64,000 bases of DNA from the IMG/VR virus record IMGVR_UViG_3300014913_000007, positions 1 through 64,000 of that record; one strand, given 5' to 3'. Below are positions 1 to 64,000 of the stretch, one piece after another (the first letter of the stretch is position 1; every line of letters starts with the position of its first letter). Both the position numbers and the translations under genes were made by a program. Source of the DNA: a virus. The notes below the pieces were generated by a model. That model did no database searches. It was not told where the DNA came from and was given only the letters and a program-made list of their open reading frames with translations.

Positions 1-22
1 AAGAGGTTATTATGATACTGTT

Positions 23-277
23 TTAACTACCCACCCCCACCTTCTCAATTAAAGACTCCTTCCATAGCTCTATTACCTGTCTAGCTTCATTTAGTTCTTC
101 TAATTGAATCCTGAATGAATCTTCTATCTCTCTAAAATCTTCTTCACAACAATAATCATTCTTGACATGATCTTCGTAACACACATTAAACTCCTCATGT
201 GCTGTTTGTAATACATTTTTAAGTAACTTATATTGTTCCTCTATTCTCCTCTGTGCTATAAATACTATACTACTCAT
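23..277 (-). CDS. hypothetical phage protein
   Basis: ORF in tightly packed minus-strand array, overlapping start/stop with upstream gene. Confidence 0.7.
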   Translation of the reverse strand: MSSIVFIAQRRIEEQYKLLKNVLQTAHEEFNVCYEDHVKNDYCCEEDFREIEDSFRIQLEELNEARQVIELWKESLIEKVGVGS

Positions 278-486
278 TTCCTCTCCTCATCAAAATCTAA
301 AACGTCTGAAATTCTTACATCTTCTGGTTCTATGAATTCAATGCCCAAAATCAGCATATTCTTGATAAACTCAAAATCATGCTCTATCATATCCTGCATC
401 TTCTCTATTGCTTCCTTCTTGGAGTCTGCGGTTACTTTCATGTAATCTGAAGCGATAGCGGTAATGTGTACATCAAATTCACTCAT
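274..486 (-). CDS. small acidic protein, DpnD/PcfM-like paralogue
   Basis: F/Y-x-V-x-I...V-x-A-(D/E)-x-x-x-x-A pattern shared with 483..686, 679..891, 5231..5422. Confidence 0.6.
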   Translation of the reverse strand: MSEFDVHITAIASDYMKVTADSKKEAIEKMQDMIEHDFEFIKNMLILGIEFIEPEDVRISDVLDFDEERK

Positions 487-686
487 TTTCTATCGTCCTC
501 CTCCTCGCTGTAAATCTCTACTTCTACGTCCTCTAATTGTAGACTACCACTATAATCTTTATCTCCTGATATATCTTCTGCTGCATCTACTGCTGACCTT
601 TCATTATCTGCATATACTGTAATAGAATCACATACATAATAACGTCTAATTACTTCTACTTCATACTTCTTCATTGGATTACTCAT
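483..686 (-). CDS. small acidic protein, DpnD/PcfM-like paralogue
   Basis: MKKYEVEV...TVYADNERSAVDAA pattern. Confidence 0.6.
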   Translation of the reverse strand: MSNPMKKYEVEVIRRYYVCDSITVYADNERSAVDAAEDISGDKDYSGSLQLEDVEVEIYSEEEDDRK

Positions 687-891
687 CTATATCTACCTCC
701 TCATCAGGTTGGGTTGCACATTTAATAGCTTCTACTGCTTCTGACATTTCATAGTTGGCGTTAGATAAGTCTGCATCTTCCTCTAGAGCTGCTTTATAAC
801 CTAACTCTAAGGCTTCCTCCTCATTGGCTGCATCTACCTCTACTACTATCCTTGCGGTATATGTATCTTCTACTACTACTTTATATCTCAT
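679..891 (-). CDS. small acidic protein, DpnD/PcfM-like paralogue
   Basis: MRYKVVVE...EVDAANEEEALE; GAGG SD upstream. Confidence 0.6.
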   Translation of the reverse strand: MRYKVVVEDTYTARIVVEVDAANEEEALELGYKAALEEDADLSNANYEMSEAVEAIKCATQPDEEVDIDE

Positions 892-900
892 ATTACCTCT

Positions 901-1083
901 CTATCCGTAAATTACTTGTTCTGCAAAAGAGATTACAGAAAACCAACAAGAAGAATCATATACTTCTTGGATTCTCTGTATAACATCTTCATCTGGTGCA
1001 TTTTCAGCTACAAACTTTTCTAGTATTTTATGTAGAAAAGCAGTATCTTTACTATTCTCTATGTCAAATAACCTGTTACTCAT
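901..1083 (-). CDS. hypothetical phage protein
   Basis: GAGGTAATTATG SD/start, promoter motif at 1118-1144. Confidence 0.75.
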   Translation of the reverse strand: MSNRLFDIENSKDTAFLHKILEKFVAENAPDEDVIQRIQEVYDSSCWFSVISFAEQVIYG

Positions 1084-1117
1084 AATTACCTCTTTATAAT
1101 AATTAGTTACATATATA

Positions 1118-1144
1118 CTATCGTCATAATCTCAGAAAACTTTA
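1118..1144 (-). promoter_or_regulatory. sigma28-type promoter
   Basis: TAAAGTTT-N11-GACGATAG. Confidence 0.8.
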
Positions 1145-1147
1145 GCT

Positions 1148-1450
1148 TTAAATGTACTGATAGTCATCTACTACATTGTCTATTTTTAATCCAGTACCTC
1201 CGAAATCTTCTTCTCCCAATGGAACTACCTTTAACTCTTTATTATCTTCAGTAACGAATATAAAATCATTTATACTGTTATCTGGTTCAAGTATGTAGAG
1301 TATAAAAAACTCAATCAATTCTCTATTATTCCTATTAGTCCAGCCAGTACATCCTTCTCTAAATACTTCAAATAATGAAAAGCGGTCTGTCACCTCAACA
1401 TCTCTTTCAGTTAGCAACTCTACAACTTTTTCTCTAGTATATTTTTTCAT
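1148..1450 (-). CDS. hypothetical phage protein
   Basis: ORF in array, GGAG SD. Confidence 0.7.
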   Translation of the reverse strand: MKKYTREKVVELLTERDVEVTDRFSLFEVFREGCTGWTNRNNRELIEFFILYILEPDNSINDFIFVTEDNKELKVVPLGEEDFGGTGLKIDNVVDDYQYI

Positions 1451-1452
1451 AA

Positions 1453-1971
1453 TTATTTAATCTCCACTAATTTATTTGTTTTAACACTATAAACTGGATA
1501 TGGTGCTTTTCCTCCCTTAAACCATTCATTACCAAAGCAGAAAGTTTTATATCCATCCTCAACAATACTCCTTAAATGACCTGCTCCTGGCACACAGGGA
1601 GAGCATAATCCTGCATGGGTATAGTATGGAGACTCTGTTATAAAAATATCGCCGTACTCGTCCAATGCTGCGGTATATTCATGATCATCTAAGATGTTAG
1701 ATGGATTATCTGTATAACCTAATTCATGTCCATCATTAAATGATTCTGCACACTCAGAGCAAGTATATTCATTATCTGATTCTTCTGATTCTGCTAATAG
1801 TTCACCACCACATTCAGGGCAAAACGCCTCACCATACTCAGGAGTGAATTCGTTCAATGCCCATTCAATTAAATCAATATAGGGTATAACTCCATATCTA
1901 ATACCAGTCTGTATATCGATATTGGTCTTACCATGTCCATAATCAATTCCAATTCCAATTACCTGTCCCAT
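1453..1971 (-). CDS. hypothetical protein with Zn-ribbon
   Basis: CPECG...CSEC and CSPC motifs; GAGG SD. Confidence 0.75.
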   Translation of the reverse strand: MGQVIGIGIDYGHGKTNIDIQTGIRYGVIPYIDLIEWALNEFTPEYGEAFCPECGGELLAESEESDNEYTCSECAESFNDGHELGYTDNPSNILDDHEYTAALDEYGDIFITESPYYTHAGLCSPCVPGAGHLRSIVEDGYKTFCFGNEWFKGGKAPYPVYSVKTNKLVEIK

Positions 1972-1979
1972 AATTACCT

Positions 1980-2414
1980 CTAATTTTCAAGTACAATTAA
2001 AGTATCCTTCTCTGCAACATCTGAATCTACCTGCGCTACTGAGATTGTACCTGTACTAAATGCTATTTGTGTATGTTTAACATATCCAGTAAACCTGAAT
2101 ACTCCATCCTGTACCTGAAGCAGTACGCAATCTAAGTTAGGTGAATCATCTTCTGCTCTTAATTCTTCATACTCTTTAGTAACTCCTTCTTCTGTTACTT
2201 CAGTTAAATTTCCACTAACATAATCTGAGACTGCATAATCAAAAGCAGTTATTTCAAACAATCCAGAAATATCGGATTCCATTTTCATTTCTGATAGTTT
2301 ATCTGACATATACTTAATTCTATCAAGTAAATGCTTATCTATTTCCAGTTTATAGCAAATCTCTAAATCATTATATTCATCTTCTATAAATAAATTTCCA
2401 AATACTGTTACCAT
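1980..2414 (-). CDS. acidic hypothetical protein, paralogue of 7327..7731
   Basis: shared GNL.IED, LDCVLL, FRFTGY.KHT, QVD motifs. Confidence 0.8.
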   Translation of the reverse strand: MVTVFGNLFIEDEYNDLEICYKLEIDKHLLDRIKYMSDKLSEMKMESDISGLFEITAFDYAVSDYVSGNLTEVTEEGVTKEYEELRAEDDSPNLDCVLLQVQDGVFRFTGYVKHTQIAFSTGTISVAQVDSDVAEKDTLIVLEN

Positions 2415-2456
2415 AATTACCTCTTAAAATAATTAAATGTTTTTCTTACATTAATA

Positions 2457-2483
2457 GTATCGTCATTATCTGGGAAAACTTTA
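2457..2483 (-). promoter_or_regulatory. sigma28-type promoter
   Basis: TAAAGTTT-N11-GACGATAC. Confidence 0.8.
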
Positions 2484-2546
2484 GAAGTAATCCGATTATT
2501 TATTGGCATGGTTCTTGCTAGATCTAGACCCCCGGCCACAAAAAAA
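2479..2546. repeat. ~68-bp intergenic direct repeat, copy 1 (copy 2 at 4140-4206)
   Basis: CTTTAGAAGTAATCCGATTATTTATTGGCATGGTTCTTGCTAGATCTAGACCCCCGGCCACAAAAAA present at both loci. Confidence 0.95.
2503..2527 (+). promoter_or_regulatory. sigma54 -24/-12 box with TAGATC tail
   Basis: TTGGCATGGTTCTTGCTAGATCTAG, GG-N10-GC spacing. Confidence 0.75.
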
Positions 2547-2575
2547 GCCCCATAGAACAATCATTCTACAGGGCT
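2540..2575 (-). terminator. intrinsic terminator
   Basis: AGCCCTGTAGAA/TTCTATGGGGCT hairpin followed by U-tract on minus strand. Confidence 0.8.
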
Positions 2576-2589
2576 AAAGAGGTAGTTAA

Positions 2590-3201
2590 TTATCTATTCA
2601 AAAATACCTTTCCATATTCTAGGTAAACATTCTCCTGTGCTTCTATATCTTCTCTTAAACACTCCTCACTCATAGCATAGTCCCACGCCTTCTCTAAGTC
2701 ACTATATAACTCAAGTGATAAGTTAGACCTGAATTCCTCTAATTCGTTCTCCAATTCCTTCAGTAACTTAAAAAGTCTAGGTGTATACCTCCTCCAGATA
2801 TTTGATTCTAAGGACAAGTCCCTAGTATTCTCATGTGAATAATGATTACCAAAATGATTAGTTAGTATGCTTGCTTCCATGCCTTCTGCTTCGATAAGTC
2901 TAATTAAGTGTCTATACTTCCCTTCTGGTAAGTTAGCGTGTTTAATGAATTCTTTCAGCTCTACGTTGGCATTAAAACTAGCTCCATCCCCTTGACTCCA
3001 AAATCCTGAGAATTGAATCTTAACATCATCCATGCCCATGCTCTCTAACTTCTCTTTCCAGTCATCTAGGGTACATTCAAAAATCCACTCACTGTCGTAC
3101 TGGCCTTTGGCTTCTCTTGCCTTTTCCAGTACCTTCTCCTGTGCTTCCTCTGTTAATTCCTCAAACTTATATGTTTCATATTTAATTGTTACTGTTTCCA
3201 T
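2590..3201 (-). CDS. acidic hypothetical phage protein
   Basis: 203-aa ORF, FSGFWSQGDGASF motif, GAGG SD, own promoter. Confidence 0.8.
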   Translation of the reverse strand: METVTIKYETYKFEELTEEAQEKVLEKAREAKGQYDSEWIFECTLDDWKEKLESMGMDDVKIQFSGFWSQGDGASFNANVELKEFIKHANLPEGKYRHLIRLIEAEGMEASILTNHFGNHYSHENTRDLSLESNIWRRYTPRLFKLLKELENELEEFRSNLSLELYSDLEKAWDYAMSEECLREDIEAQENVYLEYGKVFLNR

Positions 3202-3238
3202 AATTACCTCTTATAATTAAACAATCCTCTTATATAGT

Positions 3239-3265
3239 ATATCGTCAGATTCCCAGAAAACTTTA
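3239..3265 (-). promoter_or_regulatory. sigma28-type promoter
   Basis: TAAAGTTT-N11-GACGATAT. Confidence 0.8.
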
Positions 3266-3266
3266 A

Positions 3267-3803
3267 CTATTTCTTAGTAAGCTCCTCAATAGCTTCCTCT
3301 AATTCTTTCTTTGTTACCTCAATGTTTCCATGTACGATAGGTTTTTCAATTAAACATCCTTTTATATAATTCTGTAAAGCTCTAGCGTCTGATTGCATAT
3401 CATTCCACATATTCAGAATTTCCTTATCCTCCTGTGCTTCATGTACTTCACCATATATTAAATATACTACATCCTTACACTGTTCTGATTCTTTAGAAGT
3501 AGTTAATTCCTTTAGTAGTAGCTCCTCATCATCCACCTCTGAAAAATAGTCATATAGTATGTAATCTTTAACAATCTCCTCTACAGAAGGAATATTAGCC
3601 TCACTAAACTTATCTACAAAAGCTGTAGCCTTCTCTTTAGTGTTAAAGTCTGCTATACATGAAGCTAACCCTTCACTTGTTCTAAGGTACACACTGAACA
3701 TATCCGCATCTTTTTCATCACATACTGCCATACTTTCACAAGTATCGTGGTGTACTGCTTCTACTTCTATCTGTACTGTTATCTGTTTGGTATATAAACT
3801 CAT
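3267..3803 (-). CDS. hypothetical phage protein
   Basis: 178-aa ORF coupled to upstream gene. Confidence 0.75.
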   Translation of the reverse strand: MSLYTKQITVQIEVEAVHHDTCESMAVCDEKDADMFSVYLRTSEGLASCIADFNTKEKATAFVDKFSEANIPSVEEIVKDYILYDYFSEVDDEELLLKELTTSKESEQCKDVVYLIYGEVHEAQEDKEILNMWNDMQSDARALQNYIKGCLIEKPIVHGNIEVTKKELEEAIEELTKK

Positions 3804-4084
3804 AAAATATCCTCTGTTACAGTAGTCAGGTACTTATTAATAACATAGTATTCTTCTTTTTTTATTTCATCCATTGTAATTGCTTTTGCTATGATACAGC
3901 CACAATCAAACTCTGCCATGTTCTTTTCTTTGGCATCCCACCATTCTCCTTCACCTCTCCAATTCAATACTATAGCTTCTAGTACCTTATCAGCTAAATC
4001 CTTTGTTTCTTCTCTCATTAGAAAACTTGTGGTAAAGGAATACTCACCAGATGTTTCTTCAATTTTACAAAAATAATGTTTCAT
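3800..4084 (-). CDS. hypothetical phage protein
   Basis: GAGG SD and promoter upstream. Confidence 0.75.
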   Translation of the reverse strand: MKHYFCKIEETSGEYSFTTSFLMREETKDLADKVLEAIVLNWRGEGEWWDAKEKNMAEFDCGCIIAKAITMDEIKKEEYYVINKYLTTVTEDIL

Positions 4085-4117
4085 AGTACCTCTTTAATAA
4101 ATTAACTCTCACATATA

Positions 4118-4144
4118 CTATCGTCAGATCCCAGAAATACTTTA
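4118..4144 (-). promoter_or_regulatory. sigma28-type promoter
   Basis: TAAAGTAT-N11-GACGATAG. Confidence 0.75.
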
Positions 4145-4206
4145 GAAGTAATCCGATTATTTATTGGCATGGTTCTTGCTAGATCTAGACCCCCGGCCAC
4201 AAAAAA
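4140..4206. repeat. ~68-bp intergenic direct repeat, copy 2
   Basis: matches 2479-2546. Confidence 0.95.
4164..4188 (+). promoter_or_regulatory. sigma54 -24/-12 box with TAGATC tail
   Basis: TTGGCATGGTTCTTGCTAGATCTAG. Confidence 0.75.
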
Positions 4207-4230
4207 GACTGCACCATTTCTGGCACAGTC
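4201..4230 (-). terminator. intrinsic terminator
   Basis: GACTGTGCCA/TGGTGCAGTC hairpin plus U6 on minus strand. Confidence 0.8.
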
Positions 4231-4242
4231 TCCAAGAGGTTA

Positions 4243-4494
4243 TTATGATTGATCTGTTTTCTTTAATTTCAAAAATTCTTTCTTAAAACTGTCCATATCT
4301 GAGTCATTTACCCCATAACTAATTAAAGCAAAATCATCATCTATATACTCATAAACTAACTTTTCTACTTCATCTAAGTTATCACATTCAAGTAAATCGC
4401 TTACAGGTATCTTAGTTACTTGCTGTCCATTTCCTACAAATCCGTCCTCTATCGTCCAAAATATGGCTAAACCATAACCTTTTTCATTACTCAT
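4243..4494 (-). CDS. hypothetical phage protein
   Basis: ORF in array. Confidence 0.7.
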   Translation of the reverse strand: MSNEKGYGLAIFWTIEDGFVGNGQQVTKIPVSDLLECDNLDEVEKLVYEYIDDDFALISYGVNDSDMDSFKKEFLKLKKTDQS

Positions 4495-4503
4495 AAACTG
4501 TCC

Positions 4504-4932
4504 TTACCAGTATAAACCATTTACCTTAACTTGCTCATAAACATCCCTCTGAAGTTCTGAATAGCCCTCATCGGTATCTAACTCATAATCACTTAGTTCT
4601 ATACCTAAGTCATCTAAATCAAGGGCATCAATTCTTAGAATATCATGTTTATCTACTTTAATTTCCTCAGCATAAAGAGACATACACTCCCCAACCTCAT
4701 TCATAATAATATCGTCTATTTCTTCACGCCTCTCTTCTAATACTGAGTCCCAATCTTTATATTGTTGATCAAAAGTTATCCAGTCCAGTTCACAACTGGC
4801 TCTAATATCACACAGGTGTACTTTCCTGTTAACATCAACCAGAAAACTAGTTACTATCTTATCTAGTTCTGGCATATCTGTCATATTCCAATATCTCTCA
4901 TGCATATGTATTAACTTAAATTCCGGTTTCAT
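4504..4932 (-). CDS. acidic hypothetical phage protein
   Basis: GAGG SD, promoter upstream. Confidence 0.75.
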   Translation of the reverse strand: MKPEFKLIHMHERYWNMTDMPELDKIVTSFLVDVNRKVHLCDIRASCELDWITFDQQYKDWDSVLEERREEIDDIIMNEVGECMSLYAEEIKVDKHDILRIDALDLDDLGIELSDYELDTDEGYSELQRDVYEQVKVNGLYW

Positions 4933-4965
4933 AACTACCTCTAATTAATTTAGCCTCTATATTAT

Positions 4966-4992
4966 ATATCGTCGATATCTCAGAAAACTTTA
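4966..4992 (-). promoter_or_regulatory. sigma28-type promoter
   Basis: TAAAGTTT-N11-GACGATAT. Confidence 0.8.
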
Positions 4993-5228
4993 GCATCAAA
5001 TAATAAAAATTGCATCATTTCATCAGTTGTAGAACAATCCGTACAAGTTACCTCTGCACTGGGCGCACTGGCTCTAGTTACCTCCACCAAGTCCAGTATG
5101 ATGCCTTCACAGGTAAGGGTAACATCTAAATCAGACTCCTCTGTAATACCGTCTACAGGCTCCACCTCGTACCTAATTTTAACGTCATTCTGAAACTCTA
5201 CTTCTTTTCCATCTATAAATACTTTCAT
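4980..5228 (-). CDS. hypothetical phage protein
   Basis: GAGG SD. Confidence 0.7.
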   Translation of the reverse strand: MKVFIDGKEVEFQNDVKIRYEVEPVDGITEESDLDVTLTCEGIILDLVEVTRASAPSAEVTCTDCSTTDEMMQFLLFDAKVF

Positions 5229-5230
5229 AA

Positions 5231-5422
5231 TTACCTCTTGATTAGTTTATTAACCTTTGCAAACTTCTCAGGAAATCCTGGGAGACTATGCTTCAAAAAT
5301 TTATTCTCTTTTATGATACCTATTGCTTCCTTTAGTGCTTCTTTTTCAGTATTTGCTTTAACATTAGGAATCATTATATTATTGTGAGATCCTTGAGAAA
5401 TCATTACATTATATTTATTCAT
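5231..5422 (-). CDS. small protein, DpnD/PcfM-like paralogue
   Basis: MNKYNVMI...NVKANTEKEALKEA. Confidence 0.6.
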   Translation of the reverse strand: MNKYNVMISQGSHNNIMIPNVKANTEKEALKEAIGIIKENKFLKHSLPGFPEKFAKVNKLIKR

Positions 5423-5466
5423 AACTACCTCTTAAATAAATCAATTCGTTTATTATTATGTATATA

Positions 5467-5493
5467 TTATCGTCAATATATTAGAAAACTTTA
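5467..5493 (-). promoter_or_regulatory. sigma28-type promoter
   Basis: TAAAGTTT-N11-GACGATAA. Confidence 0.8.
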
Positions 5494-5501
5494 ATTATAA
5501 A

Positions 5502-5540
5502 TAATCTAATTCGTTTATTTAATATAATCTAATTGGATTA
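5502..5540. promoter_or_regulatory. tandem 16-bp palindromic operator-like sites
   Basis: TAATCTAATTCGTTTA (5502-5517) and TAATCTAATTGGATTA (5525-5540); further copies at 7261 and 10631-10853. Confidence 0.55.
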
Positions 5541-5563
5541 TAGATCTAGCAATAAACGTGCCA
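5541..5563 (-). promoter_or_regulatory. sigma54 -24/-12 box with TAGATC tail
   Basis: TGGCACGTTTATTGCTAGATCTA on minus strand. Confidence 0.75.
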
Positions 5564-5643
5564 TAAATAAAGTAATTGTATTATGATTGAAAAATAAATA
5601 ATGAAATAATTATTATAAACAATAAGCATACAAAAAACATAAC

Positions 5644-5832
5644 TTACTCCTTACTTTTAGCTATTACTCTAGCTATGCTCTCTACTATAAAAATAAATCC
5701 CATAGTTACAAAGGTACAAGCAATAGAATCACTACTCAACAAAGAACCAATACATACTAGTAACTGTCCTAATCTAAGCAGTCTATTTTCTATTGATACA
5801 CCTCTTACATACTCTACTAACTTCCTTAACAT
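5644..5832 (-). CDS. small membrane protein
   Basis: two hydrophobic segments; GGAG SD. Confidence 0.6.
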   Translation of the reverse strand: MLRKLVEYVRGVSIENRLLRLGQLLVCIGSLLSSDSIACTFVTMGFIFIVESIARVIAKSKE

Positions 5833-5836
5833 TAAA

Positions 5837-6079
5837 TTACTCCTTAACTAGTTTCTTCAAGACAGGAGGGATACAACCTAAAGTCTCCCAACATCTTTCT
5901 ATAAAGTTATCTCCTGCATCATTATAATCCAAGTAAGCATCAGGTACATTAATTTTATCTAGTACAGCTTCAGGATCTAATTCTTTAGGTATCTGTGTGA
6001 ATTGTTGATACCAGCCGTCCGAATCTGACTTCCTTATCTCACTAGTAATGAATTGTTTTCTTAACTCTTTAATATCCAT
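5837..6079 (-). CDS. hypothetical phage protein
   Basis: GAGGGG SD. Confidence 0.7.
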   Translation of the reverse strand: MDIKELRKQFITSEIRKSDSDGWYQQFTQIPKELDPEAVLDKINVPDAYLDYNDAGDNFIERCWETLGCIPPVLKKLVKE

Positions 6080-6232
6080 AAGTTACCCCTCTTTTCTACC
6101 TAATTCATCAAGTTGTTTTTCCATATGTTCTAAATTTTTTATAACGGTATTAAAACCAAACCACCACAGGGCAGCAATTAAACCTCCAATAATAAAAACG
6201 GTTGCCGTAAGGAAAATCACTGGTTCCATAAT

Positions 6233-6538
6233 TTAGCCCTTCAGACTCTTTATAAAATGAACACAGCACTCGTCCTCACTTACCTCTAAATCCTTCCTGA
6301 AGCCTCCCTGACCGCAAGCATCACATTCATAATAGATATGAAGCTTCATATCATCATCTACCAGACATACTTGAAAATCATCATTAACTAGGTAGACACT
6401 ACCTGACAGTTGATTAAAGTGGGGGCGTACTCCTTCGCTAGAGAATCCATCTGGTAAACCATTCTCTTTCATAGCTGTTAGGATGCTTATTAACTCCTCT
6501 AACTCTGTGTATCTATAATCCTCTAAGTTACTTGTCAT
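6233..6538 (-). CDS. hypothetical protein with CxxC motif
   Basis: GAGG SD, promoter upstream. Confidence 0.75.
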   Translation of the reverse strand: MTSNLEDYRYTELEELISILTAMKENGLPDGFSSEGVRPHFNQLSGSVYLVNDDFQVCLVDDDMKLHIYYECDACGQGGFRKDLEVSEDECCVHFIKSLKG

Positions 6539-6599
6539 AATTACCTCTAAAATAATTAATTGATTAATTGATTAATTGATTAATTCTCATATATACATA

Positions 6600-6626
6600 A
6601 TATCGACAGAATCTTGGAAAACTTTA
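6600..6626 (-). promoter_or_regulatory. sigma28-type promoter
   Basis: TAAAGTTT-N11-GTCGATAT. Confidence 0.8.
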
Positions 6627-6646
6627 GGTATTTTTATTTTTTTTCT

Positions 6647-6671
6647 CTAGATCTAGCAAATACCATGCCAA
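6647..6671 (-). promoter_or_regulatory. sigma54 -24/-12 box with TAGATC tail
   Basis: TTGGCATGGTATTTGCTAGATCTAG on minus strand. Confidence 0.75.
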
Positions 6672-6703
6672 AAACCCACTAGAGAAACTTTCCTCTAGCG
6701 GGT
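6670..6703 (-). terminator. intrinsic terminator
   Basis: ACCCGCTAGAGG/TCTCTAGTGGGT hairpin; U-tract runs straight into the sigma54 box. Confidence 0.8.
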
Positions 6704-6709
6704 AAAACA

Positions 6710-7126
6710 TTAATTAGAACGATAAATTACAAATCCGTCTAGTTCCTCGCATCCTCCATCATAAGAGTTAAGGAAGTGTCCAAGTCCATCGGCTGCTATA
6801 GCATCCTCTACAAGCTCCTCGAAGCTATCCCCTACCATTGACATAATAGCGTCATTAGCCCTCTCACATTGAGGCTGTAAGGCTTCTATAACCTCCTCCC
6901 CGACTCCATCAGGAAGGTAATCAACAATAAAATAAGCATTGAAAGCCCACAAGCTCTCTTTAATGTAAGCTGTAGCCTGTTCCTCTGCTTCCTCATCAGT
7001 AAGTACTGTATACTCTCCATTGTCTGTATCAAATACATTAACTGCATCGGATTCTGTTATATCAAAGGTTTCCAGATCCTCGCCCTCATCCTTGAAGAAT
7101 TTTTTAAGTATTTCTAAATTAGTCAT
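6710..7126 (-). CDS. highly acidic hypothetical protein
   Basis: D/E-rich, GHFLNSYDG motif; GAGG SD. Confidence 0.8.
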   Translation of the reverse strand: MTNLEILKKFFKDEGEDLETFDITESDAVNVFDTDNGEYTVLTDEEAEEQATAYIKESLWAFNAYFIVDYLPDGVGEEVIEALQPQCERANDAIMSMVGDSFEELVEDAIAADGLGHFLNSYDGGCEELDGFVIYRSN

Positions 7127-7291
7127 ACTAACCTCTCAAATGCTTTAAATAAATTGATGAATAACTCATCTATTGCGTCTAGCAATGCTAAAAACATATT
7201 ATCTACTGCACTTGTATTTATATTTATATTAACTTCTCTCATTTTAATTTACCTCTCAAATAATCTAATTCGTTTATTTCTTATATTAATA

Positions 7292-7318
7292 ATATCGCCA
7301 GATTCTCAAAATACTTTA
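7292..7318 (-). promoter_or_regulatory. sigma28-type promoter
   Basis: TAAAGTAT-N11-GGCGATAT. Confidence 0.7.
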
Positions 7319-7326
7319 GCTTTATT

Positions 7327-7731
7327 TTACATTTCTATGTTTGTAACTATACCTTCTTCTGCTACTTCTGGATCAACTTGACATACAGACAAGAACCCTG
7401 TAGAGAAATGAACATTAGTATGTTTTAAATATCCGGTAAATCTAAACTTACCATCAGAACCATGTAATAAAACACAGTCTAGGCGTTGGCCAGAGTCCTT
7501 ATCAGCTTTAATTTCCTCAAAGTCCTCCAGTGCGGTATCTTCTTCGTAAAGTCCTCCCTTATAACCTGTTAAGTCATATCTGAAGTCTGTAAGCTCATAT
7601 ACATCTAACTCTCTAGCTTTATCTGAAAAGAACTTAATCTTATCTAATAATTCAGCATCTACCTCTAATTCATAACAAAAGGTATCTGTAAAATCACTGT
7701 CCTCTATATGTAAGTTACCAATAATTTTCAT
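7327..7731 (-). CDS. acidic hypothetical protein, paralogue of 1980..2414
   Basis: shared motifs as above. Confidence 0.8.
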   Translation of the reverse strand: MKIIGNLHIEDSDFTDTFCYELEVDAELLDKIKFFSDKARELDVYELTDFRYDLTGYKGGLYEEDTALEDFEEIKADKDSGQRLDCVLLHGSDGKFRFTGYLKHTNVHFSTGFLSVCQVDPEVAEEGIVTNIEM

Positions 7732-7732
7732 A

Positions 7733-7945
7733 TTAACTCCTATCCTGGAAATCTTCTAAACCTTCTTCTAGAGTACTGAAATAATGCCCCCAGAAGTAAG
7801 AATCCTTATTACTATCATATACATGAGTAACATAAGGCTCACATCTGCCAGGGAAATGTCTTAATGTTACCTGACAGGATTGATCAACCTCATTCCATCT
7901 ATAGGGTTTACTAGCTACTACTTTATTTCCTTCTTTATCTTTCAT
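7733..7945 (-). CDS. hypothetical phage protein
   Basis: YFWGHYF motif; SD. Confidence 0.75.
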   Translation of the reverse strand: MKDKEGNKVVASKPYRWNEVDQSCQVTLRHFPGRCEPYVTHVYDSNKDSYFWGHYFSTLEEGLEDFQDRS

Positions 7946-7946
7946 A

Positions 7947-8174
7947 TTAATCCTCTTTAATACTTAAAATTTCCTGTAACTCTCTCAATATCCCATACCT
8001 TTCAGATACACTACTAGCAAAATTAGAACTGAATGGATTACCATGAAACTGATTTTTTCTAGCTCTCTTAATAGTCATTTCTAGGGTATCTATAATAGCT
8101 TTACATTCATACACATATTGCTTCAATTCCTGTTTATAACTCATTTCTACATATTCTTTAATTCTATTAGCCAT
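7947..8174 (-). CDS. hypothetical phage protein
   Basis: first gene of leftward array; weaker promoter TCAAGTAA-N11-GCCGATAT at 8205-8231. Confidence 0.7.
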   Translation of the reverse strand: MANRIKEYVEMSYKQELKQYVYECKAIIDTLEMTIKRARKNQFHGNPFSSNFASSVSERYGILRELQEILSIKED

Positions 8175-8249
8175 AATTCCACTTTAAATTTGGTTACACC
8201 TATAATATCGGCTGTATTCCATATTACTTGAGAACTAATCTAATTATTT

Positions 8250-8273
8250 TTGGCATGAAACTTGCTAGATCTA
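8250..8273 (+). promoter_or_regulatory. sigma54 -24/-12 box with TAGATC tail
   Basis: TTGGCATGAAACTTGCTAGATCTA. Confidence 0.75.
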
Positions 8274-8289
8274 AGTTTTGGGCTTATCT

Positions 8290-8313
8290 TAGATCTAGCA
8301 ATAAGTGTGCCAA
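8290..8313 (-). promoter_or_regulatory. sigma54 -24/-12 box with TAGATC tail (faces previous box)
   Basis: TTGGCACACTTATTGCTAGATCTA on minus strand. Confidence 0.75.
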
Positions 8314-8331
8314 AGTTATTTAAAATAAGCC

Positions 8332-8358
8332 TTAAGTTTTCAAATAAGATGCCGATAC
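8332..8358 (+). promoter_or_regulatory. sigma28-type promoter
   Basis: TTAAGTTT-N11-GCCGATAC. Confidence 0.7.
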
Positions 8359-8496
8359 TGTAATCAGGATACTAATTTTTATTAACGATAGGAATTTATG
8401 GATATTCCATATAATACAATTTTACCACCATAACCAACAACTTACAAGATAATCTACTGATATGAATACACTCTTTCTGTGTAAGAGCATGTCCTT

Positions 8497-8583
8497 AGAA
8501 TGAGCGTTCATTTTAGTGCATTGGCACGATTCTTGCTAGATCAACTAGAATGAATACTCACTCTAAAATGAGCGTTCATTTTT
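8497..8583. repeat. cluster of AATGA-N4-TCATT palindromes flanking a sigma54 box
   Basis: AATGAGCGTTCATT twice and AATGAATACTCACT once. Confidence 0.7.
8521..8542 (+). promoter_or_regulatory. sigma54 -24/-12 box (full consensus)
   Basis: TTGGCACGATTCTTGCTAGATC. Confidence 0.8.
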
Positions 8584-8875
8584 AAAACAAACATTCCTTT
8601 TACTTTACATACGTCCCAAGACGAGCTGTAGTAGGGATTTCCGAAAATACCCTGGGAGTTTCTACACTACCCCTTCCTAATACAAATGGCCTCTCGGCGC
8701 TGTGAGAATCTGTGATATCATACATAGAAGAGACACCCACCCCTAGCTGTCTTAAAACCTTTATTCGCTAAACCTATGCTTTGAAGATCAAAAGATCGCT
8801 GAAGTTTATAGTTGAGGGCCTAAAAGTCGCTAATCTCGTACTTGTTGGGCCTAAGAAGTCGCTGACTTGAATTAA

Positions 8876-8930
8876 TTTAGGGGAGTAATTATTTGCTTTG
8901 CAAATAATTCTACTTTTATATTAGTACAAT
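8876..8930. repeat. hairpin-containing repeat, copy 1 (copy 2 at 9803-9855)
   Basis: AATTATTTGC-NNN-GCAAATAATT followed by CTAC..ATATTAGTACAAT. Confidence 0.85.
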
Positions 8931-8934
8931 TCAG

Positions 8935-9216
8935 TTATACAAATCGTGCAATAAACCAGGTTCTTAGATATTCATCTCTAGAAACTGATAGGTAACAGTG
9001 TTCAAGGCTAGTAAACCTCTGTATAAAATTGTACTTCTGAATGAAGTTTTTCAGGTGAACCGGGGCCACATGGTAATATCCTCCATAACCTTTGTAGAAT
9101 AGTAAATACTTCTTTCCTTCTTCAAGATCATCCACATCCATAGAATTTTCTACATAGTAATACTTATATACTGCTGCACTTATGTCATATACGTCTTGTA
9201 AGATCTGATAATTCAT
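8935..9216 (-). CDS. small paralogue family member (GK-x-YLL...Y-x-x-x-WF)
   Basis: LEEGKKYLLF...EYLRTWFI; start chosen for coupling to upstream stop. Confidence 0.7.
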   Translation of the reverse strand: MNYQILQDVYDISAAVYKYYYVENSMDVDDLEEGKKYLLFYKGYGGYYHVAPVHLKNFIQKYNFIQRFTSLEHCYLSVSRDEYLRTWFIARFV

Positions 9217-9497
9217 ATATACCTTACCAAAAACCAACATTCACCATAATTACGTAATTCGAACGTAGCTATGCTAAAAGGTCTCTCATTATTAATACCT
9301 CTAAACTTCAAATCTCTACTAAGATGTCCTAGGCCGTCATAGACAACTCTTGCTACTCTATATGTACTTCGTTTTTGAGAGAGGCCATGAAAAATACAAA
9401 CCACATATAAATAAGTCTGCCCTACTTGAAGAGTGTCACTTACAGTGTTTAATGCTTTAGTAACTAAATAATCACCTATCTTGTTGGATACTTCCAT
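9213..9497 (-). CDS. small paralogue family member
   Basis: LQVGQTYLY...NYGECWFL. Confidence 0.7.
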   Translation of the reverse strand: MEVSNKIGDYLVTKALNTVSDTLQVGQTYLYVVCIFHGLSQKRSTYRVARVVYDGLGHLSRDLKFRGINNERPFSIATFELRNYGECWFLVRYI

Positions 9498-9499
9498 AC

Positions 9500-9772
9500 T
9501 TACATGAACCTCATAATGAACCAATTAATATTATGTCCTCTCAGTGGTAAATAACCAGGTCTTGATGCATTAAGATACCACATTGCTCCATCACATACAT
9601 GGCTAATATAAATTTCGTCCACTATGTAAGAAAGGCCATAGTAAGAAAAGAGTAAGCATTCCTTGCCTTCGAGTTCTTTCCAAAAATCTGCGGGGAGAGT
9701 ATCAACAAGATCTCCTAATTGATAAGTAGCCTTCTTTTGATAATACTTAAACGTTTCCGTAGTTATCTTCAT
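9500..9772 (-). CDS. small paralogue family member, leaderless
   Basis: LEGKECLLF...NWFI; ATG 7 nt after GCCGATAC. Confidence 0.75.
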   Translation of the reverse strand: MKITTETFKYYQKKATYQLGDLVDTLPADFWKELEGKECLLFSYYGLSYIVDEIYISHVCDGAMWYLNASRPGYLPLRGHNINWFIMRFM

Positions 9773-9779
9773 AGTAGCA

Positions 9780-9806
9780 GTATCGGCAGTTTGCCAGGAA
9801 ACTTTA
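9780..9806 (-). promoter_or_regulatory. sigma28-type promoter
   Basis: TAAAGTTT-N11-GCCGATAC. Confidence 0.8.
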
Positions 9807-9855
9807 GGGGTAATTATTTGCTCCGCAAATAATTCTACCTTAATATTAGTACAAT
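9803..9855. repeat. hairpin-containing repeat, copy 2
   Basis: AATTATTTGCTCCGCAAATAATT. Confidence 0.85.
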
Positions 9856-9859
9856 CGGG

Positions 9860-10186
9860 TCAAATAACCTCAACAAATATCCATTTCTTACCGTAGTGGT
9901 GTTCCTTTAAGCACATATCATGCTTTCCTGTTCCATATACTCCTGTCCAGTATTCCAGGCCGTGGCCAGCGAAGACTATTGGGTCCGTCTTCCACACTGT
10001 AACTATAGCAAGCACTACTATCTGGTCCTCAGGGGCGGGATCTTCCCAAGCTCCGTACCCTAAGTCATTAACAAGTAAGTACTTCTTATGTAACTTAATA
10101 TCCTCCAGACGTACCCTACTATCATTGAGGCTACGGATGAATCTCTTTATTGAATCGTTCTTTTGATATTCCTTACAATATGGCAT
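9860..10186 (-). CDS. small paralogue family member, leaderless
   Basis: HKKYLLV...HYGKKWIF; promoter TAAAGTTA-N12-GCCGATAC at 10194-10221, ATG 7 nt later. Confidence 0.75.
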   Translation of the reverse strand: MPYCKEYQKNDSIKRFIRSLNDSRVRLEDIKLHKKYLLVNDLGYGAWEDPAPEDQIVVLAIVTVWKTDPIVFAGHGLEYWTGVYGTGKHDMCLKEHHYGKKWIFVEVI

Positions 10187-10234
10187 ATATACAGTATCGG
10201 CATCGGGCGGGAATAACTTTAGTTATTTCTTTTT

Positions 10235-10258
10235 TTGGTATGCTTTTTGCTAGATCTA
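10235..10258 (+). promoter_or_regulatory. sigma54 -24/-12 box with TAGATC tail
   Basis: TTGGTATGCTTTTTGCTAGATCTA. Confidence 0.7.
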
Positions 10259-10579
10259 CAGCCAAGCCATAGAGAATTTAATAGATAGAGAAGAAGCTCC
10301 TATTCTATACATAGTTACACTTATTGAATTTAAAGTAGTATTGCCACTATTAAAGAAATACCTGTTATTTGGCGTAGTTGGATGTTCAAGTCTATAAAAA
10401 TCCACGCTGGGAACGAAAACACCTGTATCTGAATGGTCAACAGTTAATATAAACTGATTAGGTACTGCACCTTTATTATGATTCATAGTATATACAACAT
10501 TATTTCCACCTGTAAGTACCGGATGCGTATATGTGCTAGATGTAAAACTTGTTACGCCTTCATTAGTTAGTCTAATCAT
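10256..10579 (-). CDS. beta-rich protein, paralogue of 16196..16519 (possible virion/tail-associated)
   Basis: MIRL.NE...FTSS...HP...NHN.G shared; GGAG SD. Confidence 0.7.
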   Translation of the reverse strand: MIRLTNEGVTSFTSSTYTHPVLTGGNNVVYTMNHNKGAVPNQFILTVDHSDTGVFVPSVDFYRLEHPTTPNNRYFFNSGNTTLNSISVTMYRIGASSLSIKFSMAWL

Positions 10580-10941
10580 TTTATAACTCCTGGTTAAATG
10601 TGTGTCTACTAAATATAAAGTACATTCAAATAAACCAATTGAATTATTATCTATAGTTTATTTAGTATATGTCCACTTGTAAAGGATGATAGTCCATAGA
10701 TAAATAATGTAATTCGATTATTATATAACAATAACTCAATTAGATTATAAATATAAATAAAGGAACTCGATTATTTATGTAAGTGGCTATATTCATTACG
10801 TAGAAACAGGTAAGTATATTATATATGTCAGATAAAATAATGTAATTCGATTATTATAGATTATAATGAAATTAAGCTGTAAAATACGGAAGATATATAA
10901 CTATATCAGATAGTTAAGTACAATATAACAATTCAAATGTA

Positions 10942-11193
10942 TTATAAGTAATTGAGCACGTACCAAGTCTCTAGATAGTTATCTGTTTTGAACTCGGAAA
11001 AGGTAGCCTTATCAGTATTTAAGACTCTTACACGAGTGCAGGTAGCTCCTGGCGACCAGCTTCGTAACTCCAGGTTACAGATCCTCACTATTCTCTCACC
11101 TGAGTCATGCTTGGTGAACAGTGTATACTTCTTACCACGACTTAGGCTTTTTAGGTTCAATGCCTTAGATGCATATGCGCTGAAATTTCCCAT
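10942..11193 (-). CDS. small paralogue family member, leaderless (true start 11193)
   Basis: LSRGKKYTLF...NYLETWYV; promoter at 11201-11227 ends 7 nt before this ATG. Confidence 0.75.
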   Translation of the reverse strand: MGNFSAYASKALNLKSLSRGKKYTLFTKHDSGERIVRICNLELRSWSPGATCTRVRVLNTDKATFSEFKTDNYLETWYVLNYL

Positions 11194-11200
11194 ACTATTA

Positions 11201-11227
11201 GTATCGGCACAATTCACATAAACTTTA
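11201..11227 (-). promoter_or_regulatory. sigma28-type promoter
   Basis: TAAAGTTT-N11-GCCGATAC. Confidence 0.8.
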
Positions 11228-11253
11228 GCTATTTTCTTACAAAAATCTTCTAA

Positions 11254-11277
11254 TAGATCTAGCAAGAACCATGCCAA
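11254..11277 (-). promoter_or_regulatory. sigma54 -24/-12 box with TAGATC tail
   Basis: TTGGCATGGTTCTTGCTAGATCTA on minus strand. Confidence 0.75.
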
Positions 11278-11811
11278 AATTTTAAGAATAATTTTTTTCA
11301 AAAAGATAGTGGTATTTCGGGGCTTTACCACATTAAATATGTATGTGTAAATATAAATAAATAGGTAAATGACTATGGTACATAGATATCTGAAGATAAA
11401 TAAGTGAAAAAAGTACGTAATATTACTAAATATGAAGGTAAGTAGCGTACAAATATGTACAAATACATATCCCATAGAAGTATGAAAGAGTACATATCCC
11501 ATAGAGAGAAAGGTAAGTAAGATTGGGTAGTTAAGTATAGATAAATATATATCCCATAGTACCTAAATAAGAATTAGTGCTAAAATAGTAGTGGTATAAG
11601 GTGTAAGTAAAGTGGTGTAAAATGGTATAAAGTGGTAAATAAGTAATACAAACCATATAAGTAAGAGGTACATAAATAAGTTAAGTAGATCACTATAAGT
11701 AGATATCTGAAGGTATGTACGTGGAAGGAGAATAGCTTGTAACAGTCTATTACTTACTATAGGTATCTTATATAGGGTGTATAGTTGTAGAGGTATATAA
11801 GGCTATGAACG

Positions 11812-11850
11812 TTTCAAATGTAGATCTCTCCGTGAAGCCCCGACCCTCCC
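11812..11850 (+). repeat. GC-rich intergenic motif, copy 1 of 4
   Basis: GATCTCTCCGTGAAGCCCCGACCCTC; others at 12549, 13708, 14214. Confidence 0.8.
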
Positions 11851-11881
11851 TCTTCTTGTCTAAAGTGTTATACTAGTTAGG

Positions 11882-12079
11882 TTAGATTGTATGTATTAAA
11901 TAGAATCCATAATCTCTAGTTGGCTGTTCTAGATAATGTAACCATTGGCAATGTCTAGTTTCTTCTGTAGTACTACCAATCCTGACCATTAAACTATATA
12001 GTTTACCTTTCTGTAAATCCTCTATTGGGAGTCTATATTCTAATAGATCATTATAAGTATCAATAGTAATAGAAATCAT
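11882..12079 (-). CDS. small paralogue family member
   Basis: LQKGKLYSL...DYGFYL. Confidence 0.65.
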   Translation of the reverse strand: MISITIDTYNDLLEYRLPIEDLQKGKLYSLMVRIGSTTEETRHCQWLHYLEQPTRDYGFYLIHTI

Positions 12080-12131
12080 TTATTTAAATATGTTACATTA
12101 GTAGACATATATTAAGTGTACCATATTCATA

Positions 12132-12160
12132 TTGACAAGTAAACCTCCTTAATATAGAAT
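12132..12160 (+). promoter_or_regulatory. sigma70-type promoter (leaderless gene)
   Basis: TTGACA-N17-TAGAAT, ATG 6 nt downstream. Confidence 0.75.
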
Positions 12161-12166
12161 ACAGGT

Positions 12167-12520
12167 ATGAGGGAGGATGTATTAAGAAGACAATTAAGAG
12201 ACAGTACAGGTCCAATAGATATCTGGGTAGAGAATGAATTCTTTGAAGCTAACAAACATAGACAAGTACCTGTAGATGTAATACTAGCTAAACTAGAGTC
12301 ATATGACACTAATAAAGGCTATGAGAAGAAAATAAGAATAATGCAAGTAATCTCTAATATAGACTTGAGTACAAGTAAGAAAATAAATGCTAGATACTGT
12401 TCAATACTGGTATGTAACCTGCAGAATCTGGATGATAGAAAATTACTAACCTCTATTATACTCAATATGAATCATCCTTGGTTTGATACTAGAGATACTT
12501 ACTTTATGTATGTTGTTTAA
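12167..12520 (+). CDS. hypothetical protein, leaderless; related to 13372..13656
   Basis: FFEA.K...(V/I)P...TYF.Y shared. Confidence 0.7.
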   Translation: MREDVLRRQLRDSTGPIDIWVENEFFEANKHRQVPVDVILAKLESYDTNKGYEKKIRIMQVISNIDLSTSKKINARYCSILVCNLQNLDDRKLLTSIILNMNHPWFDTRDTYFMYVV

Positions 12521-12588
12521 TGTATAGACTACAAGGGTAAGAATGATTGGATCTCTCCGTGAAGCCCGCCCTTCCCAGAATCAATTAG

Positions 12589-12819
12589 TTAGCCTCTGAG
12601 TAGAACCTGCAATGCATTGTATACTGGAACATTGGAATAAAACCTAAGATCAAAGTCTATCAATGCCAAGTTAGGAGTTTCTCCTCTTCCAGCCACATAA
12701 TGTTCTGAAACATATAGTTCACACAACCAGAGCTTCCTTGCAATGTCGAACTTTATCTCTATCTTATTTATAAGGCTTGCTGTTAATGTATCTAAAATAT
12801 ATCCATCTACTTCTATCAT
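12589..12819 (-). CDS. hypothetical phage protein
   Basis: GGAG SD; promoter TAAAGTTT-N11-GCCGATAC at 12842-12868. Confidence 0.7.
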   Translation of the reverse strand: MIEVDGYILDTLTASLINKIEIKFDIARKLWLCELYVSEHYVAGRGETPNLALIDFDLRFYSNVPVYNALQVLLRG

Positions 12820-12922
12820 AAGTTAATATCTCCTGGTACTAGTATCGGCATATTCTCAGAAAACTTTAGCTTTATTATATATCCCATAGTTAATTAAGTA
12901 TATTAAGTGTACCATAGTAATA

Positions 12923-12951
12923 TTGACAAGTAAACATAATAAATGTACCAT
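12923..12951 (+). promoter_or_regulatory. sigma70-type promoter (leaderless gene)
   Basis: TTGACA-N17-TACCAT, ATG at 12958. Confidence 0.7.
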
Positions 12952-12957
12952 AGTGAT

Positions 12958-13305
12958 ATGGAATTACACAAAGGAACAACAAGGTATTGCATACTAACAA
13001 GCAAATACGCTATTAAGATACCTAGCTTGTATAGTTGGGAACTATTTCTTACAGGACTACTGTGTAATATGCAGGAAGTACAGTGGAATACCTTAGATCC
13101 ATTACTATGCCCTGTATTGTTTAAACTTCCCTTAGGCTTTCTTCTAGTTATGCCAAAAGTTAGGATACTAGAAGAAAGACTATCAAACTCTGAGTTTAGT
13201 GTACTTATTAGTAGAAAAGATATATTACTTCCGATAGAAAATAAAAGAAACAGTTTCGGATACCTATCAACTGGGGAACTAGTCGCAATAGACTATGGTA
13301 CCTGA
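12958..13305 (+). CDS. minimal protein-kinase-like protein
   Basis: G-T-T-R, YAIKIP, conserved E, N-x-FG, IDYG motifs in kinase order. Confidence 0.55.
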   Translation: MELHKGTTRYCILTSKYAIKIPSLYSWELFLTGLLCNMQEVQWNTLDPLLCPVLFKLPLGFLLVMPKVRILEERLSNSEFSVLISRKDILLPIENKRNSFGYLSTGELVAIDYGT

Positions 13306-13322
13306 GAAAGCTTATATTGACA

Positions 13323-13350
13323 AGTAAAGTAAAGTAAAGTAAAGTAAAGT
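13323..13350 (+). repeat. (AGTAA)5 microsatellite inside promoter spacer
   Basis: between TTGACA (13317-13322) and TAATAT (13360-13365). Confidence 0.9.
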
Positions 13351-13371
13351 TAAGTAAGATAATATACTGAT

Positions 13372-13656
13372 ATGAGCATACCATATGATACAGAGCTAGA
13401 TAAAGACTTCTTTGAGGCATACAAAGATAAGCATATACCTTTAGAAGATGTAGAGAGGATGCTAAAAGCTAAGAAAGGAAGGATACTAGCAATATGTAGG
13501 TGGCATAACGTTGCAAATACTAGTCATGGATGTGATGCTTATCCATTAAATTTAAGAAATAAACTTACTAATGAATATATAAGAAGGGATCTTGACTTCC
13601 CTACATTTAAAAAAGATACTCATTTAATAGAGACTTACTTCTTATATGGTATATAA
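13372..13656 (+). CDS. hypothetical protein, related to 12167..12520
   Basis: see above. Confidence 0.7.
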   Translation: MSIPYDTELDKDFFEAYKDKHIPLEDVERMLKAKKGRILAICRWHNVANTSHGCDAYPLNLRNKLTNEYIRRDLDFPTFKKDTHLIETYFLYGI

Positions 13657-13745
13657 GGGCTACCTCTATGTAGTATTTAATTAACTCAGTATAATAAGTG
13701 TGTTAGGTGTAGAATCTCTCCTGTAGGCCCGGCCCTCTTTTTTGC

Positions 13746-13772
13746 TAAAGTTATTTAAAAATATGCCGATAT
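13746..13772 (+). promoter_or_regulatory. sigma28-type promoter
   Basis: TAAAGTTA-N11-GCCGATAT. Confidence 0.8.
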
Positions 13773-13779
13773 ACTAGAT

Positions 13780-14007
13780 ATGACAAATTGGGATGACGAA
13801 AAGGAGTGTTTAAAAGCTGTTAAAGAAAATGGATGGGCTTTACAGTATGTAAAAAATCAAACTCCAGAAATCTGCTTGGCTGCTGTTAAAGAGGATGCAG
13901 ATGCTTTACGATATGTAAAAACAGTGAATTGTTCCTACGAATTAAAAAATTATGTTTTAAATAACTTAAGGGAGGACCTAATCAAAACTTACCCTTCACA
14001 AATTTGA
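13780..14007 (+). CDS. DUF4116-like repeat protein, leaderless
   Basis: AVKENGWALQYVKNQTPEICLAAVK repeat. Confidence 0.8.
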   Translation: MTNWDDEKECLKAVKENGWALQYVKNQTPEICLAAVKEDADALRYVKTVNCSYELKNYVLNNLREDLIKTYPSQI

Positions 14008-14259
14008 ATATTCCGGGTTCAATCGTTTAATACATATTCCATATAAACATTAAAACCTACTTAAAAGGATGAAGTTTATAGTCAAGTACAAACCATGCAG
14101 GTTTCTTACTATCTTTAGTAGGATCTTCTAAGATACTTAGAGATCATACCTTCAGAAGCTTTAAGATAACCAATAATTTCCTACTGATTACACTTCATAT
14201 GAGGGTATAAACTTTTCAAATGTGGATCTCCGTGAAGGCCGATCCTCTCGTGTAATCAA

Positions 14260-14523
14260 CTAGTTAAGGGCTTCTGCTGGTTGTACTCCATCCTGATTAA
14301 TTTCTTTGATTATCTTATCATTTAGTATGAAGAAGAGAGATATGTTTTTATTAGCATATTCAGTTATCTCTTCGCTAGTCCATCCGTCGAACTCACCTGT
14401 GACTGTAGTAGTACCTATACCTGGTAGGTGAGTTGCCTTGTCACTAGGATATGATTTATTAAACTTAAGATCTATTACTTTACCAGAGGGCAGTTTTAGT
14501 TTTAAAACAGTCTTTATATTCAT
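14260..14523 (-). CDS. hypothetical phage protein
   Basis: ORF with AGGA SD. Confidence 0.65.
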   Translation of the reverse strand: MNIKTVLKLKLPSGKVIDLKFNKSYPSDKATHLPGIGTTTVTGEFDGWTSEEITEYANKNISLFFILNDKIIKEINQDGVQPAEALN

Positions 14524-14632
14524 GTATTATGTATCCTATAATCATTAAGTATATTAAATTAGATTCTTAATATAAATATCACCTACACTTGTCCAGTAGT
14601 TAATAAACATTTAATACATATCCCATAGTTAG

Positions 14633-14899
14633 TTAGATTGCATAGGTTAAGAACCAACCATTGTAGTAGTCCTTAGTATTCACATAAGCTCTAGATCCTC
14701 CTAAAGTCCCGTAATATATACCTGTTATACTTACGTGATCAAGTTTGACTTGATCCATGAAGAAAACCTCTTTGCCTCTGTTGAAGTCAGTATAGAATCT
14801 GCATAACTTAGTACCTAGTGGGATAGCATCTAACTTGCCTAAATCTAACGACATATAGTAATAAGTATAGTAAGTTGATTCGTCGATATTAATGCTCAT
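14633..14899 (-). CDS. small paralogue family member, leaderless
   Basis: DYYNGWFL; promoter TAAAGTTT-N11-GCCGATAT at 14907-14933. Confidence 0.75.
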   Translation of the reverse strand: MSINIDESTYYTYYYMSLDLGKLDAIPLGTKLCRFYTDFNRGKEVFFMDQVKLDHVSITGIYYGTLGGSRAYVNTKDYYNGWFLTYAI

Positions 14900-15027
14900 A
14901 CTAGGTATATCGGCAGGACCCCAAAAAACTTTAGGAATTTATTATATGTACCATAATTAAATTGACATGTAAACATAATAGAGGTACCACAGTGATATGA
15001 GAAGAACAAGGCGAGAGTGAGATTAAA

Positions 15028-15549
15028 GTGATAATTTATATTAAAACAGAACGTCTCTATATTCAAGAAGGACTTCAAAGGTTAGGTTTAGCGTCCCTAA
15101 ATATCTACTACTCTGATGACAGGTGGTTGGCTATTAGAGGACTATCTAAAAGAACTAAACCTTATCTTTGTGCAGGTTGTAATGAAAAAAATAAGAAAAT
15201 ACTTCATTTACATCATAAAACATATGAAAATTTAGGACTACCTAGCGAAATTAGTGATCTAGTCTGGTTATGTAAAAGATGTCATAGAGAAATTCATTTA
15301 TCTAGTCTTGATAATTTATATGAAAATACTAATAAGTTAATAAAATTAGGCAAGAAAATAGAAGAAGCATCGGCTAAAGAACCGAAAAAAACTAAAAAAC
15401 GTAAGAAAATAGAAGCTAAATCAAAAAAGATAAAGAAAAGTAAACACATTATAACTAAGAAACAAACTAGAAGATTGAATAGAAAAAGGAAGTACGCTAG
15501 CAAGTACGATGCCTTACCTATAGGTATAATAAAAGTAAAAAAGAATTAA
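15028..15549 (+). CDS. HNH-family endonuclease
   Basis: CAGC...LHLHHKTY.NLG...LCKRCHREIH. Confidence 0.7.
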   Translation: MIIYIKTERLYIQEGLQRLGLASLNIYYSDDRWLAIRGLSKRTKPYLCAGCNEKNKKILHLHHKTYENLGLPSEISDLVWLCKRCHREIHLSSLDNLYENTNKLIKLGKKIEEASAKEPKKTKKRKKIEAKSKKIKKSKHIITKKQTRRLNRKRKYASKYDALPIGIIKVKKN

Positions 15550-15758
15550 TTAATTAATTAATTAATTATACTACCTATCTAATCATGTAAAAATATAATA
15601 ACCTACCAATGTTATAATAGTAGTCAGAATCATACTAACCACACCTGCTTAATTTGTTCTGCTCCATTCATACTATACTTCTCCCTTAGTATACGTTTAT
15701 TATACTTATGTGTCAAATTAAAGCTAAAGTTTTTATAGAATCTGCCGATATACTATAT

Positions 15759-15851
15759 GCAGGTAGACTAGGTTTTACTGTTAAGCTGATCAATAACTAA
15801 TAGTAGAGGGTTCGGATGATGGTAAGTGTAAACCTCCCCTTATACCTGTGC
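15759..15851 (+). ncRNA. candidate structured leader / tRNA-like RNA
   Basis: starts at predicted TSS of promoter 15725-15751; GCAGGTA/TACCTGT closing stem and internal stems. Confidence 0.35.
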
Positions 15852-15874
15852 TTTAATTTTGAACAGAGGAAACC

Positions 15875-16060
15875 ATGCTAAACAAACATTTTAAGAAAGC
15901 GTTTAAAAAACAAATAATGGATTTTTATACTGGAGTAGTAGATTTTAAGATGGATAAGGAGAGTTGGAAATTCTGGGGTGAGTTTATTGCCTTCTATTGT
16001 TTAGTTGTACCCTTTGTAGCTGCCTTTATAGGTTTAGTGTATTACCTAAATAATAATTAA
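15875..16060 (+). CDS. small membrane protein
   Basis: C-terminal TM segment; GAGG SD. Confidence 0.65.
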   Translation: MLNKHFKKAFKKQIMDFYTGVVDFKMDKESWKFWGEFIAFYCLVVPFVAAFIGLVYYLNNN

Positions 16061-16195
16061 TATGAAAAAGAAAACACCTACATACACAGATGGAAAAGGA
16101 ACTGGAGATAGTAGAGTTATTAGCAATTTTAGAAGAGTTTTTGATCACATATGGTGATCATTTAGCTAATATATACTTCTTACCTTTAGTATAAA

Positions 16196-16519
16196 TTATA
16201 GCCAATATAGTTCTATTCTAATATTCCGTGTAACTGATGAAATCCTGTATACTCTTACTTCTGTAGCATTATCATTAGAAACTGCAGCATTAAGAGATGG
16301 TTGCCAATTTCTGTATGCATTAGCACTATCCTGATACATATCCGGTACCTCTAACCAAGAAGTTGTACCATTTTGCATGTGAAGAGTAGATAAGTTCTGT
16401 GGCGATCCTTCATTATGGTTCAGTATATATGGCACGTAGTTTGTTCCTGTTTGTGTGGGGTGACTAAATACACTTGAAGTGAATTTCCTAATAATACTCT
16501 CATTATTTAATCTAATCAT
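16196..16519 (-). CDS. beta-rich protein, paralogue of 10256..10579
   Basis: see above. Confidence 0.7.
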   Translation of the reverse strand: MIRLNNESIIRKFTSSVFSHPTQTGTNYVPYILNHNEGSPQNLSTLHMQNGTTSWLEVPDMYQDSANAYRNWQPSLNAAVSNDNATEVRVYRISSVTRNIRIELYWL

Positions 16520-16642
16520 CCTCTTCTCCTTAAGTTAATTTATCTACTTACAATAAAGTACAAATTAGTAAGTATATCAAGATATTATGTTTTTTTACTA
16601 AATAAGCTAAAGTCTTTTTGAAATCTTGTCGATAGTATATTT

Positions 16643-16897
16643 ATGAAGATTAGTAGTAAAGTATTTATAGCCCATAAATCTCGTGCTATACCCACAGAGG
16701 AGTTAACTAACTTATCTAAAACTCTAGAAGTTTTACTATATATCAACATAAATAATCAATATGGAATGGAAATAGTTACTGTAGGTACCTCTAAGTATAA
16801 ACATTACGTAAAAATGTGGTGCGCTAGTAGCGGGTTGTTTTTTGAACAGGGCTTATTCTCCTGTCCAGAGTCTTGGTATTGTAGGTATAAGGTGTAA
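16643..16897 (+). CDS. small paralogue family member, leaderless
   Basis: promoter TAAAGTCT-N12-GTCGATAG at 16608-16635, ATG 7 nt later. Confidence 0.7.
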   Translation: MKISSKVFIAHKSRAIPTEELTNLSKTLEVLLYININNQYGMEIVTVGTSKYKHYVKMWCASSGLFFEQGLFSCPESWYCRYKV

Positions 16898-16907
16898 TGA
16901 GGTATAA

Positions 16908-17192
16908 ATGATTAATACTGTAGATGGATTTATAGTTAACCTTACCTTAGAAGCTGGCAGGGCACTTCGGAGGGATAAATTGGAGGCTGCTGAGGCTGTA
17001 AAAGGAGATCCAACTGAAGCACTAGACCTGGAAGAAGACGAGCAGGAGAGCGAACCTGAAGAAGAAGAAGTAAAGGTACTACTAGCATTACCGGAACCAG
17101 ATATTACCGAGTCTTATGAGTTATATGATCATAAAGGTAATTTAGTAAAATACTTAAAAACTAGTAATGTTAAGTTAAATACTAGGAGGTAA
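16908..17192 (+). CDS. acidic hypothetical protein
   Basis: GAGG SD. Confidence 0.7.
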   Translation: MINTVDGFIVNLTLEAGRALRRDKLEAAEAVKGDPTEALDLEEDEQESEPEEEEVKVLLALPEPDITESYELYDHKGNLVKYLKTSNVKLNTRR

Positions 17193-17220
17193 TAAATTTA
17201 TCATTTATTACTGTTAAATA

Positions 17221-17832
17221 CTAAAGTTTGTCTACGTCGTTATACCAATGCTCTTTTTGAATATAGGTTAAAGCCTCTCGCAGGTCTTTGAAACGTTTAC
17301 CTTCCCGTCTACCGTTTGTTACTATACAACATGGTGAATCAACACTAGGCTCATCTAAGTATAGCTTGTACGAAGCAAACTCACTACATGTATGTTCAAA
17401 AATATCAAGAATTACTCTGTCACCTAAATTATTAGTTTTAAACTTCTTAAGATGCGGAACTACTAACTTTAAACTTCTATATACTTTCTCTGTATACTTA
17501 GTATCTCCCCTAGTTAGTGCTATTTGTATACAGCTTTGTCCAGTTTCTGGAAAGTAGCCTGAAGATATTAAGTATAACTGTCTTAATTGTTTCTCTTTTT
17601 CATTATACATTGCCTTAGTTTCAGGATCACCGCATAGTATTAAATCTAAGTCTACTTCTCCAGAATCTATTCTATTGCTAAGAATTATTTCATCTCTTTT
17701 TTCTCTTAGAGTTCTTAGTTTAGTATTTTTTGCAGTTGCTGCTTTCTGTAGTGGAGTGAGTTTACTATAGATGTCATCTATCTCTGTCTCTAGATTTTCT
17801 ATTTTTTCTAATATATTATCTAATTTCTTCAT
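17221..17832 (-). CDS. hypothetical coiled-coil protein, leaderless (true start 17832)
   Basis: promoter TTAAGTTT-N11-GTCGATAA at 17840-17866. Confidence 0.75.
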   Translation of the reverse strand: MKKLDNILEKIENLETEIDDIYSKLTPLQKAATAKNTKLRTLREKRDEIILSNRIDSGEVDLDLILCGDPETKAMYNEKEKQLRQLYLISSGYFPETGQSCIQIALTRGDTKYTEKVYRSLKLVVPHLKKFKTNNLGDRVILDIFEHTCSEFASYKLYLDEPSVDSPCCIVTNGRREGKRFKDLREALTYIQKEHWYNDVDKL

Positions 17833-17873
17833 ATAAGTATTATCGACCAAATTTCAAAAAACTTAAACCTTAT

Positions 17874-18140
17874 TTACCAATTTGTAGGTTTAAATACATA
17901 CCAAGTCTTATTGTAACCTTCTCTGTTAAATCTTGAATTCTCTACTATATCCCAACCTTTCTCATCAAATATCGCTCTACTATCAAATTCTGCGTATTTT
18001 CTACCATACTCATCTTTTTTTGTTCCAACATTACTTACAGGTATTAAATATTCCTCATCAGTATTTGGATTTTCCTTCTTAACTAGTAAATAGTAATCCT
18101 TGCCTTCTTTAATCCCACTAAAATACTCTACCTTTCTCAT
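17874..18140 (-). CDS. small paralogue family member
   Basis: IKEGKDYYLL...GYNKTWYV; GGAGG SD. Confidence 0.75.
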   Translation of the reverse strand: MRKVEYFSGIKEGKDYYLLVKKENPNTDEEYLIPVSNVGTKKDEYGRKYAEFDSRAIFDEKGWDIVENSRFNREGYNKTWYVFKPTNW

Positions 18141-18158
18141 AAATCCTCCATAAAATCA

Positions 18159-18344
18159 GGGGTAGTCCAGGTTTGTATTGTCTAGTAGTAGTCTATTATT
18201 TGCCTCACACTTCAGTACTCATCCACCTGAGTCTTTACCACAGCCCCTGTTAGTCTGAATACCAACGACTGTTCCTTCCATCCTAGCAACATCTACCACT
18301 ATTCAGATTGACCACATACCTAACTGGACTCGACCCGACTAGCT
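18159..18344 (-). ncRNA. candidate ~185-nt structured RNA
   Basis: GC-richer, no long ORF, own promoter at 18352-18378, long-range closing stem and internal helices. Confidence 0.5.
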
Positions 18345-18351
18345 ATATATA

Positions 18352-18428
18352 CTATCGTCAGTATTTCAGAAAACTTTAGTAAAAAATAAAAAAACAAAAC
18401 TAAAGTCTATTTAGCAAGTTGCCGATAT
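18352..18428. promoter_or_regulatory. divergent pair of sigma28-type promoters
   Basis: minus TAAAGTTT-N11-GACGATAG (18352-18378); plus TAAAGTCT-N12-GCCGATAT (18401-18428). Confidence 0.75.
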
Positions 18429-18652
18429 TAACCCTGTTAGAGAATACGTACTCTTTTAATGTTTTACTTGATTGTGAGAAGAAACTATACTCCTTTTATG
18501 AGCTTGATGCTTATCGGTTTAATAGGGATCCTTATGGGTATTTAATTCATATTTGCCCATGTATCCATCACCAGACAAAAGAAATATTAGCAGAAACATT
18601 TAAAGACAGGCCATTAGAAGTTATATTGAATTGGTAAAATTATCTGTATACC

Positions 18653-18898
18653 TTAGATTTCTTCCAGGTGCCAGTGCTTAATGTAGCTGGTCAGGAATAG
18701 CTTAAGCCCCGAAAAGAACCTAGCATCACATCTAAAAGTTACATAACTGAAAGGCATTGGATTTTCTCTTGAGAATGTCATGTTTGAAAATACTAAATTA
18801 TGTATTATGGTATATGTTGTGGAATTTCCATTTGGATGGAGAACTAATTTATATCGTTTCCAACATTTAACGTCTTGTATCTCTACTATATTCTTCAT
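18653..18898 (-). CDS. small paralogue family member
   Basis: WKRYKLV...SYIKHWHL; start reassigned to ATG 18898. Confidence 0.55.
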   Translation of the reverse strand: MKNIVEIQDVKCWKRYKLVLHPNGNSTTYTIIHNLVFSNMTFSRENPMPFSYVTFRCDARFFSGLKLFLTSYIKHWHLEEI

Positions 18899-19210
18899 AC
18901 TTAAATTAAATAGCATAAAAAGGACAGTCAGTGTTTCTACTAACTGCCCAAACAACCCCATGAAGTCTACTTCAGTTAATGCCTCAACAACATCTATCAA
19001 ATTTTTGAACTAAATTTATTTTGTATGCATTACTCTTTGTCATTTATTAAGCTCTACAGTAGTATATCAGATTACATAAAGTTGTCAATAGCTTTTCCTA
19101 AGTTTTAATTAAAATACTTACAAACATTTTTATATGTCTATAATTACTTAAATAACTATAGTTCCAGTATCTGTTGACATCTTTATAATTCTCAAGTACA
19201 CTAATTCAAT

Positions 19211-19393
19211 ATGGAGTCAATACTGGTACATTTTATGTTTTATTTCATCTTAATCTTCTTCTGTGGTACAGGTGCCTATATCATAGCTAATATGGGAGAT
19301 GAACTACCCTCAGAAAGGTTTTATTTATTTGATGTATTAGGTATTATAGCTGCAATTCTCCTAATACTGCTATTCTTAATCTTCATCTACTAA
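19211..19393 (+). CDS. small membrane protein, probably leaderless
   Basis: two TM segments; TTGACA-N17-TACACT at 19174-19202. Confidence 0.65.
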   Translation: MESILVHFMFYFILIFFCGTGAYIIANMGDELPSERFYLFDVLGIIAAILLILLFLIFIY

Positions 19394-20572
19394 ATCGGGA
19401 TACTCAATCTTAGCCATACTTAAATAATCTAATCCAAAACTAGTAATGTGCCTGCCCCTACCTGTTCGTTCAATTAACCCACGAGACATCAGTGTAGGCT
19501 CTATATTTGACCTGTATTGGTCCTTATCCAATCCTAAACTATCACAGATGGACTGTTCGCCTGCTGGTATCCTTTTTCCCTTACTTTCTCCTCTACTCAG
19601 TAGGAATTGTAATGTCCTCACCTGGGCTAATTTAAGACCATCTGGAAGGTATTTAGCTACAGATATATACTTTAACACTAATTTAAGTGAAATAGTCTTC
19701 ATATCTTCTTCAGTTATCCAATCAGCTTGTCCCTGTTTAGCTAACTGCCTGTAATAACACGAGGCTTCATATACACCCCTCAAAAGATTCTCTCCCATCC
19801 TTGCTACTCCTTGAGAACACTTTCCTAACACCCTAGCAGCTTCATCTTGTAGCTTCAGTCCACGACCAATGGCCATACCTTTAACTATGTCGTACATTTC
19901 TTCATCGGTGTAGTATTCTATCTCAATTTGATTTCCAAACCTAGTCTGAAGTGGGGAAGGTAAATCTCCTAGATCAGTAGTAGCTCCAAAACATGTAAAC
20001 TTAGGAAAATGTATATCGCGCATTTTACCTTTCTCCGCATACTGATATCGAAACTCAAGAAGTATGAGAAGCATAGAAACGATTACGCCTCTATCTAATT
20101 TGTGGATCTCATCAATAAATACCGCTACAGGTTTAATTGGAGCACATGGATTTACCGGGTCTAGAATAGTGCAGATACGCTTACCAGTAGGGTCTATGCA
20201 ACCTGATTCTTTAGTATGACTTACACAACCATTATTACATTTATAGCCATCCCAAGAAAGTTTTTCCTCTAGTATACTAACTAAGATGTCAGGTGTCGGT
20301 ATAGCATCCGGTGTTAGCTTAATGAAGGTGCCTTCCTTCTCAAAGCAACCCATCATTTCTGCTGCTGTTTCCACTCTCCTGGTCTTTCCTGTACCCCCCG
20401 GTCCATAATACATTGTATGAGGTATAGTCACAGGAATACTATCGGGTAAGCATCGGTCTCCTTTATACTTCTTGTATATGTGGGCTAGCATACCTTGAGC
20501 CTTATTTTGAGCTGCTACACCATACTTAATCCTCATCAATCCTTCATCATTTTCATTAAAATCTGGTTTCAT
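19376..20572 (-). CDS. ruvB: RuvB-like Holliday junction branch-migration ATPase
   Basis: GPGGTGKT, FIDEIH, GATT...PLQTRFG, C-terminal RTGRGR. Confidence 0.8.
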   Translation of the reverse strand: MKPDFNENDEGLMRIKYGVAAQNKAQGMLAHIYKKYKGDRCLPDSIPVTIPHTMYYGPGGTGKTRRVETAAEMMGCFEKEGTFIKLTPDAIPTPDILVSILEEKLSWDGYKCNNGCVSHTKESGCIDPTGKRICTILDPVNPCAPIKPVAVFIDEIHKLDRGVIVSMLLILLEFRYQYAEKGKMRDIHFPKFTCFGATTDLGDLPSPLQTRFGNQIEIEYYTDEEMYDIVKGMAIGRGLKLQDEAARVLGKCSQGVARMGENLLRGVYEASCYYRQLAKQGQADWITEEDMKTISLKLVLKYISVAKYLPDGLKLAQVRTLQFLLSRGESKGKRIPAGEQSICDSLGLDKDQYRSNIEPTLMSRGLIERTGRGRHITSFGLDYLSMAKIEYPDLVDED

Positions 20573-20627
20573 CCTGCCTCAAAATAAATAAATTAATCCG
20601 ATTATTATCTTTCTACCTACACTAATA

Positions 20628-20654
20628 TTATCGACTATTTTTAGGAAAACTTTA
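20628..20654 (-). promoter_or_regulatory. sigma28-type promoter
   Basis: TAAAGTTT-N11-GTCGATAA. Confidence 0.8.
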
Positions 20655-20701
20655 GTTAAAAGTGATAATATATTGAATAAGTATGTAAGTTATGGTTTAT
20701 A

Positions 20702-23242
20702 CTATATTTTTGAATGCTTAGAATACTTCTTTTCATAGAACTCTTTTCTGCCCTCTGACCAATCTCTAAGCTTATTATTGGGATTTGAATCATCGGTATA
20801 GTCTATTACTACTGCGTACTTCTTTTCAACTGTGAATCTTAGTACTCTACCCACTGTTTGCTCAATACGGGTAGTATTCCCTCCACTGAAAGGTCCAGCC
20901 AGTATTAATGCACTTAAGCTGGGACAATCAAAGCCAGTATCAAACAAAGTATATGTACCACCAATTCCAGCTAGCTCCCCACTTTCAACTTTAAATACGT
21001 CTTCATTTAGTTGTTTATGGTTTACTTTAGTTTGTATAGCTCCCTTGTCTGTAGTTTTAATAGTGTAGGGATAAGATATGTGGATACCACGTTCTAACAA
21101 TTTTTCATATATTATTTTAGCGTGAAGAACCCTAGCGGTACATATGATAGGTTTAAAACCCATACTAATTAACCTTACACAGTCATCTACGATTAAGTTA
21201 TTTCTGACCTCATTGTTACATACCTCGTCTTGCAACTTGTGCATTTTCTTTCTTTTTCGCCACTCTTCCATACTATCTGTAACATCATAGAAAAAAGTAT
21301 TTCCAGTTTCTCTGGTATAAGTTTCTGGTGTTAGTCTTCCAGGAATTTGATTCTCATGTATAGTTACTACAATTTCCCCTAGTAAGGCTGTCATTAGATT
21401 ACTAAGTTCATCACTGGAGTAATGTTCAGGTGTGGCAGACAGTCCATATAATCTTTCAGGAGCCAACTTTAACAGTACAGTTCTATATGTCAATGCAGTA
21501 CTTAAATGACATTCATCAAAAAATATCGTATGAAAAGTATCCTTTAGTGAATCTAAGTCAAATCCTTCCTTGCCTAGTGTCATAAGTGATCCACATGTAA
21601 TAGGTTTAATGATCTTTTTCTTTGCTTTTATTATACCTATTTCTTCATCTGGTATTCCTAATACTTTAGTTACTGTCCTTCTAAATTGAGTTAACAGTCT
21701 ATCCTTCTGTGCTAAAAATAATACTGGACCTTTACCAAGTAACGCCATTGCTATACAAGAAATTACAGTTTTACCACTATTGTGATGTACTGTAAAGTCT
21801 TCTGTTAAATATAGATGATCTTTGTTTAACATGAAACCATAATAGGATCCTTCACCTACTGATTCTACTTTGAATCCAGTCCTTAGCACAGACTTCTTTT
21901 GTTTTCTAGGTACTGCTTGTTTTCTTTTAATTCTTGTAGGTATAATTGAAACTTCACCAGAAATAGAAAGTCTATAGTACTCAACTTGATTTACTATTTT
22001 GATATTTTTATATGCAGCTAAGCCTAAGGATCTTGCTATGAAAGTTATATCGTCTGCCAATCTTTCTGATTTTGACACATATTCAAAGTTTCCATTACCG
22101 AAGTACCCATCAGTATCTATTAATCCAGCTAGGATTTTCAATCTCTCACTATTAGATGCTTTCTTATAAATCTCTGGTATAAACCTGGTGCCACTTTTTG
22201 TTCCCCAAAGATTTAAGTTTTTTAATCTATCTATTAATAGGTTATGTCCTGGGATCCCTGTTTTTATACCTTTTAAACTAGACTTAAAGAAGTAAGTTTT
22301 AGCTTTACCAGTATTAGCATCCTGAATGCTATTTTGGATCAAACAATGCTGTCTGCATAGATCATTAAACATCTTTACTATCTCTTCATCAGCTGTAGTT
22401 ATACTACCTTGACGACAAATTCCTCCATCTCCAAGTAATACACCTAAATGGTAAGGATCTATAGGTAAGGAAGTTGGTAGTTCTTTAAAATTTATTGCTG
22501 CCCTTTTTAGTTTATAATGATGTTTAAAACTATTTGATTTGTCCAAGTAATCATTTACAGAGATATTAATAGTTGTACCTTTAAGTTTTATGTATTTACA
22601 CATATCAACGCCTTTTAGTATTTTCGGCTGTGGGTCTTCTCTTCTGATGCCAGATTGCTCAAGATGAAGTACATGAGATTTATTTACTACAAATGGAGTG
22701 CCTTTTGTTGGTGTAATCTTATACATCTCTTCTTCACCTGAAAATAATTTAAGTACTTCTCTAGGTTTACTATCAGGACCCATTAAAAGGTCTCCAATCT
22801 GTATTTTTTCTACTTTTTTTAGTGTACCATTATACATTAGTATCTCAGTGCCAGGTGCATGGCATCCTGGAGGAGCTTGTATTCTAGCAGTATTATATTG
22901 TAAAAGTTTATTTACCGCATCTCCTTGAAATCCGAATACACCACTTGTATAATTAATTTTTTCAGAAATACTTGATGGAACATTCTCACCAGAGCTTGTA
23001 CTAAAGGTTTTAGTTACGGGTAAGTTATTCTGTGAACACACTCTAATAAGCTCTAACTCTTTTCCACGAGGAATGTAGATAGAATTACCTTCTTTTTTAA
23101 ATAAGTGTAATTTTTCTGGTATTCCTTTATCTTTATTTGCATAAGGTGTTATGTCATAGGTACAGACTGACTTGAAATACTCTTCTAGGTTTGGAGGTAA
23201 TCCTGTGATTCTTAAGCAATTAGATAAATCATAAGAGATCAC
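20702..23242 (-). CDS. superfamily 2 (UvsW/XPB-like) helicase with intein
   Basis: APPG|SGKT split Walker A, DECH, SAT, QTVGRVLR. Confidence 0.9.
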   Translation of the reverse strand: MISYDLSNCLRITGLPPNLEEYFKSVCTYDITPYANKDKGIPEKLHLFKKEGNSIYIPRGKELELIRVCSQNNLPVTKTFSTSSGENVPSSISEKINYTSGVFGFQGDAVNKLLQYNTARIQAPPGCHAPGTEILMYNGTLKKVEKIQIGDLLMGPDSKPREVLKLFSGEEEMYKITPTKGTPFVVNKSHVLHLEQSGIRREDPQPKILKGVDMCKYIKLKGTTINISVNDYLDKSNSFKHHYKLKRAAINFKELPTSLPIDPYHLGVLLGDGGICRQGSITTADEEIVKMFNDLCRQHCLIQNSIQDANTGKAKTYFFKSSLKGIKTGIPGHNLLIDRLKNLNLWGTKSGTRFIPEIYKKASNSERLKILAGLIDTDGYFGNGNFEYVSKSERLADDITFIARSLGLAAYKNIKIVNQVEYYRLSISGEVSIIPTRIKRKQAVPRKQKKSVLRTGFKVESVGEGSYYGFMLNKDHLYLTEDFTVHHNSGKTVISCIAMALLGKGPVLFLAQKDRLLTQFRRTVTKVLGIPDEEIGIIKAKKKIIKPITCGSLMTLGKEGFDLDSLKDTFHTIFFDECHLSTALTYRTVLLKLAPERLYGLSATPEHYSSDELSNLMTALLGEIVVTIHENQIPGRLTPETYTRETGNTFFYDVTDSMEEWRKRKKMHKLQDEVCNNEVRNNLIVDDCVRLISMGFKPIICTARVLHAKIIYEKLLERGIHISYPYTIKTTDKGAIQTKVNHKQLNEDVFKVESGELAGIGGTYTLFDTGFDCPSLSALILAGPFSGGNTTRIEQTVGRVLRFTVEKKYAVVIDYTDDSNPNNKLRDWSEGRKEFYEKKYSKHSKI
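21779..22864 (-). mobile_element. intein with LAGLIDADG homing endonuclease (362 aa)
   Basis: N-term CHAPGT, C-term VHHN|S, motifs LGVLLGDGG and LAGLIDTDG. Confidence 0.92.
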
Positions 23243-23259
23243 GGGATTACCTATTCCTA

Positions 23260-24150
23260 TTATACTACCGGATTCTTAGTTACTACAGCATTAGGAAGGC
23301 CAGTACTAGGTGGGGCTTCCGAATAGCTCTCACTGCTTAGTACCTTACCAACATTACTCAACGCAGGTGCTGCTTGTACGGGAGCTGCTGGAGCTGCTTG
23401 TACGGGAGCTGCTGGAGCTGCTTGTACGGGAGCTGCTGGAGCCACTGGGGGTATTTCCTGAACTCTTGAGTTAGTAGCGTTTACTACACTCTCCGCAGCT
23501 AGAGAACCTTGTGGTACAAATACACCATTAGCATTTAACTGACCAGGAACCCAACTATTAGGGTTAGTAGCATCTGCATTAATTAATTTATGATACACAC
23601 CATTAATAGTAGCTAAATCCCCAATACTATATTGAGGAGTTTGAGGTGTCTGAATCTGAGGTGCCTGAGTCTGAGCCGGGACTGGAGCACTCTGAGTAGG
23701 TGCAGATGGTTGTCCACCATTCTGCATAGCATCTCTAAAACGTCTATACGCTTTTACTACTTCGTTATCTGTAATACTTACATCCGTGTACTCCAAGGAC
23801 TTGTAATAAGCTCCTCCCTTACCTTCGACTGCTACCAGCTTCTCAGATCCTTCAACTACTAATTCAACTGAGGAGTATGAATGCCCAGCTAGGGAATTTT
23901 GGTGTTCTTTACAACTTACACGAGTGAGGATTGCTACTATGGGATCTAATTCGGGGTTATTACCTCTTGGGAAGTAAGAACATTGAATTCTTGCTGAAAC
24001 AGCTTCATATTTGCCATTTTTCTTTTCCTTGGCTAGTTTATCTACATAAATATAAAACTGTAAGAAATTTTTATTATTATATTGTTTTTTCTCGGCGGGA
24101 TAAATAACTCTCCCAAAATATGTTTGCTTTGATGCTCTACCGTATGCCAT
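23260..24150 (-). CDS. SSB-like OB-fold protein with low-complexity tail
   Basis: N-terminal GRV...F.F.I pattern, next to helicase; PAAPVQAA repeats. Confidence 0.5.
   Translation of the reverse strand: MAYGRASKQTYFGRVIYPAEKKQYNNKNFLQFYIYVDKLAKEKKNGKYEAVSARIQCSYFPRGNNPELDPIVAILTRVSCKEHQNSLAGHSYSSVELVVEGSEKLVAVEGKGGAYYKSLEYTDVSITDNEVVKAYRRFRDAMQNGGQPSAPTQSAPVPAQTQAPQIQTPQTPQYSIGDLATINGVYHKLINADATNPNSWVPGQLNANGVFVPQGSLAAESVVNATNSRVQEIPPVAPAAPVQAAPAAPVQAAPAAPVQAAPALSNVGKVLSSESYSEAPPSTGLPNAVVTKNPVV
23369..23443. repeat. 24-bp coding tandem repeat x3
   Basis: GCTGCTTGTACGGGAGCTGCTGGA repeated. Confidence 0.9.
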
Positions 24151-24311
24151 TATTATTAGCTCCTTTAAAAGATTTATTAAACTCTAAAGATATAATACCT
24201 TATTTTTGATTAAGTGTCCATAGTAATAGCAGAAAAAAATTCAGAATTAGCTAAAGTATTTCTAAAAACTGACGATAATAACTATAGTGTTATAGCTTAT
24301 TAGGAGAGATT

Positions 24312-24713
24312 ATGAATAATAAAAAGTTATTAAATATTATAGAAAAGATGTTAACTACTGTAGAATACTGGAAAGCCAATCCAGAGAAGTTAAATGCATT
24401 AGAGGAAGATATACTAGAATTTTTAGATGGATTTGTGGGTAATTTAGACCAAGTTGCAGATCATTATGTAGATTTAATGGATCATTACAGTGATGTATGT
24501 GAGTCTGTAGATGTAATAAGCTCCAGTGTGCCTACATACACTACTACTAAAGAGGATCCACTGAGCACAGTTGTTGGTATGGCCATTGGAGGTGCCTTAG
24601 ATCCTCTTTTAGAAACTAATGAAGTAGTAGAAAAGGAACCACAATTAGAAGATACTCAATCACTTAGTATAGAAGAATTAGAAGATTTAAACACAGGAGA
24701 TATGGATTTTTAA
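24312..24713 (+). CDS. acidic hypothetical protein
   Basis: promoter TAAAGTAT-N11-GACGATAA at 24252-24278; AGGAG SD. Confidence 0.75.
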   Translation: MNNKKLLNIIEKMLTTVEYWKANPEKLNALEEDILEFLDGFVGNLDQVADHYVDLMDHYSDVCESVDVISSSVPTYTTTKEDPLSTVVGMAIGGALDPLLETNEVVEKEPQLEDTQSLSIEELEDLNTGDMDF

Positions 24714-25138
24714 AAGTTTTCTAATACTTTTAGTAAGTTATCAAGTGCAAACTCTACCCTAGATTTTGGAAAATGTAATATAAATCCAACTGTTCTTAGA
24801 TTAGGGTGATAGAAAGATACTTCTGTAATACCTGTAGGATCTAGGTCCAATAAGGGTACTATCAAACCTCTAGTTGTTTTCTCTAACGACAACATGCTTC
24901 TAAATACCACAAATCCTCTCGAATCCATGCTTCCAGAACCATCACAAGAAGATACAGTGTAAATATGCCTATGACTATTGATTTTTTTTAAATACGGAAT
25001 TAATATAGGATCTACATCTTCAACCTCTATTGCGTAGTTTAGTGCTTCTAACGCCCTACTTTTTTCCTTAGTTATGCCATAAGTGCCTTGTAACTTCTCT
25101 ATGAATCCATATATCCTTTTTCTATCTATCTCTACCAC
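24710..25138 (-). CDS. TYW3-like domain protein
   Basis: VDP.LIP.L..IN....YTVSSCDG resembles TYW3 TxSSCxG motif. Confidence 0.45.
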   Translation of the reverse strand: MVEIDRKRIYGFIEKLQGTYGITKEKSRALEALNYAIEVEDVDPILIPYLKKINSHRHIYTVSSCDGSGSMDSRGFVVFRSMLSLEKTTRGLIVPLLDLDPTGITEVSFYHPNLRTVGFILHFPKSRVEFALDNLLKVLENF

Positions 25139-25407
25139 AATATTAAAAACCCATATTTATCAAGTTTCTTTTTCTTAATAAGCTCTAAAGAGTGATAAAT
25201 ATTAAAATCTTCTACTTCAATTGCGTACTCTCTGTGCCTTTTCCATCCCCTAATATTATTTAACAATATATCTTCGGACTTTTCAATATTGTCGGCCAAT
25301 ATTAGAATATTCATTCTAATGCACTCATAAGGCTCCTCATGTGCTTTTATAACAGTGGCCTTAAATAAACTTCTTCCGTATATATCCATACTTCTATATA
25401 ATAACAT
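25132..25407 (-). CDS. hypothetical phage protein
   Basis: ORF track. Confidence 0.6.
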   Translation of the reverse strand: MLLYRSMDIYGRSLFKATVIKAHEEPYECIRMNILILADNIEKSEDILLNNIRGWKRHREYAIEVEDFNIYHSLELIKKKKLDKYGFLILW

Positions 25408-25489
25408 ACTTATATAAAATATACAAATTTAGCTAAAGTTTTCTGAGGATCTGACGATACTATACATATAACAATTATAAGGAGAATTT

Positions 25490-25798
25490 ATGCAAGTAGG
25501 TAGACAATTTATTTTCGATACAGCTAAAATTAGTATTATTAAGGATAGATTCGCTGAGATATCTGAGATCAGTGCAGATGGAAAGGAAGTACTATCTTAT
25601 AGGATACTAACCCAACTAACCAAGCCTTCAATAGTTATAAATAGAAAAAGCTTCACCCTTACCTTAGAGATTCTTGAAAGTCTAAGTGCAAAGGTAACGA
25701 AGTTTGAACTGGTAATAACTTGTAAAAATGAACAAGAATTTAAAACTAAGTTAAAGGAATTAAAGTCTTTTACACTTTCTGGCATCTTCACTGCCTAG
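25490..25798 (+). CDS. hypothetical phage protein
   Basis: promoter TAAAGTTT-N11-GACGATAC at 25434-25460; AAGGAG SD. Confidence 0.75.
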   Translation: MQVGRQFIFDTAKISIIKDRFAEISEISADGKEVLSYRILTQLTKPSIVINRKSFTLTLEILESLSAKVTKFELVITCKNEQEFKTKLKELKSFTLSGIFTA

Positions 25799-25916
25799 AA
25801 GTTTGATCCTTTGTTAGTTTTCTGATACGATTCTTGAAAGTTATAATCGAGCGAGTGACTTTTTTAAAAGGGTGGGTAACTCTAAATTCTCTAACTCTTT
25901 TAAAAATATCATTATA

Positions 25917-26162
25917 CTATCCACTTAACACTCCTACAAAAACCTTAAATAGCTCATCTATATCCTCAGACCAACACTTTAAATTTTTTCCTGTTAGGAT
26001 TATACAGGGACTTCTAGTATCAAAGTTTACTAAATAACTTTCTCCAGTATCTAAAGTATATTTTAATACTAAAACTGTCCCACATACTGAAGAAGTTATC
26101 TCAGGGCATGGTAAGTCTAAACAGTCTTCTACTGTTTGGATAAACCTTATCAGTCTATACAT
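25917..26162 (-). CDS. hypothetical phage protein
   Basis: coupled to upstream ORF. Confidence 0.6.
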   Translation of the reverse strand: MYRLIRFIQTVEDCLDLPCPEITSSVCGTVLVLKYTLDTGESYLVNFDTRSPCIILTGKNLKCWSEDIDELFKVFVGVLSG

Positions 26163-26418
26163 CTCGATTGCTTATCCATTCCAACATACTTATAAAATCA
26201 TCACTCACTCTTTGGTAATAATCTCCTCCTGGATCGGTTATACGTATTTGACGTTCTATATCTTCTTTGATTTGGCGTTTGAACTCTGAACAAATCTTAT
26301 CCCAATTGATTTTTAGTTCTCTGCACACTTCCCCAGGTGCAGCTGTATTTCTATTAATAGCATACCTAAATGCCATTAATAAAATTTGTTCACTTACTTC
26401 AACATTGGATGGAAACAT
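26155..26418 (-). CDS. hypothetical phage protein
   Basis: AFRYAI.R motif; GGAG SD. Confidence 0.7.
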   Translation of the reverse strand: MFPSNVEVSEQILLMAFRYAINRNTAAPGEVCRELKINWDKICSEFKRQIKEDIERQIRITDPGGDYYQRVSDDFISMLEWISNRDV

Positions 26419-26671
26419 TAAGCTGTTCTCCTATTTAATTCTATTCTTATATTTCCCAACTTGATTCATTTTTACTTTATATAAGTATGTCATCTATCTA
26501 AATATACCAGAGTATAGTACCATAGTCAATTAATCTAAAATAAACTTTTGTACTATAGTTATAGTAGTCAATTAACATACAATCAAGGAGTTGTAATATG
26601 CATATTGCTTATCTTTTAAATATTGCACTAGATGTCTTACTTATAGTTTTACCTACATACTTGCTTTTGTT

Positions 26672-26893
26672 TTAGAGCATTCTAGTAATAAACCATCCCT
26701 TCCCATATGCATCGGTGCCAACTAAACTTACTAAAGTATCCACATCTTCTTTAGTATATGGGATCATGTCACTATCTACTTCAACTTCCCTACGTTGGAA
26801 AAACATGTAATTACTTCCTTGGGTCAAATTACTACTACTAAGATCTAATGACTTTCTCTTATAAGCTTCAAAAACCTTTTTAGATACCTTCAT
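26672..26893 (-). CDS. small paralogue family member
   Basis: LTQGSNYMFF...AYGKGWFI. Confidence 0.7.
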   Translation of the reverse strand: MKVSKKVFEAYKRKSLDLSSSNLTQGSNYMFFQRREVEVDSDMIPYTKEDVDTLVSLVGTDAYGKGWFITRML

Positions 26894-27111
26894 AGGTACT
26901 CCAAACAGAACCACTGAATATTTGTAGATTCAACTCTAAATAACTTAAGCACTTTATTACCTAACATTGTTTTACAAAAATACTCGTATTTCCCAATCTT
27001 ATAGTTTTTAGTTTTATACAGGAGTAAGTAGTTTCTATACTTTTGTATAGTTTGTTCGGCTAGTCCTACTTGGGAATAATGTATGAAAGTTTCTTTAGAT
27101 ACCTCTGTCAT
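26890..27111 (-). CDS. small paralogue family member
   Basis: YRNYLLL...IQWFC. Confidence 0.7.
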   Translation of the reverse strand: MTEVSKETFIHYSQVGLAEQTIQKYRNYLLLYKTKNYKIGKYEYFCKTMLGNKVLKLFRVESTNIQWFCLEYL

Positions 27112-27112
27112 T

Positions 27113-27373
27113 TTACTTTGGTTCTAAAACTATAGTTGTAATTTCATTAGAGATAGTTGTAACTTTATTAAAAGATCCTTCGGATAAATTGGTTGTTACT
27201 TTAATATTTCTAGGATCATTTGGATTCTTCTTAATCTCAATTTTTGGTAAAATAGTTATAGATATTCTAGCAGTACCAGTACTAGTCTTTCCTACTCTTC
27301 CATCTTCAGCAGCTCCATCCTGAGCAGTTGATAGAAATAAAATCAATATGAGTAGTGATAGGTATCTTAGCAT
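27113..27373 (-). CDS. secreted/periplasmic small protein
   Basis: N-terminal signal-peptide-like segment. Confidence 0.6.
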   Translation of the reverse strand: MLRYLSLLILILFLSTAQDGAAEDGRVGKTSTGTARISITILPKIEIKKNPNDPRNIKVTTNLSEGSFNKVTTISNEITTIVLEPK

Positions 27374-27675
27374 TAATTATCCTTCTCTAGGTTAAATAAC
27401 ATATCTTCAGGTTTAATTCCACAAGCCAGTAAATCTGATGCTTGTACTGGAAATGGTTCTTGTGCTGCCTCTCCATTCTTAAGTCTAATTAATCTCATAC
27501 AAACAGGATGCCATGTGTCCCTAAACTGCTTTCTTATAGCCTTACGTTCCTGTCTACCATACCTTTTAGGTAATCTACTTAGTATAGTGTATCCGGTTAT
27601 TCTTGGATTAGTAGGTGTGTCTTCCCATTGACTATACTTAGCCACAATTTTTTTAATATTTCTCTTACCTATCAT
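27373..27675 (-). CDS. hypothetical phage protein
   Basis: operon packing. Confidence 0.65.
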   Translation of the reverse strand: MIGKRNIKKIVAKYSQWEDTPTNPRITGYTILSRLPKRYGRQERKAIRKQFRDTWHPVCMRLIRLKNGEAAQEPFPVQASDLLACGIKPEDMLFNLEKDN

Positions 27676-27979
27676 TTAAAAACTCCGTGAAATACTCATC
27701 TTCTAATAAATCTGTTCTATCCATACCCATACCCTGTAAAATAGTCTCATCAGCACACTTTAAACACGTATAACAACTAACTGGACTACCATCTAAAAAG
27801 CACGACTCATAGATTGCTTTGGATCCTTTCAGTATGTTCAGTCCTTTTTCCTTACATATACAACATTCCTGATCTTTCCTAGTTTTAACTAACCTTAATT
27901 TATAGTGTAATTCATATTCACTAGGCTCAAATACTCCGCGATCTAAGTAAAAACTATCTTTAAAAAGTTGCTTATACAT
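27665..27979 (-). CDS. Cys-rich Zn-binding protein
   Basis: CCIC and CYTCLKC. Confidence 0.7.
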   Translation of the reverse strand: MYKQLFKDSFYLDRGVFEPSEYELHYKLRLVKTRKDQECCICKEKGLNILKGSKAIYESCFLDGSPVSCYTCLKCADETILQGMGMDRTDLLEDEYFTEFLNDR

Positions 27980-28204
27980 TTAAAAACGCTCTAGCATTAT
28001 TTTATACCTTTTGGTCCCGAATAATCTTTTGAATCGAATGCGAATTATAAAATGTTTTGGATACTGTGTCAGTTCGACATAGAGTGGACCTAACGACCAA
28101 TACATTTCAGTTTCTGAGATACCAAACCTGGACGAGAAAGACATATGACCTATCTCAGGGTAGTCGTTGTTACCACAATTATCTTCACTTAATATTATAC
28201 TCAT
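27980..28204 (-). CDS. hypothetical protein, leaderless
   Basis: extended -10 TGTTATACT 7 nt before ATG. Confidence 0.6.
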   Translation of the reverse strand: MSIILSEDNCGNNDYPEIGHMSFSSRFGISETEMYWSLGPLYVELTQYPKHFIIRIRFKRLFGTKRYKIMLERF

Positions 28205-28326
28205 ATGAACTAGTATAACACATTAAGGTAGAATAGTGCAATCTCAAAATTACTCTTTTGACTGAGACATGCAGAAATGTTATAATATATTTAAGTGAAC
28301 TTTAGTAATAAAATAGTGATATCGAA

Positions 28327-28584
28327 ATGTTGAGAGATGTAATTGGTTGGTCTGGATTGGTTATTCTATTAGTCTGTAATATTCCACAGGTGATCACCTC
28401 AATAAAAACCAATAGTTTCGAGGGGTTGTCAATCTTGTCAGCCATATTAAAACTAGTTGGATTTATCTTATTATTAACTTATATTCTGATGGATTCAAAC
28501 TCCCAAATGCCCTTAGCACTTAACTACTTTTTGAACTCATTTGCTGTAGCCTGGATCATATATCTCTATTATAAAAAGAAATAG
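28327..28584 (+). CDS. PQ-loop / SemiSWEET-like membrane protein
   Basis: IGW.G....IPQ...K....GLS, 3 TM. Confidence 0.8.
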   Translation: MLRDVIGWSGLVILLVCNIPQVITSIKTNSFEGLSILSAILKLVGFILLLTYILMDSNSQMPLALNYFLNSFAVAWIIYLYYKKK

Positions 28585-28643
28585 CTAAAGCTTATGGCCA
28601 GTTTTGTCGATATACTAATTAGTAAACAGTTTATGGAGATACT

Positions 28644-28856
28644 ATGAAATTAAGTGAACTATTTTCTAAACATAATACTAACCCGTTCCTAAAAGCAAAA
28701 CTTAAAATACATGTTACCTTAGATAATGGAGAAGCTCTGAGAAAGGGCTGTATTAGCGACTTATTGATAGATAAGGGTGATGGTACTTACCACTTTGAAA
28801 GAAACAATGTAGCCTGTACAGTGAACGCAGATGAGATAAAACTAATAGATGCCTAG
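28644..28856 (+). CDS. hypothetical phage protein
   Basis: promoter TAAAGCTT-N12-GTCGATAT at 28586-28613. Confidence 0.7.
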   Translation: MKLSELFSKHNTNPFLKAKLKIHVTLDNGEALRKGCISDLLIDKGDGTYHFERNNVACTVNADEIKLIDA

Positions 28857-29127
28857 CTTATATTATGTAAAAGAGCAAATAGAGATTGATGAGCACGTTT
28901 TTGACGAGTGGATGGAGTTTTCAGGTGTAGAGGAATTACTTAACTTCTCTGGTAGCTTCGCAGTGTTTATTCATCAAGAAAGAGAGTTAATGGCTGGATC
29001 AGGAGCGCAAGCAATTTGGGAAGAAGAAGCTTATCTCATATTGGAGTGTGCTACCAAGGAGAGAGTAGATTTAAATATTGTTGACATGTTCCAGTATCTA
29101 GACTGCTTCCTAGTAAGGAGAGTTTAA
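28849..29127 (+). CDS. hypothetical phage protein
   Basis: coupled ORF. Confidence 0.65.
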   Translation: MPSLYYVKEQIEIDEHVFDEWMEFSGVEELLNFSGSFAVFIHQERELMAGSGAQAIWEEEAYLILECATKERVDLNIVDMFQYLDCFLVRRV

Positions 29128-29128
29128 C

Positions 29129-29530
29129 TTACCAGGTATCTTTTACTTCCTCTATAGTGTAGTTAATAAATAAGTCAGAGTATTTGGATATATCATACGT
29201 CTTCTTTTTTACCTTTCTAAATATTATTCTATAACACTCCCTAACTTCTTCCTCTTTCATTCTATTTTCTACCTCAGTAGTATAAGCTAAAAAGTATTGG
29301 AGGTATTCATCATTGATATCGAACTCACAATCAGCTACAGGGTTTTTAATGAGTATGCTAGAAAGACCTACTTCCCTCGCAAATGCATTAACCATTCTTC
29401 TTAGTATGTTGATTAAATGCTCAGTCCTTATGTCATTTAAACATAATTGATTTCCATGATGATCCTCATGAATTATCTCATTTTTATCTACAAATTCTAT
29501 CTTATCTACCACTTGTATACTCTCTTCCAT
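29129..29530 (-). CDS. hypothetical phage protein
   Basis: DI.TEHL.NI.R motif. Confidence 0.7.
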   Translation of the reverse strand: MEESIQVVDKIEFVDKNEIIHEDHHGNQLCLNDIRTEHLINILRRMVNAFAREVGLSSILIKNPVADCEFDINDEYLQYFLAYTTEVENRMKEEEVRECYRIIFRKVKKKTYDISKYSDLFINYTIEEVKDTW

Positions 29531-30088
29531 TATCCATTATATGTTTCCTATACTACTGGAACGATAAAATATTGTTTATCGTTTTCCACTTCAGAAACTG
29601 TTCCAACTATATCCCTAGCACTCAGATCTGTTACTATACACAACTTAAACTCACCTTTTAGGCTCCTAGACACAAAAAGTTGCTCTTCAAATAGCAAGTA
29701 GTTCCCTCCCGCTTCATAACATCTTCAGGGATGAACTCTATACTTCTTTCCTTCCAGTCTGCAAACTCCTTGGAAGTTATTAGTCCATAGCCCTTCTCTT
29801 CGAGCTTCAGCTCCTCTACTAGATCATATACCTTCTTAGCAGGTATCTTAATTTCCTCTGCTAGATCCTGGTAGTGTCTTTGTTTCATCGTTGTAGTCAT
29901 GTCATAGTTCCTTATCAATCTTTGGGCTTAATGTCTAAAGATGCCAGAAATATTAATAAAATACCTCCAATCCCATAATACCAAGCTGCTGCAATAGTAA
30001 GTGTTATTAAGTATATAGCTTTAAAAGGTCTAATTACTAGTGTTAATTTATTCATGATAACTTTCTCCATTTTTAAGTCTCATATTAT

Positions 30089-30165
30089 ATATCGTCATAT
30101 TTTCAGAAAACTTTAGTAGAAAAATAATTAAATACTTCTAAAGTTTTTTAATAACCAGCCGATAA
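30089..30165. promoter_or_regulatory. divergent pair of sigma28-type promoters
   Basis: minus 30089-30115; plus TAAAGTTT-N11-GCCGATAA at 30139-30165, an exact FliA consensus. Confidence 0.85.
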
Positions 30166-30172
30166 TACTCTT

Positions 30173-30562
30173 ATGGTTTGGGACTATTTAGATGAAACAA
30201 GAGAACAAAAAAGAAAGTTAATTGCCCTCTATAGAGAGCTTAACACTGACTGTGTAGCTTTTAATGATATACTGTTTGACTTCAAACATCAGTATATAAT
30301 AGCCTATGTACTTGATTCTGCAGTAAATACTCAAACAGTGCGGATAATTCAGTCAGCTGCCAAAAGTGACCTACCAATTCTTTATACTAAAAAGGCTCAA
30401 CTAAAACATACAGGTAAAGTCTTTCTAGCAAAAGCAACCCTAAGAACAGCCACACATCGTGGAGATCATTCAATTATTGATTTCGAAATGGGAGGCATTA
30501 GTATGATAAAGGTAAGTGACTATAATTATGGTAAAAGTTGGAGAGTGTATAGAGCAGTATAA
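30173..30562 (+). CDS. paralogue family member, leaderless
   Basis: NYGKSWRV C-terminus; ATG 7 nt after -10. Confidence 0.75.
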   Translation: MVWDYLDETREQKRKLIALYRELNTDCVAFNDILFDFKHQYIIAYVLDSAVNTQTVRIIQSAAKSDLPILYTKKAQLKHTGKVFLAKATLRTATHRGDHSIIDFEMGGISMIKVSDYNYGKSWRVYRAV

Positions 30563-30625
30563 AAAGTAAAAAAATAGCTAAAGTTTTTAAGGAATCTTCC
30601 GATAAATTATACAGGAGATAAAACT

Positions 30626-30928
30626 ATGAAAGAAGTATTTACAGTAGAATTGCAAGAGACTATAAATTGCACAGAGGACTGTCGTAATGGTTGCTCATCT
30701 GAAAACCATTATACTGTGGATTGGGTTGAAAATCAATTAAGTTCATACAACATTGAACTAGAGACGGATGATGAAGGAAGAATCTTAAATACTCCTGAAG
30801 AGATTAAAACCAGGATAGAAGAGAAGCAAGAAGGTCTTAGTGAGTATTATGAGGTGGAACTATCCGAGGACGGCTTCTGTGGAGATTTAAAAAATGGAAA
30901 CACTATAATAGGATCAATTTTATATTAA
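30626..30928 (+). CDS. acidic hypothetical protein
   Basis: promoter at 30579-30605; AGGAG SD. Confidence 0.75.
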   Translation: MKEVFTVELQETINCTEDCRNGCSSENHYTVDWVENQLSSYNIELETDDEGRILNTPEEIKTRIEEKQEGLSEYYEVELSEDGFCGDLKNGNTIIGSILY

Positions 30929-30941
30929 ACAGGACAGACTT

Positions 30942-32162
30942 ATGACCGCTATACTTGAATGTGTTGTAGAAAACATTATGGGAATTGATAATGTAAACCT
31001 AGACCTAAACGGTCAGAACCTAACTATAGGTGGAAAGAATGGAGAAGGTAAGACAGGATTACTATCTGCAATACTTATGGCTCTAGGTGGTGGTAAGTTT
31101 ATTCCAGAAGATCCAGTTAAGCACGGAGCAGAGAAGGGTACAGTAACCCTGAAGACAGATGAATTCCTAGTAACTCTTAATGTAAAAACAGATAGAAGTG
31201 CAGATCTTGTAGTGAGGTCTCTAGATGGTGAGAAACTTAAGTCTCCTCAGTCTATCTTAAATGCTGCCTTCGGTAAGCTAGCTTTTGAGCCTGGAATCTT
31301 TATTACTTCTAGTGAGGAGAAGAAGATTGAACTTTTAGCTGAGTATCTTGACATTGATATTAAAAGCTACGAAAATAACGAAGCGAATCTATATCAAAAA
31401 AGGAGAGATTTAGGTAGAGACCTAGACAAGCAGAAAAAAGTCTTTGAAAGTCTAACAGAGTTTAAGAATGTACCTGAAAAAGTTATATCAGTAACTAAAC
31501 TATCTCAAGAACTTAAAGCTAATCAAGAATTTAATTCAAATATTGATTCTAAGTTGGCACAGTTAAAGGTTAAACAAACTGATAGAAAAAACACCTTAAA
31601 ACAGTTAGAAGAACTGCAAGTAAAGCTGGAGAAGGAAGAAAAAGAAATTAAAAAACTAAAGAAGTTTACTGTGGTTGAGAAGAGACCAGTGGATGCTTTA
31701 GTTGAGCAGATAGCAAACGCAGAGGAGATCAACTCTCAAGTTAATGCTAACACTATTAAAGCTGATGCTCAAGTCGCACTGGACAAGGTAACTAAGCAAC
31801 ATAAGAAAGCAGATGGAGATTTGGAGAAAGCAAGGAAAGAGTATAAAAAGGTACTAGATGAAGCTAAACTACCTCTTAAAGGTCTAGTCATTGAAGATGG
31901 TAAGGTATTCTTTAATAAGGTGCCCTTCTCTCAACTTAGTGAGTCTGAACAGTGGAAGATCTCTATGTCAATAGGTTATGGTCTTAATCCTAAAGGTATT
32001 ATGATTATGCGTAGTATGGGAGGGTTGGACTGTGATAGTAGGGAGGAGATGCGTAAACTTGCTAAGAAGTTGAAAGTTCAATTACTGTTAGAAGTAATTG
32101 ACACTCCAGATGATGTTCAAATAGTAATTAAAGAAGGAAAGGTATTCCAGGATAAAAGATAA
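30942..32162 (+). CDS. SbcC/Rad50-like ATPase with coiled coil
   Basis: GKNGEGKT, long coiled coil, LSESEQ signature-like motif. Confidence 0.75.
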   Translation: MTAILECVVENIMGIDNVNLDLNGQNLTIGGKNGEGKTGLLSAILMALGGGKFIPEDPVKHGAEKGTVTLKTDEFLVTLNVKTDRSADLVVRSLDGEKLKSPQSILNAAFGKLAFEPGIFITSSEEKKIELLAEYLDIDIKSYENNEANLYQKRRDLGRDLDKQKKVFESLTEFKNVPEKVISVTKLSQELKANQEFNSNIDSKLAQLKVKQTDRKNTLKQLEELQVKLEKEEKEIKKLKKFTVVEKRPVDALVEQIANAEEINSQVNANTIKADAQVALDKVTKQHKKADGDLEKARKEYKKVLDEAKLPLKGLVIEDGKVFFNKVPFSQLSESEQWKISMSIGYGLNPKGIMIMRSMGGLDCDSREEMRKLAKKLKVQLLLEVIDTPDDVQIVIKEGKVFQDKR

Positions 32163-32422
32163 TGAGTAGTACTAAACGAGCAATTAGAAAAGCAGTAACC
32201 TCGTGGTTTGGTATGGAAAGTCCTAATGGTACTTATTTCTTTAACCTAACTAGAGTAAAAAGCTCAGCATCTTATGGTACTATGACTTTAAAAGACTTCG
32301 AAGAAGTAACAGAAAAGCAGATTGATGAATTAACTGAAGCTATCTGGGAGGAACTTATAGCAGAAGTCAGAGGAAATGAAAGTCTAGATTTGGACCTTAA
32401 AAAATCCATGTGGCCAAAGTAA
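32162..32422 (+). CDS. hypothetical phage protein
   Basis: coupled ORF. Confidence 0.7.
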   Translation: MSSTKRAIRKAVTSWFGMESPNGTYFFNLTRVKSSASYGTMTLKDFEEVTEKQIDELTEAIWEELIAEVRGNESLDLDLKKSMWPK

Positions 32423-32438
32423 CTGGAGAACTACTTAA

Positions 32439-32693
32439 ATGTCAAGCAAGATACTAGCCAAATTTAAAGCAGAGGAAAAAGCATTTAAAAAGAAGCAACT
32501 AAAGAAGAAACAAGAACTTGTACACAATATGTATAAAGATCTACTTCCTGAGCAACAAGAATTCTTAAATAAAGTTTTTAAAGTAAATTATCCTAAATGT
32601 AAAACTAAAGATGTAGATAATGTCTTGGCATTAATGGAAAGAACTATTAAAAAAACATTGAAAAGGCTAGTCCTTTGTTGGCAAACATATTAA
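32439..32693 (+). CDS. hypothetical phage protein
   Basis: GGAG SD. Confidence 0.65.
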   Translation: MSSKILAKFKAEEKAFKKKQLKKKQELVHNMYKDLLPEQQEFLNKVFKVNYPKCKTKDVDNVLALMERTIKKTLKRLVLCWQTY

Positions 32694-32711
32694 GAAATTT
32701 TGAGGAAATAG

Positions 32712-33080
32712 ATGAAGGATAAACATACAAAGCACTTTAACCTAGCTAAAAGATTAGCTAAAAAGTCTAATCATCCTAGATATCAAATGAGCTGTGTAAT
32801 AGTGAAAGGAAACACTATAATAAGTACTGGGTATAATCAGCTCAAAACGCACCCCAAATCCCCTCACAAGTGGAACATGATACATGCTGAGTTTGCTGCC
32901 GTTTTAGGCACTCCTGCTGCCCAGTTACGAGGATCTACAGTGTATGTATACAGAGAGCTTAAGAACGGAGAATCAGCTCTAGCGAAGCCTTGTAAGTCCT
33001 GTATGAAGATGCTTTCTGATTGTGAAATTAGTAGAGTTTTTTATTCAACAGCTAATGGATACGACAGTATTGAATATTAG
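32712..33080 (+). CDS. cytidine/dCMP deaminase-family protein
   Basis: HAE and PCKSC zinc motifs. Confidence 0.85.
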   Translation: MKDKHTKHFNLAKRLAKKSNHPRYQMSCVIVKGNTIISTGYNQLKTHPKSPHKWNMIHAEFAAVLGTPAAQLRGSTVYVYRELKNGESALAKPCKSCMKMLSDCEISRVFYSTANGYDSIEY

Positions 33081-33126
33081 TTAAAATAAAGCTAAAGTTT
33101 TATTATAAAGTGACGATATTACTATT

Positions 33127-33426
33127 ATGACAGATTTTACATTTGATGCCTCATATGTCTCTGTACTTCCTGCTAGATGTAAGGATGAAGTCTCAGTAGA
33201 AGTTAGTGGTGCAGACGAAGACGAAATAATGAATCAGATTGATATAGGAAATGCAATAAATCATTACGGAGAGTCAGATATACTTGGTAAAATGGGAGCT
33301 TCTACAGTAGTCTCAGAATCTGATATAGGAGACTTGTTATCTGAAATGGAGACTGGAGACATTCTAGATTATGTAGGTATATCAGAAATAGAAGAATGGT
33401 TAAGAAATAAAGGATTACTAATTTAG
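33127..33426 (+). CDS. acidic hypothetical protein, leaderless
   Basis: promoter TAAAGTTT-N11-GACGATAT at 33093-33119. Confidence 0.75.
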   Translation: MTDFTFDASYVSVLPARCKDEVSVEVSGADEDEIMNQIDIGNAINHYGESDILGKMGASTVVSESDIGDLLSEMETGDILDYVGISEIEEWLRNKGLLI

Positions 33427-33546
33427 TATAGTAGGACAGATATGAAACCTCCAAAATAAAAGATTCAGAAGCAACTGAATTTGATTCTAACGATCAATAT
33501 CGTTCTAAATGCGAATATAATATTAAACTTATGGAAAAAGAGTAAC

Positions 33547-34434
33547 ATGTCAATACAAAGCCTATCCATAGTAGTTCCTAATAAGAAATGTATTAATAAA
33601 TGTAAGTTCTGTGTATCTAGAATGCATGATGCAGATGAATATGAGAATATGATTACAGGCAGGAATTTATACTTTGACCGATATATGAGTGATTTCATAC
33701 AACGATTGGAATATGCTAGAGATAATGGATGTCAGACTGTAATCCTTACCGGAGATACTGAGCCTCAACAGAACTGGGAGTTCTTAAAACTGTTTGCTAT
33801 CTTTAATAAGATGTCTAAGAATCCTTTCAAGCAGGTGGAGATGCAAACCTCTGGGACTCTCCTAGATGATGGCTATTTGTACTTCTTAAGACACCATGTA
33901 GGAGTTACTACTATAGCTCTATCTACTGCTAATGTATTCAACCAAGAAAAGAACTTTGAAATACAGCAAACCCCTGAGAAATATCAATTTGATGTTGACT
34001 ATCTTTGTAGCAGAATAAAAACCTATAGATTTACCTTAAGAATCTGTTTGAACATGACTAACACGTATCAAACTAAAGCTGGATATCCACACCCTGAAGA
34101 TTATTTTAATAAAGTCGAAGAGCTAGGTGGAAACCAGATCACTTTTAGAAAGATGTATACTTCTGGCAATGACACTAATCAAGATCATTGGATTGATAGT
34201 CATCAGTTCGAGGAGGGATTTTTTAAAGAGATAGCAACTTTTATTAAAACTGGGGGTAGTTTACTTAGAGTACTAGATTATGGTCAGCTGTGTTACTCGG
34301 TAAAGGGGATGTCTACTGTAGTAGACGATGATTGTATGTCTCAGATACCAAAAAAAGATTTAAAGTATCTTATTTTAAGACCTGATTGTAAATTATACTC
34401 TCAGTGGGATGATAAGGGAAGTTTAATATTTTAA
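33547..34434 (+). CDS. radical SAM protein
   Basis: CINKCKFC motif; start reassigned to ATG 33547. Confidence 0.85.
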   Translation: MSIQSLSIVVPNKKCINKCKFCVSRMHDADEYENMITGRNLYFDRYMSDFIQRLEYARDNGCQTVILTGDTEPQQNWEFLKLFAIFNKMSKNPFKQVEMQTSGTLLDDGYLYFLRHHVGVTTIALSTANVFNQEKNFEIQQTPEKYQFDVDYLCSRIKTYRFTLRICLNMTNTYQTKAGYPHPEDYFNKVEELGGNQITFRKMYTSGNDTNQDHWIDSHQFEEGFFKEIATFIKTGGSLLRVLDYGQLCYSVKGMSTVVDDDCMSQIPKKDLKYLILRPDCKLYSQWDDKGSLIF

Positions 34435-34795
34435 AGGAATGTTATGAATATAAAATTAAAAATAACTAGAGCTGCTGCTATAGCTAAAATAGTAACTATG
34501 GTTGTAAAATCTAAAGATAGCTTTATAGAAAACTTATTGGCTTATATTTTTAGAGATACTTCCTATACTTTTAACATAGTTATTAGGGAGCGTGATAATG
34601 AAACTCTAAAGGAGTTAGAATAGTGGTAAAAAGGTATACTGAAGAATTGAAAGAACTGCTTATTGCTATGATATTGGGTAATATCTCTATCTGGATATCT
34701 CATGACCTATCAGGGTTTGAATGGTTACGTGCAAACTATCGGTATACCTGTAGTTATACTTTATCTTATTATTCAATGTAAAGCAAAGAGGTACA

Positions 34796-35047
34796 ATGGT
34801 ATTTAAAAAAGAAGATTTCTATCCCTGTGAGATATGTGGTAGAAAAACACATAATAATTTAGTTATGGACATTCCTTGCTCAATATGTGACGATAATACG
34901 GTTGAGTGCTGTATTTATTGTGTGAATAGTAATCATCCATTACTGGAGGCATGTTATGTATGTGAACAAATGGCAGACGATTTACTATACCAGGAACAGT
35001 TGGAGAAACTGGAAGCAGCAAAAAAGAAAAGAAGGAAAAAGAAATGA
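34796..35047 (+). CDS. Cys-rich Zn-finger protein
   Basis: four CxxC pairs. Confidence 0.7.
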   Translation: MVFKKEDFYPCEICGRKTHNNLVMDIPCSICDDNTVECCIYCVNSNHPLLEACYVCEQMADDLLYQEQLEKLEAAKKKRRKKK

Positions 35048-35056
35048 GTGCTATCT

Positions 35057-35842
35057 TTAAGTAGTCTTATTTAATCTCCACTTACGGGTTTTTATTGAGG
35101 AGCTAGTCCTTGTTAATTTCTTCTCTAATTCGGCTATGGTTAGTTCTTCAGACAAAATTAAGAGGTCTTCCCAACCTTCCCACGTTTTACAAGAGTATAG
35201 TCTTCTATTTGCAGTTCTTTTCCAATTTTTAAGCTTTAGGTATGCGTTATGCTTACGATCTAAACAAGTACAACAGTTTGCATATAGTAGCTCAGAAAAT
35301 TTAACAGCTGCTTCATCGTATATACAGATGTTGTAAGCGTCATCTCTAACATTCCTGGATATGTTTAACTCTATTCCTATAACATCTATTAGAGTACCTA
35401 CTAAGTACTCCTTTAATCTTTCTGACTTGGTACATAGGGACATAAAGGCCCTGTTATTAGAAGTTATTCCTAAGGAACCATCTCCATCATATATCCCTCT
35501 AAGATAGTCTGGTTGAAACTTTACTACAGGTGGAGTAATTGTCTCACTTTTTCTGCCTACTGGTATAAATGGAGTAAAATACTTCTTTAAAAAGTCTTTT
35601 GTATTAATATTAATTGCTACACTTTTGTAATCTTTTTTAAAGTTTGTATCTCTAGTTCTATAGTACTTGGTAACATGTACAATAGGACTCAGGATTTCTT
35701 CTATTTTATTTATAACATCTAAATCTCTAATAGATATCTCTAGGGATAGCTTATATTTATCTTTATCCTTAAACTTATAAAGACTTCCATCAGTTTGAAA
35801 TAAACCCAGTAAGTACAGATGGTTATTATCTAATAGTCTCAT
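35057..35842 (-). CDS. free-standing LAGLIDADG homing endonuclease with C-terminal HTH
   Basis: YLLGLFQTDGS and YLRGIYDGDGS motifs. Confidence 0.85.
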   Translation of the reverse strand: MRLLDNNHLYLLGLFQTDGSLYKFKDKDKYKLSLEISIRDLDVINKIEEILSPIVHVTKYYRTRDTNFKKDYKSVAININTKDFLKKYFTPFIPVGRKSETITPPVVKFQPDYLRGIYDGDGSLGITSNNRAFMSLCTKSERLKEYLVGTLIDVIGIELNISRNVRDDAYNICIYDEAAVKFSELLYANCCTCLDRKHNAYLKLKNWKRTANRRLYSCKTWEGWEDLLILSEELTIAELEKKLTRTSSSIKTRKWRLNKTT

Positions 35843-35887
35843 AATAGTAAATATTATAGCAAATTTAAACATTTTTGTTAAATTTAC

Positions 35888-35915
35888 TAAAGTTTTGTGA
35901 TATACTGGTCGATAC
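35888..35915 (+). promoter_or_regulatory. sigma28-type promoter of rtcB
   Basis: TAAAGTTT-N12-GTCGATAC. Confidence 0.7.
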
Positions 35916-35945
35916 TAACTATAGGATTTAAAATTAGAGAATAGT

Positions 35946-37133
35946 ATGACAGTTTTTAAGTTTAAAAAAGACAATATGAAAGTCCCATGTTTTATATGGC
36001 ACAATATGCGAACTTTTGATAAACAGGCATTGCAGCAAATAATTACTGCATCTAAATTACCTTTCATATTCCATCACACCTGTGTAATGGCTGACGGGCA
36101 CAAAGGGTATTCATTACCTATAGGAGGCGTAGTGGCCTGCTTAGGAGTAGTGTCTCCAGCTATGGTAGGTTTCGACCAAGGATGCGGTATGTTAGCTGTG
36201 AAAACAGGAATAAAGATTACTGAATTGAATAGAGAACTGTTAATTCGAATAAAAAAGTTAATAGAAACCCATGTTCCAGTAGGATTAGGTACTTATAACC
36301 AAACTCCACAGGAGTGGGAGGGATTTAACAATACACCAGATGATGTGGTAATTCAGAAACAACTACAATCTGCACGTTTCCAGTTGGGATCACTTGGATC
36401 GAATAATCACTTTTTAGAGATACAATCAGGTTCTGATGGTTACATTTGGTATATGATTCACTCTGGAAGTAGAAATCTAGGACATAAAGTAGCTACCCAC
36501 TACAACAAACTGGCCTTAAATTTAAATAAAAAATGGCATTCAGATATAAAAAGATTAAAAGGTGATGAACCTATGTCTTTCTTACCAGTAGACACTCAAG
36601 AAGGAGTGGATTTTATAACAGCTCTAGATTTTACATTAAAGTTCGCTCAAGCTAGTAGAGAGAATATGTCTAATAAGATTCAAGGTTGTATTACACAGGT
36701 ACTTAAATGTACATTTGAAAAACCTATAAATATACACCATAACTATGCAGCTCTAGAGAATCATTATGGTAAAAACGTTTGGGTACATCGGAAAGGGGCT
36801 ACTTCTGCTAAGAAAGGGCAATTGGGAATCATACCTGGATCTCAAGGCACTAAATCTTTTATAGTTAGAGGAAAGGGAAGTCAGGAGTCATTCACTTCCT
36901 GTAGTCACGGAGCTGGGAGAATTCTTGGAAGAAAGAAAGCAAAACAAACACTAAAGTTAAATGAAGAGTTGAAATTACTAGAAGATAAGGGAATCTTACA
37001 TTCAATAAAATCCAAGGCTAACTTGGATGAGTCACCTTCCGCTTACAAAGACATAGATATAGTCATGAAAGCGCAAAAAGACTTGGTAGATATAGTTGTA
37101 GAATTATCCCCTTTAGCAGTAGTTAAGGGCTAA
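35946..37133 (+). CDS. rtcB: RNA-splicing/repair ligase RtcB
   Basis: DGH.G...PIG, D.GCG, GS.NHF.E, HSGSR, HHN, HRKGA, SHGAGR, DESP.AYK. Confidence 0.95.
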   Translation: MTVFKFKKDNMKVPCFIWHNMRTFDKQALQQIITASKLPFIFHHTCVMADGHKGYSLPIGGVVACLGVVSPAMVGFDQGCGMLAVKTGIKITELNRELLIRIKKLIETHVPVGLGTYNQTPQEWEGFNNTPDDVVIQKQLQSARFQLGSLGSNNHFLEIQSGSDGYIWYMIHSGSRNLGHKVATHYNKLALNLNKKWHSDIKRLKGDEPMSFLPVDTQEGVDFITALDFTLKFAQASRENMSNKIQGCITQVLKCTFEKPINIHHNYAALENHYGKNVWVHRKGATSAKKGQLGIIPGSQGTKSFIVRGKGSQESFTSCSHGAGRILGRKKAKQTLKLNEELKLLEDKGILHSIKSKANLDESPSAYKDIDIVMKAQKDLVDIVVELSPLAVVKG

Positions 37134-37134
37134 T

Positions 37135-37317
37135 TTAATCTGAAACATCCTCAAAGCAAGTACATTGATAATACAAACTTGGATCTACCTCTCCAGTTTC
37201 TTCGTTATACATCCAGGGCCTACCAACTTCTTTTGGGTATCCACATTTTTCACATTTATCTAGATAGCCAAAGAATACAACACTATTGTATAACTTAGTC
37301 AAAAATAATTTTATCAT
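37135..37317 (-). CDS. small Cys-containing protein, leaderless
   Basis: TGaTATACT 6 nt before ATG. Confidence 0.6.
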   Translation of the reverse strand: MIKLFLTKLYNSVVFFGYLDKCEKCGYPKEVGRPWMYNEETGEVDPSLYYQCTCFEDVSD

Positions 37318-37335
37318 TAACTTAGTATATCAGAG

Positions 37336-38040
37336 TTAAGCTAGAGGATCAACTGCTATGTCCATTGCTGCCTCTGTGATAGTTTCTAAAACTCTCATAC
37401 AATTACCAAGCTTTTTAGCTCTTAGACATTCCTCTACTTCTCGTAATTTATTACTGAAGTTTATAAATCCTAAGGTTCCAGTAAATCCTATTAAACTATG
37501 AGTTAACCTTGCTGCTTTATCCCAATTACCTAAATCTACTGCCCTTCTGATTCTATACAGTTCAGTAGGTAAGTCCTCCTTACGAAGGTTTATAAGTTCT
37601 ATAAGTTTTTCAGGTAGATTATCAAGGTCTCCAGAGGTTGCATAGGTACATACTGTAAGATTCTTAGGCTCTACTTCAAGTTGCGGGAAGGCAGTTTTTA
37701 GAACTTCAAATAAATTCTTGTTTTCTAAAGGTTTATTTAGTACACCAGTAAATCCACGCTTTAGGTACTTTTTATTATCCAACTCAGCGGTCCAAGCTAT
37801 TATAGGACTAGTAACTCCTGCTTTTTTAGAGGCTCTTACTACACTTTCACCTGATGCGCCTCCTAATTGTAAGTCTACAAATGCTATGTCAAACTGTTTA
37901 GTAACTAACTGTTCTAATGCTTCTTTTGCGTTATCCACTTCCATTACTAAGGCCCCCATAGCACTTAGACGTTCTTCTAGGACGACCCTATTTACTTCGA
38001 TATCGTCTACTATTAGTACTCTCTTGTCATCTATTCGCAT
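37336..38040 (-). CDS. response-regulator receiver + HPt protein, leaderless
   Basis: VLIVDD, FVDLQL, WTA, NKP receiver motifs; HSLIG HPt motif; promoter at 38048-38075. Confidence 0.85.
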   Translation of the reverse strand: MRIDDKRVLIVDDIEVNRVVLEERLSAMGALVMEVDNAKEALEQLVTKQFDIAFVDLQLGGASGESVVRASKKAGVTSPIIAWTAELDNKKYLKRGFTGVLNKPLENKNLFEVLKTAFPQLEVEPKNLTVCTYATSGDLDNLPEKLIELINLRKEDLPTELYRIRRAVDLGNWDKAARLTHSLIGFTGTLGFINFSNKLREVEECLRAKKLGNCMRVLETITEAAMDIAVDPLA

Positions 38041-38115
38041 AAGTATAGTATCGACAGCTTTGAAAAAAAACTTTAGATGTTTGTAAAAATTAATTTAATG
38101 ATGTATACTAAAAGT

Positions 38116-38397
38116 ATGGAATTAGATAGCTTAATTCAAAAAATGATCGAGATAGAGCTTAATAAAACAAGTAGTATTCCTTGGTACTTAGCTTCATATT
38201 TCCTGAAATTAAATCCAGGAGTTTCACTATTTCATAGTAATGAAGGTGACAGTCTAACCAGGGAGTTAAGCTATAACACAGTCACAAACGAAATAGACTA
38301 TATTTTGTGGAACAAGAACAAGTACCTAGATAAGGGATCTTTAAATCACTTCCCTTTAGCGACAAGTACATATAGATTACTTAAAACTAAACAATAA
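38116..38397 (+). CDS. hypothetical protein, leaderless (true start 38116)
   Basis: TTGTAA-N17-TATACT 6 nt before ATG. Confidence 0.65.
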   Translation: MELDSLIQKMIEIELNKTSSIPWYLASYFLKLNPGVSLFHSNEGDSLTRELSYNTVTNEIDYILWNKNKYLDKGSLNHFPLATSTYRLLKTKQ

Positions 38398-38436
38398 ATA
38401 GCTAAAGCTTTAGAGGGTCAGCGACGATATACTGGT

Positions 38437-39771
38437 ATGGAACTTGAAAAAGTATTAAAATTACCTAATATACTCACCTTAAAAAAGATATTAGGTGTAA
38501 CTGCTGATTTACACCTAGTAGGTGGAGCTGTACGTGACATTCTTCTAGATAGAACCCCTAAAGACTTCGACTTTGCCACAGCTCTAACACCTGATGAAAT
38601 GATTCACATGCTTCAGATCAATTCAATAAGATGGATTCCGGTAGGTATTAGACGAGGTACGCTTGCTATAGTAATTAAGGGCGAAGTGTTTGAAGTTACA
38701 ACTTTTAGAGATCCTAGTCAAGAAACACAATTTACTAGCTCTATTGAAGAAGATCTCCCAGCTAGAGATTTTACAATTAATGCCATAGCTATCTCATTAA
38801 ATACTGGTAAATTAGTGGATCCTTTTAGGGGTGAAGAAGACTTAAAAAATAATGTGCTCAAAGCTGTAGGGAATCCAGAGAGGCGGTTTATGGAAGATCC
38901 TCACAGGATTTTAAGAATGCTACGGTTTGGTATAGGTCAAAATAGAAAAGTTGATCAAAAAACTAAAGTAACCGCCTATAAACTAGCTACATTAGTGGAA
39001 GGAATAAGTATTGAAAGAATAAGAGATGAGTTATCAAAAATACTAATAACCGATAATGCTTCAGAGGCATTTAAAGAACTTCTGGAAATGGGAATTCTTA
39101 ATATGTTCATACCTGAGCTTGTCTCTACTGTAAATATAAAACAAAATAAATGGCACTTATGGGACGTTTTTACACATATATTAAAAGTAGTAGATCTATG
39201 TCCAAAAGATAAGATAACTAGATTAGCAGCACTACTACATGATGTAGGTAAACCTCTATGCATATCTGAAGATGAAAATGGTAGGCACTTCCTGGAACAT
39301 GAGACTGTCAGTGCGAAGCTAGCAGAAGTTGTACTTAAGAGGCTTAAATTTCCAAGCAGGGAGATTGCAGAAGTAGTTACCTTGATACGAGAACACATGC
39401 GACCCATAGAGAACTGTAAGGGAAAAGCTATACGTAAAACTATGGTGAAGGTAGGAGATTTATTTCCAAAGTGGTTGGATCATAAGAAAGCTGACAAACT
39501 TGGTGGAATTAAAGGTTTAGATCCTGAAGCATTTGAAGTAGAGTGGAATGCGTTTTTAGCTAAAGTTACCCAAGAGCAGGAGAGGAAGCAAACTAGTAAG
39601 TTTGATAGTCTGGAAATATCTGGTAGAGATATTATGGCATTAGGAGTAGCTCAGGGACCTAATGTAGGAATTATCCTTTCAAAGCTGCAAGAGATAGTTA
39701 TAGATGATCCAGATTTTAATCAAAGAAGAGTGTTGATAGTCTTAGCTAGGAGAATTATCAATGGTCAGTAA
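38437..39771 (+). CDS. cca: CCA-adding tRNA nucleotidyltransferase / poly(A) polymerase with HD domain, leaderless
   Basis: VGGAVRD, DFDFAT, RDFTINA, EDP.RILR, LLHDVGK. Confidence 0.9.
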   Translation: MELEKVLKLPNILTLKKILGVTADLHLVGGAVRDILLDRTPKDFDFATALTPDEMIHMLQINSIRWIPVGIRRGTLAIVIKGEVFEVTTFRDPSQETQFTSSIEEDLPARDFTINAIAISLNTGKLVDPFRGEEDLKNNVLKAVGNPERRFMEDPHRILRMLRFGIGQNRKVDQKTKVTAYKLATLVEGISIERIRDELSKILITDNASEAFKELLEMGILNMFIPELVSTVNIKQNKWHLWDVFTHILKVVDLCPKDKITRLAALLHDVGKPLCISEDENGRHFLEHETVSAKLAEVVLKRLKFPSREIAEVVTLIREHMRPIENCKGKAIRKTMVKVGDLFPKWLDHKKADKLGGIKGLDPEAFEVEWNAFLAKVTQEQERKQTSKFDSLEISGRDIMALGVAQGPNVGIILSKLQEIVIDDPDFNQRRVLIVLARRIINGQ

Positions 39772-40651
39772 TATAAAGTTACTCCACGATAAAAAGTTAA
39801 TTACTCCTCCTAAATTCTTAGTAAAGAACGTACATTATGAAACTATTATAGGATCTATGGCTTATGGAGTGAATAAGGACGATTCTGATTATGATGTTTA
39901 CGGTATATGTATACCTCCTAAGGATATAGTGTTCCCGCATTTACAGGGAATTATACCAGAATTTGATGACTCTTATATCAAATTCGATCAGTGGCAAGAA
40001 CATCATATAATTGATGACAGTACTTCTAGGGAGTATGATTTTACAGTTTATAATGTGGTGAAGTTTTTCAAACTTGCCTCAAAATGTGTACCAAACATAG
40101 TTGATTCTCTTTTCACTCCTACTAACTGTGTATTACATCTGAGTAGGGTAGGTAATATAATCAGGGAGGATAGAAAACTATTTCTATGTAAGAAGATCTA
40201 TCATTCATACAGTGGATACGCATATCAGCAGTTGAGTAAGGCTAAAAAAGGTTCTAATAAAAGCAATCCTAAAAGGAAAAAAAGTATAGAAACTTATGGA
40301 TATGACGCAAAATTCTGCTATCATATTATTAGATTGGTAAACCAGGCAGAACAAATGTTAGTAGAGGGAGATTTAGATCTTCAGGCTAGTAGAAAGCAAT
40401 TAATGTCTGTAAGGAATGGAGAGTGGACTTTCGAACAAATAGAAGATTACTTTGAAAGTATTAGAATTAAGCTTTCTAACTTATATCAAACTTCTAATGC
40501 TTTGCCTGAAAAGATACAAAAAACTAAAATTAAAAATCTCCTATTAAAAGTTCTTGAAGAGAATTATGGATCAATAGATCAATGTGTTAAGATTTTAGAC
40601 AAAGATACTACTATTTTAAATCAAATACAAGAATTACTAAAAGGTAGGTAA
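39761..40651 (+). CDS. Pol-beta-family nucleotidyltransferase (RlaP-like)
   Basis: GS.AYG....SDYD, YDAK...H..RL. Confidence 0.8.
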   Translation: MVSNIKLLHDKKLITPPKFLVKNVHYETIIGSMAYGVNKDDSDYDVYGICIPPKDIVFPHLQGIIPEFDDSYIKFDQWQEHHIIDDSTSREYDFTVYNVVKFFKLASKCVPNIVDSLFTPTNCVLHLSRVGNIIREDRKLFLCKKIYHSYSGYAYQQLSKAKKGSNKSNPKRKKSIETYGYDAKFCYHIIRLVNQAEQMLVEGDLDLQASRKQLMSVRNGEWTFEQIEDYFESIRIKLSNLYQTSNALPEKIQKTKIKNLLLKVLEENYGSIDQCVKILDKDTTILNQIQELLKGR

Positions 40652-40653
40652 GT

Positions 40654-40917
40654 ATGCATGATCTTATAACAGAGATAATCGGTTGGATAGGAGCTGGATT
40701 ACTAAGTTTATGTGGAGTTCCTCAGCTAATAAAAACATATAAAACAAAAACAACTAAAGGATTATCTTTCGGTATGTTACTTTGTTGGCTGTTAGGTGAA
40801 ATATTTATGGTAACTTATATTATATTGACAGCCTTCGAATGGCCATTACTAGTTAACTTCTCTACGAATATTCTAATAGTCGCCCTAACGGTTATATTGT
40901 ATATTAGGTATAAATAA
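40654..40917 (+). CDS. PQ-loop / SemiSWEET-like membrane protein
   Basis: IGWIG...VPQ..K..KTK...GLS. Confidence 0.85.
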   Translation: MHDLITEIIGWIGAGLLSLCGVPQLIKTYKTKTTKGLSFGMLLCWLLGEIFMVTYIILTAFEWPLLVNFSTNILIVALTVILYIRYK

Positions 40918-40936
40918 ATAAATAAATAAATAAACT

Positions 40937-41428
40937 CTAAGAATAGGTAAGCTTTTCTACAATCAAAGGTATTTCATTTACAGTCTCAGGAAATTTGCGC
41001 TTTTTAGTCCTAACTAGTAACTTGACGGCCTCTTCTCCAGTGGCTGTAAAACTATGTAACGTCTTTACTATGAACATACCTGTAAACTGCCTAACCTGTA
41101 CAAGTGCTTCTACGGCCTTCATACTAGGTCTATATTTGTCTAGATCGGTTTTACTTCTGAAGATTCTATAATCTGCTATATCAAATATATTTGCCAATTC
41201 TTTTGCTCTTTTTATACCAATCCTTTCCTTAGATTCTAACCTACGCAGGGCAGAAACTCTCTTAATTCCTAACAAATTAGCTAATTGGTGTACATTCCAG
41301 CCTTTTGTGACTCTAAAAGCCTTTATTATGTAACCACTAAAGGGCTTTCCTTGCAACTTCTCCGTTGATATTAAATCCCAAGGAGTATTATGAACTAAAT
41401 TACGTTTATCGTCCAATCTAAGGATCAT
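40937..41428 (-). CDS. XRE-type HTH protein
   Basis: IKAFRVTKGWNVHQLANLLGI...LES. Confidence 0.7.
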   Translation of the reverse strand: MILRLDDKRNLVHNTPWDLISTEKLQGKPFSGYIIKAFRVTKGWNVHQLANLLGIKRVSALRRLESKERIGIKRAKELANIFDIADYRIFRSKTDLDKYRPSMKAVEALVQVRQFTGMFIVKTLHSFTATGEEAVKLLVRTKKRKFPETVNEIPLIVEKLTYS

Positions 41429-41679
41429 CTTTCAGGTTTACACACTAGTACAGGTCTGATGAGTAGAATCCACATCCAAAACAAAACAAATGCCTTACCA
41501 TAAGTCAAAATGGGTAATCCAAAATCTGCCATTGTAAAATTCCAACCAAATTTAAATAACAAAGGAATACCAAGAACAAGGCTACCCATAACAAATAAAA
41601 ATAGTAGAGTATATACTAATATCAGCACTATCTCTAGTAAAGTAAAAATTACCTCGTCTCTTTCCATTCTTTTCCCCAA
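41425..41679 (-). CDS. membrane protein
   Basis: hydrophobic segments. Confidence 0.6.
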   Translation of the reverse strand: MGKRMERDEVIFTLLEIVLILVYTLLFLFVMGSLVLGIPLLFKFGWNFTMADFGLPILTYGKAFVLFWMWILLIRPVLVCKPER

Positions 41680-41876
41680 ACTTCAAAACAAGTCCTTAAA
41701 CCATTATTAAGTGTCTTAATTGGTCTAGATTTAATAACTCTAGAAATTCTAAATATAGCCTTATTGCCTCCACCTAATTTGATCTGTATTACTTTTCCAG
41801 GTAAAAACTTACTGGGTGTGGCTGTATTGAATAGGATTCTCTCTCCGCTTAGATTGCAAATAATTCTTTCTAACAT
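41649..41876 (-). CDS. hypothetical phage protein
   Basis: AAGGAGG SD; TTGACG..TATAAT promoter upstream. Confidence 0.7.
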   Translation of the reverse strand: MLERIICNLSGERILFNTATPSKFLPGKVIQIKLGGGNKAIFRISRVIKSRPIKTLNNGLRTCFEVWGKEWKETR

Positions 41877-41943
41877 AAATCCTCCTTACTTAAGTATCTA
41901 CTTAAATTATTATAGACTTTTTCAACTTTTACGTCAATAGCTC

Positions 41944-41972
41944 TTGCTATATTAATAAAAAAATGCTATTCT
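41944..41972 (+). promoter_or_regulatory. sigma70-type promoter of S2 gene
   Basis: TTGCTA-N17-TATTCT with TG extension. Confidence 0.6.
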
Positions 41973-42023
41973 TAATAAGAATTAATTTTAACACTAAAAT
42001 AACCATGTGCAGGAAATTTAAAA

Positions 42024-42908
42024 ATGATTAATACTAACGCAGATACCTTTGAAACTACTAAAAAAGTAAACAAAAAAGCTCTTAGAAGAAAAGAAAGAGA
42101 AAGAAGACAAGCAGAAAAAAGAGCAAAAGAGAATTTGGTCTATAAACGTATCAGTATTAAAACTATGCTAGAAAATGGTGCCCATTTCGGTCATGACAAG
42201 CAGTATTGGAATCCAAAAATGGCAGTAAACCTGTACGGAACTCGAAATGATGTACATGTTATTAATCTTAGAAGAACATTAGAACTTTGGGCGAGGGTGG
42301 ATGAGTTGATTACTAAGGAAACCGCAAAAGGTAAAACTATTTTATTTGTAGGTACTAAGCAAGCAGCCCGTGATATAGTCCAAAAAGAAGCTGAAAGATG
42401 TGGGTTTTTCTACATGACACACAAATGGCCTGGAGGAGTACTTACTAACTTTAACACTATTAGAAGCTCTATTAAACGAATGGTGGACTTAGAAAAGTTT
42501 ATAAAAAAGGTAGAATCACCAAAATCAAGAATTAAAATAGGTAAAAAAGAACTACTATTTAAACATAGAGAGCTAGAAAAGTTGCAAAAAGTGTTTGACG
42601 GTGTACGAGAAATGAAGGAACTTCCTGATATGGTATTCGTTGTAGATGCCATAGAAGATCGTATTGCTATCACCGAAGCAAGAAAACTCGCTATTCCAGT
42701 AATAGGTTTGGCAGATTCTAATGTGGACCCAAGCCTGTTAGATTATCCAATTCCTGCTAATGATGATGCACGAGGAACAATAAACCTCTTCGTGTCCAAC
42801 GTTGCTGAATCTGCACTAACTGGAAGAAGGATGTACCAAGAAAAGATGGATAAAATAGCCATTGAAAATGCAGAAAAAGCAGAAAACATTATTAAAAACT
42901 TAGAATAG
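42024..42908 (+). CDS. rpsB: 30S ribosomal protein S2 homologue with basic N-terminal extension
   Basis: GAHFGH, WNPKM, LFVGTK, W.GG.LTN, D.N.DP, IPANDD motifs. Confidence 0.95.
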   Translation: MINTNADTFETTKKVNKKALRRKERERRQAEKRAKENLVYKRISIKTMLENGAHFGHDKQYWNPKMAVNLYGTRNDVHVINLRRTLELWARVDELITKETAKGKTILFVGTKQAARDIVQKEAERCGFFYMTHKWPGGVLTNFNTIRSSIKRMVDLEKFIKKVESPKSRIKIGKKELLFKHRELEKLQKVFDGVREMKELPDMVFVVDAIEDRIAITEARKLAIPVIGLADSNVDPSLLDYPIPANDDARGTINLFVSNVAESALTGRRMYQEKMDKIAIENAEKAENIIKNLE

Positions 42909-43047
42909 AAGTATAAAACCTAATAAATACATATAACTAAGTATAAACAAAATAAATAAATTAATTACATTATTTACCTAAAGTTTTCCAAGATTCTGTC
43001 GATAATACTATTAAGCGAAACAAACAACTTTAAGGAGTTTAATAGTA

Positions 43048-43836
43048 ATGATAAACCGTATAACAAGTATTCTTAAATACAATAACTTACAAAACTCAGA
43101 TAGTATACTCCAGGAACAGAGAGATCCTATTAAAACATCTGATAGATATAATAAAATAGATCACTTAGATATCATTGAAAAATTTAACCAACATGGTTGG
43201 TACATAGTAGACTATCAACAGTTAAAACCTCAAAAAAATGAACGTAGTAAGTATGTTAGGTGGCTGGCAACTTATCAAAATATTGATTTCCAACCTGCTG
43301 GAGAAGAAGCTATTCCACAGATACTTCATCAGGGCAGTCACGATGGTACTAAACCTTTCATACTAAATTATGGTTTATTTAATGTATCCAAACTAAACAG
43401 TGTTGTGGTGGGAGAAAAATCCTTCTCTCCAGTATATCAGAAACATGTTGGAGATGTTCCAGAAGATTTTGAAAGTGCTATGAAGTCTGTAGTAGTGGAA
43501 GTAACTGAATCTATCATATCCACTGTCAAAATGTTTCAGTCTAAAGTATTGTCTGAGGCCCAGGTTAGTGAGTTTGTTCAAGAAGCTTCAGCAATTAGAT
43601 TCTCTCCTGACAAGTATAGCATACCTAATCCAGAATTGTTTTCTATTGGAAGTACTGATAGTCTTTGGTCACTGTTTAATCAAGTACAAAAAAAACTAAC
43701 TTCAGCAGATAGTCTTAAAGTAACTATAAAAAATAGCGGAAAGACTAGAAAAGCCAAACCTCTAAATAATATAGAAGCCTGTATGTGTTTAAAGAAAGAA
43801 CTCTGGAATCTAACTTTAGGCTATCTAGTTAAATAA
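43048..43836 (+). CDS. DUF932-like protein
   Basis: SDRY..I, SHDGT, H.G, SLWSLFN.VQ; promoter at 42979-43005. Confidence 0.75.
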   Translation: MINRITSILKYNNLQNSDSILQEQRDPIKTSDRYNKIDHLDIIEKFNQHGWYIVDYQQLKPQKNERSKYVRWLATYQNIDFQPAGEEAIPQILHQGSHDGTKPFILNYGLFNVSKLNSVVVGEKSFSPVYQKHVGDVPEDFESAMKSVVVEVTESIISTVKMFQSKVLSEAQVSEFVQEASAIRFSPDKYSIPNPELFSIGSTDSLWSLFNQVQKKLTSADSLKVTIKNSGKTRKAKPLNNIEACMCLKKELWNLTLGYLVK

Positions 43837-43863
43837 TTTACTATTTTAGGAAGATATCTTAAA

Positions 43864-45450
43864 ATGAAACACATTAAAGATAAGTGTATATCAATATTAA
43901 ATAAATTTAAGGGCAACCCAAATGTAAACTTCAATCCCTTAGACTTTACTCCCAATCCAATTATAGATATTGATTTAAAAGGTAACATTATATATTTGAA
44001 TCCAAACATACAAGAACTATTTCCATCACTATCGCAAGAATCTTTAAGTCATCCATACTTAGAGGATATAGTGAAATGGTTAAGAATGGTACAAAATGAT
44101 ATGTATGCAAAACCACACACTAAATCATGGTTTAGAGAAGTGAAGGTTGATAGTCAATATTATGAACAAGTATTTCAAAAAACACAGAAATCAGGAATAA
44201 CTAGAATATATGGAACCAATATAAGTAAAAAAGTAAATAAGCTTAACAAACTGACTGAGGAAAGGAACCAAGCAAACGAATTAACTAAGTTAAAAAGTGA
44301 GTTCATAGCTAATATGAGTCATGAAATTAGAACTCCTATGAGTGGTATTATAGGAATTGCCGACATTCTACTTGAAACAGATCTAACAAAAAGTCAAAAT
44401 AGTTACTTAGCAATGCTAAAAGACTCTTCTAAACATCTTTTATTTATACTTAATGATTTGCTGGATCTCTCAAAAGCAGAAACTGGCAAATTGGAGGTTC
44501 TAAAAGAAAAATTTAACTTTAATAAATCTATCGGACACTTGGTAGCTCAATTTAAAGTTACTGCTGAGGAAAAAAATCTACAATTTGAGACAACTATAGA
44601 CTCGAATATACCTAAAGAATTGGTTGGTGATTCTGTAAGACTTACACAGATACTGATTAACTTGTTAGGTAATGCTTTTAAGTTCACTCCTGAGAGTGGA
44701 AGTGTATTATTAGAAGTATTGATAGAAAAAGAATTAAAAGATTCAATAATTCTTCAATTTAAAGTACAAGACTCCGGTATTGGAATACCCCTAAATAAAC
44801 AAAAAGATATACTAAAAGCATTTATTCAAGCAGACAGTTCAGTTACCAAGAAATATGGAGGTACTGGATTAGGATTAGCTATTACTAGTTCCCTGTTGGA
44901 GTTAATGGATTCTAGCCTAAAATTAGTAAGTACTGAAGGTAACGGATCAACTTTTTCCTTCTCACTCAAAGTATTGAAACCTGAAAAAAAAGATAAGGAA
45001 GTACCAGTAAATAATGAAGACTTGAAAAAAATACTAAATAAAGCAAAAACGGTTAAAAATACATATGACATATTGATTGTGGAAGATGATGAAGTTAATA
45101 AAAAGATAGCAAACTATGTCCTCGCAGAGGCAGGACATACAGTTAAAACTGCATCAAATGGTTTGGAGTGCATGGAATTAGTAAAGAAACATGTATTTGA
45201 CTTAATACTGATGGACTGTCAAATGCCTGAAATGGACGGATTTGAAGCTGTAACTGCAATACGTCAAAGGGAACGTATACTAGGTGTAAGAGTACCTATT
45301 ATAGCCCTTACAGCCCTTGCTATGAAAGATGATAAAGACAAATGCCTTGAAGTGGGTATGGATGTATATATTAGAAAGCCATTCGAAAAGGTTAAGCTAC
45401 TTAAGATGATAGAAAAATTAATTGAAAAATCTAGAAAAATTGACAAATAG
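43864..45450 (+). CDS. hybrid sensor histidine kinase (PAS-like, HisKA, HATPase, REC)
   Basis: MSHEIRTPM, NLLGNAFKFT, DSGIGI, GGTGLGL, LMDCQMP; no obvious TM. Confidence 0.95.
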   Translation: MKHIKDKCISILNKFKGNPNVNFNPLDFTPNPIIDIDLKGNIIYLNPNIQELFPSLSQESLSHPYLEDIVKWLRMVQNDMYAKPHTKSWFREVKVDSQYYEQVFQKTQKSGITRIYGTNISKKVNKLNKLTEERNQANELTKLKSEFIANMSHEIRTPMSGIIGIADILLETDLTKSQNSYLAMLKDSSKHLLFILNDLLDLSKAETGKLEVLKEKFNFNKSIGHLVAQFKVTAEEKNLQFETTIDSNIPKELVGDSVRLTQILINLLGNAFKFTPESGSVLLEVLIEKELKDSIILQFKVQDSGIGIPLNKQKDILKAFIQADSSVTKKYGGTGLGLAITSSLLELMDSSLKLVSTEGNGSTFSFSLKVLKPEKKDKEVPVNNEDLKKILNKAKTVKNTYDILIVEDDEVNKKIANYVLAEAGHTVKTASNGLECMELVKKHVFDLILMDCQMPEMDGFEAVTAIRQRERILGVRVPIIALTALAMKDDKDKCLEVGMDVYIRKPFEKVKLLKMIEKLIEKSRKIDK

Positions 45451-45468
45451 CTTATAATTTAGTATACT
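45440..45468 (+). promoter_or_regulatory. sigma70-type promoter
   Basis: TTGACA-N17-TATACT. Confidence 0.75.
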
Positions 45469-45501
45469 ATTGAATAATAACTTATTACTCAGGAGTATAC
45501 T

Positions 45502-46650
45502 ATGTCCAACTTTTCAGCGCCCGTAGTAGAATTCACTATTGAAAAACACCCCAATGCCGACTTACTCTCTATAGCACACGTAGAAGGATGGCAATGTATT
45601 GTAAAGACTGCAGATTTTAAAAATGAAACATTAGGTGTATATGTACCCTTAGACGCTGTAGCAGATAAGGATCATCCTCTACTTGACTTCATGAACGGAA
45701 AGAAGGTAAAAACTATAAAGCTTAGAAAAGTAATCTCTCAAGGTATCTTACTTCCATTGTCCACTGTGGAAAAGTTCGTAAGAAGTAAGGGGTACCAGGA
45801 GACCCTCCAGGTAGGAGATGATTTACATACACTTCTAGAGCTTAAAAAGTGGGAGCCTGTATTTAAGCCTCAAGGACTAAATGTCTCTGGTGGTAGTGAG
45901 GCTTACCTAGAATCTCCTGGATGGATGGGTAAGTATACTGACATAGAAAATTGGAATAATCACCCTAATACAATAAAAGAGGGAGAAATAGTGAGTATTA
46001 CCGAAAAGTTACACGGATCCAGTGCAAGATACGGAATCGTGGATGGTGAATTCTACGTAGGTTCTAGGAATAGAATTTTAAGGTTAGATCCATACATCTC
46101 AAGAATGGATCAACGTAAATGGGATTCACGACCTTTCTTTCAAAGATTCAAGGATTTTATATTGAGAAAGAAAGTTAAACTTACTACACCTAGGGAAACA
46201 GTCTGGACTAAGATAGCTAGAAAACAAGGAATACGTAGTAAACTAAGGTATTTATCCTTTAACTTTGCGGAAGGTGGTAATGTAGCTATTTACGGTGAAA
46301 TAGTTGGTCCTGGGGTACAGGATCTTGAATACGGACTAGAGGAAGTAGATCTATACCTTTACGATATAAGAATTGAAGGTAGGAGTGGAGATAAATACAT
46401 AAGTCCTCCAGAGTTTAGGGAAATGGCAGGTAATATCAAGCTAAAAACTGTACCACTATTGAAGGAAGGCCCTTTCGAATTAGCTGATTTGGAGCTTAGG
46501 AAGGGTAAAGACACTATTAATACTAAGCATGTGCGAGAAGGTATCGTTATAGAGCCTACAAAGCTTCAGTTTGACAAGGGATTAGGTAGGGTAATACTTA
46601 AGAGGGTATCAGAAAATTACCTTCTTAGAAAGAATGGGACTGACTATTAA
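45502..46650 (+). CDS. ATP-dependent RNA ligase (Rnl5/DraRnl-like)
   Basis: HPNAD.L N-terminal OB domain, TEKLHGSS, GEIVG, REGIV, LK.VS..YL. Confidence 0.88.
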   Translation: MSNFSAPVVEFTIEKHPNADLLSIAHVEGWQCIVKTADFKNETLGVYVPLDAVADKDHPLLDFMNGKKVKTIKLRKVISQGILLPLSTVEKFVRSKGYQETLQVGDDLHTLLELKKWEPVFKPQGLNVSGGSEAYLESPGWMGKYTDIENWNNHPNTIKEGEIVSITEKLHGSSARYGIVDGEFYVGSRNRILRLDPYISRMDQRKWDSRPFFQRFKDFILRKKVKLTTPRETVWTKIARKQGIRSKLRYLSFNFAEGGNVAIYGEIVGPGVQDLEYGLEEVDLYLYDIRIEGRSGDKYISPPEFREMAGNIKLKTVPLLKEGPFELADLELRKGKDTINTKHVREGIVIEPTKLQFDKGLGRVILKRVSENYLLRKNGTDY

Positions 46651-46946
46651 TGACTGATAAAAAGATACCACTAATCTATGGACATAATTCAGTAGGTGTT
46701 GACAGAGGTATAGCCATAAGAATTAGAACTGAATCAGATTACATATCTAAGCTGTGTAAGATGTTTGAGCAGAACTTTGATGCTAGAACTAACCAACTAA
46801 TAAGTGCTTATAATAAAGTAGAGAATATTAAGGATAAACTTGAAGAATTGAAAAGATTACTTAAGACTGGAGCACCTCAAAAGGATATAGATAGTCTTGT
46901 AAGTAATTTACGTGCTAATATTAAAGATGCAGAGGACCTAATATAA
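46650..46946 (+). CDS. hypothetical phage protein
   Basis: coupled ORF. Confidence 0.7.
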   Translation: MTDKKIPLIYGHNSVGVDRGIAIRIRTESDYISKLCKMFEQNFDARTNQLISAYNKVENIKDKLEELKRLLKTGAPQKDIDSLVSNLRANIKDAEDLI

Positions 46947-47248
46947 TGAGTGACAACGGATATAAAAAAGAAAAGCTGGACTATAGTTCTTTAGCCAGTA
47001 AAGCCTTCCACAATAAAGATGATGGAGCATTATTCAAAGAAATGCGTATACTTATAGAGAGTAGTAATAAACTTGACAAGTCAAAAATGGGAGAATTTGA
47101 GCAGGTTGAAATAGATAAGCACTTTATAGATTTACTTCAAAACGTCTTCATACCTAGATTACTTGAGAATAATGAACTAGTTACAGATAAATGTGCTGGT
47201 GACCTTTCTTGCTTCATACATGAACTATTTGACGAATTTAACAAATAA
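46946..47248 (+). CDS. hypothetical phage protein
   Basis: coupled ORF. Confidence 0.7.
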   Translation: MSDNGYKKEKLDYSSLASKAFHNKDDGALFKEMRILIESSNKLDKSKMGEFEQVEIDKHFIDLLQNVFIPRLLENNELVTDKCAGDLSCFIHELFDEFNK

Positions 47249-47390
47249 TTACTTGCTATTTCCTTAAAATATTGATATACTTATAATAGGTTATGATTTA
47301 ACTAATTTATTTTAAATTAGATGATGCGGATTGGACTATTTTAAATAGGAGACAAGCAATATAGAAGACAGGAGTTAATTATAAATTAAC

Positions 47391-48488
47391 GTGATCAAAA
47401 CAGATACTATAACTAAAACACCTAAAAAGTCAAAAAAATCAACTACTAAAACAAAAAGCAAAACAAAACCAACTAAAAAAGTAACTAAATCTACTAAGAA
47501 AACTGATTATAAATTTGTAAATTACTTTCAATCAGAACCTCAACTAGACGAAATAACACATAAATCTGACCCAGAAGATATCCTTAATGCTTATGAAAGA
47601 ATTATATGGGTTACAGCTAAAAAACACTACAAAATGGGAAGAACATCTACCGAACTAGAGGATTTAATCGCTCAAGGTCAATTAGGTGTGTGTGAAGCTA
47701 TAAAAAGATACAAAAACCCAAACACTAGACCAAGATATAAATTTCACATGCTATGTTTATATAATATACGTGATTATATCTTTAAGTATTGTATCCGTAA
47801 TGTAAATCAATTAAAAACTCCTGTTTACATTCAAAGAGAACTAATGCATGTAGCTCAAATATTTCAATTAATGAATAACCAAACAGTGGCAGAAGCTATC
47901 TTAAAGAGAGAAGGTCCGTCTACTGAAAGTGAAATAATAGCATTCATCTATGATGAAGATGAAAGATTGCCTTTAAAATCAAAAACTTTTATAAAGAAGC
48001 AGATTAATAAAAAAGTAAATAAAAAAGAATTCGAACAAATATATAATGGAATTATAAGTCATGAATTAGGAAGTAGACACTCCTATGTAAAAAATAATTT
48101 AAGTGATGTTGGGAAAATACTACATATTAAAGAAAAAATTTGGTACACTTTTAAAAGTAATAATATGAAATATGAAAGAGGAATTAAACTTATCCTCTCT
48201 GCTAAACAATCTCAAGACTCATTAGATGCTGCAATACACTCACCCATACCAAAGGAAGTAATAGAACAAAACGTAGCACAAAAACAATTAATAGATCATG
48301 GATCTAAGATATGTGGTAAATTAAACTTTAGAATACTATTTGAAAATAAGTGCATGGATATGAACTATGCAGAAATATCTAAAACACACAATATTAAAAA
48401 AAACATGGTAACGGATATAATCAAAAAATCTATAAAATTATTGCAAAAAGATCCAGTGTTCCAAGAAATGTTTAAGGAGCTATTTTAA
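47391..48488 (+). CDS. sigma70-family RNA polymerase sigma factor
   Basis: region 2 (EDLIAQGQLGVCEAIKRY...KF...IR) and region 4 HTH (YAEISK....V..I....IK.L). Confidence 0.8.
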   Translation: MIKTDTITKTPKKSKKSTTKTKSKTKPTKKVTKSTKKTDYKFVNYFQSEPQLDEITHKSDPEDILNAYERIIWVTAKKHYKMGRTSTELEDLIAQGQLGVCEAIKRYKNPNTRPRYKFHMLCLYNIRDYIFKYCIRNVNQLKTPVYIQRELMHVAQIFQLMNNQTVAEAILKREGPSTESEIIAFIYDEDERLPLKSKTFIKKQINKKVNKKEFEQIYNGIISHELGSRHSYVKNNLSDVGKILHIKEKIWYTFKSNNMKYERGIKLILSAKQSQDSLDAAIHSPIPKEVIEQNVAQKQLIDHGSKICGKLNFRILFENKCMDMNYAEISKTHNIKKNMVTDIIKKSIKLLQKDPVFQEMFKELF

Positions 48489-49507
48489 TGACAGTGACTA
48501 TATTAGAGGTTGGAGATCCAGCTATTCCTGTAGTAAATGCGGATTACCTAGATCCAGTAACCGACACTGAAATGACCTTCCCAACTCAAGGTATAGTTGG
48601 TACAGTATTAAAAAGTGAAACTTATGGTAATTATGTAGAAAGTGATGAACCTATCTATCAATATCTATTAACTTTTGACCCTCCCGTCGAGACGACAGCA
48701 GATGTAGTCACAGCCGACGATGATGGAATAGAAACTTCTAACCAGCAGCTATTTACAGCATCTGAAATATGGTTTTCAGATGTGGACTTAGGATTATCGG
48801 ATGAAGTAGACCCTTTCGAATTGGATAGTCAGGCTATTCAAAATACAATAGATGAAGGTAAACAGAGGTCCACAGCTAATTTATCTACAGTTCAAAGTAT
48901 AAGTGCATCTGTAGGGCAGGAGGATGTAGTAAATACTTCTGATTATGGAGGGCCAGATATATTGGCCTCTTCAGATACATTAACTGCCTTAGTTGGAACA
49001 TTAGATAATATTGAGGATGTAAATGGGAAAACAAGTGATGAAATAGACAACCAAGCTTACAAATATGAGAAAGAAGCTAGCAGTGTTGCAGACAACTCCG
49101 ATATCTTTGCTGAGTATGTAGATAATTTATACTCACAGAGGCAAGTGGAGCAAGAAAAGGAGGATGAGAGACATCGATATTCTGAGCAAGGTGCAGAACA
49201 GCAACAACAAGCAGACGTAGAAGATGCTCAAAACTCGAAGGAATATTATGATGCACACATAGACTTAGGACATTTGGAAAATCCTTTCACACTAACTGAA
49301 AATTTTGATGAGTATAACCTATCAGAGGAGGCTGAAGAGACTCTACTAGATTCCATTGAGGAAGTAGTTAATAATCTAAATAGTAGCTTATTAGGACCCG
49401 ATGATCCAGCTCCTACACTTTTTACAATAGAAAGAACTACTAGCACTGTACAACCAGAACCAGAATCAACTAGTTACCCTACATCTCCAGAAGAAGCAGA
49501 AGAATAG
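48488..49507 (+). CDS. very acidic hypothetical protein
   Basis: 339-aa ORF coupled to sigma gene. Confidence 0.75.
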   Translation: MTVTILEVGDPAIPVVNADYLDPVTDTEMTFPTQGIVGTVLKSETYGNYVESDEPIYQYLLTFDPPVETTADVVTADDDGIETSNQQLFTASEIWFSDVDLGLSDEVDPFELDSQAIQNTIDEGKQRSTANLSTVQSISASVGQEDVVNTSDYGGPDILASSDTLTALVGTLDNIEDVNGKTSDEIDNQAYKYEKEASSVADNSDIFAEYVDNLYSQRQVEQEKEDERHRYSEQGAEQQQQADVEDAQNSKEYYDAHIDLGHLENPFTLTENFDEYNLSEEAEETLLDSIEEVVNNLNSSLLGPDDPAPTLFTIERTTSTVQPEPESTSYPTSPEEAEE

Positions 49508-49564
49508 TCATTCTATTTTGTAAAAAAAATTAAAGTTATACATAATAAATGTCGATACTAACGT

Positions 49565-50536
49565 ATGGACATAATAAAGAACATACAAGTACCGACTGGA
49601 AACATACTTATAGTATCTGGAGATAAAGGAAACTTAGAATTCCTATCTATTGGGGATTACGGAAAAGAAGCCAATTTGAAGTGTGACGCTTTGGGACTAA
49701 CTAGGGAAATAGGTAAGGTCCAACACGTTGAAATGTTACCACTATCTGAAAAGTGGGTAATAACTGTGTCAACTCAATATGGTTGCTCGATGAACTGTAC
49801 ATTTTGTGATGTACCTAAGGTTGGTCCTGGTATAAATGTGACTCTCGATGATCTTATCCAACAAATATCACTAGGTTTAGGGCTACATCCTGAAGTGAAA
49901 AGTGGGAAAAGATTGAACGTTCACTATGCCAGGATGGGGGAACCTACCTTTAATCCTGAAGTTCTAAGATCAGCCTATGCATTACAACTATTACTAAAGG
50001 ATTTTGATACTGTTCACCCAGTTGTATCCACTATGATGCCCAAAAATAATAAATTCTTAAAGAAATTTCTAAATGAGTGGATGTATATAAAGAATGAAAT
50101 TTTTCAGGGGGAGGCTGGCCTACAGTTGAGTTTAAATAGTACCTGTGAGCAAGAAAGAAAACTAATGTTCTCTGGTAATTCTTTAAGTCTATCAGATATT
50201 TCAGATGTAGTTTCAGCTTATAGACCTAAAGGTAGAAAGATTACACTAAATTTTGCTGTTGCAGACTACACTATAGATCCGAGTGTACTATTGAAATATT
50301 TTGATCCTAAATACTTTATAATAAAACTTACACCTATGCATAAAACTCATACTGCCTTAAAGAACAGTATAAAAACTAATGGAGATTACACAACTTTTTA
50401 TCCATATAAACAACACGAAAAAACACTTAAGTCTGTTGGATATGATGTATTAGTATTTATAGCATCTGTAGAAGAGGACCTAGGTAGAATAACTTGTGGT
50501 AATGCTATACTATCAGGATCTACTCCAGATTACTAA
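49565..50536 (+). CDS. RlmN/Cfr-like radical SAM RNA methyltransferase, leaderless
   Basis: STQYGCSMNCTFC, MGEP, LSLNS, C-terminal CG; promoter at 49531-49558. Confidence 0.8.
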   Translation: MDIIKNIQVPTGNILIVSGDKGNLEFLSIGDYGKEANLKCDALGLTREIGKVQHVEMLPLSEKWVITVSTQYGCSMNCTFCDVPKVGPGINVTLDDLIQQISLGLGLHPEVKSGKRLNVHYARMGEPTFNPEVLRSAYALQLLLKDFDTVHPVVSTMMPKNNKFLKKFLNEWMYIKNEIFQGEAGLQLSLNSTCEQERKLMFSGNSLSLSDISDVVSAYRPKGRKITLNFAVADYTIDPSVLLKYFDPKYFIIKLTPMHKTHTALKNSIKTNGDYTTFYPYKQHEKTLKSVGYDVLVFIASVEEDLGRITCGNAILSGSTPDY

Positions 50537-50589
50537 AAAAAGAGGAAGAAATTTCTTTCTCCCTCTTAAATACCTTGCCTTTTTTAAGA

Positions 50590-51459
50590 CTAGAACTTTT
50601 TAATAGATGTTCTCTTCCATTTATTTGTCTCGACTGCCACATAAATAAAGTCATCATCAAGAACCAAAGATCCTGAGATTCCTGTATCTGTTTCTGAGGC
50701 TGGAACTGAACCACCCTCTAACACTGTTAAACCTTCAACAACAAGATCACCTGTCACGGCGAGATTTCCACCTATATAACCTGCTTGATTACCAATAATT
50801 CCACCTGGAACATTATCAGCAAACAAAGTAGCGACAGCTATGTCATCTGCTAAATTACTTCCTACAGATACATCTCTCTCAACTTTGCAAGACATAATAT
50901 AAGGGGCAGCTCCAGCACTGGTAAATTCAGTTACTGGAATTGTAAATGAACATAGAGTTAATTCATCCTGGTCTGCAGCCCCTACTGAAAGAGTCTGAGT
51001 CTTAGATAATACTAAGGCTCCTGCTGATGGATCATCACCTAGTTCAAAAATGTCATAAGTTAAATCAAATTTAACGGATGCTGGGCCATTTGCTTTAGGA
51101 GCGTAGAACATTCTAACCTGGATATCAGCTGCTGGCTGAGCGGGTACCGAAAATGAAAATCTAAAAGATGTATCAACAGTATCCTCCATAATAATAACGT
51201 CTAAATGACCTAAAGTATCTCCAACCGTACCACTAACATTAGAAACGTCATCAATCATTACGATACCACTGGCTACTGAATAGTCAATACCCGACAGTTC
51301 GTTATCGATTCCTTCTAATATAGTCTGTACGTCACCACCTGAAACTATGGTTAAAGTAGAATCATCTACCTCAACTCCTGATGCAGCTAGAACTTCCTCT
51401 GCCCAATCACTTCCTGTCCAACGTACTGCACGTCTTTGATTAGCTGTAAAATTAATCAT
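50590..51459 (-). CDS. probable virion structural protein
   Basis: G/S/T/V-rich, GNLAVTGDLVVEG and D.DFIYVAV..N.WKR tail-fibre-like motifs. Confidence 0.55.
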   Translation of the reverse strand: MINFTANQRRAVRWTGSDWAEEVLAASGVEVDDSTLTIVSGGDVQTILEGIDNELSGIDYSVASGIVMIDDVSNVSGTVGDTLGHLDVIIMEDTVDTSFRFSFSVPAQPAADIQVRMFYAPKANGPASVKFDLTYDIFELGDDPSAGALVLSKTQTLSVGAADQDELTLCSFTIPVTEFTSAGAAPYIMSCKVERDVSVGSNLADDIAVATLFADNVPGGIIGNQAGYIGGNLAVTGDLVVEGLTVLEGGSVPASETDTGISGSLVLDDDFIYVAVETNKWKRTSIKKF

Positions 51460-51654
51460 AGAATTTATACCTCATGCATGTTTTTTACTAAAGCTTATAG
51501 TAATAAGTAAAAATAGAGCTATTTCATACTTATCAAAGGTTATATAGTACTAAAATAACTTTATAATTTCTAGATAATTGCTTCCTATACAAAAATATGC
51601 TACAATATACTTAAGGAGCAATATCAAGTACATAAGTACCTGATACAACTAACT

Positions 51655-52176
51655 ATGCCTAAAATAGAAGGAATATATCTCCGTAAGGACTTAAAAGAGT
51701 ATATTACAGAATCTTTTGTAAAAAGATACTCTATTAATTTAAATAATTGGATAGAACCTTTTGCCTACTGGGATCAGTATAATCAAAGTGTACTAAGTAA
51801 TGGATCTGTTCCTGATGGTACGTATGTATTACTTGGTAACGTAAAATATCCAAGCGTAAATAAACTGTCTTTTCATAATATCTATCAGTTTAATGTTGTT
51901 AGATTATTAGGAAGTGATGTCACTTTCTCTGGGAACTTTAATGAATACGTAGGTTTATCTAAATCAGTTCCACTGAGACCAGTGTTTCCTCTATTTAAGC
52001 TAGATCAAGCACGTTCCTTCAATAAGGCGAGAAATGTATTTATAAGAGAGTTAAACAAACCTTTGACTCATTTAGAATTAAATGCTAAGATAGAACAAGC
52101 AAAACCAGGATCTATAACGGATAAATTATATAGATTAAGATTAGCTTTAGAAACCGATATACTTAAGGAGAAATAA
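51655..52176 (+). CDS. hypothetical phage protein
   Basis: ORF track. Confidence 0.7.
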   Translation: MPKIEGIYLRKDLKEYITESFVKRYSINLNNWIEPFAYWDQYNQSVLSNGSVPDGTYVLLGNVKYPSVNKLSFHNIYQFNVVRLLGSDVTFSGNFNEYVGLSKSVPLRPVFPLFKLDQARSFNKARNVFIRELNKPLTHLELNAKIEQAKPGSITDKLYRLRLALETDILKEK

Positions 52177-52178
52177 CA

Positions 52179-52418
52179 ATGGCAACAGATGTAGAAGTTT
52201 TAACAGTAGGTGTTTCAGTTGAGAGTCCTACTTTTGATAGTGATTTAGCACTTGCTATACAAACTGCTATACTAGATTTAGGATCACCTTTTGATACTTC
52301 ATTTGATATAGTTTCAATTACGCCCCTTCCAGGAGGAGGAAGAGCTAAGATAGCGGGGGATTCTAATGAAGCAAAAACTGTTAAATTACAAAGATATACA
52401 GTAATAGTACAGGCTTAA
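52179..52418 (+). CDS. hypothetical phage protein
   Basis: AAGGAG SD. Confidence 0.7.
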   Translation: MATDVEVLTVGVSVESPTFDSDLALAIQTAILDLGSPFDTSFDIVSITPLPGGGRAKIAGDSNEAKTVKLQRYTVIVQA

Positions 52419-53041
52419 AGACTATCTACATATTCTTGTACTGTGATGTAGGGAAATGGGTATGTAATTCCCTTACTATATGCCCATTTTTCTAAAGCTT
52501 CCTCGGAGTTTAGACCTTTCTTAGAACAATTAACTACTCTACTTACCGGAACTAACATTATTCCATTACTAGTTAGTACATATTCTAATTGAAAGGCATC
52601 CTTAGCCCTGTGATTATATCCTTGAAGAGGTACTTTAGAGTAGGCACATTTCCAATCATATCTTTCTAATAAGGTACAAACATCCATATTATCGAATACA
52701 ATGTTTTCAGTGCTCATTTGCTTGTAGAACTTCTTATTCTTAAATCCTGTAGATTCTTTACCTGAATGCGATAAGTTCCACTGGTCATTGTAAAGTCTGT
52801 GATTGATGGAAAGTCTTCTATAACAAGACCTACATAATCCTTTAGCCCAATGTCTGTATTTTTCAAAAGAGTTTCTTGTTTTGCACAGGGAACAACAAAC
52901 AGCTGAATTACTGTTCCAAGGTCCCTCACAGTAAAAGTCACCATGAAAGTATTTCTCTCTCTCCGACATATCTACACTATTATTCACTTTCCACCTCCCA
53001 GTGAGTCTTCCTAATCTATTTCTTCTTGCGACATCTTCCAT
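52415..53041 (-). CDS. Zn-finger / degenerate HNH-like protein
   Basis: CSLC...HWAKGLCRSCY; CAYS...N..K. Confidence 0.55.
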   Translation of the reverse strand: MEDVARRNRLGRLTGRWKVNNSVDMSEREKYFHGDFYCEGPWNSNSAVCCSLCKTRNSFEKYRHWAKGLCRSCYRRLSINHRLYNDQWNLSHSGKESTGFKNKKFYKQMSTENIVFDNMDVCTLLERYDWKCAYSKVPLQGYNHRAKDAFQLEYVLTSNGIMLVPVSRVVNCSKKGLNSEEALEKWAYSKGITYPFPYITVQEYVDSL

Positions 53042-53258
53042 TCAAAATTATCTATTGTTGCATTATTATATCTATTATCCATACATATACCATAGTACAG
53101 ACTGTGGGACATAATAAAAAAATGTAGTCGCAAAAGTGAAAAAGTCCTAGTATTTTTATGTAAAATGAATAACTATAATAGGTTATAATATACCTACTAA
53201 ATTAACTTATTACATAAATATACCTAAAGTTATTTAAAAATATGCCGATATACTAGAT

Positions 53259-53684
53259 ATGACAAATTGGGATGACGAAAAGGAGTGTTTAAAAGCTGTT
53301 AAACGGGATGGATTTGCTTTAAAGTATGTAGAGAATCAAACTCCAGAAATCTGCCTAGAAGCTGTTAAACAATGTGGACAAAGCTTAGAATATGTAAAAA
53401 GCCAAACTCCAGAAATCGGCCTAATTGCTGTTAAAGAAAATGGATGGGCCTTAGAATATGTAAAAAACCAAACTCCAGAAATCTGCCTAGAAGCTGTTAA
53501 ACAATGTGGACAAAGCTTAGAATATGTAAAAAGCCAAACTCCAGAAATCTGCTTGGCTGCTGTTAAAGAAAATGAATGGGCTTTACAGCATGTAAATAAG
53601 AAATTTTATACTTCAGATTTAAAAGCATTTATTTTAACTAGTTATGATAAAAAAGTTACTTTAAACTATTTTGAGTTTATATAA
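53259..53684 (+). CDS. DUF4116-like repeat protein, leaderless
   Basis: QTPEICL.AVK repeats; promoter 53225-53251 identical to 13746-13772. Confidence 0.85.
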   Translation: MTNWDDEKECLKAVKRDGFALKYVENQTPEICLEAVKQCGQSLEYVKSQTPEIGLIAVKENGWALEYVKNQTPEICLEAVKQCGQSLEYVKSQTPEICLAAVKENEWALQHVNKKFYTSDLKAFILTSYDKKVTLNYFEFI

Positions 53685-53757
53685 ATTTGTTAATTAATTG
53701 TTGTATATTTTTACAAAATAGTGTAAAATAGAAATATTAATATTATATAGGAATAAT

Positions 53758-54756
53758 ATGTCTGATCCCTTAAAAGCATTTATTAAAATCCCAGGTGGGA
53801 AACGTAAATCTATACCTTATCTAGTAAAAAACCTACCTAAGAACTATTTCAAAGAAGACTATACTTATGTGGAACCCTTCCTAGGTGGTGGTAGTTTCGG
53901 TCTGCACCTTCTTAATATAAAATTGGAACAAAATAAACTAGATATAGGTAAGATAAATAAGTCTAATGGAGAACAGGATCCTAAGATAGCCTTTAAGGTA
54001 AAAAAATTAATACAAGATAACTTCTTATTTAATGAAAAGAATCCTGACATCTTTAACTTATGGATGCATACTATGTATGATGCCCCAGAATTACTAGAAT
54101 ATTATATGGACTTACTATCTAAACACTCAGAAAAAGAATTTTATACTAAAAGAGGAATCTTTAATACCATAAAGGATCCTAAACCACTAATGAATGGCAA
54201 TTGTTTTAATTATCTTTACAACACAATACTTAAAAGTGCTCTATTCTTATACTTAGATAAACATTGCTTTAATGGTCTTATAAGGTATAATAAAAATGGA
54301 GACTTTAATAGTCCATGTGGTAAATATAGGACTGTTCAAAAGGTGGATGGACGGAACATGTTAAACCTATATACACTAACTCAAGCTAGTGACCTCACAC
54401 TTGAGAATCTTGATTTCCAGGAATATATAGAATACCTATTCGAAGAGAAACTAATTACTAACAACAAGAAAATATTAGTCTATTTCGATCCCCCTTATGT
54501 ACCTCTTACACCTACTTCTAACTTTACGGAGTATAATCCAGCCGGATTTGGACAATATGACCAGATTAGGTTAAAATCAATGATAGATTACTTAACTAGT
54601 ATAAATGTTAAGATAATGTTGTCTAATTCATCTGCCAGGTGGGTTTATGATACTTATAAAGATTATAATATCCAAGAAGTAGCTGTAGCCAGGTCTATCA
54701 ATTCAGTGGGGGCTGGTAGGGGGAAAATTAAGGAACTTTTAATTACAAATTATTAA
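53758..54756 (+). CDS. dam: Dam-like N6-adenine DNA methyltransferase
   Basis: GGK, YVEPFLGGGS, FNGLIRYN..G.FN.P.G, DPPY. Confidence 0.9.
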   Translation: MSDPLKAFIKIPGGKRKSIPYLVKNLPKNYFKEDYTYVEPFLGGGSFGLHLLNIKLEQNKLDIGKINKSNGEQDPKIAFKVKKLIQDNFLFNEKNPDIFNLWMHTMYDAPELLEYYMDLLSKHSEKEFYTKRGIFNTIKDPKPLMNGNCFNYLYNTILKSALFLYLDKHCFNGLIRYNKNGDFNSPCGKYRTVQKVDGRNMLNLYTLTQASDLTLENLDFQEYIEYLFEEKLITNNKKILVYFDPPYVPLTPTSNFTEYNPAGFGQYDQIRLKSMIDYLTSINVKIMLSNSSARWVYDTYKDYNIQEVAVARSINSVGAGRGKIKELLITNY

Positions 54757-54930
54757 GGAATACTTTATGAACTTAGAGATACTTGAGTTACTCGTATTGG
54801 CACAATCTATTGTTTTATTATTAATTATACTTAAGATTACTAAGATAGAAAACACAAATATTATTAAAGATGCGTTAAAGGACGTTAAAATTAAAAGAAA
54901 AAAGAAAAAAAGAAGAAAAAAGAATAAATA

Positions 54931-56364
54931 ATGAGTAAAATCTTACCACAAAATGAGCATCAATTAGATATATGTGGAGACTCCATCTTCGGTAGGGTGG
55001 GGTTCTCTGTCACGTTAGACAGTCTACTGATGCTTTCTAACTCTATAGCTAATTACTGTGCCCACTATAATATTAATAATATATACTTCGGGTATGACTC
55101 TTCTACGTGGGGTAAGCTTTTTGTGGAAGAAGTGTTGGCTAACAGGTTACATAACTTAGGGTATCAAATAACCTTAATTGATGGTAGTTGTCCTATTTTT
55201 CAATTAAGTTGGACTGTAAAACAACAAACAGAGTTAACTAAAGGTTCTAAGGATACACTAGGAATATATGTAGGTACTGACTCATCTTACCCAGACAATC
55301 TCTCTATACATTTTAGAAATAGTGAAGGCTTCCCCTTAACCGAAAGCGAGGTGGCTACAATAGTCTCACATTCAGCAAGTACAGCAGCACTGTTAGAATG
55401 TCCCGAAGATGATTCCCTTAAGATAGATCTCAGTGAATATTCAAAATATTTATTAAAACTGAGACTATTTCCCAAGTCTGGATTAAAATCTTCTGGAAAA
55501 ATAAATATAGATACAATGTTTGGCTCATCTGAAACCTTAGTAGATGAAGTTGTAAAGCATTTCTCACTTTCTGGAGACATTTTCAATAGAGCAACAGTAC
55601 CTAATAGAATTGTAAATTACCTACCTATACCCACTGGGAGCTTCTTAAAATGGAAGCTAGATAAGTGTCAGTATCACTTCGCTATTGATGGGGATGGGGA
55701 TTCAGTAGGAGTTTTAGATCCTGTGCAAGAATTAGAGATCAGTCCTAGTAGTCTCTACATGATATTTATTAAATACTTAGTTGAGATTAAAAAGAAGAAA
55801 GGAACTATCTATATATCTAAAGCACTAAGTGATCGGGTAGCTGTAGTTGCAAAACATTATGGACTAAGAGTAAAGTGGGTAGATTCCGGGGTGGATGGCT
55901 TCTCTCAGGCATTACGAAGAAGTGATAAGAGATCAGCTCTAATGTATGGAGATGAGACTGGTGGATTCTGGTTTAAAGGGGATACCCCTGATAGGAACAG
56001 TATACTAACTATTCTAATATTAGTCTCTGCCTGTAATAGGTTTAATAAATCTCCAGGACAGTTAGTTGATGTAATAACTGATGAGCTATTAGATTCAAGC
56101 TATCATTTTAACTTTTTGGAAGTATCTAACCAATTTATAAGTAAAAGTAAGCTAGAAAAACTTCTAATAAAAGAACTATCACCTACTAAACAAGAACTTG
56201 GAAATACATCAGTTCTTAGGACAAGCAATGATGGCAAAATAGTAATAATAGATAAGAAAAAATATAAGTCTACTATAGTACTTATTGAGTCTATAGATGA
56301 TGCCGAAGTAAGGAATATAACTGACTACATTGATAAGGTAGGTTATAATGCTAGCAAAACTTAG
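54931..56364 (+). CDS. phosphohexomutase (PMM/PGM)-like protein, degenerate
   Basis: GYDS, DGDGD, GDETGG present; no SHNP phosphoserine motif. Confidence 0.7.
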   Translation: MSKILPQNEHQLDICGDSIFGRVGFSVTLDSLLMLSNSIANYCAHYNINNIYFGYDSSTWGKLFVEEVLANRLHNLGYQITLIDGSCPIFQLSWTVKQQTELTKGSKDTLGIYVGTDSSYPDNLSIHFRNSEGFPLTESEVATIVSHSASTAALLECPEDDSLKIDLSEYSKYLLKLRLFPKSGLKSSGKINIDTMFGSSETLVDEVVKHFSLSGDIFNRATVPNRIVNYLPIPTGSFLKWKLDKCQYHFAIDGDGDSVGVLDPVQELEISPSSLYMIFIKYLVEIKKKKGTIYISKALSDRVAVVAKHYGLRVKWVDSGVDGFSQALRRSDKRSALMYGDETGGFWFKGDTPDRNSILTILILVSACNRFNKSPGQLVDVITDELLDSSYHFNFLEVSNQFISKSKLEKLLIKELSPTKQELGNTSVLRTSNDGKIVIIDKKKYKSTIVLIESIDDAEVRNITDYIDKVGYNASKT

Positions 56365-56881
56365 TATACTAGTCTGTACTCTAATTCTGGCCACTGCTTG
56401 TATCGCAGAAGGAGTCCCTCCCTGTTATAATAAGGTTGATTGGGAAACTTCTCAGTACTCACATAAGAGTAGGGGAGAAGTAATCTTATATAAAGTACCA
56501 ACTAATTATGATATCAGTCCTACAAATCTTGCCTGTATAACAGTATTAGCATTAATAGAACTGAGAAAAAATGTACCTAATAGTATGGTAGTAGGTCTTA
56601 TAACTGAGGACTTTAGGCAAGCATTTATTGTTAAGTGGTCTATAGCTGATAACATGTTTGTACTTTTGGAGGTTTACATTCCAGAGAATCAAATATCTAG
56701 TCAAAGTAAGTTTACGGTGTATCCTAATCCTCTTAAGAGAATTCGGGAACTAATGGTAGTGAGTAGATTTCCTACTCCAGATGAGCTTCCTCCACAATTC
56801 AAGAAGAAATTTAAAACTAACTACATGGTTACATCTGTAAGCCACATGAAGTCCTTATTTAATCCCGACGAAATCTACTAA
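56348..56881 (+). CDS. putative lipoprotein/secreted protein
   Basis: signal peptide ending LATAC. Confidence 0.55.
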   Translation: MLAKLSILVCTLILATACIAEGVPPCYNKVDWETSQYSHKSRGEVILYKVPTNYDISPTNLACITVLALIELRKNVPNSMVVGLITEDFRQAFIVKWSIADNMFVLLEVYIPENQISSQSKFTVYPNPLKRIRELMVVSRFPTPDELPPQFKKKFKTNYMVTSVSHMKSLFNPDEIY

Positions 56882-57733
56882 ATGAAACATCAATATAAGA
56901 TACAAAAAATGTTAGAATTAATACGGCCTGGATTATTGAAGGAATTAATAAGCAATGATGCCTCTATTTGCGGAGGTACTTGGACATCTTTATACTCAAA
57001 CACTAAAGTAAATGATCTTGATATATTTTTTAAAAATGTAGTTGATTATGTAAGTATGAAAATTTACATGTCAGTTAATACGACTAATTATACTCATTCT
57101 TTTGAATCTATAAATGCAGTAAGTTATCTGGACAATTTTTCAGGAAAAAAGATACAACTTATCAAAAAAAGGTATGGAGATACTACAGAAATTATAAATG
57201 AGTTTGATTTTATTTGTTGCATGTGTGGGTACTCCTTTAAAGAAGAGAAGATGTACTACCATGAAGATTTTATGAAACAAGCTAAGGATAAAAGAGTACA
57301 CTATAATTACAAATCGACTTCTGGAGTTATAGGTACGTTAATAAGAGTACAAAAGTATTCAGCTAGAGGCTTTGTAGTCAATCCTATAGACGTTACTAAG
57401 ATAGCACTTAAAGTTAATGAACTAAATTTTAATACCTTCCAAGATCTTTTAGACGAAGTAGAGTCCTATATTTACTACTTAGATAATGGTAAGACTTTAA
57501 AAGTACTCAAAGTACACAGAGATGAAGAGTTCTCTATTCCAAAGTTCCTAGAGTTGGTATCTAAGGTAGAGCATTCGGATATTATTAGGGATGATACTAC
57601 CCTGTGGGGAGATCCTGAGATACCTAACTGGGGAAAAGGTTTCAAAGGAGAAGTAGAAAAGCAGATATTAGAAGAAGTATACAAGAAAAAAGAAGTAGAA
57701 ATGAGTACAGATAACCCAAACATACCTTTTTAG
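56882..57733 (+). CDS. nucleotidyltransferase-like protein
   Basis: GG...NDLDIFF, FDF..C, R..KY..RGF. Confidence 0.7.
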   Translation: MKHQYKIQKMLELIRPGLLKELISNDASICGGTWTSLYSNTKVNDLDIFFKNVVDYVSMKIYMSVNTTNYTHSFESINAVSYLDNFSGKKIQLIKKRYGDTTEIINEFDFICCMCGYSFKEEKMYYHEDFMKQAKDKRVHYNYKSTSGVIGTLIRVQKYSARGFVVNPIDVTKIALKVNELNFNTFQDLLDEVESYIYYLDNGKTLKVLKVHRDEEFSIPKFLELVSKVEHSDIIRDDTTLWGDPEIPNWGKGFKGEVEKQILEEVYKKKEVEMSTDNPNIPF

Positions 57734-57739
57734 GAGCAT

Positions 57740-58246
57740 ATGTTTTACGATAAAAATTATATTAATATTAAAAAGATTAAACTACTGTGGATAACTAATC
57801 AATATGATGGTCCACTTTCAGGAGTGTGTATCTACAAATATCGACTGTGCTATTTCGATATGTGTATCTGGGGAGGATATGAACCACTTGTAATCGACAC
57901 TGACATGTATAATAAATTACATGCCTTTATGAAAACCTCACCAAATGCTTTTAAATTTCCAGCTTATGAAAATGGCTTTAGAGATGTTTGTTTTCATATG
58001 AAGATAGACGGTACTATGGAAAACTTTTACTATGATGGTGAGGATGATAGTTTTAGTATGTCTATTCCCAGGATACATAACTTATACAAGCTATCACTAA
58101 AGCAATTCTTATTACAATCTTATATTGCATTACAATTTAGATTTAATAGAGAGAAATACTACAGGTTAAATACTAAGTATAATGTTAAAAACGAGTTTAT
58201 GGAAAGTGTAAATAAAGATAATTTTATATGTAAAATAGGATATTAA
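57740..58246 (+). CDS. hypothetical phage protein
   Basis: YDGPLSG motif; AGGAG SD. Confidence 0.7.
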   Translation: MFYDKNYINIKKIKLLWITNQYDGPLSGVCIYKYRLCYFDMCIWGGYEPLVIDTDMYNKLHAFMKTSPNAFKFPAYENGFRDVCFHMKIDGTMENFYYDGEDDSFSMSIPRIHNLYKLSLKQFLLQSYIALQFRFNREKYYRLNTKYNVKNEFMESVNKDNFICKIGY

Positions 58247-59112
58247 TGAAAGAAATTAAGGTACTAGATAAAGGATTTGTACGTCTTGTAGATCATATGG
58301 GAGATGACGCTGCCATAGTACAGATGGCCAGGACATCTTATGGAAAGGGTACTAAAACTATAAATGAAGATAAAGGTCTTATAAGGTATCTAATGAGACA
58401 TAAACATACTTCACCTTTCGAATCTTGTGAATTTAAGTTCCATATGAAGTTGCCAATTTTCGTGGCTCGGCAGATGATTCGACATAGGACTGCCTCCGTA
58501 AATGAGATCTCGGCTAGGTACTCAGAACTACCTGCAGAATACTACATACCTGGAAAAGATAGAATTGTAGCTCAATCCACATCTAATAAACAATGCAGTT
58601 CGGCTAACCGACTCGGAGATATGGGAAAATTTATAACTAGTTTCGATGCCGAAGCTGGAAAAGCACACCTTCTCTACTCAGATAGACTGTCTTTAGGTCT
58701 AACTAGGGAAATTGCCAGGGTAAATCTACCCCTTTCCACTTATACAGAGTGGTATTGGAAGATGGATTTGCATAACTTATTGCATTTTCTGAAACTTAGG
58801 CTGCATCCACATGCTCAGTGGGAGATCAGAGTATACGCTGAGGCGATTTATGAATTAATAAAACCAATAGTACCAGATACTTGTGAAGCTTTTGAAGATT
58901 ATATTCTAAACGCTACTCATCTAACTTCCATAGATACTGAAGCTCTAAGTGTATTATTAACTGAGATCCTTAATGGACAGGTAACTGAGGACAATAAGTT
59001 CAAGACTACTTTAAATAAAATAGCAACTGCACATTTTAACAATAGTAGAGAAAAAACAGAGTTTATCAGTAAAATTAATAAACTATTTAAAAGCTCTAAA
59101 AAGAATAAATAA
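58246..59112 (+). CDS. thyX: FAD-dependent thymidylate synthase
   Basis: HTSPFE, RHRTASVNEISARY, REIAR..LP, HAQWEIR. Confidence 0.95.
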   Translation: MKEIKVLDKGFVRLVDHMGDDAAIVQMARTSYGKGTKTINEDKGLIRYLMRHKHTSPFESCEFKFHMKLPIFVARQMIRHRTASVNEISARYSELPAEYYIPGKDRIVAQSTSNKQCSSANRLGDMGKFITSFDAEAGKAHLLYSDRLSLGLTREIARVNLPLSTYTEWYWKMDLHNLLHFLKLRLHPHAQWEIRVYAEAIYELIKPIVPDTCEAFEDYILNATHLTSIDTEALSVLLTEILNGQVTEDNKFKTTLNKIATAHFNNSREKTEFISKINKLFKSSKKNK

Positions 59113-59134
59113 TTTACTCAAAGGAGAAATACTT

Positions 59135-59860
59135 ATGACTTATAAAGGTATAGCTTGCTTCGCTGCTTTAAACCCTAAATTCCCTACTAGGAGAGTTTTA
59201 AAGGCTTTTCCAAAAGGTCTAGAGAAGCCTTGCACAGCTATTTTATATGAACTATTTGGGAATGATTGGACATTTGTAAAAAAGTTTTGTTCAAAGTTCA
59301 GTGACAGAGATCATTGTATTGAATGGCACTTATGTTTTAGAAATCCAATATCAATCTCAGAAATGAAACTGAGAATAGACGAGATACTTACGAATATGCA
59401 AATCTATGGAAATGCTAATACAAAGTTCATTGTATGTCCGGTGCTAGAAGATGACTGCTCTAATGTACAATTTAAAAGAATATACAAAAAACTGAAAAAG
59501 AATTATGACTTTTTAATTGTTAGAAATCCTTGTATGGGTGAGGATAGTATTAAATTTTGTGATTTTGAAGAACATCATGGGAAAACACCTAAATATAAAA
59601 AAAGAAAGAATAAAAGAATCTACAATCCTGATGGAGTGTCTGTAGACTTTGAAGACGGTGATAAATACTTTAACAGGTTCAGTGTTGATCAATTTAAACA
59701 AGTAGTCAATGATGATTTGTTCATGTGGATTATCTGGTATGCCCCACTTCAAGGTTTTAAAAATTGCTCAGGTTGGACAGATAAGCCACCTATTGAAAAA
59801 CGGAAGTATAAAATATCTGGAAAAGCAATAAGAGGTATGAGAAGTTTACTAGAAGATTGA
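59135..59860 (+). CDS. hypothetical phage protein
   Basis: AAGGAG SD, 241 aa. Confidence 0.75.
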   Translation: MTYKGIACFAALNPKFPTRRVLKAFPKGLEKPCTAILYELFGNDWTFVKKFCSKFSDRDHCIEWHLCFRNPISISEMKLRIDEILTNMQIYGNANTKFIVCPVLEDDCSNVQFKRIYKKLKKNYDFLIVRNPCMGEDSIKFCDFEEHHGKTPKYKKRKNKRIYNPDGVSVDFEDGDKYFNRFSVDQFKQVVNDDLFMWIIWYAPLQGFKNCSGWTDKPPIEKRKYKISGKAIRGMRSLLED

Positions 59861-59957
59861 ATATTTAATACTGTAATATCATAGCTTTATATATCTTGAA
59901 TAGTAACAAAAGATATGATATACTAATTAATAATAGATTTAAATAAGGAGTAATCTT

Positions 59958-60560
59958 ATGTCAGGAACGGTGGAAATAATAGATAGTAAAATAGATAATC
60001 CAATATTAGAAAAATTGACTGCCAAATTTGAAGAAAGTTCCCTAAAAAAGAAGGGCAAATTTTCTTATATACCTGAACCTTTGGTTAGAGAAAGACTTCA
60101 GGAAGTTTTGGGCTTTAACTGGAGCTTTGAAATTACTTCAGAGACTAATACTCTTTTTAAAAATAATGAAGCTGTTGTAATCCGTGGAAAACTAACTGCA
60201 TACCTTCCTAGTGGTAGAGTAGTAGTTAGAGAAGGTTATGGTGGAGCACTTAGGGATAACGGAATGTCTGCGGGAGATCCTCAAAAAAGTGCAGCTTCAA
60301 ATGCGCTTAAGAAAGCAGCTTACTTATTAGGAGTTGGGTCCTACTTAGGAACAGATGGTTTAGAGAGTCAAGATGATACTACTAGTTGGGGAAGCTCTAA
60401 TAGCTCTGGTTATGGTTCTAACAACGCTTCTGGTAATTCTGGGTGGGGAGCAGGCCCTGCACCTGGTTCAACGGCTGCTCCAACTGCTCCAGCTGCTCCG
60501 GTACAAGAGGCCCCAGTTCCAACACCTGGTTCAACGGGTGGTACTCCTAGTGGTTGGTAA
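59958..60560 (+). CDS. Sak/Rad52-like single-strand annealing protein
   Basis: FSYI....V.ERL..VLG..WSFEI, REGYG, KSAASNALKKAA..LGVG. Confidence 0.85.
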   Translation: MSGTVEIIDSKIDNPILEKLTAKFEESSLKKKGKFSYIPEPLVRERLQEVLGFNWSFEITSETNTLFKNNEAVVIRGKLTAYLPSGRVVVREGYGGALRDNGMSAGDPQKSAASNALKKAAYLLGVGSYLGTDGLESQDDTTSWGSSNSSGYGSNNASGNSGWGAGPAPGSTAAPTAPAAPVQEAPVPTPGSTGGTPSGW

Positions 60561-60587
60561 TTCCTTTTAATTTGGGAGAAAATTCCT

Positions 60588-62393
60588 TTGAAAGTAAGAA
60601 AAACCTACATTAGAAACTTATCCAAAACAATTAAAATAATTGAAACTGAGACTAAAAAAGAAGTATCCACTGACTTAACTACACTAGAAACAGATATTTC
60701 AGAAATAACTTATAAATCTTGGGTACTAGAAACTTACATCGTAGGTATCAATGAGGTCTTTGATCTAGTGTTAACTTATTCAAAGAATGAGGAGGAAGCT
60801 ACAGCTCTAAAAAACGACTTGTTTAGAGAAACTATAAAGATAAATCCCTACCTAGATCCAAATGACTTGTATATAGATGTAAATCAAATTACACTAACTA
60901 AAACTCCAAATCAACTAGTAGAGTCTAAACATTGGAAAACAAATGAAGATACCTCTAATATACCTATTATATCTGACTTCCACAAATACTTTGAAATGTC
61001 TAAACAAGTTAGAGGACACGACCATTCAGTAGAAACTGCGTTCAGTGAAGTTCTTAACATGGGTATAAAAATAAGAATATTTAACAAAAAAATTAGGGAC
61101 TCACTTGTATTTGGATTTGACCCTAAATCAGAGCAAGCTGTTAAATATCATACTATTGTAACGTGTGTAGATAGCCTACATGATCTTCTTACACTAATAA
61201 AAAGTGATCCTAATAAGAAACAAATACCCTTCTCACATATTTTGGAAGATCTGTTTAACTGGTCTATATTGCATAATCCTTTTCTTGATTTAAAGATCAA
61301 AGATATTAAGAAGATAAACAAAACTACTAAAGAGTTTGTCCAAGCAGTAGGTAAGGAAGATACTAAAGAAGTTACCAAAAAAGGCAGAACACATATAAGC
61401 CAAGTACCTAGAGAGGAGATACTAGCTTTAGAGGAAACACTATTAAGTCAGATATTCGGGCAAGATACTGCAGTAAAAGCCGTATCTGATGCCTATAAGA
61501 GAGCCTTTAGTGGAGTTAAGAATCCTACTTCTCCAATAGGGTGCTTCCTGCTCTATGGAGGAACTAGTACTGGTAAAACTGAGTTAGCTAGAGTGTTAGG
61601 TAAACTGCTAACGAAGAGCCATAGAGGGCTTATAAAGATACCTTGTAATACCCTCCAGGCTGCCCACAGTGTGGCTACGTTGATCGGTGCCCCTCCAGGG
61701 TATGTAGGCTACGAAGATGGCTGTCTGGCCGAAAATATGAAGGATAGCAGCTTCAAGGTGGTACTCTTCGATGAGCTAGATAAGGCTCACCCTAATATAT
61801 ACGATCTAGTACTTGAGATGATAGAAGAAGGTAAACTTTTAATCTCTAATGGTGAGGTACTAGATTTTACTCAATGTCTAATACTATTTACCAGTAACAT
61901 GGGTCAGCAGGCAGCTCAAAAGGGTACTTCTAAGAGTGGATTCTCCTCTAACATAGGAAATAAAGATAAGCTAAAAGCAGATGAGTACTTAAGGATTATA
62001 GAGAGAGACATAAAGCCTGAGTTCCTGGCTAGGTTAAACGGAAAATTCTACTTTCCAGATTTAAGTGATGAAACTCTAGAAAAAACAGGGAGAAGATACT
62101 TAGAAATAAGAACTGAACACCTTAAACAGAATAAAATTCACTTTTCATACCCTGATGCCTTACCTGAGGTAGTTCTAGAACGCTGTAGTACAGCGAACCC
62201 AAAGGGATTTCATGCTAGAGAGTTAAACAATTATATAGAATCTGAAATAATACAGAAGTTAGGTAACTATATGATTAGATCGGAGCTTACAGGGAAACGT
62301 AATGTATCCATAGGGTTATCTGTAACACCTACTGGTTACACTTTTAGGAAGAAAGCTAAGAAAGTAGAGAAAAGAACTAAAAAGAAAGATTGA
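60588..62393 (+). CDS. ClpA/ClpB-like AAA+ ATPase (only the D2 module)
   Basis: IFGQD.AV, GGTSTGKTE, LIGAPPGYVGY, LFDELDKAHP, TSN, PEFLARL. Confidence 0.85.
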   Translation: MKVRKTYIRNLSKTIKIIETETKKEVSTDLTTLETDISEITYKSWVLETYIVGINEVFDLVLTYSKNEEEATALKNDLFRETIKINPYLDPNDLYIDVNQITLTKTPNQLVESKHWKTNEDTSNIPIISDFHKYFEMSKQVRGHDHSVETAFSEVLNMGIKIRIFNKKIRDSLVFGFDPKSEQAVKYHTIVTCVDSLHDLLTLIKSDPNKKQIPFSHILEDLFNWSILHNPFLDLKIKDIKKINKTTKEFVQAVGKEDTKEVTKKGRTHISQVPREEILALEETLLSQIFGQDTAVKAVSDAYKRAFSGVKNPTSPIGCFLLYGGTSTGKTELARVLGKLLTKSHRGLIKIPCNTLQAAHSVATLIGAPPGYVGYEDGCLAENMKDSSFKVVLFDELDKAHPNIYDLVLEMIEEGKLLISNGEVLDFTQCLILFTSNMGQQAAQKGTSKSGFSSNIGNKDKLKADEYLRIIERDIKPEFLARLNGKFYFPDLSDETLEKTGRRYLEIRTEHLKQNKIHFSYPDALPEVVLERCSTANPKGFHARELNNYIESEIIQKLGNYMIRSELTGKRNVSIGLSVTPTGYTFRKKAKKVEKRTKKKD

Positions 62394-62446
62394 AAATAAC
62401 CTCAACCTGTGGTATAATATACTTATAATTAATGTAGGAGTCAATT

Positions 62447-63211
62447 ATGCCATATATACTACCAGAAGATAGAAAAAAATTCGATAAGACTATTCTAAAG
62501 TTAGCTAAGAAGTTACGAAAATTCAAAGGCAAGGAGAAGTACACTAGAACTTCCAGTGTAATCTTAGACACGTTCTTGCAGTTTTACAATTACCAGTTTC
62601 GCTATGCAGACATAAATGAAATTATGGGTGTACTTACATGCGCTCTAGAAGAGTGGATGCGAAGGAAGGACGGGGTTGAAGGTTATACAGATAATTCAAC
62701 TGTGTTCGGAGAGGCTTTAATACCTTACGGAGGTGAATACGACTTAATTGAAGAACTTTCTGATTTGCTGAAATGTAACACATCACTATCAGGAACAGCT
62801 GGAAATTTCAACTACTGTATAACAAAGCTTCTTACTGAAGTGTTTTCACCTCTTGACAAATTAACTGCAGTAGATCGTGAGGAAGTACCTAGTATACTAG
62901 CTACAGTACGTGGATTTTTCTATGACAATTATGCAATACCCTACGAAGATACTAAGGTAGATATGAATGGAGATGTATTTTATTCCAAGGAAAAAAGGTC
63001 AGTAAAAAAGAAAATTCAAAAAGAATTTAAACAGCAAGTAGAAGAGAATCTAGGTAAACAGATAGAATTATGCGGTGAGGCTTTTAGAGACGTAGATCTG
63101 GACGAAATTGATGAGCCTGATCCCACCTGGAAAGATATAGCCATTATTTTAGGCTCTACTATTTTCTTAGCTGGATTAGTAACTATGTCAATTCTTAACG
63201 CAGTATTTTAA
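62447..63211 (+). CDS. conserved phage protein (MPYI...PYED.K...NGDV family)
   Basis: internally duplicated motif, C-terminal TM. Confidence 0.7.
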   Translation: MPYILPEDRKKFDKTILKLAKKLRKFKGKEKYTRTSSVILDTFLQFYNYQFRYADINEIMGVLTCALEEWMRRKDGVEGYTDNSTVFGEALIPYGGEYDLIEELSDLLKCNTSLSGTAGNFNYCITKLLTEVFSPLDKLTAVDREEVPSILATVRGFFYDNYAIPYEDTKVDMNGDVFYSKEKRSVKKKIQKEFKQQVEENLGKQIELCGEAFRDVDLDEIDEPDPTWKDIAIILGSTIFLAGLVTMSILNAVF

Positions 63212-63224
63212 TTACCGAAGTATA

Positions 63225-63515
63225 ATGAATAAAAAGCAAATAGAAAAACACATTAAATTCGCTCAACGGTATGGTGGAAATCCTATAACTGCATCTGGAA
63301 TATTACCTAAGAACGGCAGATTTTATGGATTAGATCCTGCATATGAACTACCTGAGCCTACTACAAAAACACATAAAGAACAACAACTGGAAAACATAGA
63401 GGGAACCTTTCAAGAAGTTGAAAATTTTGAGAGTAAACTACGTAGAGATGCTACTAAAAAGGCAAATAAAACTATTTTAGATTCAATTGTAGGTAGTATA
63501 ACAACTAGTGAATAA
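63225..63515 (+). CDS. hypothetical phage protein
   Basis: ORF track. Confidence 0.65.
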   Translation: MNKKQIEKHIKFAQRYGGNPITASGILPKNGRFYGLDPAYELPEPTTKTHKEQQLENIEGTFQEVENFESKLRRDATKKANKTILDSIVGSITTSE

Positions 63516-63825
63516 AGTAAAACAATTAGAAGAAATAGAAAACACATTTAAGGAGATAGATGCAGTACTAGATCCTAATAAGTCTTTAGTATCTAACAGT
63601 GACTTTCTCACTATGCAGCAACTAAACGCAACTATATCAAATTATGACTCTGGTATTAGTCTAGATACTAATAATGTAATTACTAACAGAATGGAACCGG
63701 AGGAATTTGTGCTCCCAAATGTTAGGCCAGCCTGCCCAATAACTGGTCAAATGTATGTTGATCCAGGTCTTGATGAGTTGTGGATCTATATGTACTCTGA
63801 ATGGAAAAAGGTCAATCTTAGTTGA
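63508..63825 (+). CDS. hypothetical phage protein
   Basis: shares QLE.IE.TF.E with previous ORF. Confidence 0.65.
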   Translation: MNKVKQLEEIENTFKEIDAVLDPNKSLVSNSDFLTMQQLNATISNYDSGISLDTNNVITNRMEPEEFVLPNVRPACPITGQMYVDPGLDELWIYMYSEWKKVNLS

Positions 63826-63856
63826 CATTCAATGTAATATAGGTTAAAATACAATT

Positions 63857-64000
63857 ATGGGAAAAAATAAAATACCACTAGATAAACAAATTGATACATG
63901 CAATAGAAGAATTCAAGGACATTTAAATAATCCTAATTCTAATCCAGAAAGATTATTTAGATTGCTTGAAAGACTCGCTAAATTAGAAAATCTCGTACCT
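63857..64000 (+). CDS. partial leaderless ORF running off window end
   Basis: TTGACA-N17-TAAAAT at 63822-63850, ATG 6 nt later, open to end. Confidence 0.6.
   Translation, partial: MGKNKIPLDKQIDTCNRRIQGHLNNPNSNPERLFRLLERLAKLENLVP

Follow-up and report, generated by a model that had tools for sequence, protein, structure and literature searches.

The ribosomal proteins reported so far from viruses are mostly small and loosely bound, such as bS21, bL12, bL31 and bL33. The protein uS2 is a structural protein of 26-33 kDa which binds late, sits between the head and the body of the 30S subunit at the mRNA exit side and bridges the two. It anchors the mRNA-catching protein bS1, for which it is the landing pad. 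Mizuno et al. (2019) applied 106 profiles, PF00318 included, to 424,225 viral contigs and listed bS21, bL12, bL9, bL31, bL33, uS9, bS6, uL11, uS15, bL19, bS20, uL10 and uL2; no uS2 was reported. For the huge phages of Al-Shayeb et al. (2020) S4, S1, S21 and L7/L12 are given and uS2 is not listed, and the PhiMa05 papers list proteins other than uS2. The original prediction, that an S2 protein is unusual in a virus, agrees with these surveys. Basic N-terminal extensions have been described for phage bS21 (PMC7162821). E. coli ribosomes deficient in uS2 also lack bS1 and bS21, and leaderless mRNA is favoured by them (PMC10491246).

The gene described here lies in a stretch of 64,000 nucleotides (the window), which comprises positions 1 to 64,000 of the IMG/VR virus record IMGVR_UViG_3300014913_000007. 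The whole record has 153,389 bp and a CheckV completeness of 78%. Positions are those of the window, and the features are collected in Table 1.

The open reading frame encodes a genuine and intact uS2. Residues 48-267 match the Pfam family PF00318 (Ribosomal_S2) along its entire profile, from position 1 to 216 of 216 (249.6 bits, cut-off 26.1, E 2.5e-74), so that the full S2 core noticed at first reading is present, and the predicted fold confirms it. Among solved structures, bacterial S2 chains come closest (E 5e-65). The AlphaFold2 model has a mean pLDDT of 94.4, and Foldseek aligns it to ribosome-bound S2 with a probability of 1.0, a TM score (target) of 0.91-0.96 and an rmsd of 1.1-1.9 Å. 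The universally conserved residues H54, H57, W62, D231, N246, D247 and D248 are present, which correspond to His15, His18, Trp23 and Asp188/Asn203/Asp204/Asp205 of E. coli.

Table 1. Features of the uS2 locus. Promoters, operator and Shine-Dalgarno core are predicted.
Feature	Position	Strand	Remarks
Two small divergent ORFs, 84 and 75 aa	41425..41876	-	homologues flank S2 in L013 and L014 (blastp 47-59% identity)
Predicted sigma70-type promoter	41944..41972	+	TTGCTA (41944-41949), 17-nt spacer, TATTCT (41967-41972), TG at 41964-41965
Inverted repeat ATTCTTA-A-TAAGAAT, candidate operator	41968..41982	.	overlaps -10 box
Weak Shine-Dalgarno core AGGA	42011..42014	+	9 nt before ATG, A/U-rich leader
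uS2 coding sequence	42024..42908	+	ATG to stop, 294 aa plus stop, no internal stops
N-terminal extension, residues 1-40	42024..42143	+	from alignment to E. coli S2
Canonical S2 core, residues 48-267	42165..42824	+	alpha/beta domain and coiled-coil hairpin (helices 143-164, 174-194)
C-terminal tail, residues 268-294	42825..42905	+	continues helix 250-293, pLDDT 91-98
Predicted sigma28-like promoter CTAAAGTT ... TCGATAA	42978..43005	+	would serve DUF932 protein gene 43048-43836

The sigma70-like promoter that had been proposed for this gene is a prediction, which we accept because the same layout is conserved upstream of S2 in the two most closely related contigs, L013 (TTGCAC-17-TATTCT) and L014 (TTGCAA-17-TATGAT), and not because of the generic promoter scan, which returned 9 sites in the S2 region with 7.5 expected and is thus not above chance. 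Transcription is predicted to start near 41979, which would leave a leader of about 45 nt. At the place of the candidate operator L013 has ATTCTA-GAG-TAGAAT. The leader (41978-42040) is unstructured (-2.4 kcal/mol, z 0.57, no better than shuffles), and Rfam gave no match between 41000 and 43200 at E<=1, S2-leader types included. An SD core is found at 54% of the phage ORFs versus 9% in the background. Candidates for leaderless genes are also numerous: the distance from the end of the -10 box to the ATG is 7-8 nt in 11 of 25 sigma28-like promoters and 6-8 nt in 6 of 23 sigma70-like promoters.

The neighbours of S2 are a CCA-adding/poly(A)-polymerase-type enzyme, RlaP, a PQ-loop protein, an HTH protein, the two small ORFs, a DUF932 protein, a hybrid histidine kinase and an RNA ligase. 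Between S2 and the downstream DUF932 gene no terminator was found. That S2 is flanked by phage genes rather than by tsf had been noticed from the start; neither tsf nor pyrH is present at its flanks, and EF-Ts (tsf), S21 and S1 are all missing from the whole 153-kb record.

The same gene neighbourhood of S2 could be identified in four independent metagenomic relatives (L007, L010, L013 and L014). L010 shares seven genes and L007 twelve, which are collinear, while the genes flanking S2 in L013 and L014 are 47-62% identical to those of the phage. S2 itself diverges by 46-71%, on the scale of the neighbouring phage genes (30-66%). As for other virus-encoded ribosomal proteins, the gene is retained under purifying selection in related viruses: against P0002, the closest relative of the phage S2 (P0001), dN/dS is about 0.07 for the whole gene, with 0.05 for the core and 0.25 for the extension, ratios which are rough since dS is saturated.

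The viral S2s form a group of their own. Eight of them (P0001-5 and P0122-4) are monophyletic without any cellular member (SH-aLRT 98-99, three trees), and all eight stand in ORFan-rich contexts without tsf. This clade falls within a 99-supported group together with cellular S2s named Dadabacteria or Oligoflexia, which sit in rpsB-tsf-pyrH-frr contexts. It is nested in no single named bacterial group in the S2 tree, and with the nearest cellular S2 the phage protein shares no more than 51% identity. A comparison with the ESM Atlas gave no decisive host lineage. The related phage G030 (260 kb) has an S2 whose branch is very long (5.3) and which takes no stable position relative to the eight-member clade.

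GenBank phage records (INPHARED) gave ten core-only tblastn matches of 32-44% identity and no relative of the viral clade; judging from the record titles, these matches look like host contamination or mislabelled entries. IMG/VR gave no S2 relative in a single-sequence pattern scan and four core-only matches in a profile scan. None of the four belongs to the clade; two lie at contig ends, and two group with Bacillota S2s in the first tree. Within the wider phage family S2 is accessory and not essential: among 48 related IMG/VR records a single one encodes it, and it is lacking from three that are rated 100% complete.

The contacts of S1 on uS2 have been described as E. coli positions (PMC10123108), with which the phage protein was compared. 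Named contact sites are Phe32, which stacks on S1 Phe5/Phe9, the Zn pocket of Asp188/Asn203/Asp204/Asp205, which takes S1 Lys43, and Arg208, whose salt bridge with S1 Asp39 was seen in a crystal chimera (4TOI) but is absent from the later cryo-EM structure (PMC10123108). The contacts given in the original prediction were essentially right, and both motifs it had read, WNPKMAVNLY and NDDARG, are present. Its claim that the changes fall on the S1 surface holds for Arg208 but not for the rest. The AVNLY stretch is ordinary: Phe32 aligns to Tyr71, so that the aromatic residue is kept, and Tyr is found at this position in 58 of 239 general bacterial S2s and in 79 of 124 cellular relatives. Asn at the Phe30 position, as in the phage, occurs in ten of these 124. 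His18, Asp205 and the whole Zn pocket are intact.

The Arg208 position is occupied by Gly251 (NDDAIR to NDDARG). All eight viral copies have G, L or T here, whereas K or R is found in 124 of 124 cellular relatives and in 222 of 239 other bacteria. Judged from these alignments, the Arg208 change is a real signature of the viral clade. The Leu97 position behaves likewise, with P or V in the eight viral copies (Pro136 in the phage S2) and L in all 124 relatives. P0134 and P0139 have lost His18, and in G030 the S2 carries His15Phe, His18Thr, Phe32Leu, Leu97Lys, Asp204Thr, Asp205Ser and Arg208Ser. S1 may still bind the phage S2, because this protein keeps all the main anchors: an aromatic residue at 32, the Zn pocket, His18, and Ile and Lys where E. 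coli has Met6 and Arg7.

The N-terminal extension, first put at about 42 residues, amounts to 39-40 residues when compared with E. coli S2, whose M9/L10 correspond to M48/L49. The Lys/Arg-rich helix seen in it is recovered by AlphaFold2 as a K/R/E-rich helix at residues 17-36 (42072-42131, pLDDT 81-93), and the extension contains 13 K+R versus 6 D+E. It is also kept in P0002. Extensions as such are inherited, as at least 15 extra N-terminal residues occur in 122 of the 124 nearest cellular S2s (median 25.5 in the relatives, 3 in other bacteria). The cellular relatives thus share the extension of the phage S2 but not its substitution, since loss of the basic residue at 208 is found in 0/124. 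The net charge of the extension is +7 in the phage S2 and +8 in P0002, and +5 is reached by none of the 124 relatives; among the viral copies it ranges from -4 to +8. By this comparison only the strongly basic form is derived and particular to the P0001/P0002 sub-lineage. As the extension goes back to the donor lineage and its charge varies among the viral copies, it cannot form the conserved functional core of the viral clade.

The S1 N-terminal helix is acidic and aromatic. A mimicry of this helix by the extension was considered and dropped, the phage helix being basic. The extension begins precisely where the S1 N-terminal helix touches uS2 (Met6/Arg7; PMC10123108), and at these two positions the phage S2 has Ile and Lys. 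At the other end, the motif DKIAxENExKAExFI is common to the five closest viral S2s, and K277, E281, N282, A286, I290 and L293 of the C-terminal tail are invariant in the alignment.

We lean, with moderate confidence, towards a functional uS2 owned by the phage, which replaces the host uS2 and retunes the S1/mRNA-exit platform. The gene would have been captured once, long ago, by an ancestor of a group of large phages from a bacterium with an S2 like that of Dadabacteria- or Oligoflexia-type lineages, and then passed on vertically under purifying selection. Expression is presumably early, because the promoter is of the sigma70 type and probably used by the unmodified host RNA polymerase. The protein, made from a leadered mRNA, would then take the place of uS2 on the host 30S subunit. 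It has kept all the fold residues and the main S1 anchors and has lost the basic residue at Arg208 and the near-invariant Leu97. In its sub-lineage it also bears a rigid, strongly basic N-terminal helix where the S1 helix docks, and its C-terminal helix is conserved. Ribosomes carrying the phage S2 would have a changed S1/mRNA-exit platform, which may bias initiation towards the phage messages, probably a mix of SD-led and apparently leaderless mRNAs.

It is also conceivable, although we regard it as unlikely, that the viral uS2s make specialised ribosomes which hold bS1 poorly and disfavour S1-dependent host mRNAs. bS21 and the anti-SD would perhaps be repositioned too, and leaderless and strong-SD phage messages would stay translated. 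The stepwise loss of S1 contacts, from Arg208/Leu97 in the eight copies over His18 in P0134 and P0139 to nearly the whole site in G030, could be the evolutionary trace of such a process, and the basic N-terminal helix may occupy or guard the vacated site of the S1 helix.

As a plain supply gene, the phage S2 would equal the host protein and only keep uS2 available for 30S maturation and exchange once host transcription or mRNA has been shut off. Neither the core nor the Zn pocket is damaged, His18 and an aromatic residue at 32 are in place, and the extension was inherited from the donor lineage. With the 23 tRNAs, RtcB, the RNA ligase, the CCA-adding-type enzyme and RlaP, several of which are encoded next to S2, it would make up a general kit for maintaining translation. 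However, Arg208 and Leu97, invariant in the 124 cellular relatives, are changed in all eight viral copies, S1-contact residues are eroded further in G030, P0134 and P0139, and the strongly basic helix is derived. The shared changes together with the further erosion look like a changed function or partner and not like simple maintenance, and we consider a mere supply of uS2 improbable.

An extraribosomal role is very unlikely in our view. The protein could mimic the autorepressor uS2 and shut rpsB-tsf, serve as decoy for a ribosome-directed defence or toxin, or be the partner of a phage enzyme. E. coli uS2 represses its own rpsB-tsf mRNA, and other partners could be bound by the conserved C-terminal helix and the variable N-terminus. 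Against this, the whole rRNA-binding fold with its hairpin is constrained, as the dN/dS of the core and the closeness to ribosome-bound S2 indicate, most simply because it binds the ribosome; and the leader of the phage gene has neither an autoregulatory structure nor an Rfam match.

Still less probable is that the record stems not from a phage but from some other large extrachromosomal element or from a piece of cellular DNA, with a plain cellular S2 gene. A Comment on PhiMa05 warns against taking non-phage DNA for phage (PMC13623518), and capsid, portal and a clear terminase were not recognised by Pfam and PHROGs in about 30 large ORFs of the 153 kb; in particular, Terminase_6N, Phage_capsid and Phage_sheath_1 of Pfam gave no match. 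Two P-loop helicase/PhoH-like proteins matched "terminase" PHROGs, probably as generic ATPases. Three ORFs of no known family gave no tblastn match to phages, and the DNA polymerase shares only about 24% identity with that of any cultured phage. The record is nevertheless classed as viral by IMG/VR and CheckV and is a viral genome in the sense of Mizuno et al. (2019) for virus-encoded ribosomal proteins. Its content is of phage type, with PHROG matches for DnaB helicase, primase, DNA polymerase, UvsX, RNR, exonuclease, thymidylate synthase, methyltransferase, several homing/HNH endonucleases and RtcB and with at least 23 tRNA genes in arrays, and S2 has no further ribosomal or housekeeping neighbour. 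Homologues of a 516-aa protein encoded at the contig end occur on 64 IMG/VR contigs, which reach 298 kb and one of which bears direct terminal repeats. Part of this protein resembles the tail-sheath proteins of myophages (a domain of 117 aa, Z 11.8-13.2, rmsd 2.4 Å), and the wider family, in which it is conserved, includes records of 260-298 kb. The missing 22% of the genome may contain the head genes.

Finally, an assembly chimera or a recent functionless passenger of host DNA, for which the apparent contaminations among the GenBank matches and the two IMG/VR matches at contig ends, as expected for host flanks, might speak, is close to refuted: the S2 is not a chimera, because its neighbourhood recurs with synteny in at least four independent assemblies from different samples, and its divergence on the scale of the neighbouring genes, its dN/dS and its distance from every cellular S2 speak against a recent passenger.

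A uS2 which has long been kept by a phage lineage and is changed where its cellular relatives never vary represents a natural experiment on translation initiation. It bears on how the S1/uS2/bS21 platform determines which mRNAs initiate, on whether the swap of a single protein can make "specialised ribosomes", and on the link to leaderless translation, a long-standing issue opened by the rpsB mutants. The phage uS2 adds to the known class of virus-encoded ribosomal proteins and widens the catalogue of translation genes owned by viruses.

In comparison to the bacterial uS2 encoded by rpsB, as known from E. coli and Pseudomonas aeruginosa, the phage protein has the same full-length domain, the same fold and the universal invariants. 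It differs by the absence of a tsf partner, by its low identity to any cellular S2 found, by Gly for Arg208, Pro for Leu97 and Asn for Phe30, and by the added 40-aa basic N-terminal helix and 27-aa helical tail. The cellular rpsB locus has tsf and usually pyrH and frr downstream, in contrast to the DUF932 gene at this place in the phage; the cellular relatives P0125 and P0127, for instance, have an rpsB operon with tsf.

The nearest cellular branch is of the Dadabacteria, Oligoflexia and "Deltaproteobacteria MAG" type (P0130, P0274, P0344, P0308, P0366 and others). These S2s have the N-terminal extension in common with the phage protein, as well as an insertion of three residues in the tip of the hairpin, a Trp in the TLxxW position and a long tail at the C-terminus. 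Unlike the phage S2, they have K or R at 208, always keep Leu97 and never have a strongly basic extension.

Like other virus-encoded ribosomal proteins, the phage uS2 is the product of a single gene on a phage genome, is under purifying selection, surface-exposed and late-binding, and its basic extension lies near the mRNA exit and anti-SD region, as in the phage bS21 of Al-Shayeb et al. It is, however, with 294 aa far larger than the small exchangeable proteins which prevail in the lists of Mizuno et al. and Al-Shayeb et al., and is itself the docking site for bS1. With the uS2-deficient E. coli mutants rpsB1 and rpsB11 there is only a functional analogy, in that the phage also has many leaderless-looking genes; whereas uS2 is depleted in these mutants, it is added or replaced in the case of the phage.

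The gene for the phage uS2 is an uninterrupted open reading frame of 294 codons in the window sequence. The Pfam Ribosomal_S2 profile (PF00318) covers residues 48-267 over its full length (profile positions 1-216 of 216; E 2.5e-74, 249.6 bits at a cut-off of 26.1), and the top PDB matches in a phmmer search are bacterial S2 chains from Pseudomonas aeruginosa (5e-65), Thermus (6e-61) and E. coli (about 1e-57). The AlphaFold2 model (mean pLDDT 94.4, input alignment of 59 sequences) superposes on ribosome-bound S2 chains with target-normalised TM-scores of 0.91-0.96 and an rmsd of 1.1-1.9 Å. These three results identify the protein as a complete uS2, as originally predicted.

An AGGA lies 9 nt 5' of the start at 42024. 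There is no in-frame start in the window sequence between this codon and Met48, and a start at Met48 would remove the conserved N-terminal strand of S2. The closest relative, P0002 (71% identical, likewise 294 aa), keeps the N-terminal extension from about residue 12 onward (KKVNKKALRRKER). Between the two proteins dN/dS is about 0.25 in the first 40 codons and 0.05 in the core, rough ratios as dS is saturated. The conservation in P0002 together with this dN/dS indicates that the extension is translated. Helices are predicted at residues 17-36 (pLDDT 81-93) and, as a long C-terminal helix, at 250-293; the E/R/K-rich make-up of the extension would be typical of stable single alpha-helices.

A word-indexed protein search with the window protein (P0001) also returned P0003 (62% identical), P0004 (50%) and P0005 (46%), while all remaining matches were at most 51% identical and restricted to the core. 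On the contigs of these four relatives, which were obtained from different samples, S2 has the same neighbourhood, a finding that rules out a chimera. Twelve collinear genes are common to the window and L007, one of these contigs, at 30-58% identity. In a second one, L010, S2 is followed by a DUF932 homologue, RtcB, a sigma-like protein, its partner and a 291-aa gene in reverse orientation. Two small divergent ORFs near S2 are also found in the other two, L013 and L014, the first of which carries the PQ-loop gene too. The divergence of S2 is on the scale of that of the other shared phage genes, which fits vertical inheritance since before the split.

When 1.84 billion representatives were searched with a profile, P0004 (490 bits) was the sole representative of the close clade; matches at 305-350 bits formed the next tier, ahead of the bulk. 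In a tree of 113 rows P0001-P0005 and three further copies, P0122-P0124, form a clade (SH-aLRT 98). It lies inside a group of 20 rows (98) that stands apart from every one of the 78 named genomes in that tree, which belong to Pseudomonadota, Acidobacteriota, Bacillota, Bacteroidota and others. The neighbours of P0122 and P0124 are small ORFans and dCMP deaminases, and tsf is missing. The contig of P0122 has five copies of the window's promoter (CTAAAGTT-N14-CGATA) and is thus that of a related phage. The outer group members P0125 and P0127 are cellular, as they reside in rpsB-tsf-pyrH-frr-uppS-cdsA-dxr operons. Named members of the group are Candidatus Dadabacteria (P0130, P0274, P0344), Oligoflexia (P0308) and a 'Deltaproteobacteria' MAG (P0366). 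The eight viral S2s are monophyletic (98) within a cellular group (99) also in a second tree of 75 rows. As they fall inside no sampled cellular subclade, the donor is only roughly placed. Three proteins on short contigs (P0134, P0139, P0145) possibly form a further viral branch; no tsf was found downstream of P0145 on its short contig. The phage uS2 is real, intact, phage-owned and long conserved.

The N-terminal extension, originally taken for a phage novelty, does not set the viral proteins apart, which refutes the original reading as far as the existence of the extension is concerned. Counted up to the alignment column of E. coli Val4, its median length is 25.5 residues in the viral clade and also 25.5 in the 124 related cellular S2s, compared with 3 in 239 other bacterial S2s; 122 of the 124 relatives have at least 15 residues. 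Its net charge is +7 in P0001 and +8 in P0002, 0 to -4 in the other six viral copies, and in none of the 124 relatives at or above +5. The extension is inherited and its basic character not. The basic helix is a recent trait of the P0001/P0002 sub-lineage and not the reason why the clade keeps S2.

uS2 is the docking site of bS1 on the 30S subunit. According to the cryo-EM structure (PMC10123108), E. coli uS2 Phe32 stacks on S1 Phe5 and Phe9, Met6 and Arg7 contact S1 Gln7 and Glu10, His18 stacks on S1 Phe79, and S1 Lys43 enters the uS2 Zn pocket formed by Asp188, Asn203, Asp204 and Asp205; the salt bridge between Arg208 and S1 Asp39 of an earlier crystal chimera was not seen. His18 is reported to be 100% conserved in the Pfam S2 alignment (PMC10123108). 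We mapped these positions through an alignment onto P0001, in which His18 (His57) and the Zn pocket (Asp231, Asn246, Asp247, Asp248) are retained. Phe32 corresponds to Tyr71, Met6/Arg7 to Ile45/Lys46, Pro29 to Val68, Phe30 to Asn69 and Arg208 to Gly251. His18 is found in 124/124 relatives and in 233/239 other S2s.

Position 32 is Tyr in all eight viral copies, but Tyr is common there in the relatives (Tyr 79, Phe 42) and in the others (Phe 179, Tyr 58). Position 30 is Tyr in seven viral copies and Asn in one, and Asn is found in 10 of the 124 relatives. Position 208 is Gly (6), Leu (1) or Thr (1) in the viral copies, Arg (98) or Lys (26) in the relatives, and basic in 222 of the 239 others. 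By these counts the AVNLY motif, one of two changes on which the predicted alteration of the S1 surface was based, is not significant, while the other, NDDARG, stands as a real virus-specific change (basic in 0/8 against 124/124). A second viral change, which the original prediction did not contain, is KWPGG for RWLGG: position 97 is Pro in five and Val in three viral copies, Leu in all 124 relatives and in 222 of the 239 others. From the topology of the alpha/beta fold, the Leu97 loop should share a sheet edge with His18 and the Zn pocket. The window uS2 is a member of a small clade made up of viral copies only, in which part of the surface that docks S1 has changed.

We also looked for S2 in 48 related IMG/VR records that have in common a gene for a 516-aa protein. 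Only one (G030, 260 kb, 95% complete) contains S2, and three others with a completeness rating of 100% (269-298 kb) have none. The G030 protein still matches the fold-wide S2 profile, and carries His15Phe, His18Thr, Phe32Leu, Leu97Lys, Asp204Thr, Asp205Ser and Arg208Ser. Its WNPK motif is followed by a basic insertion. Its branch is too long to be placed in the tree, and it may or may not share the capture event of the eight-member clade. P0134 and P0139 have neither His18 nor a basic residue at 208. The direction is consistent, in that S1-contact residues never lost in cellular copies are lost in viral ones, and the window's S2 stands at the mild end of this series.

Features in the window, in the whole record (G000) and in related loci
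Feature	Location	Strand	Remarks
uS2	42024-42908	+	294 codons
Inverted repeat	41968-41982		over -10 box of S2 promoter
HTH protein	40937-41428	-	close to S2 promoter
RNA-repair/tRNA-maintenance cluster	35946-40651 and 45502-46650		surrounds S2
RtcB ligase	35946-37133		
CCA-adding/poly(A)-polymerase-type enzyme	38437-39771		HD domain
RlaP nucleotidyltransferase	39761-40651		
RNA ligase	45502-46650		OB domain
Receiver-Hpt protein	37336-38040	-	
Hybrid histidine kinase	43864-45450	+	PAS-like, HisKA, HATPase, receiver domains
Sigma-factor-like protein, divergent	47391-49507, with the 339-aa partner gene		phrog_351, E 1.4e-9; no Pfam match
Radical-SAM protein	49565-50536		
Leaderless-type sites (9500-53700), sigma28-like, examples of starts	9772, 10186, 13780, 14899, 16643, 30173, 33127, 38040, 38437, 49565, 53259	-, -, +, -, +, +, +, -, +, +, +	
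Leaderless-type sites, sigma70-type	12167, 19211	+, +	
tRNA genes	G000 76111-77518 and 85554-93058 (L002 12111-13518; L003 1554-9058)		23 genes, four arrays
Giant ORF	G000 122447-129838	-	2463 aa
Giant ORF	G000 130223-135556	-	1777 aa; no Pfam or PHROG match
516-aa ORF	G000 151433-152983 (L006 7433-8983)	-	contig end; all-beta protein
Second phage S2 homologue	L170 1417-2346 (G030, 259,994 bp)		309 aa, 174 bits

The S2 gene has a conserved sigma70-type promoter and an unstructured leader of about 45 nt, with no terminator before the next promoter. The inverted repeat over the -10 box, whose arms are also found in L013, may serve as an operator, and the gene of an HTH protein lies nearby. Much of the window is driven by a sigma28-like motif (CTAAAGTT-N14-15-CCGATA), which is also present in L007, L010, L013, L014 and the P0122 contig. 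In 11 of 25 occurrences the distance from the end of its CCGATA element to the start codon is 7-8 nt, and for the sigma70-like -10 a distance of 6-8 nt to the ATG is seen in 6 of 23 promoters. Genes with a -10 this close to the start are candidates for leaderless mRNAs. Shine-Dalgarno core 4-mers occur at -18 to -5 in 54% of the ORFs against a background of 9%, which indicates that the host uses SD pairing. Ribosomes of E. coli deficient in uS2 are devoid of bS1 and bS21 as well and are better at translating the leaderless lambda cI (PMC10491246). A link between the modified uS2 and leaderless phage genes would be attractive, but in this single genome it is no more than a correlation. The phage uS2 most likely replaces the host protein, with a retuned S1/mRNA-exit platform as the predicted outcome.

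Genes of RNA repair and tRNA maintenance lie on both sides of S2, and a two-component phosphorelay, unusual cargo for a phage, is encoded by two genes. The start of a 339-aa partner gene overlaps the stop of the sigma-like gene by one base, and the pair is kept beside S2 in L007 and L010 (54-62% and 31-33% identity). The radical-SAM protein shares 54% identity along its entire length with a gene product of Bacteroides phage Versailles, by far the closest match to any cultured phage among the tested genes.

The window covers the first 64 kb of a linear IMG/VR virus record of 153,389 bp (CheckV estimate 78% complete) with 34% G+C, 90% coding density and genes in strand blocks. PHROG matches comprise a DnaB-like helicase, primase, DNA polymerase, UvsX-like recombinase, ribonucleotide reductase, exonuclease and thymidylate synthase, and further a DNA methyltransferase, several HNH/homing endonucleases, RtcB and a Lon-like protease. 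According to ARAGORN the 23 tRNA genes cover 17 amino-acid specificities, with none for Met, Trp or Ser. Besides S2, no S21, S1 domain or EF-Ts was found in the record. The closest DNA polymerase of a cultured phage shares about 24% identity with that of the record, three ORFs of no known function gave no tblastn match among phages, and the genome is very far from cultured phages.

Pfam and PHROGs recognised no capsid, portal or terminase in the record, and the Comment on PhiMa05 (PMC13623518) is a published warning bearing on phage claims made without head genes. The 516-aa protein has 56 full-length homologues (37-67% identity), and its relatives are spread over 64 IMG/VR contigs, the longest of which measures 298 kb and one of which has direct terminal repeats; it is kept across a large family of uncultured phages of 100-300 kb. 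In its model (pLDDT 91.2) the domain formed by residues 35-157 matches the outer domain of tail-sheath proteins from the myophages Pa193, E217 and XM1 (Z 11.8-13.2, rmsd 2.3-2.5 Å, 112-118 residues), a match at the domain level only, and flagellar FliD and flagellin domains also match this domain (Z about 9). The two giant ORFs adjoin beta-propeller/Kelch-like and CarboxypepD_reg-domain proteins, and are with these neighbours probably a tail or fibre module. Taken together, the evidence describes a large tailed phage, though one in which no head genes were recognised.

A full-text search of the literature found nothing relevant on a phage-encoded S2/uS2. Mizuno et al. (2019) ran 106 profiles, including PF00318, against 424,225 viral contigs and listed bS21, bL12, HPF, bL31, bL33, uS9, bS6, uL11, uS15, bL19, bS20, uL10 and uL2, with bL9 in isolates; uS2 is absent from that list, in agreement with the rarity originally proposed. 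PhiMa05 is credited with bS1, bL21, bL27, bL33, uL11 and uL1. Al-Shayeb et al. 2020 (PMC7162821) reported S4, S1, S21 and L7/L12, and described basic N-terminal extensions on phage S21.
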